Below are positions 1 to 64,000 of a stretch of 64,000 nucleotides of DNA, piece after piece. The stretch's first letter is position 1. Every line of letters starts with the position of its first letter. Source of the DNA: a virus; IMG/VR virus record IMGVR_UViG_3300020419_000009, positions 1 through 64,000 of that record; one strand, 5' to 3'. Both the position numbers and the translations under genes were made by a program. The notes below the pieces were generated by a model. It did no database searches and was not told the DNA's origin. It saw only the letters and a program-made list of their open reading frames with translations.

Positions 1-8467: not shown

Positions 8468-8653
8468 ATGATTACTAGATATAGAATCATGGACAGTTCC
8501 GATAATCAAGTAGCGGAGGCAAACAGTCCCGAAGAATGTGACCAAATCATTCATCATTTGGGCGAACAAAACCCTTGCGAACAGTACTCCGTGGAATCGT
8601 TTAACGTAAGTAGTGTTAAACCAGGATTTGGACGTGATCCAGATTTGCATTAA
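8468..8653 (+). CDS. small acidic hypothetical protein
   Basis: 61 aa filling the gap; TAAATA at 8455-8460 lies 7 nt before the ATG; a hairpin follows the stop. Confidence 0.55.
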   Translation: MITRYRIMDSSDNQVAEANSPEECDQIIHHLGEQNPCEQYSVESFNVSSVKPGFGRDPDLH

Positions 8654-8655
8654 TG

Positions 8656-8676
8656 GAATGAGCTAAACGCTCATTC
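8656..8676. terminator. 8-bp hairpin between convergent units, possible terminator
   Basis: GAATGAGC-TAAAC-GCTCATTC starts 2 nt after the stop of 8468..8653. Confidence 0.45.
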
Positions 8677-8747
8677 GTGTTATCGCTTTCGCTCAAACAC
8701 TTATTATATGTGTAATATTAAGTGCGAAGCACTTACGTTTCATGTAG

Positions 8748-9046
8748 ATTGTTTAGTCAGACGGAACCTTACAGCAGGCTCCATCATCCCTAGCTTCATG
8801 TGAGTTCGCATAGCCGAGATCGGAAATAGGTATTTGACTTTGCTACTGGGCTCTGACCTTTCCCAACCTACGTCGACATCACGAAAAATTTGCAAAACCG
8901 CTTTACCGCTTCGCGGGTTTCTCGCTATCCCCTGCTTCGTTCCTAGTGCATGGGGTTTTCGTAGCAAATAGCCTAGTGGACTCGCCAGTTCTGATGTAGC
9001 TCGTAGCTACACCTCAAAGCGGATCGAGGTACCCCGATCAAACAAT
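8748..9046 (-). ncRNA. putative large structured non-coding RNA (~300 nt), family not recognised
   Basis: 150 of 300 nt are G/C over 8761-9060 in an AT-rich genome. Terminal helix AUUGUUU/AAACAAU, several internal hairpins whose G-U pairs work only on the minus strand, and two possible pseudoknots. Confidence 0.65.
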
Positions 9047-9059
9047 GTCCGTATATTGC

Positions 9060-9482
9060 CTATATTGTTTTAAGTTGTTCTTTTAAGATTTTTGAACTGC
9101 CTACCCGCACATTAATGATACCATTATAGTAATCATCGGTTTCTAGTACTCTGCGGTCAAATTGTTCCTTAGCCTCTAAGTAGCTCATTAAGCCTCTGCT
9201 TTTACACATATAAAGTATTTCTCTTGTAAAATTTTCTTGTCCTAGTTGTTCTACGTCTGCAATTAGATGATCTGAGGAACCCCAATATTCTTTCCAATCG
9301 CTTTCAACTTTGCTTCTTCTTTTGTTTTTCTTGCCTTTTAATGGAGGTTTTGTTTTCTTAAATTTTGCTAACTTTTTGCCTATGTACTTACGTCCGTTGG
9401 TTGTATTGGTAATTAGATATACAAATCCTTCGATATCCTCTGGGAGAATTTCTACTTTTTTTCCTTGGTAAGTCCACTGCAT
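9060..9482 (-). CDS. stand-alone GIY-YIG family endonuclease
   Basis: GFVYLITNTTNGRKYIGKK (GIY...YIG), later SYLEAKE (Glu) and YYNG (Asn); 140 aa with a Lys/Arg-rich insertion. Confidence 0.8.
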   Translation of the reverse strand: MQWTYQGKKVEILPEDIEGFVYLITNTTNGRKYIGKKLAKFKKTKPPLKGKKNKRRSKVESDWKEYWGSSDHLIADVEQLGQENFTREILYMCKSRGLMSYLEAKEQFDRRVLETDDYYNGIINVRVGSSKILKEQLKTI

Positions 9483-9500
9483 ATGGATACTTACCCTAGC

Positions 9501-9701
9501 CTAATCTACAGTGTGGTCGGTCTTGGAATTATGCTTATAATGAATCTCGTCCATGCGTAATTTTGCAAGTCTACGTATTTCTCTTAGCCACTTACGACTT
9601 TCTCGATGTGTACGCACAGAGTTTCTAGCCTCAAATGCCTCGTTTGCCTTAAAATATGCCATATAAGCCTTTGTTAATAAATCATGTGTATCATCATTCA
9701 T
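9501..9701 (-). CDS. small basic helical hypothetical protein with weak resemblance to Hc1-like proteins
   Basis: Likely start ATG 9701 overlapping the gp46 stop; 66 aa containing RESRKWLREIRRLAKLR. Confidence 0.6.
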   Translation of the reverse strand: MNDDTHDLLTKAYMAYFKANEAFEARNSVRTHRESRKWLREIRRLAKLRMDEIHYKHNSKTDHTVD

Positions 9702-11469
9702 TGAATATTTCCACATCATTTTCATATGATGTAAAGCCGTTCTCCTTGATCACTTTTAAAACGTGTGTTACTCTACCAACAAGTTCGTCTTTGTGTGATA
9801 TTAGGTATACGTTTTTGTTTCGCTCTCTACCCATCTTTTTGAGTACAGCTAAACTATTCTCTACACCACTAGTATCCATACCTGAATCAATAAGCTCATC
9901 TATGAACAGCAGATTAATATTTTGATACAAGCTCTCCCAAACATCTCTGAATGCAAAGCTCATACCAAGAATCAATCTGTTACGTTCACCCCTGGAAAGA
10001 TTATCAAAATCGAGATCCTGACCAAGTTGTGTGATTTCAACAGCCAAGTCGTTCATGAAAACAACTTGATGAGGTAATCCTAATTTGTCAAGATAGTGGG
10101 TGAGCCTATTGTTCAGGTATGCCAAGTTTTGATCAATAATCTTTTTTCGAATAAAAGAATCTTTGTTAGTTAATAACTTTAACAAAAACTCTTGATGTTC
10201 TCTAAGACTAGTGAGCTCATTGACTGTAGTCCAGTCAATTTCTTGGATTCCTTTGTTTTTTAAATCATCAATCTGTTCTTGATAAGGATCTGTTTCATTA
10301 CTAGAATTGTCAAAAGCAGATTTTAATTGTTGTACGTTTTGTTTGTGATCATAAACTTCTTTAATAGTTTCATAAAAAGTTTCGGGTCTTCCATTTATAT
10401 CACCTATACCTTTTAACTGATCGTTTGCTATTTTTAGTTTGTCATTAATTTCTGTTTGATATGATACTGCATCATCATATTCTTTTTGTTTTGTTTTTTC
10501 AATTTCTTTTTTCTTTTCTTCTTGTAAGTCTTGACCACAAGCATAGCATTTTGCGTCAGCAAGACCTTCTATATCTTTTGAAACTTTGTCTACAGACTTA
10601 TCTGCTCTCATTAATGCAGAGTCAAGTGTAGAAGTTTCTTTTTTTAGATTATTAATCTTTGTATTCAATTCTTCCCAATTTTGTAACTGTTCGTGCTTTG
10701 CAATTTCTTTATCTACATCAAGATGTTCAAGTTCGTCTATACCTTTTTGTAGTTTATCTATGTTAGTTTTTTTAGTTGTTTCCCAAGCACTTTGTTTTAA
10801 TTTTAGACTTTCTATAGTTTCTTCTATCCTATCATTACTTTGTTTTTGTGCATTTATAGTTGCATTCTCTTCTGTAATAGCATCTTTTGTACTTTTAATT
10901 TTTTCTTTCAAAGACTCTGCTTTTTCAGATAATATAGTAATACCAAGCAACTGTTCAATAATATCTTTTTGGTCATTTACTTTCATACTTAGGAACGGTT
11001 CAGTATAAGTGTTTAATGCAAGTATGTGTTTAAACATATTATGACTCATACCTAACAGTTCATTTATAGTTTCTTGTGTTTTTCTACTGTCACCTTGGCT
11101 TTCGTCTACTAGTTCTTGTTCTTGATCATTAATAAAAAACTTTAATAAATTAGGACCCCGTCCTCTTTCTACTTTATAGCTAGTACCATCTTTTTCAAAA
11201 GTCAGCGTAACTAACATGCCCTTGTTATTAGTCTTGTTAATAAGGTTATTTCTTTTAATATTTGTAAGTGCTAACCCGTATAATGCATAACTTAATGCAT
11301 TTACAATAGTTGTTTTACCGGTTCCGTTTCTAGAACCCATATCATCACCACCTTGATCAAGATTTTCACCGAGAACTAGTGTTAATTGTTGCTTGTCAAA
11401 GTCTACTGCCTGGGTTTGGTTACCCACACTCATAAAATTTCTAACTGTAAGATTTTTTATTTTAATCAT
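9694..11469 (-). CDS. gp46: recombination endonuclease ATPase subunit (gp46/SbcC/Rad50)
   Basis: Walker A RNGTGKTT, zinc hook CYAC, signature LSRGE, Walker B LLFIDE, H-loop ISHK. Confidence 0.95.
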   Translation of the reverse strand: MIKIKNLTVRNFMSVGNQTQAVDFDKQQLTLVLGENLDQGGDDMGSRNGTGKTTIVNALSYALYGLALTNIKRNNLINKTNNKGMLVTLTFEKDGTSYKVERGRGPNLLKFFINDQEQELVDESQGDSRKTQETINELLGMSHNMFKHILALNTYTEPFLSMKVNDQKDIIEQLLGITILSEKAESLKEKIKSTKDAITEENATINAQKQSNDRIEETIESLKLKQSAWETTKKTNIDKLQKGIDELEHLDVDKEIAKHEQLQNWEELNTKINNLKKETSTLDSALMRADKSVDKVSKDIEGLADAKCYACGQDLQEEKKKEIEKTKQKEYDDAVSYQTEINDKLKIANDQLKGIGDINGRPETFYETIKEVYDHKQNVQQLKSAFDNSSNETDPYQEQIDDLKNKGIQEIDWTTVNELTSLREHQEFLLKLLTNKDSFIRKKIIDQNLAYLNNRLTHYLDKLGLPHQVVFMNDLAVEITQLGQDLDFDNLSRGERNRLILGMSFAFRDVWESLYQNINLLFIDELIDSGMDTSGVENSLAVLKKMGRERNKNVYLISHKDELVGRVTHVLKVIKENGFTSYENDVEIFNE

Positions 11470-12476
11470 AGCTCACCATATATTCCCAACAGCAAATTCT
11501 TATCATAGTTTTCAGTGTCAATAGCAGTAATCTCCTTAGTAACAATTTGATCTACACTTTCAAACTGTGTTATGTCTATATCTGTATGAATCTCTTCATC
11601 TTGTTGGCTAGGAATAAGTGTAATTTCTCTACAATCATAATCATTTACAAATGTTTCTTTTATAAAACTTGCTTCTTCATAAGAAATAGGTAAATCCAAT
11701 GTTACTCTAAGATACATTTTTGATTTTAAAACTGCTTCTTTTTCATCTAATAATTTTGATAATTTAAGTGTTCTATACTTAGGACAATCGTCCCAGTTAA
11801 TGTAATGAGGTTCTTTATTATTTTCCTTATCAAGAATCATCATTCCTCTATCATCGTCCCATGCATCTGCATAGTTGTGTGGAAAAGCATTTCCTAAGTA
11901 ATGTATTCTTCCTTGAATCTGTCTTTTATGGAAATGACCTGAAAATACATATTCTTGATTTTTAAAATGTTCAGCTTTTAGTTCTCCAGTGTCAGGCATC
12001 TGAACCATAGCATTCATATAAAAATTTGGAAGTTCAAAATGTCCAAACATATACTTTGCTTTAATCTTAGAAATCTTTTTCCATTCTTCTCCAACTAACC
12101 AAGGAACAAGTGCTACATCATCTTCTACTAGTATTTCATCTACGTAAGTGATACCAGGAATATGTTTACCAAATTCAACACTATAAACATCACGTTTGTC
12201 TTTGTAATATAAATCATGATTACCAGCAAAGAAATAAAATTTCTCAAATGCCGCACCCAGTTTTTCTAAGCATCTTGTTGTTGTGTCTAGTGTCTGTACA
12301 TTAATTGTATTACGATTATGATGCCAGTCGCCACAAAATATTCCAGTTTCACAACCGTTGGCTTTTGCTTGGTCGATAAACCAATCTACAAACTCTTCGC
12401 AATCTTGTAAATGTACCTTACTGTTAGACTTCAACCCAAGGTGAATATCAGTAAATACCGCCGCTTTTTTAAACAA
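11466..12476 (-). CDS. gp47: recombination endonuclease nuclease subunit (gp47/SbcD/Mre11)
   Basis: Metallophosphoesterase motifs TDIHLG, CGDWHH, AGNHD, FGHFE, SGHFH. Confidence 0.95.
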   Translation of the reverse strand: MFKKAAVFTDIHLGLKSNSKVHLQDCEEFVDWFIDQAKANGCETGIFCGDWHHNRNTINVQTLDTTTRCLEKLGAAFEKFYFFAGNHDLYYKDKRDVYSVEFGKHIPGITYVDEILVEDDVALVPWLVGEEWKKISKIKAKYMFGHFELPNFYMNAMVQMPDTGELKAEHFKNQEYVFSGHFHKRQIQGRIHYLGNAFPHNYADAWDDDRGMMILDKENNKEPHYINWDDCPKYRTLKLSKLLDEKEAVLKSKMYLRVTLDLPISYEEASFIKETFVNDYDCREITLIPSQQDEEIHTDIDITQFESVDQIVTKEITAIDTENYDKNLLLGIYGEL

Positions 12477-12496
12477 ACTACAATCCTTCCTAGTGT

Positions 12497-12525
12497 ATTA
12501 TAAACAAAAACAAATGTTTTGTCAA
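12497..12525 (-). promoter_or_regulatory. sigma70-type early promoter for gp47-gp46
   Basis: TTGACA (12525-12520), 17-nt spacer, TATAAT (12502-12497): perfect consensus. Confidence 0.85.
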
Positions 12526-12533
12526 GTGTTTTT

Positions 12534-13409
12534 TTACTTTTTGGCTGAACTAGTAGTAGTTGTTGCTGTAGTTGTTGCCGTAGTACTAGCTTCTTTAATA
12601 TGCTTATCCCTGTTTCTTTCCCATTCACCTTGTGCCTGTCTAGTATAACTAGGATTCATATTGTTCATTTCTAAAATGTCATCTCTAATATTTTGATTAC
12701 GTTTTTCGATATTAATAACTCTTACGAAAGAATTGGTTACTGCCGCAGTATAGTATGCAAATGGATTATTTGATTTTGATTCATCAAATTGTAATCCAAT
12801 TTGTGACAACTGTAAAATTGCTTGTCCACGCATTTCATCATTGTAAGTGTACCCACGTACATTTCCTCTGGTAGCATATCTATCACATAACTTCATCCAC
12901 ATCATAGCTAACTTATTAGTAGCTTGTCCGTGACCTTTGTTAAAGTAACCGTTTTCCATACCGCCTTCCCAGTGACTTTTTCCTACTAAAACAAGTTCGT
13001 TTTTGTCATTGAATACGTAATGTGCAAAAGGAGGAAAGTTTAGCTTTACTTTAGTGTCAGCTACTGTCTTAGGATTCTTTTTTCTACCAGGTTCTTCTGG
13101 TATGTGATCAAATGACATTATTCTAAAAACAAGATCTGTTTTTTGTACTTTTCTATAATCTACTTCAAATTGTGCAAGTTTAACTCTTTTTCCTTCATTC
13201 TTTGCTTTTTCAAATGCCTTTTGTTGCAATCTTTTTGCTTGATTTCTTTTGGCCTCAGCTATGGTTCTAATGTTTATTTTATCAATACTTGGCAGTATGA
13301 TATCGTACATTGCGTAGTCATTATCGGTATAACTACAGAATGTGTTCTTGGACTTGGCTATTTCCGCCAAAATGTCCTTGTTGTTGAGGTAATTAATTCT
13401 TTTATTCAT
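12534..13409 (-). CDS. gp55: late transcription sigma factor (T4 gp55-like)
   Basis: NYLNNKDIL at the N-terminus, RGYTYNDEM, FDESKSNNPFAYYT...NSFVRVINIEKR; adjacent to gp47/gp46 as in T4. Confidence 0.88.
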   Translation of the reverse strand: MNKRINYLNNKDILAEIAKSKNTFCSYTDNDYAMYDIILPSIDKINIRTIAEAKRNQAKRLQQKAFEKAKNEGKRVKLAQFEVDYRKVQKTDLVFRIMSFDHIPEEPGRKKNPKTVADTKVKLNFPPFAHYVFNDKNELVLVGKSHWEGGMENGYFNKGHGQATNKLAMMWMKLCDRYATRGNVRGYTYNDEMRGQAILQLSQIGLQFDESKSNNPFAYYTAAVTNSFVRVINIEKRNQNIRDDILEMNNMNPSYTRQAQGEWERNRDKHIKEASTTATTTATTTTSSAKK

Positions 13410-13432
13410 GTTTTCTCCAGTTTACATACCAC

Positions 13433-13461
13433 ATTATAATACACTCTGTTAATTTTGTCAA
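13433..13461 (-). promoter_or_regulatory. sigma70-type early promoter for gp55
   Basis: TTGACA (13461-13456), 17-nt spacer, TATAAT (13438-13433), then GGAG RBS. Confidence 0.85.
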
Positions 13462-13462
13462 C

Positions 13463-13468
13463 TAAATA
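13463..13468 (+). promoter_or_regulatory. late promoter core TAAATA for the baseplate operon
   Basis: 19 nt upstream of ATG 13488, back-to-back with the gp55 -35 box. Confidence 0.55.
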
Positions 13469-13487
13469 ATAGAAAGGAGTTAACCAA

Positions 13488-14414
13488 ATGGCAATAGGCG
13501 ATCCCAAAGTAGGAACATCAGGAAGCGGACAAAATCCTAATTCAGGTAACAAGCCTTCATTTATCAGTAAGGTATTTGAGGGTGCTAAGGATATAGGACA
13601 AGACATATACAAAGGTGCAGGTGAGTTTGCTGACAATTACATGTCCTCCGTTCGTGGTAAAAATTTACCCGGTAAAGCTGACGAATTTGGAACAACCGAA
13701 GACGGAACAGCTTTTTGGGGATATGGCGATTTAGAAGGTAAAGATTGGCGAGTTTCGTTAAGCGTACCTAACAATGCAAACTTTAAAAATTCCAAGCTAT
13801 TGACACCTCTTTCGCATACTGGAAATAGGATGGTGTTTCCTTATACACCAACTATTATATTGAGCCACTCTGCAGGGTACAATCAAATCCAGCCTATACA
13901 TAATAATTATCCCTTTTTTGCATACCAGAATTCACAAGTGGATCAGCTTGTTATTACAGGACAATTTTACAATCAAAACAGCATAGAAGCACAATATTGG
14001 ATAGCATGTTTACATTATCTAAGATCTGTAACTAAGATGGATTATGGGACAGGACAAAATGCAGGAGCGCCACCTCCTATCGTAAAACTTAATGGTTATG
14101 GAGATTACGTTTTTAAAGATACTCCTGTGTTAATCACAAACTTTACAGTTGATATGCCTACAGAAGTTGATTATCTTGCAACAGGAATATCAACAGGAAG
14201 AGATACACCAGTTAATGATCCAAGACCAGGACCTATGGGAAGAAATGATAAAAGTAGAGTTGAACAATTATCGCAAGATGGAAAAATTACTTGGGCGCCT
14301 GTAGAATCTCAATTTACGGTTACATGTCAACCTATCTACAGCAGAGATAAAGTTGAAAAATTTAATTACAAATCTTTTGTTAACGGTGACGGTATTACAG
14401 GAGGATTTATTTAA
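13488..14414 (+). CDS. baseplate tail-tube junction/initiator protein (gp48/gp54-like)
   Basis: FPYTPTI, LHYLRSVTKM, GAPPPIVKL and PVLITNFTVD fit a tube-fold pattern; first gene of the baseplate operon. Confidence 0.6.
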   Translation: MAIGDPKVGTSGSGQNPNSGNKPSFISKVFEGAKDIGQDIYKGAGEFADNYMSSVRGKNLPGKADEFGTTEDGTAFWGYGDLEGKDWRVSLSVPNNANFKNSKLLTPLSHTGNRMVFPYTPTIILSHSAGYNQIQPIHNNYPFFAYQNSQVDQLVITGQFYNQNSIEAQYWIACLHYLRSVTKMDYGTGQNAGAPPPIVKLNGYGDYVFKDTPVLITNFTVDMPTEVDYLATGISTGRDTPVNDPRPGPMGRNDKSRVEQLSQDGKITWAPVESQFTVTCQPIYSRDKVEKFNYKSFVNGDGITGGFI

Positions 14415-14701
14415 TGTCTAATCCCTACGCAAACACAAGTATACTTCCAGATGGAACATTAGATTTATTACAAATCAGAGCTGTGCCTGGATACGCCGAT
14501 GATGCGTTATATACAATTGAACCACAATATCATCAAAGACCAGATCTGTTAGCATATGATTTATATACGGATCACAAACTATGGTGGATATTTGCACAAA
14601 GGAACATGGATGTGATGGAAGATCCGGTATACGACTTGACCGCAGGAAAACAAATTTATTTGCCACAAAAAGACAAAGTTTTTGATCTACTAGGAGAATA
14701 A
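14414..14701 (+). CDS. baseplate wedge LysM-like protein (gp53-like)
   Basis: YTI..QYHQRPDLLAYDLY..HKLWWIFAQRN...L.AGKQIYLP. Confidence 0.8.
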   Translation: MSNPYANTSILPDGTLDLLQIRAVPGYADDALYTIEPQYHQRPDLLAYDLYTDHKLWWIFAQRNMDVMEDPVYDLTAGKQIYLPQKDKVFDLLGE

Positions 14702-14702
14702 C

Positions 14703-17420
14703 ATGTCAGATGCTACGGCAAAAATTAGAGAATGGACTGCTAAAAATAAAGATAAATTAAATCAAGAAGCAACTGAATTTAATGACGGTGAATACGGTAA
14801 AGCAATTAGTAACACCTCAATACCTAGCCAGAATAATATTGTCCAAGTAGACGACTTCGCAGAGTATGAAGCTAGTACATCTGATAGAGGTAAGGCAACA
14901 AAGACTGAGAAAAAAGAGCAAACTCCTTTTTACCAAGATGCTATACTTAGACAAGCATTTAAAATGGCAGACAAATACAGTGGTCCAGGGTTTCCATTAG
15001 AAAACCAACTTGAAAAGTTTGCAAGTGTGAATTTTATTTTTTCTTTAGGAGTACTTTCTACATACGAAACTAATTTTCCAGATATAACCTATAAACCAAA
15101 TGGTATTGAAAATGGTAAATTAATTTTAAAAAGCGGAGGAATTACAGACTCACAAGGGACCTCTAGAAAACCAAAAATTTACGCTGAAGGATTATACGGA
15201 ATAGACACAGCATATTTTATAGATGATGTTACTATCGATACTATAATTGCTCCAACCACAAAGGTAAGAGGATCAAACGCTGTTACTATAGAATTTAAAA
15301 TCAATGAACCATATAGCATGGGTAATTTACTACAAACAATGCGTATAGCGTCAGGTAATGCAGGATATGAAAATTATTTACATGCAGTATATTTGCTTAT
15401 GATAGAAACAATAGGATATGACGATAATGGTAAACTAATAAAAGGGGAAACAAGGCATATTCCAATGCAAATTTATAATATGGAATTTGGAACTTCTACA
15501 GAAGGATCTGTTTACGAAGTACAAGCTATTCCTTTTAATGAAACTGCGTTGTCAGACATACATCAAAATTTACAAGCCGACTTTACTATTTCCGGAAGAA
15601 ACGTTGAAGAAATGTTACAATCAGGTTTGAATAGTTTAGCTACTAATATTAATACAAATAAAATTAATAATAGAAGCACTAAGTTTAACGACTTTGGTAA
15701 TCAAGCGGATGTAGACGAATATTTAATATTGTTTCCTTTAGATACTACAAGTAAAACTTTTACAAACACAATTAGTAAGTTTGATAATAAAGCAATTGAG
15801 GGAGATTTTGCATACAAAGAATTTAGTTTGACAGAAGCATTTGGTAAAGATAAGTTACAGCCTTTCCCTTCAACAGGTTTTAAAATACAAGGTGAAGATT
15901 TTTCTCCTAAGATAGAAGACCAAATGTATACGTATATTCAAGGACAGGCCGGATGGAGTATAAAACGTTCTAATCTAAGCGAAGGAATAAAACAGAAATA
16001 CACAGGAGTCAGAGGAGAAGTAAATTCAATTGGAAAAGCAAAAATTAGTTTAGTTGACCCTTTATCAGGTAACGAAAAGCCACCTTTTGGTGTAGGAAAT
16101 TTTGCATATGACAGAGAGAACGGTGTTATTAAAAGGGACCAAACTACGATTAATACTAACGAAAAAACAATACAATTTACAAAAGGAACTAGTATTTCAA
16201 AAATTATTGAAGAAGTTGTAATGATAAGTGCATATGGTGATAGAATTAATGATGAAGGTGTTATAAAAAATAGAGATGGCTGGATTGATTGGTTTAGGGT
16301 AACAACAAGTGTATACGCACTAGACGGCAAAGCAACAGAAGAAATCACAGGTAGAAAAGCAAGGATATATGTTTATAAAGTAGTTCCTTACAAAGTACAC
16401 AGAAGTGTATTCATTATGCCTAATGATCCTCCTGTTGGATATGATAGAATTAGAGAACAGGCATGTAAGCATTACAATTACTTGTACACAGGAAAAAACA
16501 AAGATGTTTTAGATTTTGATCTAAATTTTAAGAATGCGTTTTTTCAAGCAATAGCAAATGATAGTGGAAACAAAGCAGGTAATACTTCTTTAGCTGAAAA
16601 AGGTAACAACACAACAGATGTAGAAAAAGACACAAATAATGGCAAGACTGTTCCTGGAAATTCAGATGGTGCTAGGATGGAAAAAACTGCAGATGCCTAC
16701 GGAAATCCTATCACAGCTGGTGCTATAACTGAAACGCCTTCTCTTAGAGTAGCACGTGCCTTCAACGAAGCACTAATGAACAGTGATGCTGACTTAATAG
16801 AACTTAACATGACCATAATGGGAGACTTGTATTTCTTAGCAGATAGCGGAATGGGTAATTATGTTTCTGCTGGTACCAAAGCATTAAATTTAAAAGCAGA
16901 CGGAACAATGGATGTAGAAAGTGGACAGGTAGATGTCTTAATTAATTTTAGAACTCCATTAGATATAAGCACTAGAGGACCAATGTTTGATGGCAAGTCG
17001 ATAGGTGTAAAAGATTTTAGTGGACTATACAGTCTTTATAAAGTAGAAAATATGTTTAGTTCAAATGAGTTTAGACAAGTGTTACACGGAGTTCGTAGGA
17101 AAAATCAAGGTAAACCTATACAAGTTGCTGACTTGTTGTATATTGATAAAGAGGCTAGAAAAAAGAGAATAGCTGATGCAAAAGCTAACGGAGACGAATT
17201 TGATGTAGCGTTAGCAGAAGCAGATCTAAATGGTGACAACAGACTTACACCGCTTGAAATATCCAAAGCACAATCAATGGGAGTTGATATAAAGAATGCT
17301 AAATTAATTGCTGAAGGAAAACATGAAAAGATAAGAACTAAGCGTATTGAAAAGAAAAAGCAATTAGAAAAAGACAAAGCTAATCCTAACCTTGGATTAC
17401 CAATGCGAGGATATATGTAA
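14703..17420 (+). CDS. baseplate hub protein (gp27-like), extended
   Basis: 905 aa between the LysM protein and the spike; FKINEPYS, MTIMGD and FSGLYSLYKVENMF hub-type motifs. Confidence 0.6.
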   Translation: MSDATAKIREWTAKNKDKLNQEATEFNDGEYGKAISNTSIPSQNNIVQVDDFAEYEASTSDRGKATKTEKKEQTPFYQDAILRQAFKMADKYSGPGFPLENQLEKFASVNFIFSLGVLSTYETNFPDITYKPNGIENGKLILKSGGITDSQGTSRKPKIYAEGLYGIDTAYFIDDVTIDTIIAPTTKVRGSNAVTIEFKINEPYSMGNLLQTMRIASGNAGYENYLHAVYLLMIETIGYDDNGKLIKGETRHIPMQIYNMEFGTSTEGSVYEVQAIPFNETALSDIHQNLQADFTISGRNVEEMLQSGLNSLATNINTNKINNRSTKFNDFGNQADVDEYLILFPLDTTSKTFTNTISKFDNKAIEGDFAYKEFSLTEAFGKDKLQPFPSTGFKIQGEDFSPKIEDQMYTYIQGQAGWSIKRSNLSEGIKQKYTGVRGEVNSIGKAKISLVDPLSGNEKPPFGVGNFAYDRENGVIKRDQTTINTNEKTIQFTKGTSISKIIEEVVMISAYGDRINDEGVIKNRDGWIDWFRVTTSVYALDGKATEEITGRKARIYVYKVVPYKVHRSVFIMPNDPPVGYDRIREQACKHYNYLYTGKNKDVLDFDLNFKNAFFQAIANDSGNKAGNTSLAEKGNNTTDVEKDTNNGKTVPGNSDGARMEKTADAYGNPITAGAITETPSLRVARAFNEALMNSDADLIELNMTIMGDLYFLADSGMGNYVSAGTKALNLKADGTMDVESGQVDVLINFRTPLDISTRGPMFDGKSIGVKDFSGLYSLYKVENMFSSNEFRQVLHGVRRKNQGKPIQVADLLYIDKEARKKRIADAKANGDEFDVALAEADLNGDNRLTPLEISKAQSMGVDIKNAKLIAEGKHEKIRTKRIEKKKQLEKDKANPNLGLPMRGYM

Positions 17421-20206
17421 TGGCAACACAAACAAGAACCACAGGTAACGTTGTTCCTAGATTAAATGCTGGACCATATGTAGCCAGGGTAGTCAGTCAT
17501 TTAGATCCTAGACGAAGCGGAGATTTACGTGTTGAATTATTATCTACAGTAAAGTCTGGACAAGATCCTTTCTTTGAACCAGGACAACTTTTTACAGTAA
17601 GATATTGTACGCCATTCTATGGAGTAAATGATGTAAACAGTAACGGTAAACAACCTGGATACCAATACACACAACAAAGTTATGGTTTCTGGGCAGTACC
17701 ACCTGATCCGGGCGTTAAGGTGTTGGTTATTTTTGCAGAAGGACAAGCAAACCAAGGATACTGGATAGGGTGTATTCAAGACGAGTACATGAATAATATG
17801 GTACCTCAGGGACAGGTTACAAAAAAAGGAGCATATATAGATCAAGATGATCCAAATCTCACAGCAGATTATAAAGGCAGGTCTTTGCCTGCTGGTGAAT
17901 ACAATAAAAAACTTTCAAACAACATAACAAATCCTGACCTAGCATTAGCTCATTTCAATCCATTATTTTCCCGGGCTTTGTCTACACAAGGTTTAGTAGA
18001 TGATATTCACAGAGGACAATCAACAGCAAGTGCTAGGAGAGATATTCCTAGTACAGTGTTTGGTATAAACACTCCTGGTCCATTAGATAAAAGAGACGGC
18101 GCCCCAAGAGGACCATATGGCCCTAAAGGACAAACAGTTAACCAATATAGAAGTAGACTAGGCGGCTCAAGTTTAGTAATGGATGACGGAGACTCTGAAA
18201 TATATAGAGCAGGTAATCCAGGAACAACAGGTTCAACATATTACGATATAGGTAAACTTCCTGAAAATGCTTCTAAAGTTGATAAGACTTTACCATACGG
18301 AGATTCTGTAAGATTTAGAACACGTACAGGTCATCAAATATTGATGCATAACTCTGAAGACTTGATTTATATAGGAAATTCAACAGGTAGTGCTTGGCTT
18401 GAATTAACTTCAAACGGTAAGATAGATATTTACGCTAGTGATAGCATAAACATTAGAACTGAAACAGATCTTAACATCACAGCTGATAGGGACATAAACA
18501 TCTTAGCAGGGAGAGATTTTAATTTAACAACCGGTAGAGATAAAAAAGTCAATGTAGGAGTAAACAATGATGTGATCATTGGAAACAATGATGCTAAAAA
18601 AATTGGAGTTAACCAAGATCTTAAAGTAAGTGGTTCTAGACAAAAAGCAATAGGTGGAGATGAAGACGTTCAAATTGCTGGCGCACAAAGATCAACTATA
18701 TCAGGAGATTATAACTTACAGGTAGGACAAGATGGACACATTGCTGTAAATGCCAACTTCCACAGCAAAGTTGTAGGAGATTATAGACAAACTATAAATG
18801 GTGCATTTAACTTGAATACAGTTGGAGATAACAAATTTACAAGTGGAGCAAATACACAAATAAAAAGTGCATCAGCAAACAAATTAGATGCAGGAACAGT
18901 GACAAGTATTTTAAGCGTAGGAACACATTCTGAAACAGCATCTCAAGTACACATGAATAGTACAGTACCTGCTACGGCGGCTGACTCGGCTGATTCAATT
19001 GGAGACACATTTACCAAGTCTGTAACTAACCAAGCAGTTGACGACAGTAATCAGATTTTAGATAAAGATGGAACTGCTATTGCTGACTTGCGTGTTACAG
19101 CAGATGCCACAAGAGCAGTTGAAGCCTTAGAAGCAAAAACGCCGAGACGTGTACCGTTACATGAACCTTGGGCAGAGCATGAAAATTTAAATCCTTCTGC
19201 TCATGGTCCGGGCGTTACAGAAAGTATTATTCAAACGTCTCCTTCATTAAGGACAGCATCACCAACGTTGGAGAAAGAATCAGATATGCCTGAACGTAAC
19301 AGTACTTCGGGTGTGTTTAGGGCGGGAGATTCGGACCCGACAGAAATAGATATAGACAAAGTGTTTAAAACAAATGACGATGGCAATGTTGGAACACAAC
19401 CGGCAGAACCAATATCACAAATAGAGTCAAAGAGATTTTTCTTAAGCGAACTAATAAAAGGCATAGGTTTAGATCCTGTAGAGGCATTAAAAAGCGGAGA
19501 CAATGGTGGAGCAGGTCAGGCACTAGGTATGGCTCTTGCCCAAATACAAGCAGAAAGTAAATTTAAGCCTAGCAGTGAAAATCTAAATTATAGTGCAAAA
19601 GGATTAAGGGCAACTTTTAAAATGTTTAGAAAGCCAGGCGGTCGTGCATTGTCAGAGCAGTTGCATAGAAGACCTGTTGAAATAGGCAGTGTTGTATATG
19701 GAAGTAGAATGGGCAACGGAGGACCTGAAACTGGAGATGGCTACAGATACAGAGGTCGTGGGTTAATCCAATTAACAGGAACAGATAATTATAAGTTATA
19801 TGGAGGATTTGCCGGAGTTGACATTTATAAAAATCCAGAGTTAGCTAATGATCCTAAGGTTGCTTGTAAACTAGCAGTGGCTTATTTGACACAAGGTCCA
19901 AAGGCAAGATTTATCACTTGGACTACTACTGATTTTACTTCATTAGCAAAACAATTTAAAAATGCTATAGGATATGCTGACTTAGATGGAGCAAAAACAA
20001 TAGCCAGAAGAGAATCGGGACAAGGGTTTTGGCAACAAATTAAAAATGGTGATCTTACACCATTAGCTGATGTTACACCACCAACAGCAATAGAAAAAGG
20101 AAGTACAAGCATAGTAGAGGAAAGAGATTTGCAAACATCACAAGGAAATCCTCCTTCAGAAACTTCAACAGATAATCTGCAATCATCACAAGGAAATCCA
20201 CAGTAA
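17420..20206 (+). CDS. gp5: baseplate central spike (gp5/VgrG-like) with C-terminal GH19 lysozyme domain
   Basis: OB-fold segment (PPDPGVKVLVIF...YWIG), RTRTGHQ, 8-residue VG.D/N beta-helix repeats ending VHMNS, then GH19 motifs AQIQAES..ENLNYSA and GDGYRYRGRGLIQLTG..NY. Confidence 0.85.
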   Translation: MATQTRTTGNVVPRLNAGPYVARVVSHLDPRRSGDLRVELLSTVKSGQDPFFEPGQLFTVRYCTPFYGVNDVNSNGKQPGYQYTQQSYGFWAVPPDPGVKVLVIFAEGQANQGYWIGCIQDEYMNNMVPQGQVTKKGAYIDQDDPNLTADYKGRSLPAGEYNKKLSNNITNPDLALAHFNPLFSRALSTQGLVDDIHRGQSTASARRDIPSTVFGINTPGPLDKRDGAPRGPYGPKGQTVNQYRSRLGGSSLVMDDGDSEIYRAGNPGTTGSTYYDIGKLPENASKVDKTLPYGDSVRFRTRTGHQILMHNSEDLIYIGNSTGSAWLELTSNGKIDIYASDSINIRTETDLNITADRDINILAGRDFNLTTGRDKKVNVGVNNDVIIGNNDAKKIGVNQDLKVSGSRQKAIGGDEDVQIAGAQRSTISGDYNLQVGQDGHIAVNANFHSKVVGDYRQTINGAFNLNTVGDNKFTSGANTQIKSASANKLDAGTVTSILSVGTHSETASQVHMNSTVPATAADSADSIGDTFTKSVTNQAVDDSNQILDKDGTAIADLRVTADATRAVEALEAKTPRRVPLHEPWAEHENLNPSAHGPGVTESIIQTSPSLRTASPTLEKESDMPERNSTSGVFRAGDSDPTEIDIDKVFKTNDDGNVGTQPAEPISQIESKRFFLSELIKGIGLDPVEALKSGDNGGAGQALGMALAQIQAESKFKPSSENLNYSAKGLRATFKMFRKPGGRALSEQLHRRPVEIGSVVYGSRMGNGGPETGDGYRYRGRGLIQLTGTDNYKLYGGFAGVDIYKNPELANDPKVACKLAVAYLTQGPKARFITWTTTDFTSLAKQFKNAIGYADLDGAKTIARRESGQGFWQQIKNGDLTPLADVTPPTAIEKGSTSIVEERDLQTSQGNPPSETSTDNLQSSQGNPQ
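20130..20199. repeat. 22-nt direct repeat x2 (1 mismatch, period 48) encoding LQ[T/S]SQGNP at the gp5 C-terminus
   Basis: TGCAA[A/T]CATCACAAGGAAATCC at 20130-20151 and 20178-20199. Confidence 0.85.
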
Positions 20207-20514
20207 TGCTTAAAGTATGTAGAGAAACTGATACACTAGACACAGGGCATGGATGCGATAGCACAACTACTCTTGATACACCTTCTCAAGGCACAGTATT
20301 TGCCGAAGGCTTATTAGTTGCCAGAAAAACAGATCCTACAGTAAGCCATGAAATAGATCCTGAACCATGTAGCTCTCATACCGCTACAGTCAATGTAGGT
20401 GATACCACAGTTTTTGCAGTGGGATTAGCTGTTGCAAGAGTAACAGATTCAGCAGATAGTGGATCAATGACATCAGGTGCCGCTACAGTTTTCGCCAACG
20501 GACCAGCAGGATAA
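20206..20514 (+). CDS. PAAR spike-tip protein (gp5.4-like)
   Basis: Three VCR/VAR..D repeats, TVF..G repeats and His/Cys ligands; directly after gp5. Confidence 0.88.
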   Translation: MLKVCRETDTLDTGHGCDSTTTLDTPSQGTVFAEGLLVARKTDPTVSHEIDPEPCSSHTATVNVGDTTVFAVGLAVARVTDSADSGSMTSGAATVFANGPAG

Positions 20515-20522
20515 ATATTAGT

Positions 20523-20957
20523 ATGGCAAAAGAATTATATAAAGAAATAACACTTACACAACCAAAAAATCCACAGCCACCGGTAAAACAAAAGGCTTAT
20601 AGGGGGTTTAGTACTGTAAATGTTGAAAATAATGCATTTCAATTGTTTGATCTAAGTTTAATAAAACAAGATCTAATAAATCACTTCAATATTAGGCAAG
20701 GAGAGAAACTATCTGATCCAACATTTGGTTGTATTATTTGGGATGCCTTATTTGAACCATTAACTGAAGAGCTCAAGGATGCTATTGTACAAAATGTTAC
20801 AGGAATAGTGAATAGTGATCCAAGAACGGCCGCATCAGAGGTAAAAGTTAACGAGTTTGAATCAGGACTACAGATTGAATGTACGCTAAGATATCTTACC
20901 TATAATATCAGTGAAAATTTAAGACTGCAATTTGATAAGAATAACGGTTTATTGTGA
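20523..20957 (+). CDS. gp25: baseplate wedge subunit (gp25-like)
   Basis: IKQDLINHFNIRQGEKLSDPTFGCIIWDALFEP...DPR. Confidence 0.9.
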   Translation: MAKELYKEITLTQPKNPQPPVKQKAYRGFSTVNVENNAFQLFDLSLIKQDLINHFNIRQGEKLSDPTFGCIIWDALFEPLTEELKDAIVQNVTGIVNSDPRTAASEVKVNEFESGLQIECTLRYLTYNISENLRLQFDKNNGLL

Positions 20958-21021
20958 TAGAATTAACTACTTGGTTAATATAAAATCATAAATACTGCTA
21001 GTATAATATAAAGGATTGACA

Positions 21022-24000
21022 ATGTCATCAACTGATAGACAAAATAGGTTATTACTCGCAGAAGATTGGAAGAAGATTTATCAAAGTTTTAGGAATGCAG
21101 AATTCCAAAGCTATGATTTTGACAGTCTAAGACGGGCAATGATTACCTATCTTAGAAATAATTATCCGGAAGACTTTAATGATTACATTGAAACATCAGA
21201 ATATCTAGCATTAATAGATTTAATTGCTTTTTTAGGACAAAACATTGCCTATAGAGTTGATCTTAATGCAAGAGAAAATTATTTAGAACTAGCAGAACGT
21301 AGAGAGTCGGTATTACGTCTAGCAAGATTATTATCATACAATCCAAGAAGGAATCAAGCCGCTAACGGTTTATTAAAATTTGACTCTGTAAAAACTACTG
21401 AGTCATTAGTAGATAGCAATGGAAATAATTTAGCAGATCAAACTATTATATGGAATGATCCTAGTAACACAAATTGGGCAGAACAATTTACTAGAGTGTT
21501 AAATTCAGCATTACCAACTAATAATACAGTAGGTAAGCCAGGAAAAAACACTGTATTGAATTCAGTACGTACACAAACTTATAGATTTAATTCTTCAAAT
21601 ACTGATGTACCTATTTTTACTTTTACAAAAGGAGTAAATGGAATATCAACACCATTTGAAATAGTATCAACAGATATAGATTTAGATAATTCTGTTTTAG
21701 AAGAAGAGCCACCACTACCTGGAAATCAGCTACAGTTTTTATATAGAGAAGATGGCAGAGGTAATGGTAGTAGTAATACAGGATATTTTTTACATTTCAG
21801 ACAAGGATCAATGACAACTGGTGATTTTACAGTTGCTAATCCATCAGCAAATCAAAGAATAAACATCGAAGCAGAAAATATAAACGACTCTGATGTTTGG
21901 TTATTTAAATTAGACAATGATGGTATTGTAGAAAAACTTTGGACCAAGGTTCCAGCTACTGAAGGAAACAATGCAATATTTAATAGTTTATCAAAAGGAG
22001 TTAGAGATTACTATGCAGTTCAGACGAGAACTAATGACGAGATATCTTTAATATTTGCAGATGGCACATTTGGAAATGTACCAAGCGGATCGTTTAGAAC
22101 TTTTTATCGCACTAGTGCAAACAGATCAATGAGAATTGCTCCAAGTGAACTTACAGATATAAATTTTAGTTTTGATTATTTGAGTAAGTCAGGTAGATCC
22201 GAGACTATGTCAGTTACTTTAGAATTAAAAGATACCATAACAAATGCAAGTACATCAGAATCTAGTGCAAGTATAAGAAACTATGCACCACAAACTTATT
22301 ACACACAAAACAGGATGATAACAGGAGAAGATTATAACATAACTCCTTTAACAACCAACCAAGAAATTATTAAAACAAAAGCTACCAACAGAATATCAAG
22401 CGGAATAAGTAGATATTTTGATCTAAAAGATGTAACAGGAAAGTATTCTAGTACAAATCTTTACGGATCAGATGGTGTGCTATATAGAGAAGAATATGAA
22501 AGCAAAAAAACTTTTACGTTCTCAACACAAACTGATATTGAAGGACAAATAGAAAATACAATTCTACCTACTATACAAAGCAGAGCAATAAGCAATTATT
22601 ACTTTGGTAATTATTCAAAGATTATTGTTAGTGATTTGAATGCTACCTGGACACAGTCTACTAAAGGCACAAATATATCCACAGGATTACTAAAAAATAC
22701 TGGAGGAGTTGAATTTCAAGTAGGAAGTTTTACTGGAGGTTCATTAAAATATGTTGAAACAGGTGCTTTGTTGAAATTTAAGCCACCAGCAGGATTTTAT
22801 TTTATAGGAGAAGGTGAACTAACTTCTGTAGCTAGTGAAAAAGGAGCCAGTTCATACAAATGGGTGAAAGTAATTAGCGTAGATGGATCAGGAACAACTG
22901 TAAATGCAACTACAGGAGCAGGACCAATTGTTTTTAATGAAATTTTACCTGCAAATAGTATATTAGAAGAAGTAAAACCTAAATTAGTCAAAGATATTAC
23001 TGCTGATGTAAGATCGCAAATAATTGATCAAGTATTTGCTTATAAAACTTTTGGATTACGATATGATCAAGTGAATAGAATTTGGCGTGTAATTATTAAT
23101 GAAAATTTAAATGTAAATGATAAGTTTAGTAATGGTAAAACTGGAGATGTAACAAATAATAAATTAGATGCAAGTTGGATTATATTGTTTCAAACTAACG
23201 GAGAAAAATATACAGTCACTAATAGAGGATTAAGATATATCTTTGAAAGCGATAAAGAATTATCTTTCTATTACGACAGTCAAAATAAAATTTACGATTC
23301 TTCAACAGGACAGTTAGTTAAAGATAAAATTGGAATAATGAACTTTAATAATAAACCTGATTCATTAGATAATTTTAACAATGACATTGACTGGGAAATT
23401 GTTACAGAATACAGGAACACCGATGGATATATCAATAGTAAGAAAGTTGAAGTCAGCTTCTTTGATCTAAATGATGACGGATCTGTTGATGATCCTGATA
23501 TATTTGATAATGTAGTTGCTCCGGCAACTAATTCTTTAACAAAATATATATTCTTAAAGAAAGAAACAACTGATCAAGGATTTTCGAAATATAATTATCT
23601 ATCAACAGGTTCTACCATTCAAGTTAAAAGCACCGAAACAGATATTGGAGCATATTCTCAATATGCAACAGATCCTACAGTATTTTATATTGTTGATCAA
23701 AATAATTTTAAGATATTGTCCGGAGGAACACTAAGTTTAACAAGCGACTATCAAGCGTTTGTTGGTAGGGATTCATTAAAATTTCACTACGTTCATAGTG
23801 CAGATGAGTCTAATAGAATAGATCCAAGTGTAAGTAATATAATTGATATCTATTTGTTAACTAGAAGCTATGATATTGAGTTTAGAAAGTTCCTAGCAGG
23901 AACGGTTACAACTAAACCGTTACCTCCAAGTGTAGACAACTTGTTTCAACAGTATGGACAAAACATTAATAACACAAAAAGTATCAGTGATGAAGTAATT

Positions 24001-24579
24001 TATCATCCTGTAAAATATAAAGTATTATTTGGTAAACATGCAGAAGAAAATTTACAAGCTACATTTAAGGTAGTAAAAAATAATGAAAATGTTATTAATG
24101 ATAACGATATCAAAGTAAGAATTGTACAAGCGATTAATAGATATTTTGCTTTACAAAACTGGGACTTTGGAGAAGTATTTCATTTTACGGAACTAGCAAC
24201 TTTCGTTATGAACAGTCTAGCACCAGATTTAGTCAACTTTTTACTTGTTCCTAAACAAGGATCATTGTCTTTTGGTAGCTTATACGAAATAAAAAGCGAA
24301 AACGATGAATTATTTGTAAGTGACGCAACAGTTTCAGACATAGAAGTTATAGATAGTGTAACAGCATCTAGAATACAAGCATCAGGAACAGTTTTAACTG
24401 CGTCAACTTCAGCAAATACGGGAATACAAAGTCAAGCATTGACTGTAACGTCCACATCCGCTACAACAACAAGTACAGCGTCAACTTCTACTTCATCTAC
24501 TTCTTCAAGTAGCAGTGGTAGTTCATCAGGATCTGGCGGCGGAGGTAGTTCAGGCGGCGGTGGAGGCTACGGTTACTAA
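21022..24579 (+). CDS. gp6: baseplate wedge protein (gp6-like), extended
   Basis: YDFDSLR..F.DY.E.SE...LIDLIAF...NARENYLELAERRESV, FADGTFG.VP, ES..SIR..AP..YYTQNRMITGEDY. ATG 21022 is preferred over TTG 21016 on RBS spacing. Confidence 0.88.
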   Translation: MSSTDRQNRLLLAEDWKKIYQSFRNAEFQSYDFDSLRRAMITYLRNNYPEDFNDYIETSEYLALIDLIAFLGQNIAYRVDLNARENYLELAERRESVLRLARLLSYNPRRNQAANGLLKFDSVKTTESLVDSNGNNLADQTIIWNDPSNTNWAEQFTRVLNSALPTNNTVGKPGKNTVLNSVRTQTYRFNSSNTDVPIFTFTKGVNGISTPFEIVSTDIDLDNSVLEEEPPLPGNQLQFLYREDGRGNGSSNTGYFLHFRQGSMTTGDFTVANPSANQRINIEAENINDSDVWLFKLDNDGIVEKLWTKVPATEGNNAIFNSLSKGVRDYYAVQTRTNDEISLIFADGTFGNVPSGSFRTFYRTSANRSMRIAPSELTDINFSFDYLSKSGRSETMSVTLELKDTITNASTSESSASIRNYAPQTYYTQNRMITGEDYNITPLTTNQEIIKTKATNRISSGISRYFDLKDVTGKYSSTNLYGSDGVLYREEYESKKTFTFSTQTDIEGQIENTILPTIQSRAISNYYFGNYSKIIVSDLNATWTQSTKGTNISTGLLKNTGGVEFQVGSFTGGSLKYVETGALLKFKPPAGFYFIGEGELTSVASEKGASSYKWVKVISVDGSGTTVNATTGAGPIVFNEILPANSILEEVKPKLVKDITADVRSQIIDQVFAYKTFGLRYDQVNRIWRVIINENLNVNDKFSNGKTGDVTNNKLDASWIILFQTNGEKYTVTNRGLRYIFESDKELSFYYDSQNKIYDSSTGQLVKDKIGIMNFNNKPDSLDNFNNDIDWEIVTEYRNTDGYINSKKVEVSFFDLNDDGSVDDPDIFDNVVAPATNSLTKYIFLKKETTDQGFSKYNYLSTGSTIQVKSTETDIGAYSQYATDPTVFYIVDQNNFKILSGGTLSLTSDYQAFVGRDSLKFHYVHSADESNRIDPSVSNIIDIYLLTRSYDIEFRKFLAGTVTTKPLPPSVDNLFQQYGQNINNTKSISDEVIYHPVKYKVLFGKHAEENLQATFKVVKNNENVINDNDIKVRIVQAINRYFALQNWDFGEVFHFTELATFVMNSLAPDLVNFLLVPKQGSLSFGSLYEIKSENDELFVSDATVSDIEVIDSVTASRIQASGTVLTASTSANTGIQSQALTVTSTSATTTSTASTSTSSTSSSSSGSSSGSGGGGSSGGGGGYGY

Positions 24580-27500
24580 TGGCACAAGATGAAAAAGGAA
24601 TTCCAATAGCAGGTGACAACAATCAGCGTAAAACAGCTGATATGCTTCCACGTTATTTTAGAACAACAGCAAATAATAAGTTTTTAAGTAGTACACTGGA
24701 TCAGCTTATGCAACCTGGTGTGGTTGAAAAAGTTGATGGATTCATTGGTAGAAGAGATGCAAAAGCATGGAAAAGTTCAGACAATTATCTAAGTGACGTT
24801 AGCAACGATAGAGAAAACTATCAACTTGAGCCCGTAGCAACTATAACTGATAATCTAGGTAATAATACTTTTTATAGAGATTATAGAGATTATATTAATA
24901 GTATAAAAATAAGAAACGGTGACACAAGTGATCACAGTACCTTAAATGCACAAGAATACTATGCATGGGATCCACATATAAATTGGGATAAGTTTGTAAA
25001 CTTTAGAGAATATTATTGGCTACCAACAGGTCCTAATACTATTCCAGTTTATGGTAGTTCTAGAGAAATTCAAAGCACATTTTCTGTAAGAAAGCAAAAT
25101 AATGTAGATAATGATTCTTACATCTTTTCTAAAGATAATGCAGTTAGTAATCCTACACTTACTTTATACAAAGGTCAAACGTATACCTTTGATATAGATT
25201 GCGTTGACATGCCATTTTCAATTAGGACTTCTAATAGTATTGCAGACGACACTAACTTATACACAAAAGGGGTTAGTCAAAATAATACAGAAACAGGAAC
25301 AGTAACTTGGACTATAGATTTAGAATCTCCTGATACGTTATTTTATGTAAACAGTAATGACAATGAGGCATCTGGACTTATTATAATAAAAAATATTGTA
25401 GATAATACCTATTTAAATGTTGGAGAAGATATTTTAGATAGAAAAACATACAAAATGCAAAATGGTTACGAATTAGCAAACGGTATGCGATTAGAATTTG
25501 TCGGCGACATAACTCCTACAAAATATGCTACAGGAACGTGGTATGTTGAAGGAGTAGGTGAAGGAATAAAATTAGTTTCAGCCGAAGATGTAGGAATAAG
25601 TGCAAGTTATCTTGCAGATCTTACTACACAATTTGATAACACTTCATTTGATGCATTACCTTTTGATGATGCTATATCTTACGCAAACAAAAAAGATTAT
25701 ATTGTAATTAATAAACAATCTAAAGATAGAAACCAATGGTCTAGATATAATTTATGGACACACAAATCAGTTTTAGAAACAACAGCGGCTATCAACGGAA
25801 CATCAATTTCAGTTGATCAAAATTTTAGAGCAACTAGACCTATTATAGAATTTGAGGCTGGACTAAAATTATATAATTTTGGAACAGAAGCTAAAGTAAA
25901 CGTAGATCTTGTTGATACTGTAACAACTGATGTCTTTTCAGACATCGAAGGTCAAGCTGGTTACTTTGTTGACGGCACAGAATTAGTATCAGGCATGAGA
26001 GTTTTATTTACAGCAGATCCTGACACATTAGTTGCTGGTAAAATTTATGAAGTTACATTTATAAAGCAAGTAAACAAAACACAAATAGCATTAAAAGAGA
26101 CGACAGATACAGCACCACAAACAAATGAAACAGTTTTGGTAAAAGCAGGAACAAGATATAAAGGTAAGATGTTCTATTATACAGGAACAACTTGGAAATT
26201 AGGTCAAGATAAAATAGGAACTAATCAACAACCTTTATTTGACTTGTATAACGATTCAGGCACTGCATTAAGCACATTGTCAGGAAGTACATTTACAGGA
26301 AATAAAATATTTTCTTATAAAGTAGGAACAGGAACTGCGGATACAGAATTAGGTTTTGCTTTATCTTATAGAACAATAGAAAACAGTGGTGATATTACCT
26401 TTGATTTTAATTTACTTATGGACACATACCAGTACGATTTTGGAACAACTGTTTTAAATGTTAGAACTGATACAGGACTATTAAGAAAATATCAAACAAG
26501 AACTGCATATTCTGATGTATCGGGTTGGACAAAAGCAAAAAATAAATCTTCTCAACCTGTAGTTTTGCAATATACTTCTGGACCAAGAACAAATAATTTT
26601 ATTATAGATAGTTACGAAAAGAGCGGAGATTTAAATGATCTTACATATAAGGTATATGTAGATAACATCAAGAAAGTAGAAAATATCGACTTTACAATTG
26701 ATAGAATAAACAGTTATGCTTATGTAAGATTTTACACAGACTTATCTATAAATCAAAAAGTTGTAATTGAAACTAAATCAGCAACACCTAAAAATTCTAG
26801 AGGATATTACAAATTTCCTACGAACTTAGAAAAAAATCCTATGAACGAAAACATAACGGATTTTACCTTCGGAGAAGTTTTAGATCACGTGGATAGCATT
26901 GTTGACGAAGTGCCCGGCTTTTTAGGAACTTTTCCAGGAAACAGTAACTTAGGCGATTTAGGATTAGTTTCAAAATATGGACTTAAATTTGTTCAACATT
27001 CTGGACCAATCAATTTAGCATTGTATAATCTTACCAATAAAGAATTTGATATGGTAGAAGCTATCAAATATTCAAATAGAGAATACATTAAATTTAAAAG
27101 AGAATTTTTAAGAGTTGCAAATGACTTAGGATTTGAAGCAGAAGACAAACAGCATGTTGATAAAATTTTATTAAGTCTTACAGAAACTAAAACAAACAAA
27201 GATCCTTTTTACTTTAGTGATATGATTCCATTCGGCGGCGATACAACATTAACATATGAGATTGAAGACATTTCTCAAACTATTTTTCCTCTAACAAGAA
27301 CTATAGATTTCACAACATTAAACGAAAATGCTATACTTGTATATTTAGATCAAACACAGTTAATTAAAGATAAAGATTACACAGTTAGTACAGATGGTTT
27401 CATTACAATTACAGCTACTATCACAGCAGGACAGAAACTTTATGTATACGAATACGAATCAACAGATGGTTGTTGGGTACCTCCTACTCCTACAAAGTTA

Positions 27501-30500
27501 GGACTGTATCCTAAGTATCAACCAGAAGTATATTTAGACGATACGTATATTACAGCAATACCTGACGAAACTGGTCCATACAAAATTTACGGAATAGACG
27601 AAACTACAAATCTAAATTATAAAAATAAATTAGGTTGGTTTTATCCACTGTTTACAGATGAAGTATCAGCTCAAGCACAAGACAGAAGACTTGGAGGAAC
27701 AGGAGTAGCCCATACGCACACGTTTAAAGGATACAACAGAGTATTTTACATGCCTAGTTCTGCTATGAGCCATGCAACATACGATACAAATTCATATCCT
27801 GAATGGCCGTCTGCAAAGCCTATGATACAAGGACATGACGGATCGTTATGGAGATGTTTTGGAGATTACAGAGATAAACTTCTATTAGATCTTGAAAAAA
27901 GAATATTTAATAATTTAAAACAAGAGTATGATGAATCTGTATTAGATGTAGCAGACTTTGTGCCATCTAAAAATCGCAACACAAACACAACTAGACAAAG
28001 TATATCTAAGTTAGTTACACCTGAATTTAATGAATGGTTAGCAACTGTAGGAAATCCAGATGCGACTCAAAACATATCTTTTTTAAGAGGTAATAGTTTC
28101 AGTTATAATTATTCCTATGCAGGAGATCCTAACGGTAAACCAGTAGCAGGATTTTGGAGAGCTATTTACAAAGATTTTTATAACACTGATCGGCCTCATA
28201 GCCATCCTTGGGAAATATTAGGTTACAAGATAAAACCTAGTTGGTTTGATACAGTTTATGGTGTTGCTCCATATACAAGTAATAATTTATTGTTATGGGA
28301 AGATATGAGTAAAGGTATTGTAAGACAGCCTAATACAAAAGTAACTTATCGTAATAAATTTAAAAATGCAGATATTTACAAATATATACCTGTAAATGGA
28401 CAAGGTAACTTAATTAGTCCGTTAGAATCAGGATATGCATTTGGATCACCTGATAGTGATTATCAAAGAGACTTAGTATTTGGAGACGAAGGTCCAACAG
28501 AAACAGCTTGGCGAAGAAGTTCAAGTTATCCGTTTGCATTAATTAAGGCTTGGGCTCTTACTCGCCCTGCTGAATTTTTTGGAATAGCTTTTGATAGGAG
28601 CAGAATAAAGAGAAATAGTGCAGATCAATTAGTTTATACTGATACATCTAAAAGAATAGAACTAGACCAATTAAAGTTTCCTAACAGTGCAAGTGATACT
28701 GCAAGAATTAATACAGCAGGTATTGTAAACTATATGCAAGGATACTTGTCTGCTAACGAAACAGTAAAGTTTATAGAATATCAAAACAATTTGAAAACCA
28801 TGCAAAATAATTTAGGTTGCAAAATTGGTGGCTTTTCTCAAAAAAGTAAATTTAGATTAATACTTGATAGTAGAACACCTACTAACGAAGGTAATATATT
28901 TGTCCCCGAAGAAAACTACAAATTAGTTTTAACAAAAAGTGTACCCCTAGATGTATACACTTACAGCGGAATCTTAATAGAAAAACTTACAAGAGGATTT
29001 AAAGTAAGCGGATATGATTTATCTAATCCTTTCTTCAATGTTTATCCTGTTTTAAGAAAAGGTACTGATCCTGTTGTAAATGTAGGAGGAGTAAGTGAAG
29101 ACTTTTTAACATGGGCAGTCAACAAAACATATGATGCAGGACAAATTGTAAAAAATGGTAATCAGTTTTATAGAGTATTAATAACACATGATTCAGGTAC
29201 AAGTTTTATTAGTAATAATTACGATAAAATAGATAGACTACCAGTTACAGGCGGCGCAACAGCTTTATTTGCCAAAAACTTTGAAACTAATATTCAAAGT
29301 ATTAATTACGGTACAGTTTTTACTGAAATTCAAGACGTCATAGATGTAATACTAGGTTACTCAAAGTACTTAGAAACTGTAGGATTTGAGTTTAATAATT
29401 TTAATGAAACAATTGAAGAAGTTGAAAATTGGCAGTTGTCTGCTAAAGAATTCATGTTTTGGTCAACACAAGGTTGGGATGCCGGAACTGTTTTAACATT
29501 AAGTCCTAGTGCTAGGCAAATACAATTTGAGAAAAAATATACTGTTGTAGATGACATATACGATAATTTTTATGACTATAGTTTGCTTCAAGCAGATGGT
29601 AAACGTTTACTTGCTGACTTTGCCACAACAGAACGTGATAATTCAAATAAGTTTGGAATACAAGTTAGAAATACAGAAGAAGGAATATATCAGTTAAAAA
29701 TACCTGTTATACAAAATGAACATGCTATAATTTTAGATAACCAAACTGTGTTTAGTGATAAGATTTACAATAGAGCACAAGGATATAGGCAGGAAAGAAT
29801 AAAAGTAAAAGGTTACAGATCAGCAGACTGGAACGGTTCTTTGAATATTCCTGGGTTTATCTTTGATGATGCTGTAATTAATGAATGGACTGAATGGCAG
29901 GATTATAAAATTGGTGATATTGTAAAACACAAACAATACTACTACGTTGCTAAAACAAGTATTACAGGAAATTCTAAATTTATAGATGCTAACTTTGTTT
30001 TATTAAATGAAAAACCAGAACAAAAATTACTACCAAACTTAGATTATAAAGCAAAACAATTTGCAGACTTTTATGATTTGGATAGTGACAACTTTGATCT
30101 TGAGCAACAGAAACTTGCACAACATTTAACATCATACCAGAAAAGAAAATATTTAGAAAACATTATTCCTGATGAAGTAAGTCAATATAAGTTTTTCCAA
30201 GGAATGATTCAAGACAAAGGAACAAAAAATGTTCTTAACAAATTATTCGACAAACTAGGAAGTGCAAATAAAGAAAGTTTAGAATTTTACGAAGAATGGG
30301 CTGTGAGAGCAGGTAGATACGGAGCAACGCAAGGTGATGATGTTTTTGAAATATTATTAGATGAATCTAAGTATAGATTAGATCCTCAGGAAGTAGAACT
30401 TGTCGATGTTATAAATCCACAAGACACAAGTTTAATTTATAAACTAGATCCTAATAATATATTTGTTAAGTCGCAAAATTATGACCATAAGCCGTTTCCA

Positions 30501-33500
30501 ACAAAATATTTCGGAGAAAACGATTTTTATGTACCAAATGCTGGCTACGTAAATCCAGCAGATGTCTATACAAGTGTTACAAATTATAATTTGTTAATTA
30601 ACCAAACACTTTCATCTATTAGTGAAGGTTCATATTTTTGGACAGCAAAAGAAAAGAATCAATTAACTTGGGGCGTTTACAAATATATAACAACAGATTT
30701 AAAAATAGATAGCTTGACTGCATCTAACGCCGATGTGTTTACAGTAACTTTAAATAAATCTCCAAATTTAGAAATAGGAGATGTTATAGGTATAAATGAC
30801 ATTGATACAGCCACAGATGGATTGTATACAATTAGTGATATTAATTTAAACGTTCTTTCATGTAATTCTGTTAGTGATGTGGCTGAAACAGATGCTACAG
30901 TTTATACTGCCGGTACAGGATTTATTACAAAGTTTAAAAAAGTAAGAGTTGCTAATTTAACAAAAGCAGACGAAAATATAAAGCAAGAAGGTAAAGGGTT
31001 ATCTTTCAATGTGTTAGGCAGTAGTACCGACTCAGATACGATTTGGGTAGACGACGATGATACTGGTAAATGGGTAGTGCTTAAAAGCAAACAAGTTTAT
31101 GAACTAAAGCCTGATATTAAAAATATAGGTGCAGGAATACTAGATAGTACAGATAAAGATTTTGGATCTAGTGTAAGTGTAACTAGCGATAATAATTTAA
31201 TTGCTATAACGGCTCCTAAAAATTTAAATGGTAGCGTATATATTTACGGAAGACCTAGCGATAATGCAGAATTTAATCAGATACAAGAAATATTTGAAGA
31301 AACAGTTTTATACGATTCAAATGGTGCGTTTGGTACAAGCACAGCTATTAGTCCAGACGGAAAATATCTTGCAATAGGAAGCCCTAAAGCAAGTAATGTA
31401 AAAACAGCCTATAAAGGTGACTATACCAATACCACAACATATTCTGTAAATGAAATAGTTTTATATAGTGAACAACTTTGGAAAGCTAAAAGATTAGTAC
31501 AAGCAGATGCTTTACAGTTTTTTAGTAATCATGCTTCTAATCAACAAAGTAAAGGCGATGATTATAATACAATTTCAAGTTCTTATCCAACAATAAGTTA
31601 TATGTTGCGAGGTAATCCTAGTATTGCATCAGCACCTACCGATCATATTTTAATACGTGCAGAAAAAGAACAGTTCGAAGGAACAAAATCAGGTGATACA
31701 CTTACGTTAAAATGGAACAGATACACAACAAACACACCGAGTGGTATTGCACCATTCAATGGTGATACAGTTCTAACTGAATCGTACATAAATGGCGATC
31801 ATGAAATAATCGATAAAGTTGAGGCTATAGTAAAAGTTATTAGTGCATTAGCAACTCCTGAGGTAGGAGACGAAATTAACACAGGTAATTGTAAAGCAAT
31901 AGTACAACATAGATATATCGATAATGATAATAATTTACAGATATATTTGAAAAATATAAATGGGCAGTTAGACGCAGTAGGAACAATAACTACAGCAGGA
32001 ATAACAGTAGGTAGTTATACTAGAGAAGAAAACATAACTGATAATTATCATGCAGGATGGTGGTACATTAACGTTGGTTATACATTTACTGGTAGTAATA
32101 TTATAGAATCAAATGCAAATCTTGTAGTGCAAGATATAACTTTACAAGGTGAAGTACAGAACACACCTACTTTTAGTAATATATTAGATACAAAGCAAAA
32201 TGAAAATACTGCTTCAGAACCAACAAAGGTTTCTTACTTTGGTGTTTTAAGTCATGTTCAAGGTGGAACCAGTATAAACTTAATAGATTCAAGGTGGGTA
32301 ATTAGAACCCCACTGAGTCACGGTAATAGTTTTCAAACAGGAGACAAGTTTAGAATTTACTTAAACGATTTATACAGCAATGGTACTAGACAGGATCCAA
32401 GTGATATAAACTTACCTTATACTTACATTAACGATACAGAACACACAGTTGCCGATAAATGGAATGGTTGGACAGAAGCAAGATTAACAAATTTTGACTT
32501 ATCAGGAAATCCTTTCATACCAACAGTAGGACAAACAATTACAGATACTGCCACAGGGTCAACAGCCACAGTTGCTTACATAGAAAGATCTTTTGCTACA
32601 GCAAGGTTTTACCTAAAAAATAAGAGCGGAACTTGGTCAAAAGGAAGTGATTATAATGAAAGTAGTAATGTCACATTTATAGAAAACGATTCGACAGTCA
32701 GAACAGTTGGTCCAATTAATAATACGCATCATGAAAACAGTATATCTGGACCATTACTAGTAATTGATAAAACAGATAATATTCAAATACCAAATACAAG
32801 GGTATTAGAAAATTTAGAATATTGGCTTTATAGTTCTACTCAAAAATCAGGAATAACAGAATCTAGTAATCCACCTGGACCTACTAACCTTGATTGGACT
32901 AGAGTTTATAATATTCCTCTTATAGAAGCAGGAACACAGTCAGCTAATACAATTGAAGGAGCATTTGGAATTTATGAAAGAAAAGGAGCAACATATACTC
33001 TAGTTAATTTCTTTACAGTACCAAATAGTGATAATAATAGACAGTTGGGTAACCAATTAAAGTTTAGACAATCTGATTCTACAACATACAAATTATATGT
33101 ACATGCTAAAGGCAATGAAACAGAAGTTAATCAAGGTCGAATTTATATTATTGATAAAAACGCTACAGACGATTGGTCCTTAGGTAATGATAACAAGTAT
33201 AGAGGATTTTATAAAAATACAGCTACATATTATACGGGTGATTTAGTAAGAGTAGGCGATACGATTTACGAATCATCTACAAACTTGGTGCCTGGTGTTT
33301 TTGTAAGTAATCAATGGACAGTAAAAACAGACGGTGTTGATTTATTAGGATATGTTCCTAACGATACAAATTTTGCTTTAACTGATAGTGTATTAGAACA
33401 AACTAATTTAGAAGAGTTTGGTGAAGACTTTGACATAAGCACAGACGGCTCTGTTATGATTGCAAACGCAAGATACTTAAACGTATCTGATAGTTCTATA

Positions 33501-36500
33501 CCAAACAGAAAAATTGTAGTATACAGAAAAAATGGTAGCCATTATCAATACAGTCAATTATTAGAAGCATTTAGTAGTACAGAAGACTATGCTACAACTA
33601 TTGCAATATCCAATGATGGTAAAAAGATTGCCGTGGGTGCACCTTTAAATAGTGAAGAAGTAATTAACGGAGGATGTGTTTACCTTTATGTTCAATCAGG
33701 TACACAGTACGTATATAAGCAAACATTAAGGCCGGTCGATAAAACACCTAATACTAGATTTGGTGCAAAACTAGATTTTGATGGAAATACATTAGCAATT
33801 AATTCTAAGGGCGGCGATTTATCCACAAACACAAGTTTTGACTTATCTTCAACTACATATGATGGTAGAACAACAGAGTTTAAAATAATTGACAACGATA
33901 GTGGTGTAGTTAGTATCTATGAAACTGTAAACGATACATTAATATACGGACAAGATTTTACATATAATTCTGATACACAAGAATTTGGAAGTATTATGGT
34001 TGTAAAAGATAATCATATATATCTAGGCTTACCTAAACAGGGTATCATAACAAATAACACAAATGACACAGGAATAGTAGCAGAGTACAGAAAACCAGCA
34101 GGAACTTCAACATGGAGTCAAATAAGACAACCTGTGTTACCTGCAGACACTAGCAAATTTAAAGGTATATTTTTATTCAATAAACTAGATAATAGTTTAG
34201 TAACATACCTAGATTATATTGATCCTTTACAAGGAAAAATTGCAGGTCCGGCAGAACAAGAAATTAGTTTTAAAACATCTTATGATCCAGCAAAATTTTC
34301 TATTAGTACTGCTACTGGAATAACAGCACAACCATTAGATTACACAGCAGAAAAATGGGTAGGCAAGTTATGGTGGGATATAGGATCAGCTAAGTTTATA
34401 AATCACCATCAAGGAAACATTACTGAGTCTACACAGAATTTTAACAAATTATTTACTGGAACAACAGTTGATGTTTATGAATGGGTACAGTCTACACTAT
34501 TACCTAGTGAATGGGATACCAGAGCAGGAACTGAAGCAGGATTAACTTTAGGAATAAGCGGAACAACTAAGTACGGAGACACAGCTTATTCAGTCAGAAG
34601 AATTTATGATGAAGCTAGCCAAACATTTAGCAATAACTATTATTACTGGGTGAAAGATAAAAGAACTTTACCTACAAATGAAAATAGGCAAATATCTGGT
34701 TTTGATGTAGCAAGATATATTAGTAATCCTAGTGATGCAGGTTATAGATTTGTTGCTATCTTAGGAAGTAATAGATTCTCAATATATAACTGTGAAGATT
34801 TAATTCAAGATAAAGACATAGGTATAAGTTTTAACTGGTGGACAATAGACAATCAAACGCAAAACACACACAATCAATATCAGTTGTTAACAGACGGTCT
34901 TGAAACAAGTGTTCCAAATACCGAAATAGAACAAAAATGGTTTGATAGCTTAATAGGGTTTGACACCCAAGATAGACCAGTGCCGGATATTAATTTACCT
35001 ATGCGTAAGAAATATGGAAACTTAAATGAACCAAGGCAAAGTTGGTTTGTTAATAAGACAGAAGCTAGAAAAGAATTTGTTGAAAGAACTAATAAAGTAT
35101 TAAAACAAAATCTAATAGTCGACGATAAGGACATAAGTGGACTTAGTGCAATAGATCCACAGCCTACAGTGGCAACTGGTAGATACGATACTACTTCAGA
35201 CAACTATGCACAATTAAGTTTTGTAAGTGTTGCAAGAGTAAAACAAGCAAATATAACGTTAGAAGTAGAAAACGGTAATGTTGTTAATGCATTAATAATA
35301 GATGCAGGTGCGGGTTATATAAATCCTCCTTCCTATGTTATTAGTGACACACAAGGAAGTGGATGTTCATTAACATTTACGCTAGATGCAAACGGTAGTA
35401 TTTCTGCTGTCACTATAGACAAGTCAGGGCAGAATTATACAAGTAACATTTCTTTAACAATTAGAAAATTCTCCGTTCTTGTAAAAAATGATGAAACTGT
35501 CGGAGGAAAATGGGCCATATTTGCATGGAGTGGTTCTGAATGGTTAAGAACAAAAACACAAAGTTTTGACGTAAGTGCATACTGGCAGTATATTGACTGG
35601 TATAAATTAAACTACAATCAATTTACACCTATAGATTTTACTGTTGAAAGTAGTTACCAACTAAGTGGCTTAGATGATAATATAGGTAATGTAGTAAAAA
35701 TTAGAAATGTTGGTACAGGAGGATGGCTGTTATTACAAAAGACAGGTGATACTATGTCCTCTGATTACACTGTAAACTATGATACAATAGGTAGAGAAAA
35801 TGGTACAATAGAATTTAAAAATAGTTTGTATGACGTGTCTAATGAAAATATTGCTTATGACGGTGCAAGTTTTGACAAAATATTTTATGACACAGAGCCT
35901 GTAGAAGAGTTTAGAAGAATATTATCAATTGTTAAAAATAAAATATTTACAGACGATCTTGGCATACATTGGAATAACTTATTTTTTGCAAGTTTAAGAT
36001 ATGTCTTTTCAGAACAACCTAACGTAGATTGGGCTTTTAAAACAAGTTATATTAAAGCAAAACATAATGTAGGATCGTTGACACAAAAAGTGAACTTTCA
36101 AAACGATAACTTGTCAAGTTATGAAAGTTATGTACAAGAAATTAAGCCTTACAAAACTAAGATTAGAGAATATCTAAGTTCGTACGAAAAAATTGATCCT
36201 TCTGCATCTTCAATTACTGATTTTGATCTACCTCCTGTCTATAATGTTGACGCAGGAAAAATTATTCCTCAGAGTGTACAGATTGTAGATAACAAAGTTG
36301 TTTCTGGAACATCTGATATTACAAATTATCCTAGTAAACATTGGGTAGATAATATAGGTTTCGAATTAACTTCACTAACGATCGCTGATGCAGGATCAGG
36401 ATATAATGGCCCTCCTAAAATAAAAATAACAGGCGGCGGCGGATCTGGGGCTGAAGCAAAAGCGTATATTGGTACTGATGGTAAAGTTACTGCGGTAGAA

Positions 36501-39500
36501 ATGTTAAAAACAGGGAGCGGATATCTATCACAGCCAACAATAGAAGTGCAAGGTTCTCAAGCAGACGGATCTATAACAGCAAGAGTAAGTCCAGTTCTTG
36601 GAAAAGGTAAAGCAAGAGCAGTGCATGTTGTTTGTAAATTTGATAGAACAACAGGAGTTTATCTTTTTAATACGTTATCTGAAACACAAACATTTACAGC
36701 AACAAACGACCAACAGATATTTAATGTTAAATGGCCAATGCAATTAAAGTCTACGAAAATTACTGTTACAGTAGACGGTTTAGAATCTTTAAGAAGTGAA
36801 TACACCTTTACTAATATTAAGGATACTTCTAAAGGATATACAAGAAATTATGGAAGAATATTTTTTACAGCACCGCAGTCTGCGGGATCAACAATTATTA
36901 TTACCTATGATAAAGCACCGGACTTATTACAAGCACAAGATAGAATAAATCTTTACTACAATCCTGCAACAGGTATGTTTGGAAAAGAACTTGGCCAAGT
37001 AATGGACGGAATAGATTACGGTGGAGTAGAAGTTAGCAGTTATAGTTTTGGTACAGGAACTGGTTGGGATTCAGATAATTGGTTTACTGGCACATATGAT
37101 ACATTTGATACAACGTATGATGATGAAATTTTTCAGTTAGATGGTAGTACAGAAGTATTTGCATTAACTAATCCTTTAGCAAACGGTGTTGTTTATAACA
37201 TTTATAGGAACGGTGTAAGGATTGACGATCCTAACTTTGGCACAGCTAGTCAAACTAATACCAATGCTGTTATGCAAAGTATTACAGGAGACGGAACTAC
37301 AACAACAGTTACAATAACGAAATCAGTGCAAAGTTTTCAAGCAAATGATGTTGTAGTAATAAGGAAAACTACATCAGATGGTTCTTTCCTTCCAGATCCT
37401 AGGTCATATGATACTTTATTAAGCGGTGGTGATCTACAGTTTACAACAGCTAAAGGAATTAATCCCGAAGATATTGTTATAGATGGTGACGGATTTGTTA
37501 CTCCTACTACTTCTAAAGGTCCTGAAGAGCAAGTACCGGGTCAAATATTAGATTCTGTAGATATTAAAGTATTTCATAGACCAAAAGAAGGTGGAAGCCT
37601 ACTATCTAGTAATTCTTATAACGCCGACGGATCTCGTGTAGAATTTGCATTTGGAATACAGCCTCAAAATAAAGAAGGATTAATTGTTAGAGTAAATGAT
37701 ATAATTCAAGCACAAAATTTATATACAGTAGATTATAGATTAAAAACAATAAGATTTAATTCTGCTCCTACGTCTAATGTAACAGTGAATATTATAAGTG
37801 TAAGTGGTAATGGAGAAAATGTTGTTGAAGCAGATGAATTTATAGGTGACGGAAGTACAACACAGTTTTTAACAAAAGCAAGATGGACATCTAAATTAGA
37901 TTATTACGCAACGGTAAACGGAGTAGCCGTTGAGTCAGTATTAATTCCTAGTACAGATAGTACTGACGAAGATGCTAAAGCAATTATGTCATTTGGTAGT
38001 GCACCACCAGATAATAGTATAATAAACTTTGCTGTATACAGTGCAGTTGATAATTTTAGTAAAATTGAAACACAAGAATTTACAGGTGATGGTTCCTCAA
38101 AAATATTTACTTTAAATAAAACTCCTTATAGTGCTAAGCCTAACAGTCATAATGTAATTGTTAAGCAAGGTAATAAAATTTTAAATCCGGGCTATAATCA
38201 ACAGTTTACAGTTAGTACAGGAGTATCAGAATACTTCTTAGAGATATGGCAAAGACCTATTGGAAGTTTTGATAACTCCGATGTATTAGTTTTACTTAAT
38301 GGTAAAGAATTAACTATTGCAACTGAATACAATATTAGACCTGCTAATAGTTCTGTGATACTAGAACCAGGTATAGGTTCATCTGGAGATACATTAGAAG
38401 TTTATATTAGAACTGATGGTGAATATGCATTTGGAAGTATACAGGTTATTAATAATCAAAATACTTGGGTAGACAGTGGTGCAGATTTACAGTTTACAAC
38501 AGCACCTGCTATTGATGAGAAGATTACAGTATATACATTTAACAAACATGACTCTTTAGATTTTGAAAGAATTAATTACGATGTAGTTTCTAGATCAACG
38601 TTGTCGGTAGGATCAACAGACCATATAGAATACAATCATTTACGAGCTGGATTGGTAAAATTAAGAAAATTAGCCGTAGATGCTCAATTTGTTTGGTTGA
38701 CAGTTAACGGAGTGTTAAAAACTCCTAGCGTAGATTATAAGTTGACTGATGATAAACTGTTTGTTAAATATAATGGTTCTTTTGCTGATAATGATGTTAT
38801 AGAGTTGATACACTTTAGCAGTGACGGTCCTCAACAGCCTAAATTTGGATTTAGCCAATTTAAGGACATATTGAATAGGAACATTTATAAAAGGCTAGGA
38901 GATATATCTTCTATAAAACTAATAAAGCCATTATTAATTACAGATAAAGAAATACATTTAGATAACACAATTAATTTAAGTGCTCCTGACAAAACAAGTA
39001 GCATACCAGGAATAATTTTTATAAATGGTGAAAGAATTACTTATTTGGTCAAAACTGGTAATGTTTTAAAACAATTACAAAGAGGAACACTAGGTACAGG
39101 AGTGCCAACGATACATAATACAGGCAGTGATGTGTATAATGCTAATTTACAGCAAACAGCACCGTATGCCGATTCAACTATTACTGAAAACTTTACTGGA
39201 GACGGATCCACAAGCACATTTATTTTAGGGTTTACACCTAACTCTGCTAATGAATTTGAGGTATTTGTTGCTGGTAAGCGTCTAAGAAAGAACGCAATAA
39301 GCGTTTTTGATGCTACAAAGGATCAAGACTCTCCAGAAGCAGATGTTATATCACCAGCAGAATTTTCAGTAACTGGATCAAGTAATGTTTTAACACTTAC
39401 TAATATACCTACTAACAACGCTAAAATACAGGTAATACGTAAGCAAGGAAAACGCTGGACAGATCCAGGAATTTCACTTAATGATGCGGAAAGTTTGGTA

Positions 39501-39542
39501 GCACGTTTCTTTAAGGCGGAAAAGGTGGAGCTACCAAAATAA
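24579..39542 (+). CDS. giant multidomain baseplate wedge/adhesin protein (gp7-like), 4987 aa
   Basis: Uninterrupted ORF after gp6; N-terminal LPRYF, CBM5/12-like repeats, FG-GAP-like repeats, G.GY repeats, KPYKTKIR and F.GDGS...F repeats. Confidence 0.7.
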   Translation: MAQDEKGIPIAGDNNQRKTADMLPRYFRTTANNKFLSSTLDQLMQPGVVEKVDGFIGRRDAKAWKSSDNYLSDVSNDRENYQLEPVATITDNLGNNTFYRDYRDYINSIKIRNGDTSDHSTLNAQEYYAWDPHINWDKFVNFREYYWLPTGPNTIPVYGSSREIQSTFSVRKQNNVDNDSYIFSKDNAVSNPTLTLYKGQTYTFDIDCVDMPFSIRTSNSIADDTNLYTKGVSQNNTETGTVTWTIDLESPDTLFYVNSNDNEASGLIIIKNIVDNTYLNVGEDILDRKTYKMQNGYELANGMRLEFVGDITPTKYATGTWYVEGVGEGIKLVSAEDVGISASYLADLTTQFDNTSFDALPFDDAISYANKKDYIVINKQSKDRNQWSRYNLWTHKSVLETTAAINGTSISVDQNFRATRPIIEFEAGLKLYNFGTEAKVNVDLVDTVTTDVFSDIEGQAGYFVDGTELVSGMRVLFTADPDTLVAGKIYEVTFIKQVNKTQIALKETTDTAPQTNETVLVKAGTRYKGKMFYYTGTTWKLGQDKIGTNQQPLFDLYNDSGTALSTLSGSTFTGNKIFSYKVGTGTADTELGFALSYRTIENSGDITFDFNLLMDTYQYDFGTTVLNVRTDTGLLRKYQTRTAYSDVSGWTKAKNKSSQPVVLQYTSGPRTNNFIIDSYEKSGDLNDLTYKVYVDNIKKVENIDFTIDRINSYAYVRFYTDLSINQKVVIETKSATPKNSRGYYKFPTNLEKNPMNENITDFTFGEVLDHVDSIVDEVPGFLGTFPGNSNLGDLGLVSKYGLKFVQHSGPINLALYNLTNKEFDMVEAIKYSNREYIKFKREFLRVANDLGFEAEDKQHVDKILLSLTETKTNKDPFYFSDMIPFGGDTTLTYEIEDISQTIFPLTRTIDFTTLNENAILVYLDQTQLIKDKDYTVSTDGFITITATITAGQKLYVYEYESTDGCWVPPTPTKLGLYPKYQPEVYLDDTYITAIPDETGPYKIYGIDETTNLNYKNKLGWFYPLFTDEVSAQAQDRRLGGTGVAHTHTFKGYNRVFYMPSSAMSHATYDTNSYPEWPSAKPMIQGHDGSLWRCFGDYRDKLLLDLEKRIFNNLKQEYDESVLDVADFVPSKNRNTNTTRQSISKLVTPEFNEWLATVGNPDATQNISFLRGNSFSYNYSYAGDPNGKPVAGFWRAIYKDFYNTDRPHSHPWEILGYKIKPSWFDTVYGVAPYTSNNLLLWEDMSKGIVRQPNTKVTYRNKFKNADIYKYIPVNGQGNLISPLESGYAFGSPDSDYQRDLVFGDEGPTETAWRRSSSYPFALIKAWALTRPAEFFGIAFDRSRIKRNSADQLVYTDTSKRIELDQLKFPNSASDTARINTAGIVNYMQGYLSANETVKFIEYQNNLKTMQNNLGCKIGGFSQKSKFRLILDSRTPTNEGNIFVPEENYKLVLTKSVPLDVYTYSGILIEKLTRGFKVSGYDLSNPFFNVYPVLRKGTDPVVNVGGVSEDFLTWAVNKTYDAGQIVKNGNQFYRVLITHDSGTSFISNNYDKIDRLPVTGGATALFAKNFETNIQSINYGTVFTEIQDVIDVILGYSKYLETVGFEFNNFNETIEEVENWQLSAKEFMFWSTQGWDAGTVLTLSPSARQIQFEKKYTVVDDIYDNFYDYSLLQADGKRLLADFATTERDNSNKFGIQVRNTEEGIYQLKIPVIQNEHAIILDNQTVFSDKIYNRAQGYRQERIKVKGYRSADWNGSLNIPGFIFDDAVINEWTEWQDYKIGDIVKHKQYYYVAKTSITGNSKFIDANFVLLNEKPEQKLLPNLDYKAKQFADFYDLDSDNFDLEQQKLAQHLTSYQKRKYLENIIPDEVSQYKFFQGMIQDKGTKNVLNKLFDKLGSANKESLEFYEEWAVRAGRYGATQGDDVFEILLDESKYRLDPQEVELVDVINPQDTSLIYKLDPNNIFVKSQNYDHKPFPTKYFGENDFYVPNAGYVNPADVYTSVTNYNLLINQTLSSISEGSYFWTAKEKNQLTWGVYKYITTDLKIDSLTASNADVFTVTLNKSPNLEIGDVIGINDIDTATDGLYTISDINLNVLSCNSVSDVAETDATVYTAGTGFITKFKKVRVANLTKADENIKQEGKGLSFNVLGSSTDSDTIWVDDDDTGKWVVLKSKQVYELKPDIKNIGAGILDSTDKDFGSSVSVTSDNNLIAITAPKNLNGSVYIYGRPSDNAEFNQIQEIFEETVLYDSNGAFGTSTAISPDGKYLAIGSPKASNVKTAYKGDYTNTTTYSVNEIVLYSEQLWKAKRLVQADALQFFSNHASNQQSKGDDYNTISSSYPTISYMLRGNPSIASAPTDHILIRAEKEQFEGTKSGDTLTLKWNRYTTNTPSGIAPFNGDTVLTESYINGDHEIIDKVEAIVKVISALATPEVGDEINTGNCKAIVQHRYIDNDNNLQIYLKNINGQLDAVGTITTAGITVGSYTREENITDNYHAGWWYINVGYTFTGSNIIESNANLVVQDITLQGEVQNTPTFSNILDTKQNENTASEPTKVSYFGVLSHVQGGTSINLIDSRWVIRTPLSHGNSFQTGDKFRIYLNDLYSNGTRQDPSDINLPYTYINDTEHTVADKWNGWTEARLTNFDLSGNPFIPTVGQTITDTATGSTATVAYIERSFATARFYLKNKSGTWSKGSDYNESSNVTFIENDSTVRTVGPINNTHHENSISGPLLVIDKTDNIQIPNTRVLENLEYWLYSSTQKSGITESSNPPGPTNLDWTRVYNIPLIEAGTQSANTIEGAFGIYERKGATYTLVNFFTVPNSDNNRQLGNQLKFRQSDSTTYKLYVHAKGNETEVNQGRIYIIDKNATDDWSLGNDNKYRGFYKNTATYYTGDLVRVGDTIYESSTNLVPGVFVSNQWTVKTDGVDLLGYVPNDTNFALTDSVLEQTNLEEFGEDFDISTDGSVMIANARYLNVSDSSIPNRKIVVYRKNGSHYQYSQLLEAFSSTEDYATTIAISNDGKKIAVGAPLNSEEVINGGCVYLYVQSGTQYVYKQTLRPVDKTPNTRFGAKLDFDGNTLAINSKGGDLSTNTSFDLSSTTYDGRTTEFKIIDNDSGVVSIYETVNDTLIYGQDFTYNSDTQEFGSIMVVKDNHIYLGLPKQGIITNNTNDTGIVAEYRKPAGTSTWSQIRQPVLPADTSKFKGIFLFNKLDNSLVTYLDYIDPLQGKIAGPAEQEISFKTSYDPAKFSISTATGITAQPLDYTAEKWVGKLWWDIGSAKFINHHQGNITESTQNFNKLFTGTTVDVYEWVQSTLLPSEWDTRAGTEAGLTLGISGTTKYGDTAYSVRRIYDEASQTFSNNYYYWVKDKRTLPTNENRQISGFDVARYISNPSDAGYRFVAILGSNRFSIYNCEDLIQDKDIGISFNWWTIDNQTQNTHNQYQLLTDGLETSVPNTEIEQKWFDSLIGFDTQDRPVPDINLPMRKKYGNLNEPRQSWFVNKTEARKEFVERTNKVLKQNLIVDDKDISGLSAIDPQPTVATGRYDTTSDNYAQLSFVSVARVKQANITLEVENGNVVNALIIDAGAGYINPPSYVISDTQGSGCSLTFTLDANGSISAVTIDKSGQNYTSNISLTIRKFSVLVKNDETVGGKWAIFAWSGSEWLRTKTQSFDVSAYWQYIDWYKLNYNQFTPIDFTVESSYQLSGLDDNIGNVVKIRNVGTGGWLLLQKTGDTMSSDYTVNYDTIGRENGTIEFKNSLYDVSNENIAYDGASFDKIFYDTEPVEEFRRILSIVKNKIFTDDLGIHWNNLFFASLRYVFSEQPNVDWAFKTSYIKAKHNVGSLTQKVNFQNDNLSSYESYVQEIKPYKTKIREYLSSYEKIDPSASSITDFDLPPVYNVDAGKIIPQSVQIVDNKVVSGTSDITNYPSKHWVDNIGFELTSLTIADAGSGYNGPPKIKITGGGGSGAEAKAYIGTDGKVTAVEMLKTGSGYLSQPTIEVQGSQADGSITARVSPVLGKGKARAVHVVCKFDRTTGVYLFNTLSETQTFTATNDQQIFNVKWPMQLKSTKITVTVDGLESLRSEYTFTNIKDTSKGYTRNYGRIFFTAPQSAGSTIIITYDKAPDLLQAQDRINLYYNPATGMFGKELGQVMDGIDYGGVEVSSYSFGTGTGWDSDNWFTGTYDTFDTTYDDEIFQLDGSTEVFALTNPLANGVVYNIYRNGVRIDDPNFGTASQTNTNAVMQSITGDGTTTTVTITKSVQSFQANDVVVIRKTTSDGSFLPDPRSYDTLLSGGDLQFTTAKGINPEDIVIDGDGFVTPTTSKGPEEQVPGQILDSVDIKVFHRPKEGGSLLSSNSYNADGSRVEFAFGIQPQNKEGLIVRVNDIIQAQNLYTVDYRLKTIRFNSAPTSNVTVNIISVSGNGENVVEADEFIGDGSTTQFLTKARWTSKLDYYATVNGVAVESVLIPSTDSTDEDAKAIMSFGSAPPDNSIINFAVYSAVDNFSKIETQEFTGDGSSKIFTLNKTPYSAKPNSHNVIVKQGNKILNPGYNQQFTVSTGVSEYFLEIWQRPIGSFDNSDVLVLLNGKELTIATEYNIRPANSSVILEPGIGSSGDTLEVYIRTDGEYAFGSIQVINNQNTWVDSGADLQFTTAPAIDEKITVYTFNKHDSLDFERINYDVVSRSTLSVGSTDHIEYNHLRAGLVKLRKLAVDAQFVWLTVNGVLKTPSVDYKLTDDKLFVKYNGSFADNDVIELIHFSSDGPQQPKFGFSQFKDILNRNIYKRLGDISSIKLIKPLLITDKEIHLDNTINLSAPDKTSSIPGIIFINGERITYLVKTGNVLKQLQRGTLGTGVPTIHNTGSDVYNANLQQTAPYADSTITENFTGDGSTSTFILGFTPNSANEFEVFVAGKRLRKNAISVFDATKDQDSPEADVISPAEFSVTGSSNVLTLTNIPTNNAKIQVIRKQGKRWTDPGISLNDAESLVARFFKAEKVELPK

Positions 39543-39563
39543 ATACAGTTGTAGGAAAATAAT

Positions 39564-40175
39564 ATGATTGACAATTTTAAAGAAAATAACGGAGTATTAC
39601 TTCAAGGACATATTAAGATTCATAACCCTGAATCTGGTGAAATTCTAGTAGACAAACGAAACGCTATTCATTATGAAAATATGAGTATTTCTTTAGCTGA
39701 GAGTTTAGCAAATGCTGGTTCTGGCTTTATATATCAAATGGCGTTTGGAAACGGTGGTACTAGTATTGACCCGACAGGCATCATTACATATCTTACACCA
39801 AACTCAACAGGTACAAATGCAAGTTTATACAACCAAACATTTATTAAGGTTGTAGACGATAGGAGTGTTAACAATACCGATCCTGCTAGAAACAAGATAG
39901 AATCTAGACATGTAAGCGGTACAAACTACACAGATATATTAGTTACTTGTTTATTAGATTATGGTGAACCAACAGGACAAGATGCTATTGATAATGCAAC
40001 AAACGCCAATAGTTTGTATGTGTTTGATGAGTTAGGATTAGTAAGTTATGATGCATCTGGAACAGGAAGATTACTAACACACGTTATATTCCATCCAGTA
40101 CAAAAAAGTTTGAACAGACTTGTACAAATTGATTATACAGTGAGAGTTCAAAGTTTATCAGGGTTGAATGAATAA
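39564..40175 (+). CDS. virion structural protein, probable baseplate/fibre attachment
   Basis: 203 aa; MAFGNGG, FDELGL, LLTHVIFHPVQKS; TAAATA upstream at 39540-39545. Confidence 0.55.
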   Translation: MIDNFKENNGVLLQGHIKIHNPESGEILVDKRNAIHYENMSISLAESLANAGSGFIYQMAFGNGGTSIDPTGIITYLTPNSTGTNASLYNQTFIKVVDDRSVNNTDPARNKIESRHVSGTNYTDILVTCLLDYGEPTGQDAIDNATNANSLYVFDELGLVSYDASGTGRLLTHVIFHPVQKSLNRLVQIDYTVRVQSLSGLNE

Positions 40176-42256
40176 TGGCTTATACAATAAATTACGCGGA
40201 TACTAACAAAGGTACAATATCTATAGAAGACAGTACGATCAACCAAACTACCAGTTTAGATATACCGGGCAGAAACACTACAAGTTATGGTTCAGTTATT
40301 GCGAATAGTTTTTTAAATGTATTAGAAAATTTTGCTAATACATCAGCGCCAAGAAACCCAATCCAAGGACAATTATGGTATGATAGTTCAACTGGAGTAA
40401 ACACATTAAAACTATATGATGGAACAGGTTGGATAAATGCAAGTGGATTGAAAAAAGGAAATACTGCTCCTACAGTATCTTCGGCACTTACTGGAGACTT
40501 ATGGAGTGATACAGATAACAATCAATTATATATTTTTACAGGATCAGGATGGACATTAGTAGGACCTGAATATAGTGATGGTTTGTTGACAGGATCAAAG
40601 CCGGTAGTCGTAACAGGTAAAGATGAAGTAAACTATACAATTTTACAGACAGAGGTTGCAGGAAGTCCTATAGCAATATATAGCACTAAATCATTTGCAC
40701 CTAAAACAACCATTAACGGATTTGAAACTATACAACCAGGATTAAATCTTTCTACAATTGATATCGGCGGAGCCGGTATAGGAAAATTTTATGGCACAAG
40801 TGAAAAAGCAGAAAACTTAGTAGTAAGTAATGTTAGTGTGCCTGCATCTAAGTTTTTAAGAAGTGATGTAACTAGTACCTCAGACAACCAAATTATTGTT
40901 AGTAATAATAAAGGAATACAAGTAGGACAAGATGCTATTGTTACTTTTGATGTGCAAGGTACATCAGGAGTTGTAACAAATTTAACTTCAGGTGCACCTA
41001 TTGATTTTAAAGTAAACAATTTAGGCACACAGAAAAACGTTATTAGGATTGACTCTACAGAAAAAGTTGGAATAAACACTCTAAGTCCAGCAGAAGCATT
41101 AGATGTAGCAGGATCAATCCAAGCAAGTACAAATTTAATAGTTCAAGGTACAACTGATAGTTCTAGTATAGGAACAGGAGCAGTAAAAATTTCAGGTGGA
41201 GTTGGCATAGCCAAGAAGTTATACGTAGGAACTGACTTAAATGTTGCCGGAACTAGCACAACAGGAACAATATTGCCTAGTGCAACTCAAACACATACGC
41301 TAGGATCATCTACAAACAGATGGTCACAAGTACATGCAGTTGAATTTAGAGGAAATCTTATAGGAAACATTACTGGTACTGTTACAGGTGGTGCCGCAAA
41401 TGCTAATAAGTTAACTAGTGCAAGTACTTTTGAATTATCAGGTGATGTAAGTTCTAATCAAATTACATTTGACGGCCAGATAGGCGGAACTACAAAGACA
41501 TTTACGACAGCGATTAGTAATACGTTTATTGCAAACAAGGCATTAGTAACTACACCAAATACAGATGATGAAATTATAATTAACAGGATTTCAGGTGATG
41601 AAACAGGGGTGTTTAAGATTAGTCAACAAGCATTGACAAGCTCTGTTCCAGTGATACCTATTGGAAGTATTATGCCATACGGTGGTAGTAGTGTGCCGGG
41701 AGGTTGGTTAGAGTGTGATGGACGAGAAGTAAAAATTTCAGATTATTTAACATTATATAATACCATACTATACCAATTCAAGGATCAGAGTCAGGTGACA
41801 TCAGGACAATTTGGTTTACCAGATCTTAGAGGTAGATTTCCACTTGGTGCTGATAACATGGGCGGTACAAGTATAAACAGAGTTACAGACGTAAATGCTG
41901 ATACAGTTGGACTTGGTTCAGGTGTAGAAAGTCGTGCAATTGATGTTAGAAACTTACCTGAACACGAACATGATTTAAGATCACCTAAAGGTGCTCAGTT
42001 TTATGTAATTTTAGATGATAGCGGTACGCCACAGGATGCTGATACTATTCCTTATGATGCACCGACAGGAACTGGAGCAGGACAAGCCAGAACTTCTTCC
42101 GGTGGTGTATTAAATAGAAGAAACATTCAATATAATCAACAAACAGGTTTAGAAACTTATGAAACATTTGATATTACAGAGTTAGGTACTCCGTACAATG
42201 TTATGAATCCGTTCTTAACAGTCAAATATATAATTTATTCAGGAGTTGGGGGCTAA
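40175..42256 (+). CDS. tail fibre with tail collar domain
   Basis: Shared N-terminal fibre domain (LENFA...P..GQLWYD); collar motif PIGSIMPYGG...GWLECDG...FGLPDLRGRF; LPEHEH; NVMNPFLTVKYII. Confidence 0.8.
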   Translation: MAYTINYADTNKGTISIEDSTINQTTSLDIPGRNTTSYGSVIANSFLNVLENFANTSAPRNPIQGQLWYDSSTGVNTLKLYDGTGWINASGLKKGNTAPTVSSALTGDLWSDTDNNQLYIFTGSGWTLVGPEYSDGLLTGSKPVVVTGKDEVNYTILQTEVAGSPIAIYSTKSFAPKTTINGFETIQPGLNLSTIDIGGAGIGKFYGTSEKAENLVVSNVSVPASKFLRSDVTSTSDNQIIVSNNKGIQVGQDAIVTFDVQGTSGVVTNLTSGAPIDFKVNNLGTQKNVIRIDSTEKVGINTLSPAEALDVAGSIQASTNLIVQGTTDSSSIGTGAVKISGGVGIAKKLYVGTDLNVAGTSTTGTILPSATQTHTLGSSTNRWSQVHAVEFRGNLIGNITGTVTGGAANANKLTSASTFELSGDVSSNQITFDGQIGGTTKTFTTAISNTFIANKALVTTPNTDDEIIINRISGDETGVFKISQQALTSSVPVIPIGSIMPYGGSSVPGGWLECDGREVKISDYLTLYNTILYQFKDQSQVTSGQFGLPDLRGRFPLGADNMGGTSINRVTDVNADTVGLGSGVESRAIDVRNLPEHEHDLRSPKGAQFYVILDDSGTPQDADTIPYDAPTGTGAGQARTSSGGVLNRRNIQYNQQTGLETYETFDITELGTPYNVMNPFLTVKYIIYSGVGG

Positions 42257-44085
42257 TGGCATATCAAATTAACAAAACAAGTGGCGCATTATTAGTCAAC
42301 TTAGCAGACGGTCAAATAGATATTAATTCAACTGACATTACTTTAATAGGAAAAAACTATTCTGGTTTTGGTGAAGCAATTAACGAAAACTTTGTTAAGA
42401 TGTTAGAGAACTTTGCAAATAGCTCAGCACCATCTCAACCTTTAGCAGGACAAATATGGTGGGATACATCTAACCAAAGGTTACAAGTATACACAGGTAC
42501 ATCTTGGACTACTGGTGGCGGACCTATTGTAAGTGCATCACAACCAGACATGGTAGCAGGAGATTTGTGGATTAATAATAATCAAAATCAAATGTATTTC
42601 TTTGATGGTACAGATCTTACACTTGCAGGACCTATTTACAATGCATTTCAAGGAAAATCAGGACCTGAAACTGTAACAGTTCTTGATAATACAGGCACAA
42701 GTCGTAATATTGTAAAATATTGGATAGGCGGGTCGCTTGTTGGATTATGGAGTAAGATTGCATTTACACCACAAAATATAGATACGATTCCTAACTTTAC
42801 AGGAAATGTTGTAAAAGGATTCAACGTTGTAGATGCAGATTTTGTTTTTGCCGGAACAGCAACAAGAACAGAATCATTAGTTGATTCTTCAGGTGTTGTT
42901 AGAACAGCAGGACAGTTTTTAGCAAGTGATTCAGATGACTCTACAAGTGGTGCATTATCAGTAAGAAACAATAACGGACTAACTATAGGATTAACAGACA
43001 ATAATCAAATAAAAGTTACAAACTTAGGTGTTGTTTCTGAAAACAATGTATCTGGTGAAAACTATATTATTAGAATGACAACTAGTTTAGGTAAAAAAGA
43101 TGCTGTAACTATAGATTCAACAAATAGTAGAATAGGAATTTACAATTCATCACCTAGTGCAACGTTAGACGTTACAGGTGACATGAAAGTAAGTGGTAAT
43201 TTTACTGTAGCAGGTACACAAACTACTTTAGATGTAGAAACTTTAAGAGTAAGAGATAAGCAAATACAGTTAGCTAGAGGCGATGATAGTACATTATTAG
43301 ACAATGCTGGCGTAGATGAATCAGGAATAACGGTAGAATCATCAGGTGGAAACAAAGAATGGTTATGGAAAAATGCAACCAATTCTTGGACATCAAATGT
43401 AAACATCAATATGACAGGCGGAGCAAAACTCCAATCCGATGGTGTTGACCTAATTGATGGTACAACTGCTCCTGGTATAACTGCAATTGGTAACTTGACA
43501 AGTGCTAATATAGGAAATATGAGCTTTGCTGGTATAACAATGACTACTGGAACACCAAGTGCAGGTAATGGATTGCTAATGAATCTTGCAGGTGATTTAA
43601 GCATGGTACAAGCAAGGAAAATTAGGAATGTAAGTGATCCTGTATCAGATCAGGATGTGGCAACTAAAGCATACGTGGATAGTAGTATAGATTTAGAGGT
43701 TATTCCACTGACATTAGATATTACAGGTTTAGGCACGGGTAGTAATTTAAACACAAATATTGCAACAATAATCAACGATATTTCACCGTCAACTACTAAA
43801 AGAGACGGTACAGAAGCTAGAGTGCATTGTACTTCTACTGTAGGAGCAACTGCTACACTATCTGCTTCAAATTTGAATAATAGTTTCAATAAAAGTTTAA
43901 CAACAGTGCAAAAATTAGACGGTAATGGTGCCGATGATGGGTCTGCATCGGTGATTGGAGACGCAACATTTAATGATGTTACTGGTTCTATTACTTCATC
44001 TGTAACAAGGACCTTGAAATTATTTAGAGTTAACAACGGATCATGGGGTTATGTGCAAGACCTAACTCCGGGCAACTTAGTATAA
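42256..44085 (+). CDS. tail fibre protein (paralogue 2)
   Basis: Same N-terminal domain (GKNY.G.GE..NENFV..LENF...P..GQIWWD); IRNVSDPVSDQDVATKAYVD neck motif. Confidence 0.75.
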   Translation: MAYQINKTSGALLVNLADGQIDINSTDITLIGKNYSGFGEAINENFVKMLENFANSSAPSQPLAGQIWWDTSNQRLQVYTGTSWTTGGGPIVSASQPDMVAGDLWINNNQNQMYFFDGTDLTLAGPIYNAFQGKSGPETVTVLDNTGTSRNIVKYWIGGSLVGLWSKIAFTPQNIDTIPNFTGNVVKGFNVVDADFVFAGTATRTESLVDSSGVVRTAGQFLASDSDDSTSGALSVRNNNGLTIGLTDNNQIKVTNLGVVSENNVSGENYIIRMTTSLGKKDAVTIDSTNSRIGIYNSSPSATLDVTGDMKVSGNFTVAGTQTTLDVETLRVRDKQIQLARGDDSTLLDNAGVDESGITVESSGGNKEWLWKNATNSWTSNVNINMTGGAKLQSDGVDLIDGTTAPGITAIGNLTSANIGNMSFAGITMTTGTPSAGNGLLMNLAGDLSMVQARKIRNVSDPVSDQDVATKAYVDSSIDLEVIPLTLDITGLGTGSNLNTNIATIINDISPSTTKRDGTEARVHCTSTVGATATLSASNLNNSFNKSLTTVQKLDGNGADDGSASVIGDATFNDVTGSITSSVTRTLKLFRVNNGSWGYVQDLTPGNLV

Positions 44086-44088
44086 ATA
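44081..44088 (+). promoter_or_regulatory. T4 late promoter TATAAATA
   Basis: Exact consensus overlapping the stop of 42256..44085, 28 nt before ATG 44117. Confidence 0.7.
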
Positions 44089-44116
44089 CATATAACATAC
44101 GATTAGGGGTTAATAC

Positions 44117-45595
44117 ATGGCGTACATAATAAATTTAACAAATGGCACACAGTTAGCTTCCGTAGAAGATGGAACTATTGACCAAACTACCACACTAAAA
44201 TTAGTTGGTAAAAACTATGCTGGTTATGGTGAAATCCAAAACGAGAACTTTGTTCATTTGCTGGAGAATTTTTCAAGTGCAAACCAACCTGCTTCTCCTT
44301 TATCAGGGCAGATTTGGTTTGATAGTTCAGTAAAAAAACTTAAATTTTACGATGGAACTAAATTTAGAACAACAGGTGGAGCAGAAGTATCCACAACACA
44401 ACCGGTTGGTTTAACAACTGGAGATTTTTGGTGGGATTCAACAAACAACCAACTTTACGCACAAAATGCCGCAGGCGCTTTTACCCTAATTGGTCCACAA
44501 AGCATTGGTGCAACTGTAACAGCAATGGTTACAGCTCAAGTAAAAGATAGCAATCAAGTAAACAGAACTGTAATAAGAGGTACTATTGAAGATAATACGG
44601 TCTTTATAGTAAGTAATTCAGAATTTACCATTGACAGCACAGATGCAAGTAATGTTATCACAGGATTTGATGTTGTACGACAAGGTATAACATTAAGAAA
44701 TACCACATCTAGTACAAATGGTGCAACGAGTAGTGCCCATAGATTTTACGGAACGGCTACAAACGCAGACAAGTTAAATGGCCAACCAGCATCTAGTTAT
44801 GCACTTTCAGGAAATGCAAACTTTTCTAGTGTAGTAAGATTTGGAGATCCGGGATATACAGTAGGAGCGGCAAACGATTTAGCTTTTTTCATTGATAGTG
44901 CAGGTTCAGGTAACGAAGCTGTCATAGAAAATACTACAGGACAAAAAATAAGGTTCAAAGTAAAATCAGGTGCAGGTGTATCAACAGAACCAATGCATAT
45001 TTCGGCAACAGGTTTAATACCTACGACAACAGCAACTTATGATATAGGTGATACAAACTTTAAATTTAGAAATATTTACGCCAATTCCTTTATAGGATTG
45101 GCAACTAATGCAACAAATTTACAAGTTGGCTCTAATTTTAGAACAGGTGATGTAAATGCAACAAATAACACTGTTGCTGTAAGAGATTCAAGCGGAAATT
45201 TAGCCGCGAATACATTTAATGGAATATCAACATCGGCAAAATATGCTGACTTGGCAGAAAAATACTCCACTGATCAACATTATCCAGTAGGAACATTAAT
45301 GACTATAGGCGGAGATGCAGAATCTACAGCATGTGAAGGCGACGATACTTGCATTGGTGTTATTAGTACAAAACCTGCTTATTTAATGAATTCAGATGCA
45401 GACGGTCAAGCAATAGCACTAGTCGGAAGAGTGCCTGTAAGGATTACTGGTCCGGTAAATAAAGGGGATAAGGTTTATATTGCTCAAAACGGAACAGCAA
45501 GTGCAGTTACAGTATTAGGCGATATGATAGGTATTGCATTGGAAACAAACGATAGACACGAAGAAACTTTGGTTGAATGTATTTTGAAGTTATAA
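44117..45595 (+). CDS. tail fibre protein (paralogue 3) with C-terminal peptidase G2-like intramolecular chaperone
   Basis: Same N-terminal domain; C-terminal YADLAEKY...GVISTKPAYLMN...IALVGRVPV..GPV.KGD. Confidence 0.7.
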   Translation: MAYIINLTNGTQLASVEDGTIDQTTTLKLVGKNYAGYGEIQNENFVHLLENFSSANQPASPLSGQIWFDSSVKKLKFYDGTKFRTTGGAEVSTTQPVGLTTGDFWWDSTNNQLYAQNAAGAFTLIGPQSIGATVTAMVTAQVKDSNQVNRTVIRGTIEDNTVFIVSNSEFTIDSTDASNVITGFDVVRQGITLRNTTSSTNGATSSAHRFYGTATNADKLNGQPASSYALSGNANFSSVVRFGDPGYTVGAANDLAFFIDSAGSGNEAVIENTTGQKIRFKVKSGAGVSTEPMHISATGLIPTTTATYDIGDTNFKFRNIYANSFIGLATNATNLQVGSNFRTGDVNATNNTVAVRDSSGNLAANTFNGISTSAKYADLAEKYSTDQHYPVGTLMTIGGDAESTACEGDDTCIGVISTKPAYLMNSDADGQAIALVGRVPVRITGPVNKGDKVYIAQNGTASAVTVLGDMIGIALETNDRHEETLVECILKL

Positions 45596-45609
45596 GATAA
45601 GGAAGTACT

Positions 45610-46524
45610 ATGGCAGTAGGAGATACAATAACAGCGGCTCGTTATAATATTATTAGAGCGAGAATTGCCGCAGTTTTAGGTTTAGGCGCAGGCGACGAAG
45701 GGTATGGACAAGCAGTTACAAGTGCAACAGTAGCCGCAGGTGCAACGATTACAGCAACACATATGGCGAATCTTAATACCGACATGATAAAATGTCGTGT
45801 ACATCAAACTGGATCAAGTCCTTCGGAAATTGTTGCTCCGGTAGTAGGTGACACAATTGAAGATAGTAACTCTACGAGTAAAAAAGGGTATGCACAATAC
45901 GAAACTTTAAGCACAACTTGCCAAACAGCAAGATTAAATGTTGATGCAGGACAGCTTGGTTTACAAGCAGGCATTTCAAGCTCGAGAACAGCTAGTTGGT
46001 CAAGTGATATTACTCATATTATGACTGTAACTTTTGGAGGTTACTCAGTTACAAACGGTGACGGCAGTACATCAACTATTACTGCGGCAGATCATATGCG
46101 TGTATTTTTTAATGCAGGCGGAACAATATTATTCAGCGGTACAATTGGATCAGGAAGTTCAGCAATTAACAACGATTGGCGTAACTTAATGACTTCAGTA
46201 GGTACTGTATCTTTTGGTAGATCAACAACATCAAATGGATCAACTGGAACATCATATGGTTATGCAAATTTGCCAACTTCTTATACCACAGTTTTTAACA
46301 AAACTGCTTCAGCTTACTCGGCAAACGATTACTTAATTGAAGGACAGAAAAACGGAAATGTTTTAACATTTAGAATTACATTTAACGAAGATAAAGGTCC
46401 TAATCCAAATTACGATGAAGCAGTAACAGCCACAACAACTAGTACGGTGCAAATGAACAGACCTAACAACTCAAACTCTGTTGATATCACAGCACCAGCT
46501 TTCGCAAATAGCTCTACATTATAA
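45610..46524 (+). CDS. virion structural protein, tail-associated
   Basis: 304 aa, T/S/G/A-rich, ITAARYN..GYGQ and RVFFNAGG; in the fibre operon. Confidence 0.6.
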   Translation: MAVGDTITAARYNIIRARIAAVLGLGAGDEGYGQAVTSATVAAGATITATHMANLNTDMIKCRVHQTGSSPSEIVAPVVGDTIEDSNSTSKKGYAQYETLSTTCQTARLNVDAGQLGLQAGISSSRTASWSSDITHIMTVTFGGYSVTNGDGSTSTITAADHMRVFFNAGGTILFSGTIGSGSSAINNDWRNLMTSVGTVSFGRSTTSNGSTGTSYGYANLPTSYTTVFNKTASAYSANDYLIEGQKNGNVLTFRITFNEDKGPNPNYDEAVTATTTSTVQMNRPNNSNSVDITAPAFANSSTL

Positions 46525-46560
46525 GGTTAAATAGTTATACAATAAACTAGGAGTATAACT

Positions 46561-46908
46561 ATGGATAAATCTTTAGACAAAGCCCTTGATTTCTCTAACT
46601 ATATGGTTACGTTTAATAACCAAAAACGCATTATCCATGAAGAATATTTAGAAGATTTGGTAGTGTATCAAAATGGCGGCAAGTTTACTGTAGATAAAGA
46701 GCTAATTTGTTTTGCTAATCATCTAAATGAAAAGGTTGAAACCAAAGTAGTACTGATAGATGACAACAATATACCTGTTGTAATTGAAGACTTGCAAAAA
46801 TTTCTACATGATATTACATCAACATATAGCGAAGCATCTCGAGTATACTATGACAAATATAAAAAAATGATAGACAAGAGAAGTGTGGAAAGTTTAGTTA
46901 ATGTCTAA
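46561..46908 (+). CDS. hypothetical protein
   Basis: 115 aa; AGGAG RBS; TAAATA at 46528-46533. Confidence 0.7.
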   Translation: MDKSLDKALDFSNYMVTFNNQKRIIHEEYLEDLVVYQNGGKFTVDKELICFANHLNEKVETKVVLIDDNNIPVVIEDLQKFLHDITSTYSEASRVYYDKYKKMIDKRSVESLVNV

Positions 46909-47734
46909 TGGGGTTTTATTGTTTGCAAATAATAATGGCAAGGTTGATTACTTAAAACAAGCAATTTTTTTGGCTAAGAGAGTAAAAGAATATCTTGGTG
47001 TTCCTGTATCTCTAGCAACCAGCAGTAAAAGAAAGCTAACGTATTCTTATGAAAAGGATATGGATCTTTTTGATAAGATAATTGAGATTCCAGATTCTTA
47101 TGAAAATACAAAACGTTATTACGACGGAACTTTGGACCACCAATACCTTTTGTTTAAAAATTATAGTAGAATAGATAGTTATGATATATCACCTTACAGT
47201 AAAACTCTTGTAATGGATACAGATTACATACTCTGTAACGATGATCTTAAACAAGCATTTACATCGAATACCGATTTTCAAATTTATAAAAAAGGAGTAG
47301 ATGTTTGCGGTTGGAGAGAATACAATGAGTTTAATTACATTAATAAAATAGGTATACCTTTTTATTGGGCAACATGTTTTTGTTTCAAAAAAACAGAAAA
47401 TACAAAAATATTTTTTGAATTAATGAAACATTTAGAGAAAAATTGGATTCATTATTCTAAAATATATAATTTAGGAAGTAAAAATTTCAGAAACGATCAT
47501 GTGTTTAGTATTGCAATACATATGATGAACGGATTTGAAGATAGTGACTGGGCAAAAATATTACCCGGTAAGATGTTTTATACGTTAGATAGAGATAAAA
47601 TTTACAAAATTGATAAAGATAAATTAACATTCCTAGTAGAAAAACAAAATAGATCAGGCGAATATACATTAGCCTCTACTAATAAGTCAAATGTGCATGT
47701 TATGAATAAATTCAGTTTGGAAAAATTAATATGA
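46901..47734 (+). CDS. GT-A fold glycosyltransferase-like protein
   Basis: GVLLFA, YLKQA, ISPYSKTLVMDTDY (DxD), FRNDHVFSIA. Confidence 0.65.
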   Translation: MSNGVLLFANNNGKVDYLKQAIFLAKRVKEYLGVPVSLATSSKRKLTYSYEKDMDLFDKIIEIPDSYENTKRYYDGTLDHQYLLFKNYSRIDSYDISPYSKTLVMDTDYILCNDDLKQAFTSNTDFQIYKKGVDVCGWREYNEFNYINKIGIPFYWATCFCFKKTENTKIFFELMKHLEKNWIHYSKIYNLGSKNFRNDHVFSIAIHMMNGFEDSDWAKILPGKMFYTLDRDKIYKIDKDKLTFLVEKQNRSGEYTLASTNKSNVHVMNKFSLEKLI

Positions 47735-48546
47735 AGAAAGGTTATCTATTAATAGCAAGTGGTAAAGAATATGTAAAGCAGGCTTGTTTATGTGCAATGA
47801 GCATCAAAGCCACACAAAAAATAAAAAACGTTTCTTTAGCAACCAATGACTTTGTTCCAAGAAAATATGCATCGTTGTTTGATGAAATTATAGAAATACC
47901 TTGGGTAGATATGAATTTTGCGGCAACTTCTTATATTGCAGAACAACGATGGAAAGCATTTCATATTACACCGTACGAAGAAACTGTTCTGTTAGATACT
48001 GATATGATATTTTTAAGCGAGGTTAGTCATTGGTGGAAATACTTGAGCAAACAAGATATATGTTTTACAAATAATGTATTTTCTTATAGAAATCAAAAGG
48101 TTACAAGTGATTTTTATAGAAAAGCGTTTTCAGAAAATAATTTACCTAGTGTGTACTGTGCGTTTCATTATTTTAAACAGAACGATACATGTTTAAAATA
48201 TTATAAAACATTAGAAAACATTTGTAAAGATTTTGAAAGTTATTATAAGAAATATATTGTAAAATCAAGACCAGAACTATCTAGTATGGATATAAATCAT
48301 GCCCTTGCTTGTTTAATAACAGATACAAATACTAATACATGCGAGTGTTTAAATTTTGTGCATATGAAAAGTAAAGTACAAGATATTGAAAACATATCGT
48401 CTAATTGGTCTGATAGTTTACCTTATTACTTTACTGATGATTTAAAATTAAAAATAGGAAACTATTTACAACATGGAATATTTCATTACACAGAAAACAA
48501 GTTCTGTAATGATGTAATAGCAAAGTATGAAAAGGCAGTACTATGA
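47731..48546 (+). CDS. GT-A fold glycosyltransferase-like protein, paralogue of 46901..47734
   Basis: GYLLIA, YVKQA, ITPYEETVLLDTDM (DxD), FVHMK. Confidence 0.65.
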   Translation: MKKGYLLIASGKEYVKQACLCAMSIKATQKIKNVSLATNDFVPRKYASLFDEIIEIPWVDMNFAATSYIAEQRWKAFHITPYEETVLLDTDMIFLSEVSHWWKYLSKQDICFTNNVFSYRNQKVTSDFYRKAFSENNLPSVYCAFHYFKQNDTCLKYYKTLENICKDFESYYKKYIVKSRPELSSMDINHALACLITDTNTNTCECLNFVHMKSKVQDIENISSNWSDSLPYYFTDDLKLKIGNYLQHGIFHYTENKFCNDVIAKYEKAVL

Positions 48547-49085
48547 AACACGAAAAAGTTCATACACCACAATATGTATCTTTTGATCAAAAAACAGGAG
48601 AAGTTTTCTGTATTGGGCCAACAATTCAAGAAGGCTACCAATACATAGAAGTTTCTGATGAACAGATTGAACCTATTAAAACATTCAAAGATAAGATGAC
48701 AGACTATAAAGTTGTCTATAACAAAAAAGAAAGAATGTTTAAATTAAAGAAACTTGTAGTTATTGAAGAAGATATTACATACCAAAAAATAGAAAAGTAT
48801 CAAAATGAAGAAATGGATTTTGATGTACTTTTAAACATTGATAAAAACAAGAAATCATGTTATATTGATACAAGCGAAGAATTATTAGATATAATGCAGA
48901 AAACTAACGTGGAACATAAAAATATTACATTTAGTTTTACTAAAAAAGATGATCCACATATTTTATATGATATGGTTACTTTTGAAATAAACAAAAATAG
49001 TAAACAGTCTATAAAAATACCAAAGCAATATGACGTTTATTCTAATAGTGATATGGCAAAATGTATGTACGGAGAAGTTAAATGA
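48543..49085 (+). CDS. hypothetical protein
   Basis: 180 aa, ATGA-coupled to both neighbours. Confidence 0.7.
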   Translation: MKHEKVHTPQYVSFDQKTGEVFCIGPTIQEGYQYIEVSDEQIEPIKTFKDKMTDYKVVYNKKERMFKLKKLVVIEEDITYQKIEKYQNEEMDFDVLLNIDKNKKSCYIDTSEELLDIMQKTNVEHKNITFSFTKKDDPHILYDMVTFEINKNSKQSIKIPKQYDVYSNSDMAKCMYGEVK

Positions 49086-50002
49086 AAGTAAACATAGCAG
49101 AGCTTGATATAATTTACCTAAGTTACGATGAACCCAATGCAGAAAAAAATTATGCAGACTTATTAAGCAAGGTTCCTTGGGCAAAAAGAGTACACGGAGT
49201 AAAAGGTTCAGATGCGGCTCATAAGGCCTGTGCAGAGTTAAGCACAACAGACAGATTTGTAACTGTTGACGGGGACAATACTATCCGACAAGATTTTCTA
49301 AATCAAGCATTAGACTTTGACGAACATACAGATTTAAAAAATAGTGTAATTAGTTGGTGCGGAAAGAATAGCATAAACGGTTTGCTATACGGCAACGGCG
49401 GATTAAAATGTTGGCCAAAAGAATTTGTTCTAAATATGAAAACGCACGAGAATGCTGATCCAGATAATCCTCATGCACAGGTTGATTTTTGTTGGGACGT
49501 ACAGTATATACAACAAAATAGCTGTTACTCAGATGTTCATAACAACGAAACTCCACATCAAGCCTGGAGAGCAGGTTTTAGAGAAGGTGTCAAGATGGCA
49601 CTGGATAGAGGAGTAAAACCATCACATGAACAGTTTTTAAAAGGTCATTGGAAAAATTTACATAGGCTTTGGATCTGGTTAATGGTAGGAGCAGATGTAA
49701 AAAACGGTTATTGGGCTATTGCTGGAGCCAGAGAAGGTCTTGCTATGACAATGTTAACAGATTGGGATTATGTAAATGTTAGAGACTTTGTACATTTAAA
49801 TGAAATGTGGGCAGACAGAGATCAAATGCCAGATGATGTTTTACATAACGAAATATTTAATCATGGAACAAACTTAATTAATCAGCTAGGAATACCAATT
49901 GCTGTACAGCCTCTGAACGAAGAGCAAAGCCAATTTTTTAAAACAGTTTATCAAAATCCTTCAAGAAACAGCGGCGAGCAATTTGTAATAGATGTAGAAT
50001 AA
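49082..50002 (+). CDS. GT2-like glycosyltransferase
   Basis: DIIYLSYDEPNAE, RVHGVKG..AH, FVTVDGDN (DxD), N.L.YGNGG.K, AWRAGFREGVK. Confidence 0.65.
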   Translation: MKVNIAELDIIYLSYDEPNAEKNYADLLSKVPWAKRVHGVKGSDAAHKACAELSTTDRFVTVDGDNTIRQDFLNQALDFDEHTDLKNSVISWCGKNSINGLLYGNGGLKCWPKEFVLNMKTHENADPDNPHAQVDFCWDVQYIQQNSCYSDVHNNETPHQAWRAGFREGVKMALDRGVKPSHEQFLKGHWKNLHRLWIWLMVGADVKNGYWAIAGAREGLAMTMLTDWDYVNVRDFVHLNEMWADRDQMPDDVLHNEIFNHGTNLINQLGIPIAVQPLNEEQSQFFKTVYQNPSRNSGEQFVIDVE

Positions 50003-50003
50003 T

Positions 50004-51398
50004 ATGGTAGAACAATTTAAATGGGAAGAACCTGAAAAAGTTTTAGAAAAACTTAATTCGGCAGGTTGTGGATTTTGTCTTGCGAAATGGACGCAGGTGA
50101 CCATGCATCTTGGATCAGGACTAACACAAAGTTGTCACCACGTAAAAGCTCATCCTATAGATTTAAATGACCTTGCATCAAATCCAAGTGTGTTACATAA
50201 CACAGGGTTCAAGAAGAATATAAGAAAACAAATGTTAAACGGAGAACGTCCAGCTGAATGTGATTACTGTTGGCGTATCGAAGATAATACTGGTATGTAT
50301 AGTGATAGGACATGGAAAAGTAGAGATCCGTTTAGTTGGCCACATGTAGACACGATTCAAAATCTTACAGGAAATGAAGACTTTTATCCTACATACGTTG
50401 AAGTAAGTTTTAGTAATGTGTGTAATTTCAAATGTGGATATTGTGGGCCTGCTTTTAGTAGTAAATGGACTGACGAAATTAATGAACACGGTCCTTATTT
50501 TTTTGGTGGAATAAATTGGAGATATAATCAACCAGATGAGTATCAAAAACAAATTCCTAATCGTGAACATAATCCGTACATCGAAGCTTTCTGGAAATGG
50601 TTTCCAGAAGCAGTTAAACACATGCATACATTTAGGATTACAGGCGGAGAGCCATTAATGAGTAAACATACTACAAAGGTGATGGATTATCTAATGGACA
50701 ATCCACAACCTAATTTAGAATTATCTATCAATAGCAATGCATGTCCTCCTGGTAACAACTGGAAAGAATTTGTTGACAAAGTTAAAGTGTTAGAAGATAA
50801 AAAATGTATTAAGCAGTTTATTCTTTTTGTAAGTGCAGAGGGTATGGGTGCTCAACAAGAATACAATAGGTTTGGAATGAACTGGGAAGTCTTTACAAAA
50901 AACGTTGAATATTTTTTAAAAACAACAAATGGTATGTGTAGTTTTATGAGTGCATTCAATGTTTTAAGTATTCCAAGTTTCTTTGATTTTATAAAGTATG
51001 TATCAGGTCTTAAAGATATATATTGGTTTAGAAAAAGCAATCACCAGAGAGTAATAATAGATACGCCATATGTAAGAAGTCCAGGATTTTTAGATGCTAA
51101 GATTGCCACACATGATTTAGTAAAAAAATACCTATATCCTTGTGTACCGTTTATGCAAAAAAATAGATTCTCTGAAAGAGAAGTACAAAAGATGGATAGG
51201 ATAGTAAAAGATTTAGACGTTAGAAACAGTAAACCAGAGGAGTTTGAAAGAGAAGCTATTGAAGGAAGACGTATGTTTTATCAGTGGATCGAACAGTATG
51301 ATAAAAGGCGCGGTACTGACTTTTTAAAAACTTTTCCGCAAATGAAAAAATTTTACGATGAATGCTTAGAATGTAAGAGGCTTGCAGATAATGTATGA
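50004..51398 (+). CDS. radical SAM protein with N-terminal twitch-like Cys cluster
   Basis: CNFKCGYC, ITGGEP; N-terminal FCLAKW...SCHH...ECDYC. Confidence 0.88.
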   Translation: MVEQFKWEEPEKVLEKLNSAGCGFCLAKWTQVTMHLGSGLTQSCHHVKAHPIDLNDLASNPSVLHNTGFKKNIRKQMLNGERPAECDYCWRIEDNTGMYSDRTWKSRDPFSWPHVDTIQNLTGNEDFYPTYVEVSFSNVCNFKCGYCGPAFSSKWTDEINEHGPYFFGGINWRYNQPDEYQKQIPNREHNPYIEAFWKWFPEAVKHMHTFRITGGEPLMSKHTTKVMDYLMDNPQPNLELSINSNACPPGNNWKEFVDKVKVLEDKKCIKQFILFVSAEGMGAQQEYNRFGMNWEVFTKNVEYFLKTTNGMCSFMSAFNVLSIPSFFDFIKYVSGLKDIYWFRKSNHQRVIIDTPYVRSPGFLDAKIATHDLVKKYLYPCVPFMQKNRFSEREVQKMDRIVKDLDVRNSKPEEFEREAIEGRRMFYQWIEQYDKRRGTDFLKTFPQMKKFYDECLECKRLADNV

Positions 51399-52077
51399 TA
51401 TAATTTTTATAAGTTACCATGAACCAAATGCAGAAGAAAATTTTACAAATCTTAACGATAGGTTTAACAGTATAGGTTTGTATGGAGAAAGAGTAAAGCG
51501 TGTAAAAAATGTTAAAGGTATACATAATGCTCATGTAGAAGGAGCAAAACTAGCCAGTACTAGTTATTTTTTTGTTGTAGACGGAGATGCTGTTATTGTT
51601 GATGATTTTGATTTCGATTATGTAACCAAAGATAAAGATATGGTACATGTTTATAGATGTATGAATCCTATAAATGATTTAGTATACGGATATGGCGGTG
51701 TTAAACTACTCCCAACCTGGCTAGTAAGAAATATGGATACAACTACAAACGATATGACAACTAGTATATCAAAAAATTTTAAAGTGCTTAATAAGATATC
51801 AAATATTACTGCATTTAACACAGACCCGTTTAATACTTGGAAAAGTGCTTTTCGAGAATGTGCAAAATTATCAAGTAAAACTATAGATAGGCAAAAACAA
51901 GGAGAAACAGATGAAAGACTTAAAACTTGGACAACCGTGGGACAAGATAGACAGTATGGCGAATATGCTTTGGCAGGTGCTACCGCTGGTATGGAGTTTG
52001 GCCTTTCTAGCGGGTCTGATCTGGGGTTAATAAATAATTTTGAATGGTTAAAGGAACAGTTTAATGGAAACACATAA
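51391..52077 (+). CDS. GT2-like glycosyltransferase, paralogue of 49082..50002
   Basis: DIIFISYHEPNAE, VKG..AH, FVVDGDA, N.LVYGYGGVK, TWKSAFRECAK; likely start ATG 51391. Confidence 0.65.
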   Translation: MYDIIFISYHEPNAEENFTNLNDRFNSIGLYGERVKRVKNVKGIHNAHVEGAKLASTSYFFVVDGDAVIVDDFDFDYVTKDKDMVHVYRCMNPINDLVYGYGGVKLLPTWLVRNMDTTTNDMTTSISKNFKVLNKISNITAFNTDPFNTWKSAFRECAKLSSKTIDRQKQGETDERLKTWTTVGQDRQYGEYALAGATAGMEFGLSSGSDLGLINNFEWLKEQFNGNT

Positions 52078-52900
52078 ACTATTGGATAGATTTGAATTAC
52101 TGTATCCTTTGAACAGTAAATTAGCTGACTTGCGTAGAGCTTTTATAGATAAGGACCTACATAGTGTATTCAGGTTAATTACAGATAATAATAAAGAAGA
52201 TTTACGTAAAATAATATTAGAAGATAATAAATGGAGTCTATGGAAGATATTAGATTCAATGCTACAAACAAGACTTATACAATCATTAAAATCATTTGAA
52301 ATCAATAAACTAGACATTGATGAAGATTGTTTAAGCCAAGGACAAATTAAAAGTAAATTATGGCTTTTAAAGGAATTACAAAATACAAAACTTGATTTAG
52401 GAACTGTGTTTATCTGTGCAGGGTGGTATGGAACTTTAGCTACAATGCTTTTTGAAAGTAAAATAAACATTGACAAGATAAGAAGTTTTGATATTGATAA
52501 TTCTTGTAAAAAGATTGCTGAAATTTTCAATAAACCCTGGGTAATAGAGGATTGGAAATTTAAACCAGTCACACAAGATATACATGATATAAACTTTGAT
52601 TCACATACCTATACTGTGACTAGGAATGATAGTACAGAATGTTCAATGACTGATTCACCAGATACAATTATAAACACTAGCTGTGAACACATTGACAACT
52701 TTACAGAATGGTATGCAAAAATACCTAAAGGCAAACTAGTAGTTCTGCAAAATAATAATTTTTTCGAACTCAACGAACACGTAAATTGTGTTAACGACTT
52801 GGATGATTTTGCGTGCCAAACACCATTATCGAAAATACTATATGAAGGTGAATTAAAATTAGAAAAGTATACAAGATATATGAGAATAGGAGTAAAGTAA
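52064..52900 (+). CDS. class I SAM-dependent methyltransferase-like protein
   Basis: VFICAGWYG (motif I-like), RSFDID (motif II), IINTSCEH. Confidence 0.6.
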   Translation: METHKLLDRFELLYPLNSKLADLRRAFIDKDLHSVFRLITDNNKEDLRKIILEDNKWSLWKILDSMLQTRLIQSLKSFEINKLDIDEDCLSQGQIKSKLWLLKELQNTKLDLGTVFICAGWYGTLATMLFESKINIDKIRSFDIDNSCKKIAEIFNKPWVIEDWKFKPVTQDIHDINFDSHTYTVTRNDSTECSMTDSPDTIINTSCEHIDNFTEWYAKIPKGKLVVLQNNNFFELNEHVNCVNDLDDFACQTPLSKILYEGELKLEKYTRYMRIGVK

Positions 52901-53446
52901 ATGCAAAAAGTGATACATGATACATACGTATCTAAAATAGTGCATGATCTTGATAAAAATATTCTGATTAAAACACTCAAAAGAAGAGATATTGAACGAC
53001 AATGGTTTGACCTTTATCAGAAACTACAAGAAAAAACTCCTAATGTTGTAAAAATATTTGATATGATAGATAAACGTACCTACACGATGGAATATTTAGA
53101 ACACGTAATTGACAACTTTGATGACTTTACAAAACCACATAGGGCATTTCCTCCTGAAAAAAAGTTTACTAAGTTAGACTTTGTAAGACTTCATAAGTGT
53201 ATATACGGCGTGTGGACATCAGCATTAGAATTAAGTGTAGATTTACCAGATCACCAGTTTTTTATAAACAATGATGCCAAGTTAGCTAATATATGCATAC
53301 TCAAACATAAGAGCGGATATCAATTCAAGTATATAGATGCAGATGGATGGTCAAGAACTAACGGTTATCATGGAATGGATTGTTATTACCAAACACAATT
53401 AAAAATAGCATTACAAATGCAGAGGCTTTTAGTTCCTAATGTATAG
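52901..53446 (+). CDS. minimal protein-kinase-like (APH/Kdo-type) enzyme
   Basis: ILIK, NVVKIFD, YTMEYL, NNDAKLANICI (catalytic loop-like), YIDADG (DFG-like). Confidence 0.5.
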   Translation: MQKVIHDTYVSKIVHDLDKNILIKTLKRRDIERQWFDLYQKLQEKTPNVVKIFDMIDKRTYTMEYLEHVIDNFDDFTKPHRAFPPEKKFTKLDFVRLHKCIYGVWTSALELSVDLPDHQFFINNDAKLANICILKHKSGYQFKYIDADGWSRTNGYHGMDCYYQTQLKIALQMQRLLVPNV

Positions 53447-54515
53447 ATACGAAGATATTAGAACAATACACTTAGAGGTTACACAAAACTGCCAAGCCGC
53501 ATGTCCTATGTGTGATCGTAATATGAATGGACAAGGTATCAATCCGCATATAAATTTAGATGAACTTACTCTAAAGGATTGTGAGAAAATATTTTCTCCT
53601 AAGTTTATAAGACAATTAAATACGATGTATATGTGTGGTAACCTTGGAGATCCTATAGTAGCTAAGGATACTTTAGAAATATTCAAATATTTTCGGAAGT
53701 GTAATCCTGACATATGGTTGAGCATGAATACCAACGCTGGAGCAAGAAATGAATCATGGTGGATGGAATTGGCAGACGTATTTGCTAGTCGCGGTGCTGT
53801 TATTTTTAGCGTTGATGGCTTACGATCTACAAATCACATATACCGCCAAGGCGTTGTTTGGGACAAGGTAGAAAGTAGCATGGATGCCTTTATCAAAGCA
53901 GGAGGAAGGGCTCGCTGGGACTTTTTGATATTCGAACATAACCAACACCAAGTTGATGAAGCTAGAGCGTTATCTGAAAAGAAAGGTTTTGAAAAATTTA
54001 TAGCTAAAAAAACTGGTAGATTTTTGACACAAGATAGTAATAAAAAAGATTCACATCAAGCTGTAAGTAAAAAAGGCATAGAAACAGCTACATTAAAGAA
54101 GCCGGATAAAAAGTATCAAAATAATGCTGTAAAGAAACAAAATGTAATTATTAAAAAATACGGCAGTATGGATGCGTATTATGATGCCGCACCTATTGTT
54201 TGTAAAGTAACAAAAGACAATAGTCTATATATTACTGCTGAAGGACTTGCATTGCCCTGTTGTTGGACAGCCGGCAGAATGTATAAATGGTGGCACAAGG
54301 ATCCTTACGTAGAACAAATATGGGATCATATAGATCTTGCAGGAGGCAAAGAAGCCATTGATGCAAAACAGGGATTAGATAAAGTTTTTAACACAGGTAT
54401 ATTTGATACTATTGCTAGGAGTTGGAATTTAGAAAGTTGTGGGTTAGGAAAATTAAAAGTTTGTGCAATGAAGTGTGGTGCAGAATTTGATCCTTTTAGG
54501 GAACAATTTACGTGA
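53439..54515 (+). CDS. radical SAM protein with C-terminal SPASM/twitch Cys motif
   Basis: CQAACPMC, CGNLGDP, FSVDG; C-terminal VCK..PCCW..VCAMKC. Confidence 0.88.
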   Translation: MYRYEDIRTIHLEVTQNCQAACPMCDRNMNGQGINPHINLDELTLKDCEKIFSPKFIRQLNTMYMCGNLGDPIVAKDTLEIFKYFRKCNPDIWLSMNTNAGARNESWWMELADVFASRGAVIFSVDGLRSTNHIYRQGVVWDKVESSMDAFIKAGGRARWDFLIFEHNQHQVDEARALSEKKGFEKFIAKKTGRFLTQDSNKKDSHQAVSKKGIETATLKKPDKKYQNNAVKKQNVIIKKYGSMDAYYDAAPIVCKVTKDNSLYITAEGLALPCCWTAGRMYKWWHKDPYVEQIWDHIDLAGGKEAIDAKQGLDKVFNTGIFDTIARSWNLESCGLGKLKVCAMKCGAEFDPFREQFT

Positions 54516-55564
54516 ATATAGATAATATTAAAAAGATAGAATTAGAAATTACAAGCGACTGTAACGCCGCTTGTCCAGGATGTGCTAGGACGCAGAACTT
54601 AGACATTTTACAAGTACAAAGTTTTTCTTTAGCAGATCTATGTAGGCTGTTTCCTACAAAGAGACATATTGAAAATAAACATTTTAAGTTTTGTGGAGTA
54701 TTAGGTGATCCTTTGATACATCCTGAGTTTGTACAAATGGTAGAATATTTATTATCAAATAATCCCATGCGTGTTAGTGTAAGCACAAATACAGGATTAG
54801 GTACAACAGACGCATGGACCAGACTAGGAGAGTTAGCTTATGCCAATGAAACAAAGGTCCTATGCTTTGACTTTTGTATAGACGGTCATGAGCATACAAA
54901 CCATATTTATAGAGTAAACACAAAATGGAAAGTTATAATGCGTAACCTTGAAGCATTTACTTCTGCGGCCAAAGAAAAGTCAATTGGTTCTTCTTGGACT
55001 TATATTGTTTTTGATCACAATGAACACGAACTTGATACAGCTATACAAGAAGCAAAAAAGTTTGGTTTAAGATTTAACAAAAGAACTGGTATGCGTAACA
55101 GCTATCATGACTGGATAGCACAAATAGGAAAGAAAAATAACAAAATAAAAAAAGTAATTACAACAACAGGATCTAAAGAACACAAGCAAAAAGCAAAGAT
55201 AATGCAATTAGATAACATGATAAAAGAAAATAAAATTGATAGAGATATATTACAAACTATTAAATGTAAATTTTATCATGAAGGTGAAATATTTATAGGT
55301 GCGGATTTAACAATGTGGCCTTGTTGTTTCTTATATGACAGTGCTTTTAAAAACAAGGACAATATAAACAGTAAACTAAGTAAATATTTAAATGGTTGGA
55401 ATAGTTTAAAAAAACAGTCAGTTGAAGATGTGATACAACACCCTTGGTATTTAGATGTTTTAGCACAAAGTTGGAATCCTGAACACGATATGCATTTAAC
55501 ACGATGCATTAGAACTTGTGCATATAATCAAGCATATCATAACAAAAGAGAATATGTGGTATGA
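54512..55564 (+). CDS. radical SAM protein with C-terminal SPASM/twitch Cys motif
   Basis: CNAACPGC, CGVLGDP, FCIDG; KCK..PCCF..RCIRTC; GTG start. Confidence 0.88.
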   Translation: MNIDNIKKIELEITSDCNAACPGCARTQNLDILQVQSFSLADLCRLFPTKRHIENKHFKFCGVLGDPLIHPEFVQMVEYLLSNNPMRVSVSTNTGLGTTDAWTRLGELAYANETKVLCFDFCIDGHEHTNHIYRVNTKWKVIMRNLEAFTSAAKEKSIGSSWTYIVFDHNEHELDTAIQEAKKFGLRFNKRTGMRNSYHDWIAQIGKKNNKIKKVITTTGSKEHKQKAKIMQLDNMIKENKIDRDILQTIKCKFYHEGEIFIGADLTMWPCCFLYDSAFKNKDNINSKLSKYLNGWNSLKKQSVEDVIQHPWYLDVLAQSWNPEHDMHLTRCIRTCAYNQAYHNKREYVV

Positions 55565-56637
55565 GTTGGCCAGCAAAAGCAAATCAAATAAAAAAACTTC
55601 AAATTGAGTTAACAAATTATTGTCAGGCAAGGTGTCCTGAATGTGCAAGAGAAAAATTGTATGCAGAAAATTATAAAAAACCTGACATACCTTATTTGTA
55701 TGAACTAAACAATAGTTACGTAACATTTAAACAATTCAAAAGTTGGCTAGGCAAAGACGAATGGACAGGTCTACGACTAATAGACTTTTGTGGAAATTAT
55801 GATGAACCTACAACGAATCCAGATATCCTTAAGATAATAGATTGGGTGCTTGGTAGCGATAATTTTTCTAAACAACTTGTTCTTAATATTGCAACTAATG
55901 GAGGCACTAGGAGCACAAAATTTTGGACAGAAGTAGCAAATTTGTGTAAAAAGTACAGAACAAAAGGTACATATTCTAGGTTAAGAATAGTTTGGGGTAT
56001 TGATGGTTTAGAAGATACTAACCATTTATATAGAAGAAATGTTATATGGAAAAAGGTACAAGATAATTTCAGAGCGTTTTTATCTAATGGTGGTTATGGT
56101 TATTGGCAATTCATTTATTTTAAACATAATGAACATCAAGAAGAAGAAGTTAAACAAAGAAGTATAAAGGAAGGGTTTGCAGGTATGAAGTGGAGGGGTG
56201 GTCATTCAAGAGACTATAATAAAACCAAGGTTAAACCTGCTGAGACAGGAAAATTTGAAACTAATTTTGGATATAATCATACTCCAAAAAAACAGATTGT
56301 ATGTAAAGCATTATCAAGACCAGAGTATCATGGACATGATACAGGATTATATGTAACGTATCATGGTTGGGTGATTCCTTGTTGTTGGTGGGGATCGCAA
56401 TTAGAACTTGGAAAAATATATGATACATATAGAACTGATGTTGCAAGTCATAAACTAAATGGAACAAACAGTTTTCAACAAATACTAGATACTGATTGGT
56501 TCTCTAACTTATATGAATACATACAGACACAAGAATCTTCTACCTGTGTTTTACATTGTAAACAGAATGTTTTAAGTACTATAAGCACAGATGATCACAA
56601 AATTAACCACCCAGAAAATAGGATAAGTACAGTATGA
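55561..56637 (+). CDS. radical SAM protein with C-terminal SPASM/twitch Cys motif
   Basis: CQARCPEC, CGNYDEP, WGIDG; VCK..PCCW..TCVLHC. Confidence 0.88.
   Translation: MSWPAKANQIKKLQIELTNYCQARCPECAREKLYAENYKKPDIPYLYELNNSYVTFKQFKSWLGKDEWTGLRLIDFCGNYDEPTTNPDILKIIDWVLGSDNFSKQLVLNIATNGGTRSTKFWTEVANLCKKYRTKGTYSRLRIVWGIDGLEDTNHLYRRNVIWKKVQDNFRAFLSNGGYGYWQFIYFKHNEHQEEEVKQRSIKEGFAGMKWRGGHSRDYNKTKVKPAETGKFETNFGYNHTPKKQIVCKALSRPEYHGHDTGLYVTYHGWVIPCCWWGSQLELGKIYDTYRTDVASHKLNGTNSFQQILDTDWFSNLYEYIQTQESSTCVLHCKQNVLSTISTDDHKINHPENRISTV

Positions 56638-64000: not shown

What the first reader, a model, noticed from the sequence alone, without database searches (positions are those of the whole stretch)
8748..9482. 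Stand-alone GIY-YIG nuclease followed immediately by a ~300-nt ornate, pseudoknotted RNA
Seen (minus strand): 13 nt after the nuclease stop, the largest non-coding gap of the window rises to 50% GC. AUUGUUU (9046-9040) pairs with AAACAAU (8754-8748) to close it. Inside are GAUCGGG/CUCGAUC (9039-9022), GGUGUAGCU/AGCUACAUC (9013-8993), CCCC-UGC/GCAGGGG (8955-8929), UCUCGGCU/AGCU-GGGA (8819-8787) and GAUGGAGCCU/AGGUUCCGUC (8785-8760). Long-range pairs UUUGCUAC (8968-8961)/GUAGCAAA (8846-8839) and loop GGUCAGA (8858-8852)/UCUGACU (8761-8755) suggest pseudoknots. CACUAGG occurs twice and AUGUCGACGU is self-complementary. G-U pairs favour the minus strand, co-directional with the nuclease. The 140-aa nuclease lacks the C-terminal DNA-binding domain of I-TevI-type homing enzymes, has a K/R-rich insertion after YIG, and shows no obvious canonical Arg. 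Inference: a nuclease-RNA ribonucleoprotein (by analogy to HEARO/OMEGA, possibly RNA-guided), a new ribozyme, or a multimerising phage RNA. I do not recognise the family.
Basis: partly seen in the sequence, partly recalled or inferred. Interest (0 to 1): 0.85.

Follow-up and report, generated by a model that had tools for sequence, protein, structure and literature searches.

The report
Twin-box structured RNA behind phage nuclease
The gene-free stretch behind a small DNA-cutting enzyme gene of this uncultured marine T4-like phage encodes a real, knotted RNA of about 400 bases from an uncatalogued family that carries one short word twice, always mutated in step; the enzyme is a near-constant neighbour but very probably not RNA-guided.

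Summary
The RNA is longer than reported, about 404 nt (9059 to ~8656).

In 104 distinct relatives the long-range helix and several hairpins are kept by compensatory changes. The two pseudoknot helices are invariant and change only G-C to G-U. Rfam 15 gives no match, no cultured phage carries the RNA, and the region does not look coding.

The nuclease is a SegE-type GIY-YIG enzyme (Pfam E 1e-35) with its catalytic residues conserved.

Linkage is very tight:
- 113 of 114 informative RNA loci have the nuclease directly upstream.
- Nearly all close nuclease homologues have such an RNA downstream.

It is not obligatory. One RNA lacks the nuclease. One nuclease clade, which matches the nuclease locus of the cultured, complete Methylophilales phage Melnitz beside nrdB, has no such RNA.

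The most unusual feature is two boxes (CUCACAUGAAG, UCUACAUGAAA). They carry the same 7-mer in 102 of 104 aligned cores, across nine variant types. I found no complementary partner in cis.

Best reading: an independent structured RNA that presents two identical single-stranded words to an outside partner, with a homing-type nuclease as neighbour. Function is unknown. Earlier agents of this scan found the same family on other genomes.

The parts
8656..9059 (-). Twin-box structured RNA, about 404 nt (5' domain, doubly pseudoknotted core, 3' domain)
   Evidence: Conserved directly downstream of the nuclease in more than 200 contigs. Covariation. No Rfam match. Stop-free runs and length mod 3 are non-coding-like.
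8993..9046 (-). 5' domain, short form: closing strand AUUGUUU (9046-9040), hairpin 1 (9039-9022), hairpin 2 (9013-8993)
   Evidence: Hairpin stems differ but stay complementary in relatives. Many relatives have a longer, different 5' domain joined to the same core.
8839..8968 (-). Long-range helix H1 (UUUGCUAC 8968-8961 with GUAGCAAA 8846-8839). It encloses H2 (8955-8929), a variable hairpin (8928-8881), the palindrome GAUGUCGACGU (8880-8870) and hairpin H5 (8865-8847).
   Evidence: All 7 H1 pairs and 3 of 4 H2 pairs have compensatory changes in 104 sequences. The variable hairpin ranges from a tetraloop stub to about 90 nt.
8826..8871 (-). Pseudoknot helix H4: GUAGGU (8871-8866) with ACCUAU (8831-8826), crossing H1
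   Evidence: 100% paired in 104 sequences. It varies only G-C to G-U, so it is consistent with pairing but not proven.
8755..8858 (-). Pseudoknot helix H6: loop GGUCAGA (8858-8852) with UCUGACU (8761-8755)
   Evidence: 100% paired. Two positions change on one side only and keep the pair (G-U/G-C 89/15; C-G/U-G 98/6).
8794..8804 (-). Twin box X1 (CUCACAUGAAG), in the loop of hairpin H7 (8820-8786)
   Evidence: Same 7-mer as X2 in 102 of 104 aligned cores; nine variant types changed identically in both boxes.
8738..8748 (-). Twin box X2 (UCUACAUGAAA), just 3' of the H6 strand
   Evidence: As for X1. Box spacing is 50-67 nt with no frame kept. No complementary 6-mer in cis.
8760..8785 (-). Hairpin H8 (GAUGGAGCC / GGUUCCGUC) between the two boxes
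   Evidence: 99.5% paired; 2 pairs have double-sided changes and 3 have one-sided changes.
8656..8734 (-). 3' domain: UUCG-type hairpin (8734-8720), GUGUU-UGA-GC-GAAA-GC-GAU-AACAC motif with tandem G-A (8700-8677), terminal hairpin (8676-8656)
   Evidence: 44 and 35 distinct complementary stems among 107 unique sequences; the motif's flanks covary. No U-tract, so it is not a classical terminator.
9060..9482 (-). 140-aa stand-alone GIY-YIG nuclease (SegE type)
   Evidence: PF19835 E 1.3e-35 over 3-123; phrog_447 E 2.5e-39. AF2 pLDDT 92, with the I-TevI catalytic domain as the top, weak PDB fold match. Invariant Y22, Y33, R56, E88, N120.
9488..9495 (-). Conserved GGUAAGUA, 5 nt before the nuclease start codon
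   Evidence: Present in most relatives. In some it is replaced by TATAAATA-like sequences. Role unknown.
9501..9725 (-). 74-aa Arg/Lys-rich ORF between gp46 and the nuclease
   Evidence: All 79 informative homologues are followed by the nuclease. No Pfam or PHROG family.

Best explanation
The stretch 9059-8656 (minus strand) is the gene of a large, doubly pseudoknotted non-coding RNA of an uncatalogued family, the 'twin-box RNA', carried by uncultured marine T4-like and jumbo phages.

Shown:
- It is a real structured RNA on the nuclease strand.
- It has a conserved core, variable peripheral hairpins and a conserved 3' domain.
- It holds two short boxes that are kept identical to each other while their sequence drifts.

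Inferred, in order:
- The RNA is made from the end of the gp47-gp46-nuclease transcript, or from its own promoter in some relatives. It then acts as a rigid scaffold.
- The first 2-3 nt of each box end a helix. The AUGAAG part stays single-stranded and is offered to an outside partner.
- Both boxes must read the same thing, and I found no complementary 6-mer partner in cis. So the partner is most likely a nucleic acid (or a co-evolving dimeric factor) bound twice or at two identical sites.
- The GIY-YIG enzyme is a free-standing homing-type endonuclease. It has long sat beside this conserved RNA gene and is inherited with it, much as T4 SegB sits among the phage's tRNA and stable-RNA genes. 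It is not the RNA's effector.

The biological job of the RNA is not known.
For: Structure:
- 91% of cells paired against 85% in shuffles and 34-42% when slid; 288 double-sided changes against 108; H1 fully compensatory.
- 35 and 44 distinct complementary stems in two 3' hairpins.
- Fold z -1.7 on the minus strand, -0.3 on the plus strand.

Not coding:
- Median stop-free run is 43 codons, and lengths are spread evenly over mod 3.

New family:
- No Rfam hit for the window or for 5 relatives.
- RF01718 is absent.
- No cultured phage carries it.

Twin boxes:
- 102 of 104 aligned cores have the same 7-mer in both boxes; 26 sequences in 9 variant types change identically.
- More variants occur in other subtypes: GCAUGAUG, AGAUAAUG, AUCAUCAAG.
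- No cis complement: 4 of 95 loci for the main type.

Nuclease separable from the RNA:
- The Melnitz-type clade beside nrdB has no RNA, and neither does the whole 141.5-kb Melnitz genome.
- That clade is a single branch (SH-aLRT 96) nested among RNA-linked nucleases under a midpoint root.
- L118 has the RNA with no nuclease upstream in the 6.9 kb of contig held on that side.
- L119 has TTGACA-17-TATACT between the two genes.
Against: - The linkage is far tighter than for typical sporadic homing endonucleases: 113 of 114 RNA loci have the nuclease directly upstream, co-oriented, with a 0-13 nt gap. This holds down to 52% nuclease identity and across RNA subtypes.
- No 'empty' allele, with the RNA but no nuclease in the same context, was seen.
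- No promoter or terminator separates the two genes in this window.
- No outside partner has been identified.
- The two pseudoknot helices never vary on both sides, so they are not proven.
- BLAST and pattern searches could miss a very divergent RNA in Melnitz.
Confidence: 0.45

Rival explanations
1. Nuclease and RNA form one ribonucleoprotein machine. The catalytic-domain-only enzyme (140 aa, K/R-rich beta-hairpin insert) binds the RNA. The twin boxes either guide it by base pairing or place two monomers side by side to make a double-strand break. Two identical guides would read an inverted-repeat DNA site.
For: - Near-absolute, co-oriented, gap-free linkage across deep divergence.
- Pfam finds no DNA-binding domain.
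- The basic insert is folded with high confidence.
- The boxes behave like matched address words.
- On a midpoint-rooted tree the RNA-linked state looks ancestral for this nuclease group.
Against: - A ~75% identical nuclease lives without the RNA in Melnitz-type phages, including one complete genome.
- L118 has the RNA without the nuclease.
- The boxes are only 6-9 nt long, drift slowly, and do not match flanking DNA.
- The word occurs 23 times as a 7-mer in the phage's own 99 kb, about as expected, so there is no self-avoidance.
- Some relatives carry a C-terminal CxxC extension on the nuclease, which points to protein-based DNA recognition.
- Small GIY-YIG enzymes such as T4 endonuclease II work without extra domains (my own knowledge).
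Confidence: 0.2
2. The RNA is a cis-acting 3' untranslated element of the nuclease mRNA. It protects the message from 3' exonucleases or tunes nuclease expression, perhaps through protein binding at the two boxes.
For: - It starts at or within 13 nt of the stop codon, and in many relatives the stop codon lies inside the conserved 5' motif.
- No promoter or terminator lies between the two genes here.
- The linkage is tight.
Against: - 400-550 nt with two pseudoknots and a conserved core is far more than a stabiliser needs.
- Some relatives have a strong promoter-like site between the genes.
- L118 keeps the RNA without the gene.
- The Melnitz-type nuclease needs no such element.
Confidence: 0.12
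3. It is a ribozyme, either a relic of a group I-like intron that once carried the nuclease gene or a new class. It processes itself at the two identical boxes, excising or ligating the 50-67 nt between them.
For: - The order of strands resembles the group I P3/P7 pseudoknot.
- An A-rich joiner follows H1, and the GGUCAGAG block resembles the R element (my reading).
- GIY-YIG genes are classic partners of phage group I introns.
- Twin identical sites suit one catalytic centre acting twice.
Against: - No match to Intron_gpI, GIR1 or any ribozyme family even at E<=10.
- GGUCAGA lies in the loop of a local GGG/CCC hairpin, not in a P7-like helix.
- There is no J8/7-like joiner.
- There are no conserved flanking exons, and downstream genes differ between loci.
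- The G that would be the terminal G is A or C in some variants.
Confidence: 0.1

Closest known systems
GOLLD (RF01998) and ROOL (RF03087), large ornate RNAs of phages and prophages (cryo-EM: PMC12286853)
   Same: - Several hundred nucleotides long, with multiple pseudoknots.
- Phage-borne, found by comparative analysis, and of unknown function.
- A conserved self-complementary GUCGAC leaves homo-oligomerisation open, as shown for those RNAs.
   Different: - No sequence or structure match in Rfam 15.
- Smaller.
- Almost always fused to a GIY-YIG gene.
- Carries two boxes kept identical, a feature I do not know to be described for those RNAs.
T4 SegB and other free-standing Seg-type GIY-YIG homing endonucleases, sited beside conserved genes (the tRNA/stable-RNA cluster, nrd genes)
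   Same: - The nuclease matches the SegE GIY-YIG domain.
- It is stand-alone.
- It lies next to a conserved RNA gene here and next to nrdB in Melnitz-type phages.
   Different: - 140 aa, with no C-terminal DNA-binding domain.
- Near-universal rather than sporadic beside the RNA.
- No cleavage site or empty allele is known.
HEARO / OMEGA RNAs of IscB and TnpB (RNA-guided nucleases of mobile elements)
   Same: A nuclease gene next to a roughly 300-nt or longer ornate RNA on the same strand.
   Different: - A different nuclease fold.
- No Rfam match.
- No variable guide at an RNA end.
- The nuclease exists without the RNA in a complete genome.
Group I introns carrying GIY-YIG genes (T4 td, nrdB)
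   Same: - A phage GIY-YIG gene joined to a pseudoknotted RNA core.
- Crossing long-range helices in a P3/P7-like order.
   Different: - No Intron_gpI hit.
- No exons.
- The whole RNA lies 3' of the gene.
- The core joiners differ.
Polynucleobacter-1 motif (RF01718; PMC2864571), named as closest in earlier notes of this scan
   Same: An aquatic metagenome RNA motif of unknown function.
   Different: No match at E<=10 in this phage record or in five relatives' records.

Membership tests
SegE-type GIY-YIG nuclease (PF19835) | Profile match over the whole GIY-YIG domain above the curated cut-off | tested here: met
   122.8 bits against a cut-off of 25, E 1.3e-35, residues 3-123 on profile 1-123.
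SegE-type GIY-YIG nuclease (PF19835) | Catalytic Tyr-Tyr-Arg-Glu-Asn set conserved | tested here: met
   Y22, Y33, R56, E88 and N120 are invariant in 17 sequences down to 56% identity. Mapping them onto I-TevI residues is my inference.
SegE-type GIY-YIG nuclease (PF19835) | GIY-YIG fold | tested here: inconclusive
   The model has pLDDT 92. The top PDB hits are the I-TevI catalytic domain, but weakly (E 0.13, TM 0.47/0.65).
Free-standing homing endonuclease (Seg/Mob type) | Sporadic presence, with empty alleles in close relatives | tested here: not met
   79 of 79 informative homologues of the upstream ORF, and 113 of 114 RNA loci, carry the nuclease.
Free-standing homing endonuclease (Seg/Mob type) | The same nuclease occurs in unrelated genomic contexts | tested here: met
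   A clade 75-77% identical lies beside nrdB in Melnitz-type phages.
Free-standing homing endonuclease (Seg/Mob type) | Site-specific cleavage of the nuclease-less allele | not testable with these tools
   Needs an enzyme assay.
HEARO / OMEGA guide RNA | Match to the family model, IscB/TnpB partner, variable guide at one end | tested here: not met
   No Rfam hit. The partner is a GIY-YIG enzyme. The ends are conserved or run into unrelated flanks.
Group I intron (RF00028) | Covariance-model match | tested here: not met
   No hit at E<=10 in 1.5 kb.
Group I intron (RF00028) | Conserved exons on both sides and a terminal G | tested here: not met
   Downstream sequence differs between loci. The candidate G is A or C in several variants.
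GOLLD / ROOL / OLE / raiA large RNAs | Covariance-model match | tested here: not met
   No hit for the window at the gathering cut-off, for 8300-9800 at E<=10, or for 5 relatives at E<=1.
Polynucleobacter-1 (RF01718) | Covariance-model match | tested here: not met
   No match at E<=10 in the window's own 99-kb record or in five relatives' records.
Twin-box RNA (family defined in this scan, not published) | Core block GUAGGU-N-GGGAAAGGUYAGAGCCC, H1/H4/H6 topology, and two identical boxes 50-67 nt apart | tested here: met

The most novel reading that the evidence does not exclude
The RNA and the nuclease work as a new kind of RNA-directed DNA cutter. A knotted scaffold RNA holds two catalytic-domain-only GIY-YIG monomers. 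It reads a two-fold symmetric (inverted-repeat) DNA site, or two copies of one site, through its two identical 6-9-nt boxes. Re-addressing the enzyme would then need the same mutation in both boxes.
Probability: 0.1. Interest if true: 0.95.

Novelty: categorically new. Interest (0 to 1): 0.72.

Why it matters
Large, intricately folded RNAs with conserved pseudoknots have so far nearly always turned out to be ribozymes, riboswitches or cores of RNA-protein machines, and few new classes remain to be found. This family is abundant in ocean phage contigs: more than 590 stretches in IMG/VR encode a relative of the partner nuclease.

Its two boxes co-vary by identity rather than by complementarity. 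Standard covariation tools do not look for that signature, and it implies a partner read twice. Finding that partner would reveal what the RNA does during infection.

If the minority reading is right, it would add a GIY-YIG branch to the RNA-guided nucleases.

Tried and rejected
- **Rfam 15.** I searched at gathering and at E<=10 on the window, and at E<=1 on five relatives. Nothing relevant came up. The only weak rows, IS009 and CRISPR-DR40, are chance.
- **Polynucleobacter-1.** This was a lead from earlier notes. There is no match.
- **tRNA/tmRNA.** None in the window or in the 99-kb record.
- **Group I intron reading.** Rejected: there are no exons, no model match, and the R-like block sits in a hairpin loop.
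- **RNase P.** 'GGGAAAGGUC' resembles the RNase P CR-I block (my recollection), but no model matches.
- **Small ORF or translational bypass between the boxes.** Rejected: the spacing is 50-67 nt in all three frames, and the window's 75-aa ORF is not conserved.
- **A cis partner for the boxes.**
  - Exact complementary 6-mers occur in only 4 of 95 loci.
  - G-U-tolerant searches gave only scattered hits. These included the nuclease start codon region in some loci, explained by the CAUG palindrome and not by covariation.
  - Mutual information found only the other box.
- **Antiparallel box-box pairing.** It does not explain identical changes.
- **Tandem or inverted copies of the box complement in the phage record.** None.
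- **Nuclease-box co-variation.** Too few close pairs to judge.
- **PDB sequence search with the nuclease.** No GIY-YIG hit.
- **BLAST of the RNA against 50,697 phage records.** Nothing.
- **PA5oct,** the nearest cultured relative by gp46 (51%). It has no nuclease or RNA after gp46.
- **Left out.** I built no covariance model, because it can search only DNA already fetched. I sent no complex prediction, because the tool takes no RNA.

Full report
**Setting.** The window is the first 64 kb of a 99-kb IMG/VR virus record. On the minus strand run gp47 (12476-11466), gp46 (11469-9694), a 74-aa Arg/Lys-rich ORF (9725-9501), the 140-aa nuclease (9482-9060) and then the stretch in question. The nearest cultured relatives by gp46 are PA5oct-like jumbo phages at 51% identity. 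The nearest for the nuclease are the Methylophilales phages Melnitz.

**The observation.** The stretch has 46% G+C against 34% for the window.

One sequence alone folds only modestly better than shuffles (z -1.7 on the minus strand, -0.3 on the plus strand). The case therefore rests on relatives. More than 590 IMG/VR stretches encode a relative of the nuclease. The DNA just downstream is conserved in blocks separated by hairpins of variable length.

**Extent.**
- a UUCG-type hairpin (8734-8720);
- a GUGUU-UGA-GC-GAAA-GC-GAU-AACAC element with tandem G-A pairs (8700-8677);
- a terminal 8-9-bp hairpin (8676-8656).

Among 107 unique sequences, the first and last hairpins have 44 and 35 different but complementary stems. 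The RNA is thus about 404 nt here and 380-560 nt in most relatives. Many relatives carry a longer, different 5' domain on the same core.

**Structure test.** I aligned 104 distinct cores (A1) and counted a hand-drawn structure of 40 pairs.
- 91% of cells pair, against 85% in shuffles and 34-42% when the partners are slid.
- Double-sided changes number 288, against 108 expected.
- The long-range helix H1 (8968-8961 with 8846-8839) has compensatory changes at all seven pairs. H2 and H8 also have some.
- The crossing helices H4 (GUAGGU/ACCUAY) and H6 (GGUCAGA/UCUGACU) are 100% paired. They change only G-C to G-U, so they are consistent with two pseudoknots but not proven.
- The many G-U pairs fit the nuclease strand only.
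- H7 was poorly aligned, so it was not well tested.

The region is not coding. The median stop-free run is 43 codons, lengths fall evenly on all three residues mod 3, and the window's 75-aa ORF is an outlier.

**Known families.** Rfam 15 gives nothing at gathering cut-offs for the window. It gives nothing relevant at E<=10 for 8300-9800, and nothing at E<=1 for five relatives of other subtypes.

Earlier notes of this scan named Polynucleobacter-1 (RF01718) as the closest family. It gives no match at E<=10 in this record or in five relatives' records.

No tRNA or tmRNA is present. BLAST against 50,697 phage records finds no copy. Three MAG contigs of 73-335 kb, probably mis-binned phage DNA, carry the same module. 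Literature searches found no description.

A group I reading tempted me, because of the order of the crossing helices, an A-rich joiner and an R-like GGUCAGAG block. It fails on four counts:
- no model match;
- GGUCAGA lies in the loop of a local GGG/CCC hairpin;
- there is no J8/7-like joiner;
- the flanks downstream differ between loci, so there are no exons.

**Twin boxes.** X1 (CUCACAUGAAG, 8804-8794) lies in the loop of hairpin H7. X2 (UCUACAUGAAA, 8748-8738) follows the 3' strand of H6.

In alignment A1, which was made without regard to the boxes, 102 of 104 cores have the same 7-mer at both places. One exception is a misaligned row (L118) whose boxes are identical by eye. The other is a true single mismatch. 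Twenty-six sequences carry nine non-consensus types (ACAUGAU, ACAUAAU, GCAUAAA, GCAUGAA, ACGUGAA, GUAUGAA and others), each changed identically in both boxes.

Other RNA subtypes add GCAUGAUG, AGAUAAUG and AGAUGAUG. L118 adds AUCAUCAAG. The consensus is N-C-A-U-N-A-W-G, with U4 and A6 fixed.

The boxes are not complementary to each other. Spacing is 50-67 nt in all frames. Mutual information finds only the other box as partner. An exact complementary 6-mer occurs in cis in only 4 of 95 loci of the main type. G-U-tolerant searches give no consistent site.

In the phage's own record the 7-mer occurs 23 times, without tandem or inverted arrangement. By my rough estimate the 8-mer count (3) is close to expectation (about 4). 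The boxes are the 3' ends of two imperfect repeats of about 28 nt (GUCU..CUG..GA..CUNAC-AUGAAG). This hints at an internal duplication, which is my reading.

Identity co-variation is what one expects if both boxes are read by one and the same partner. That partner could be a nucleic acid bound twice, or a dimeric factor that co-evolves. Which it is remains open.

**The nuclease.** It matches the SegE GIY-YIG domain end to end (E 1.3e-35) and phrog_447. Y22, Y33, R56, E88 and N120 are invariant in 17 homologues down to 56% identity.

The AF2 model is confident (pLDDT 92). Its best, though weak, PDB neighbours are the I-TevI catalytic domain. The K/R-rich stretch folds as a beta-hairpin. There is indeed no further domain. 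Some relatives have a C-terminal CxxC extension.

**Linkage.** A 30-nt core pattern found 120 loci.
- Of the 114 with enough upstream DNA, 113 have the nuclease directly upstream on the same strand.
- Of the 80 closest homologues of the 74-aa ORF, all 79 informative ones are followed by the nuclease, and then by the RNA where the contig goes on.
- Of the 80 closest nuclease homologues, all with enough downstream DNA have a twin-box RNA of some subtype, except five: L066, L067, L075, L077 and L079.

Those five share the locus context of the Melnitz nuclease. There the gene follows nrdB and a small acidic ORF and is followed by a TATAAATA-like sequence and ordinary genes. The complete 141.5-kb Melnitz genome has no BLAST match (best E 2.1) and no core pattern within three mismatches.

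On a quick tree, the four distinct no-RNA sequences form one branch (SH-aLRT 96) nested among RNA-linked ones under a midpoint root. This fits a single move of the nuclease gene to a classical homing-endonuclease niche.

Conversely, L118 has a divergent RNA with no nuclease upstream in the 6.9 kb of contig held on that side. L119 has an 11/12 sigma-70-type promoter between nuclease and RNA. L131 carries the same hexamers by eye.

**Reading.** That the RNA is real and new is secure. For function I commit, at about 45%, to an independent scaffold RNA that offers two identical single-stranded words to an outside partner, with the nuclease as a long-standing homing-type neighbour.

The main argument against is how rarely the pair is broken and that no empty allele was seen. 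This keeps three rivals alive:
- a true nuclease-RNA machine, about 20%;
- a cis-acting 3' UTR role, about 12%;
- self-processing at the boxes, about 10%.

The conserved GAUGUCGACGU changes only in ways that keep it self-complementary (U2 to C, C8 to U). This leaves homodimerisation open under any of these readings.

**Earlier work in this scan.** Other agents reported the same family on other genomes as the 'twin-box' RNA, with the same main conclusions. I re-derived the boxes, the linkage and the separability here independently.

Noticed in passing
window 9501-9725 (-): A 74-aa Arg/Lys-rich ORF (..RESRKWLREIRRLAKLRMDEIH..) sits between gp46 and the nuclease. All 79 informative homologues are followed by the nuclease. 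It has no Pfam or PHROG family. It looks like an arginine-rich helix and could be an RNA-binding partner of the RNA.
   Followed up: partly
window 9488-9495 (-), and upstream of the nuclease in L003-L202: A conserved GGUAAGUA lies 5 nt before the nuclease start codon, preceded by UAGGC. A few relatives have TATAAATA-like sequences there instead. A similar UAGGCA lies at the 5' edge of the RNA (9062-9057). It may be a start or processing signal.
   Followed up: no
L203-L282: About half of the 80 contigs found through the 74-aa ORF end inside or just after the nuclease/RNA module. Several loci also end there. This suggests an assembly break point caused by conserved RNA next to hypervariable downstream DNA.
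   Followed up: no
L119:5075-5103 (+); L131 likewise by eye: TTGACA-17-TATACT (11 of 12) lies between the nuclease stop and the RNA, on the RNA strand, inside an insertion of about 130 nt.
   Followed up: partly
L283, L284, L286, L287 (nuclease 3' extension): In these relatives the sequence between the nuclease match and the RNA reads as a C-terminal tail with a CxxC motif (..GKxxCxTCxGKF..), a possible zinc-finger DNA-binding add-on. I did not check that it is in frame with the nuclease.
   Followed up: no
window 8738-8820 (-): The two boxes end two imperfect direct repeats of about 28 nt (GUCUCGGCU..GAACUCACAUGAAG and GUCUGACU..CAAUCUACAUGAAA). Their flanks also change in parallel in relatives (GAUACUC with GAUUAAUCU). 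This suggests an internal duplication.
   Followed up: partly
window 8468-8653 (+): A 61-aa ORF converges on the RNA's 3' end. Its reverse complement is conserved after the RNA in some relatives (L020, L036, L044). Other relatives have unrelated genes there, on either strand.
   Followed up: no
L291 and L292 (PBPT01000016.1, 335 kb; PBPT01000082.1, 153 kb); L290 (JBDNIA010000124.1, 73 kb): Contigs binned into Neomarinimicrobiota and Crocinitomicaceae MAGs carry the nuclease-RNA module. They are probably jumbo-phage DNA mis-binned into bacterial genomes.
   Followed up: no
L293 (PA5oct, NC_071039.1 69150-77889): In PA5oct the gp47-gp46 operon ends directly against convergent structural genes, with no nuclease or RNA. 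This is the position the module occupies in the window's phage.
   Followed up: no
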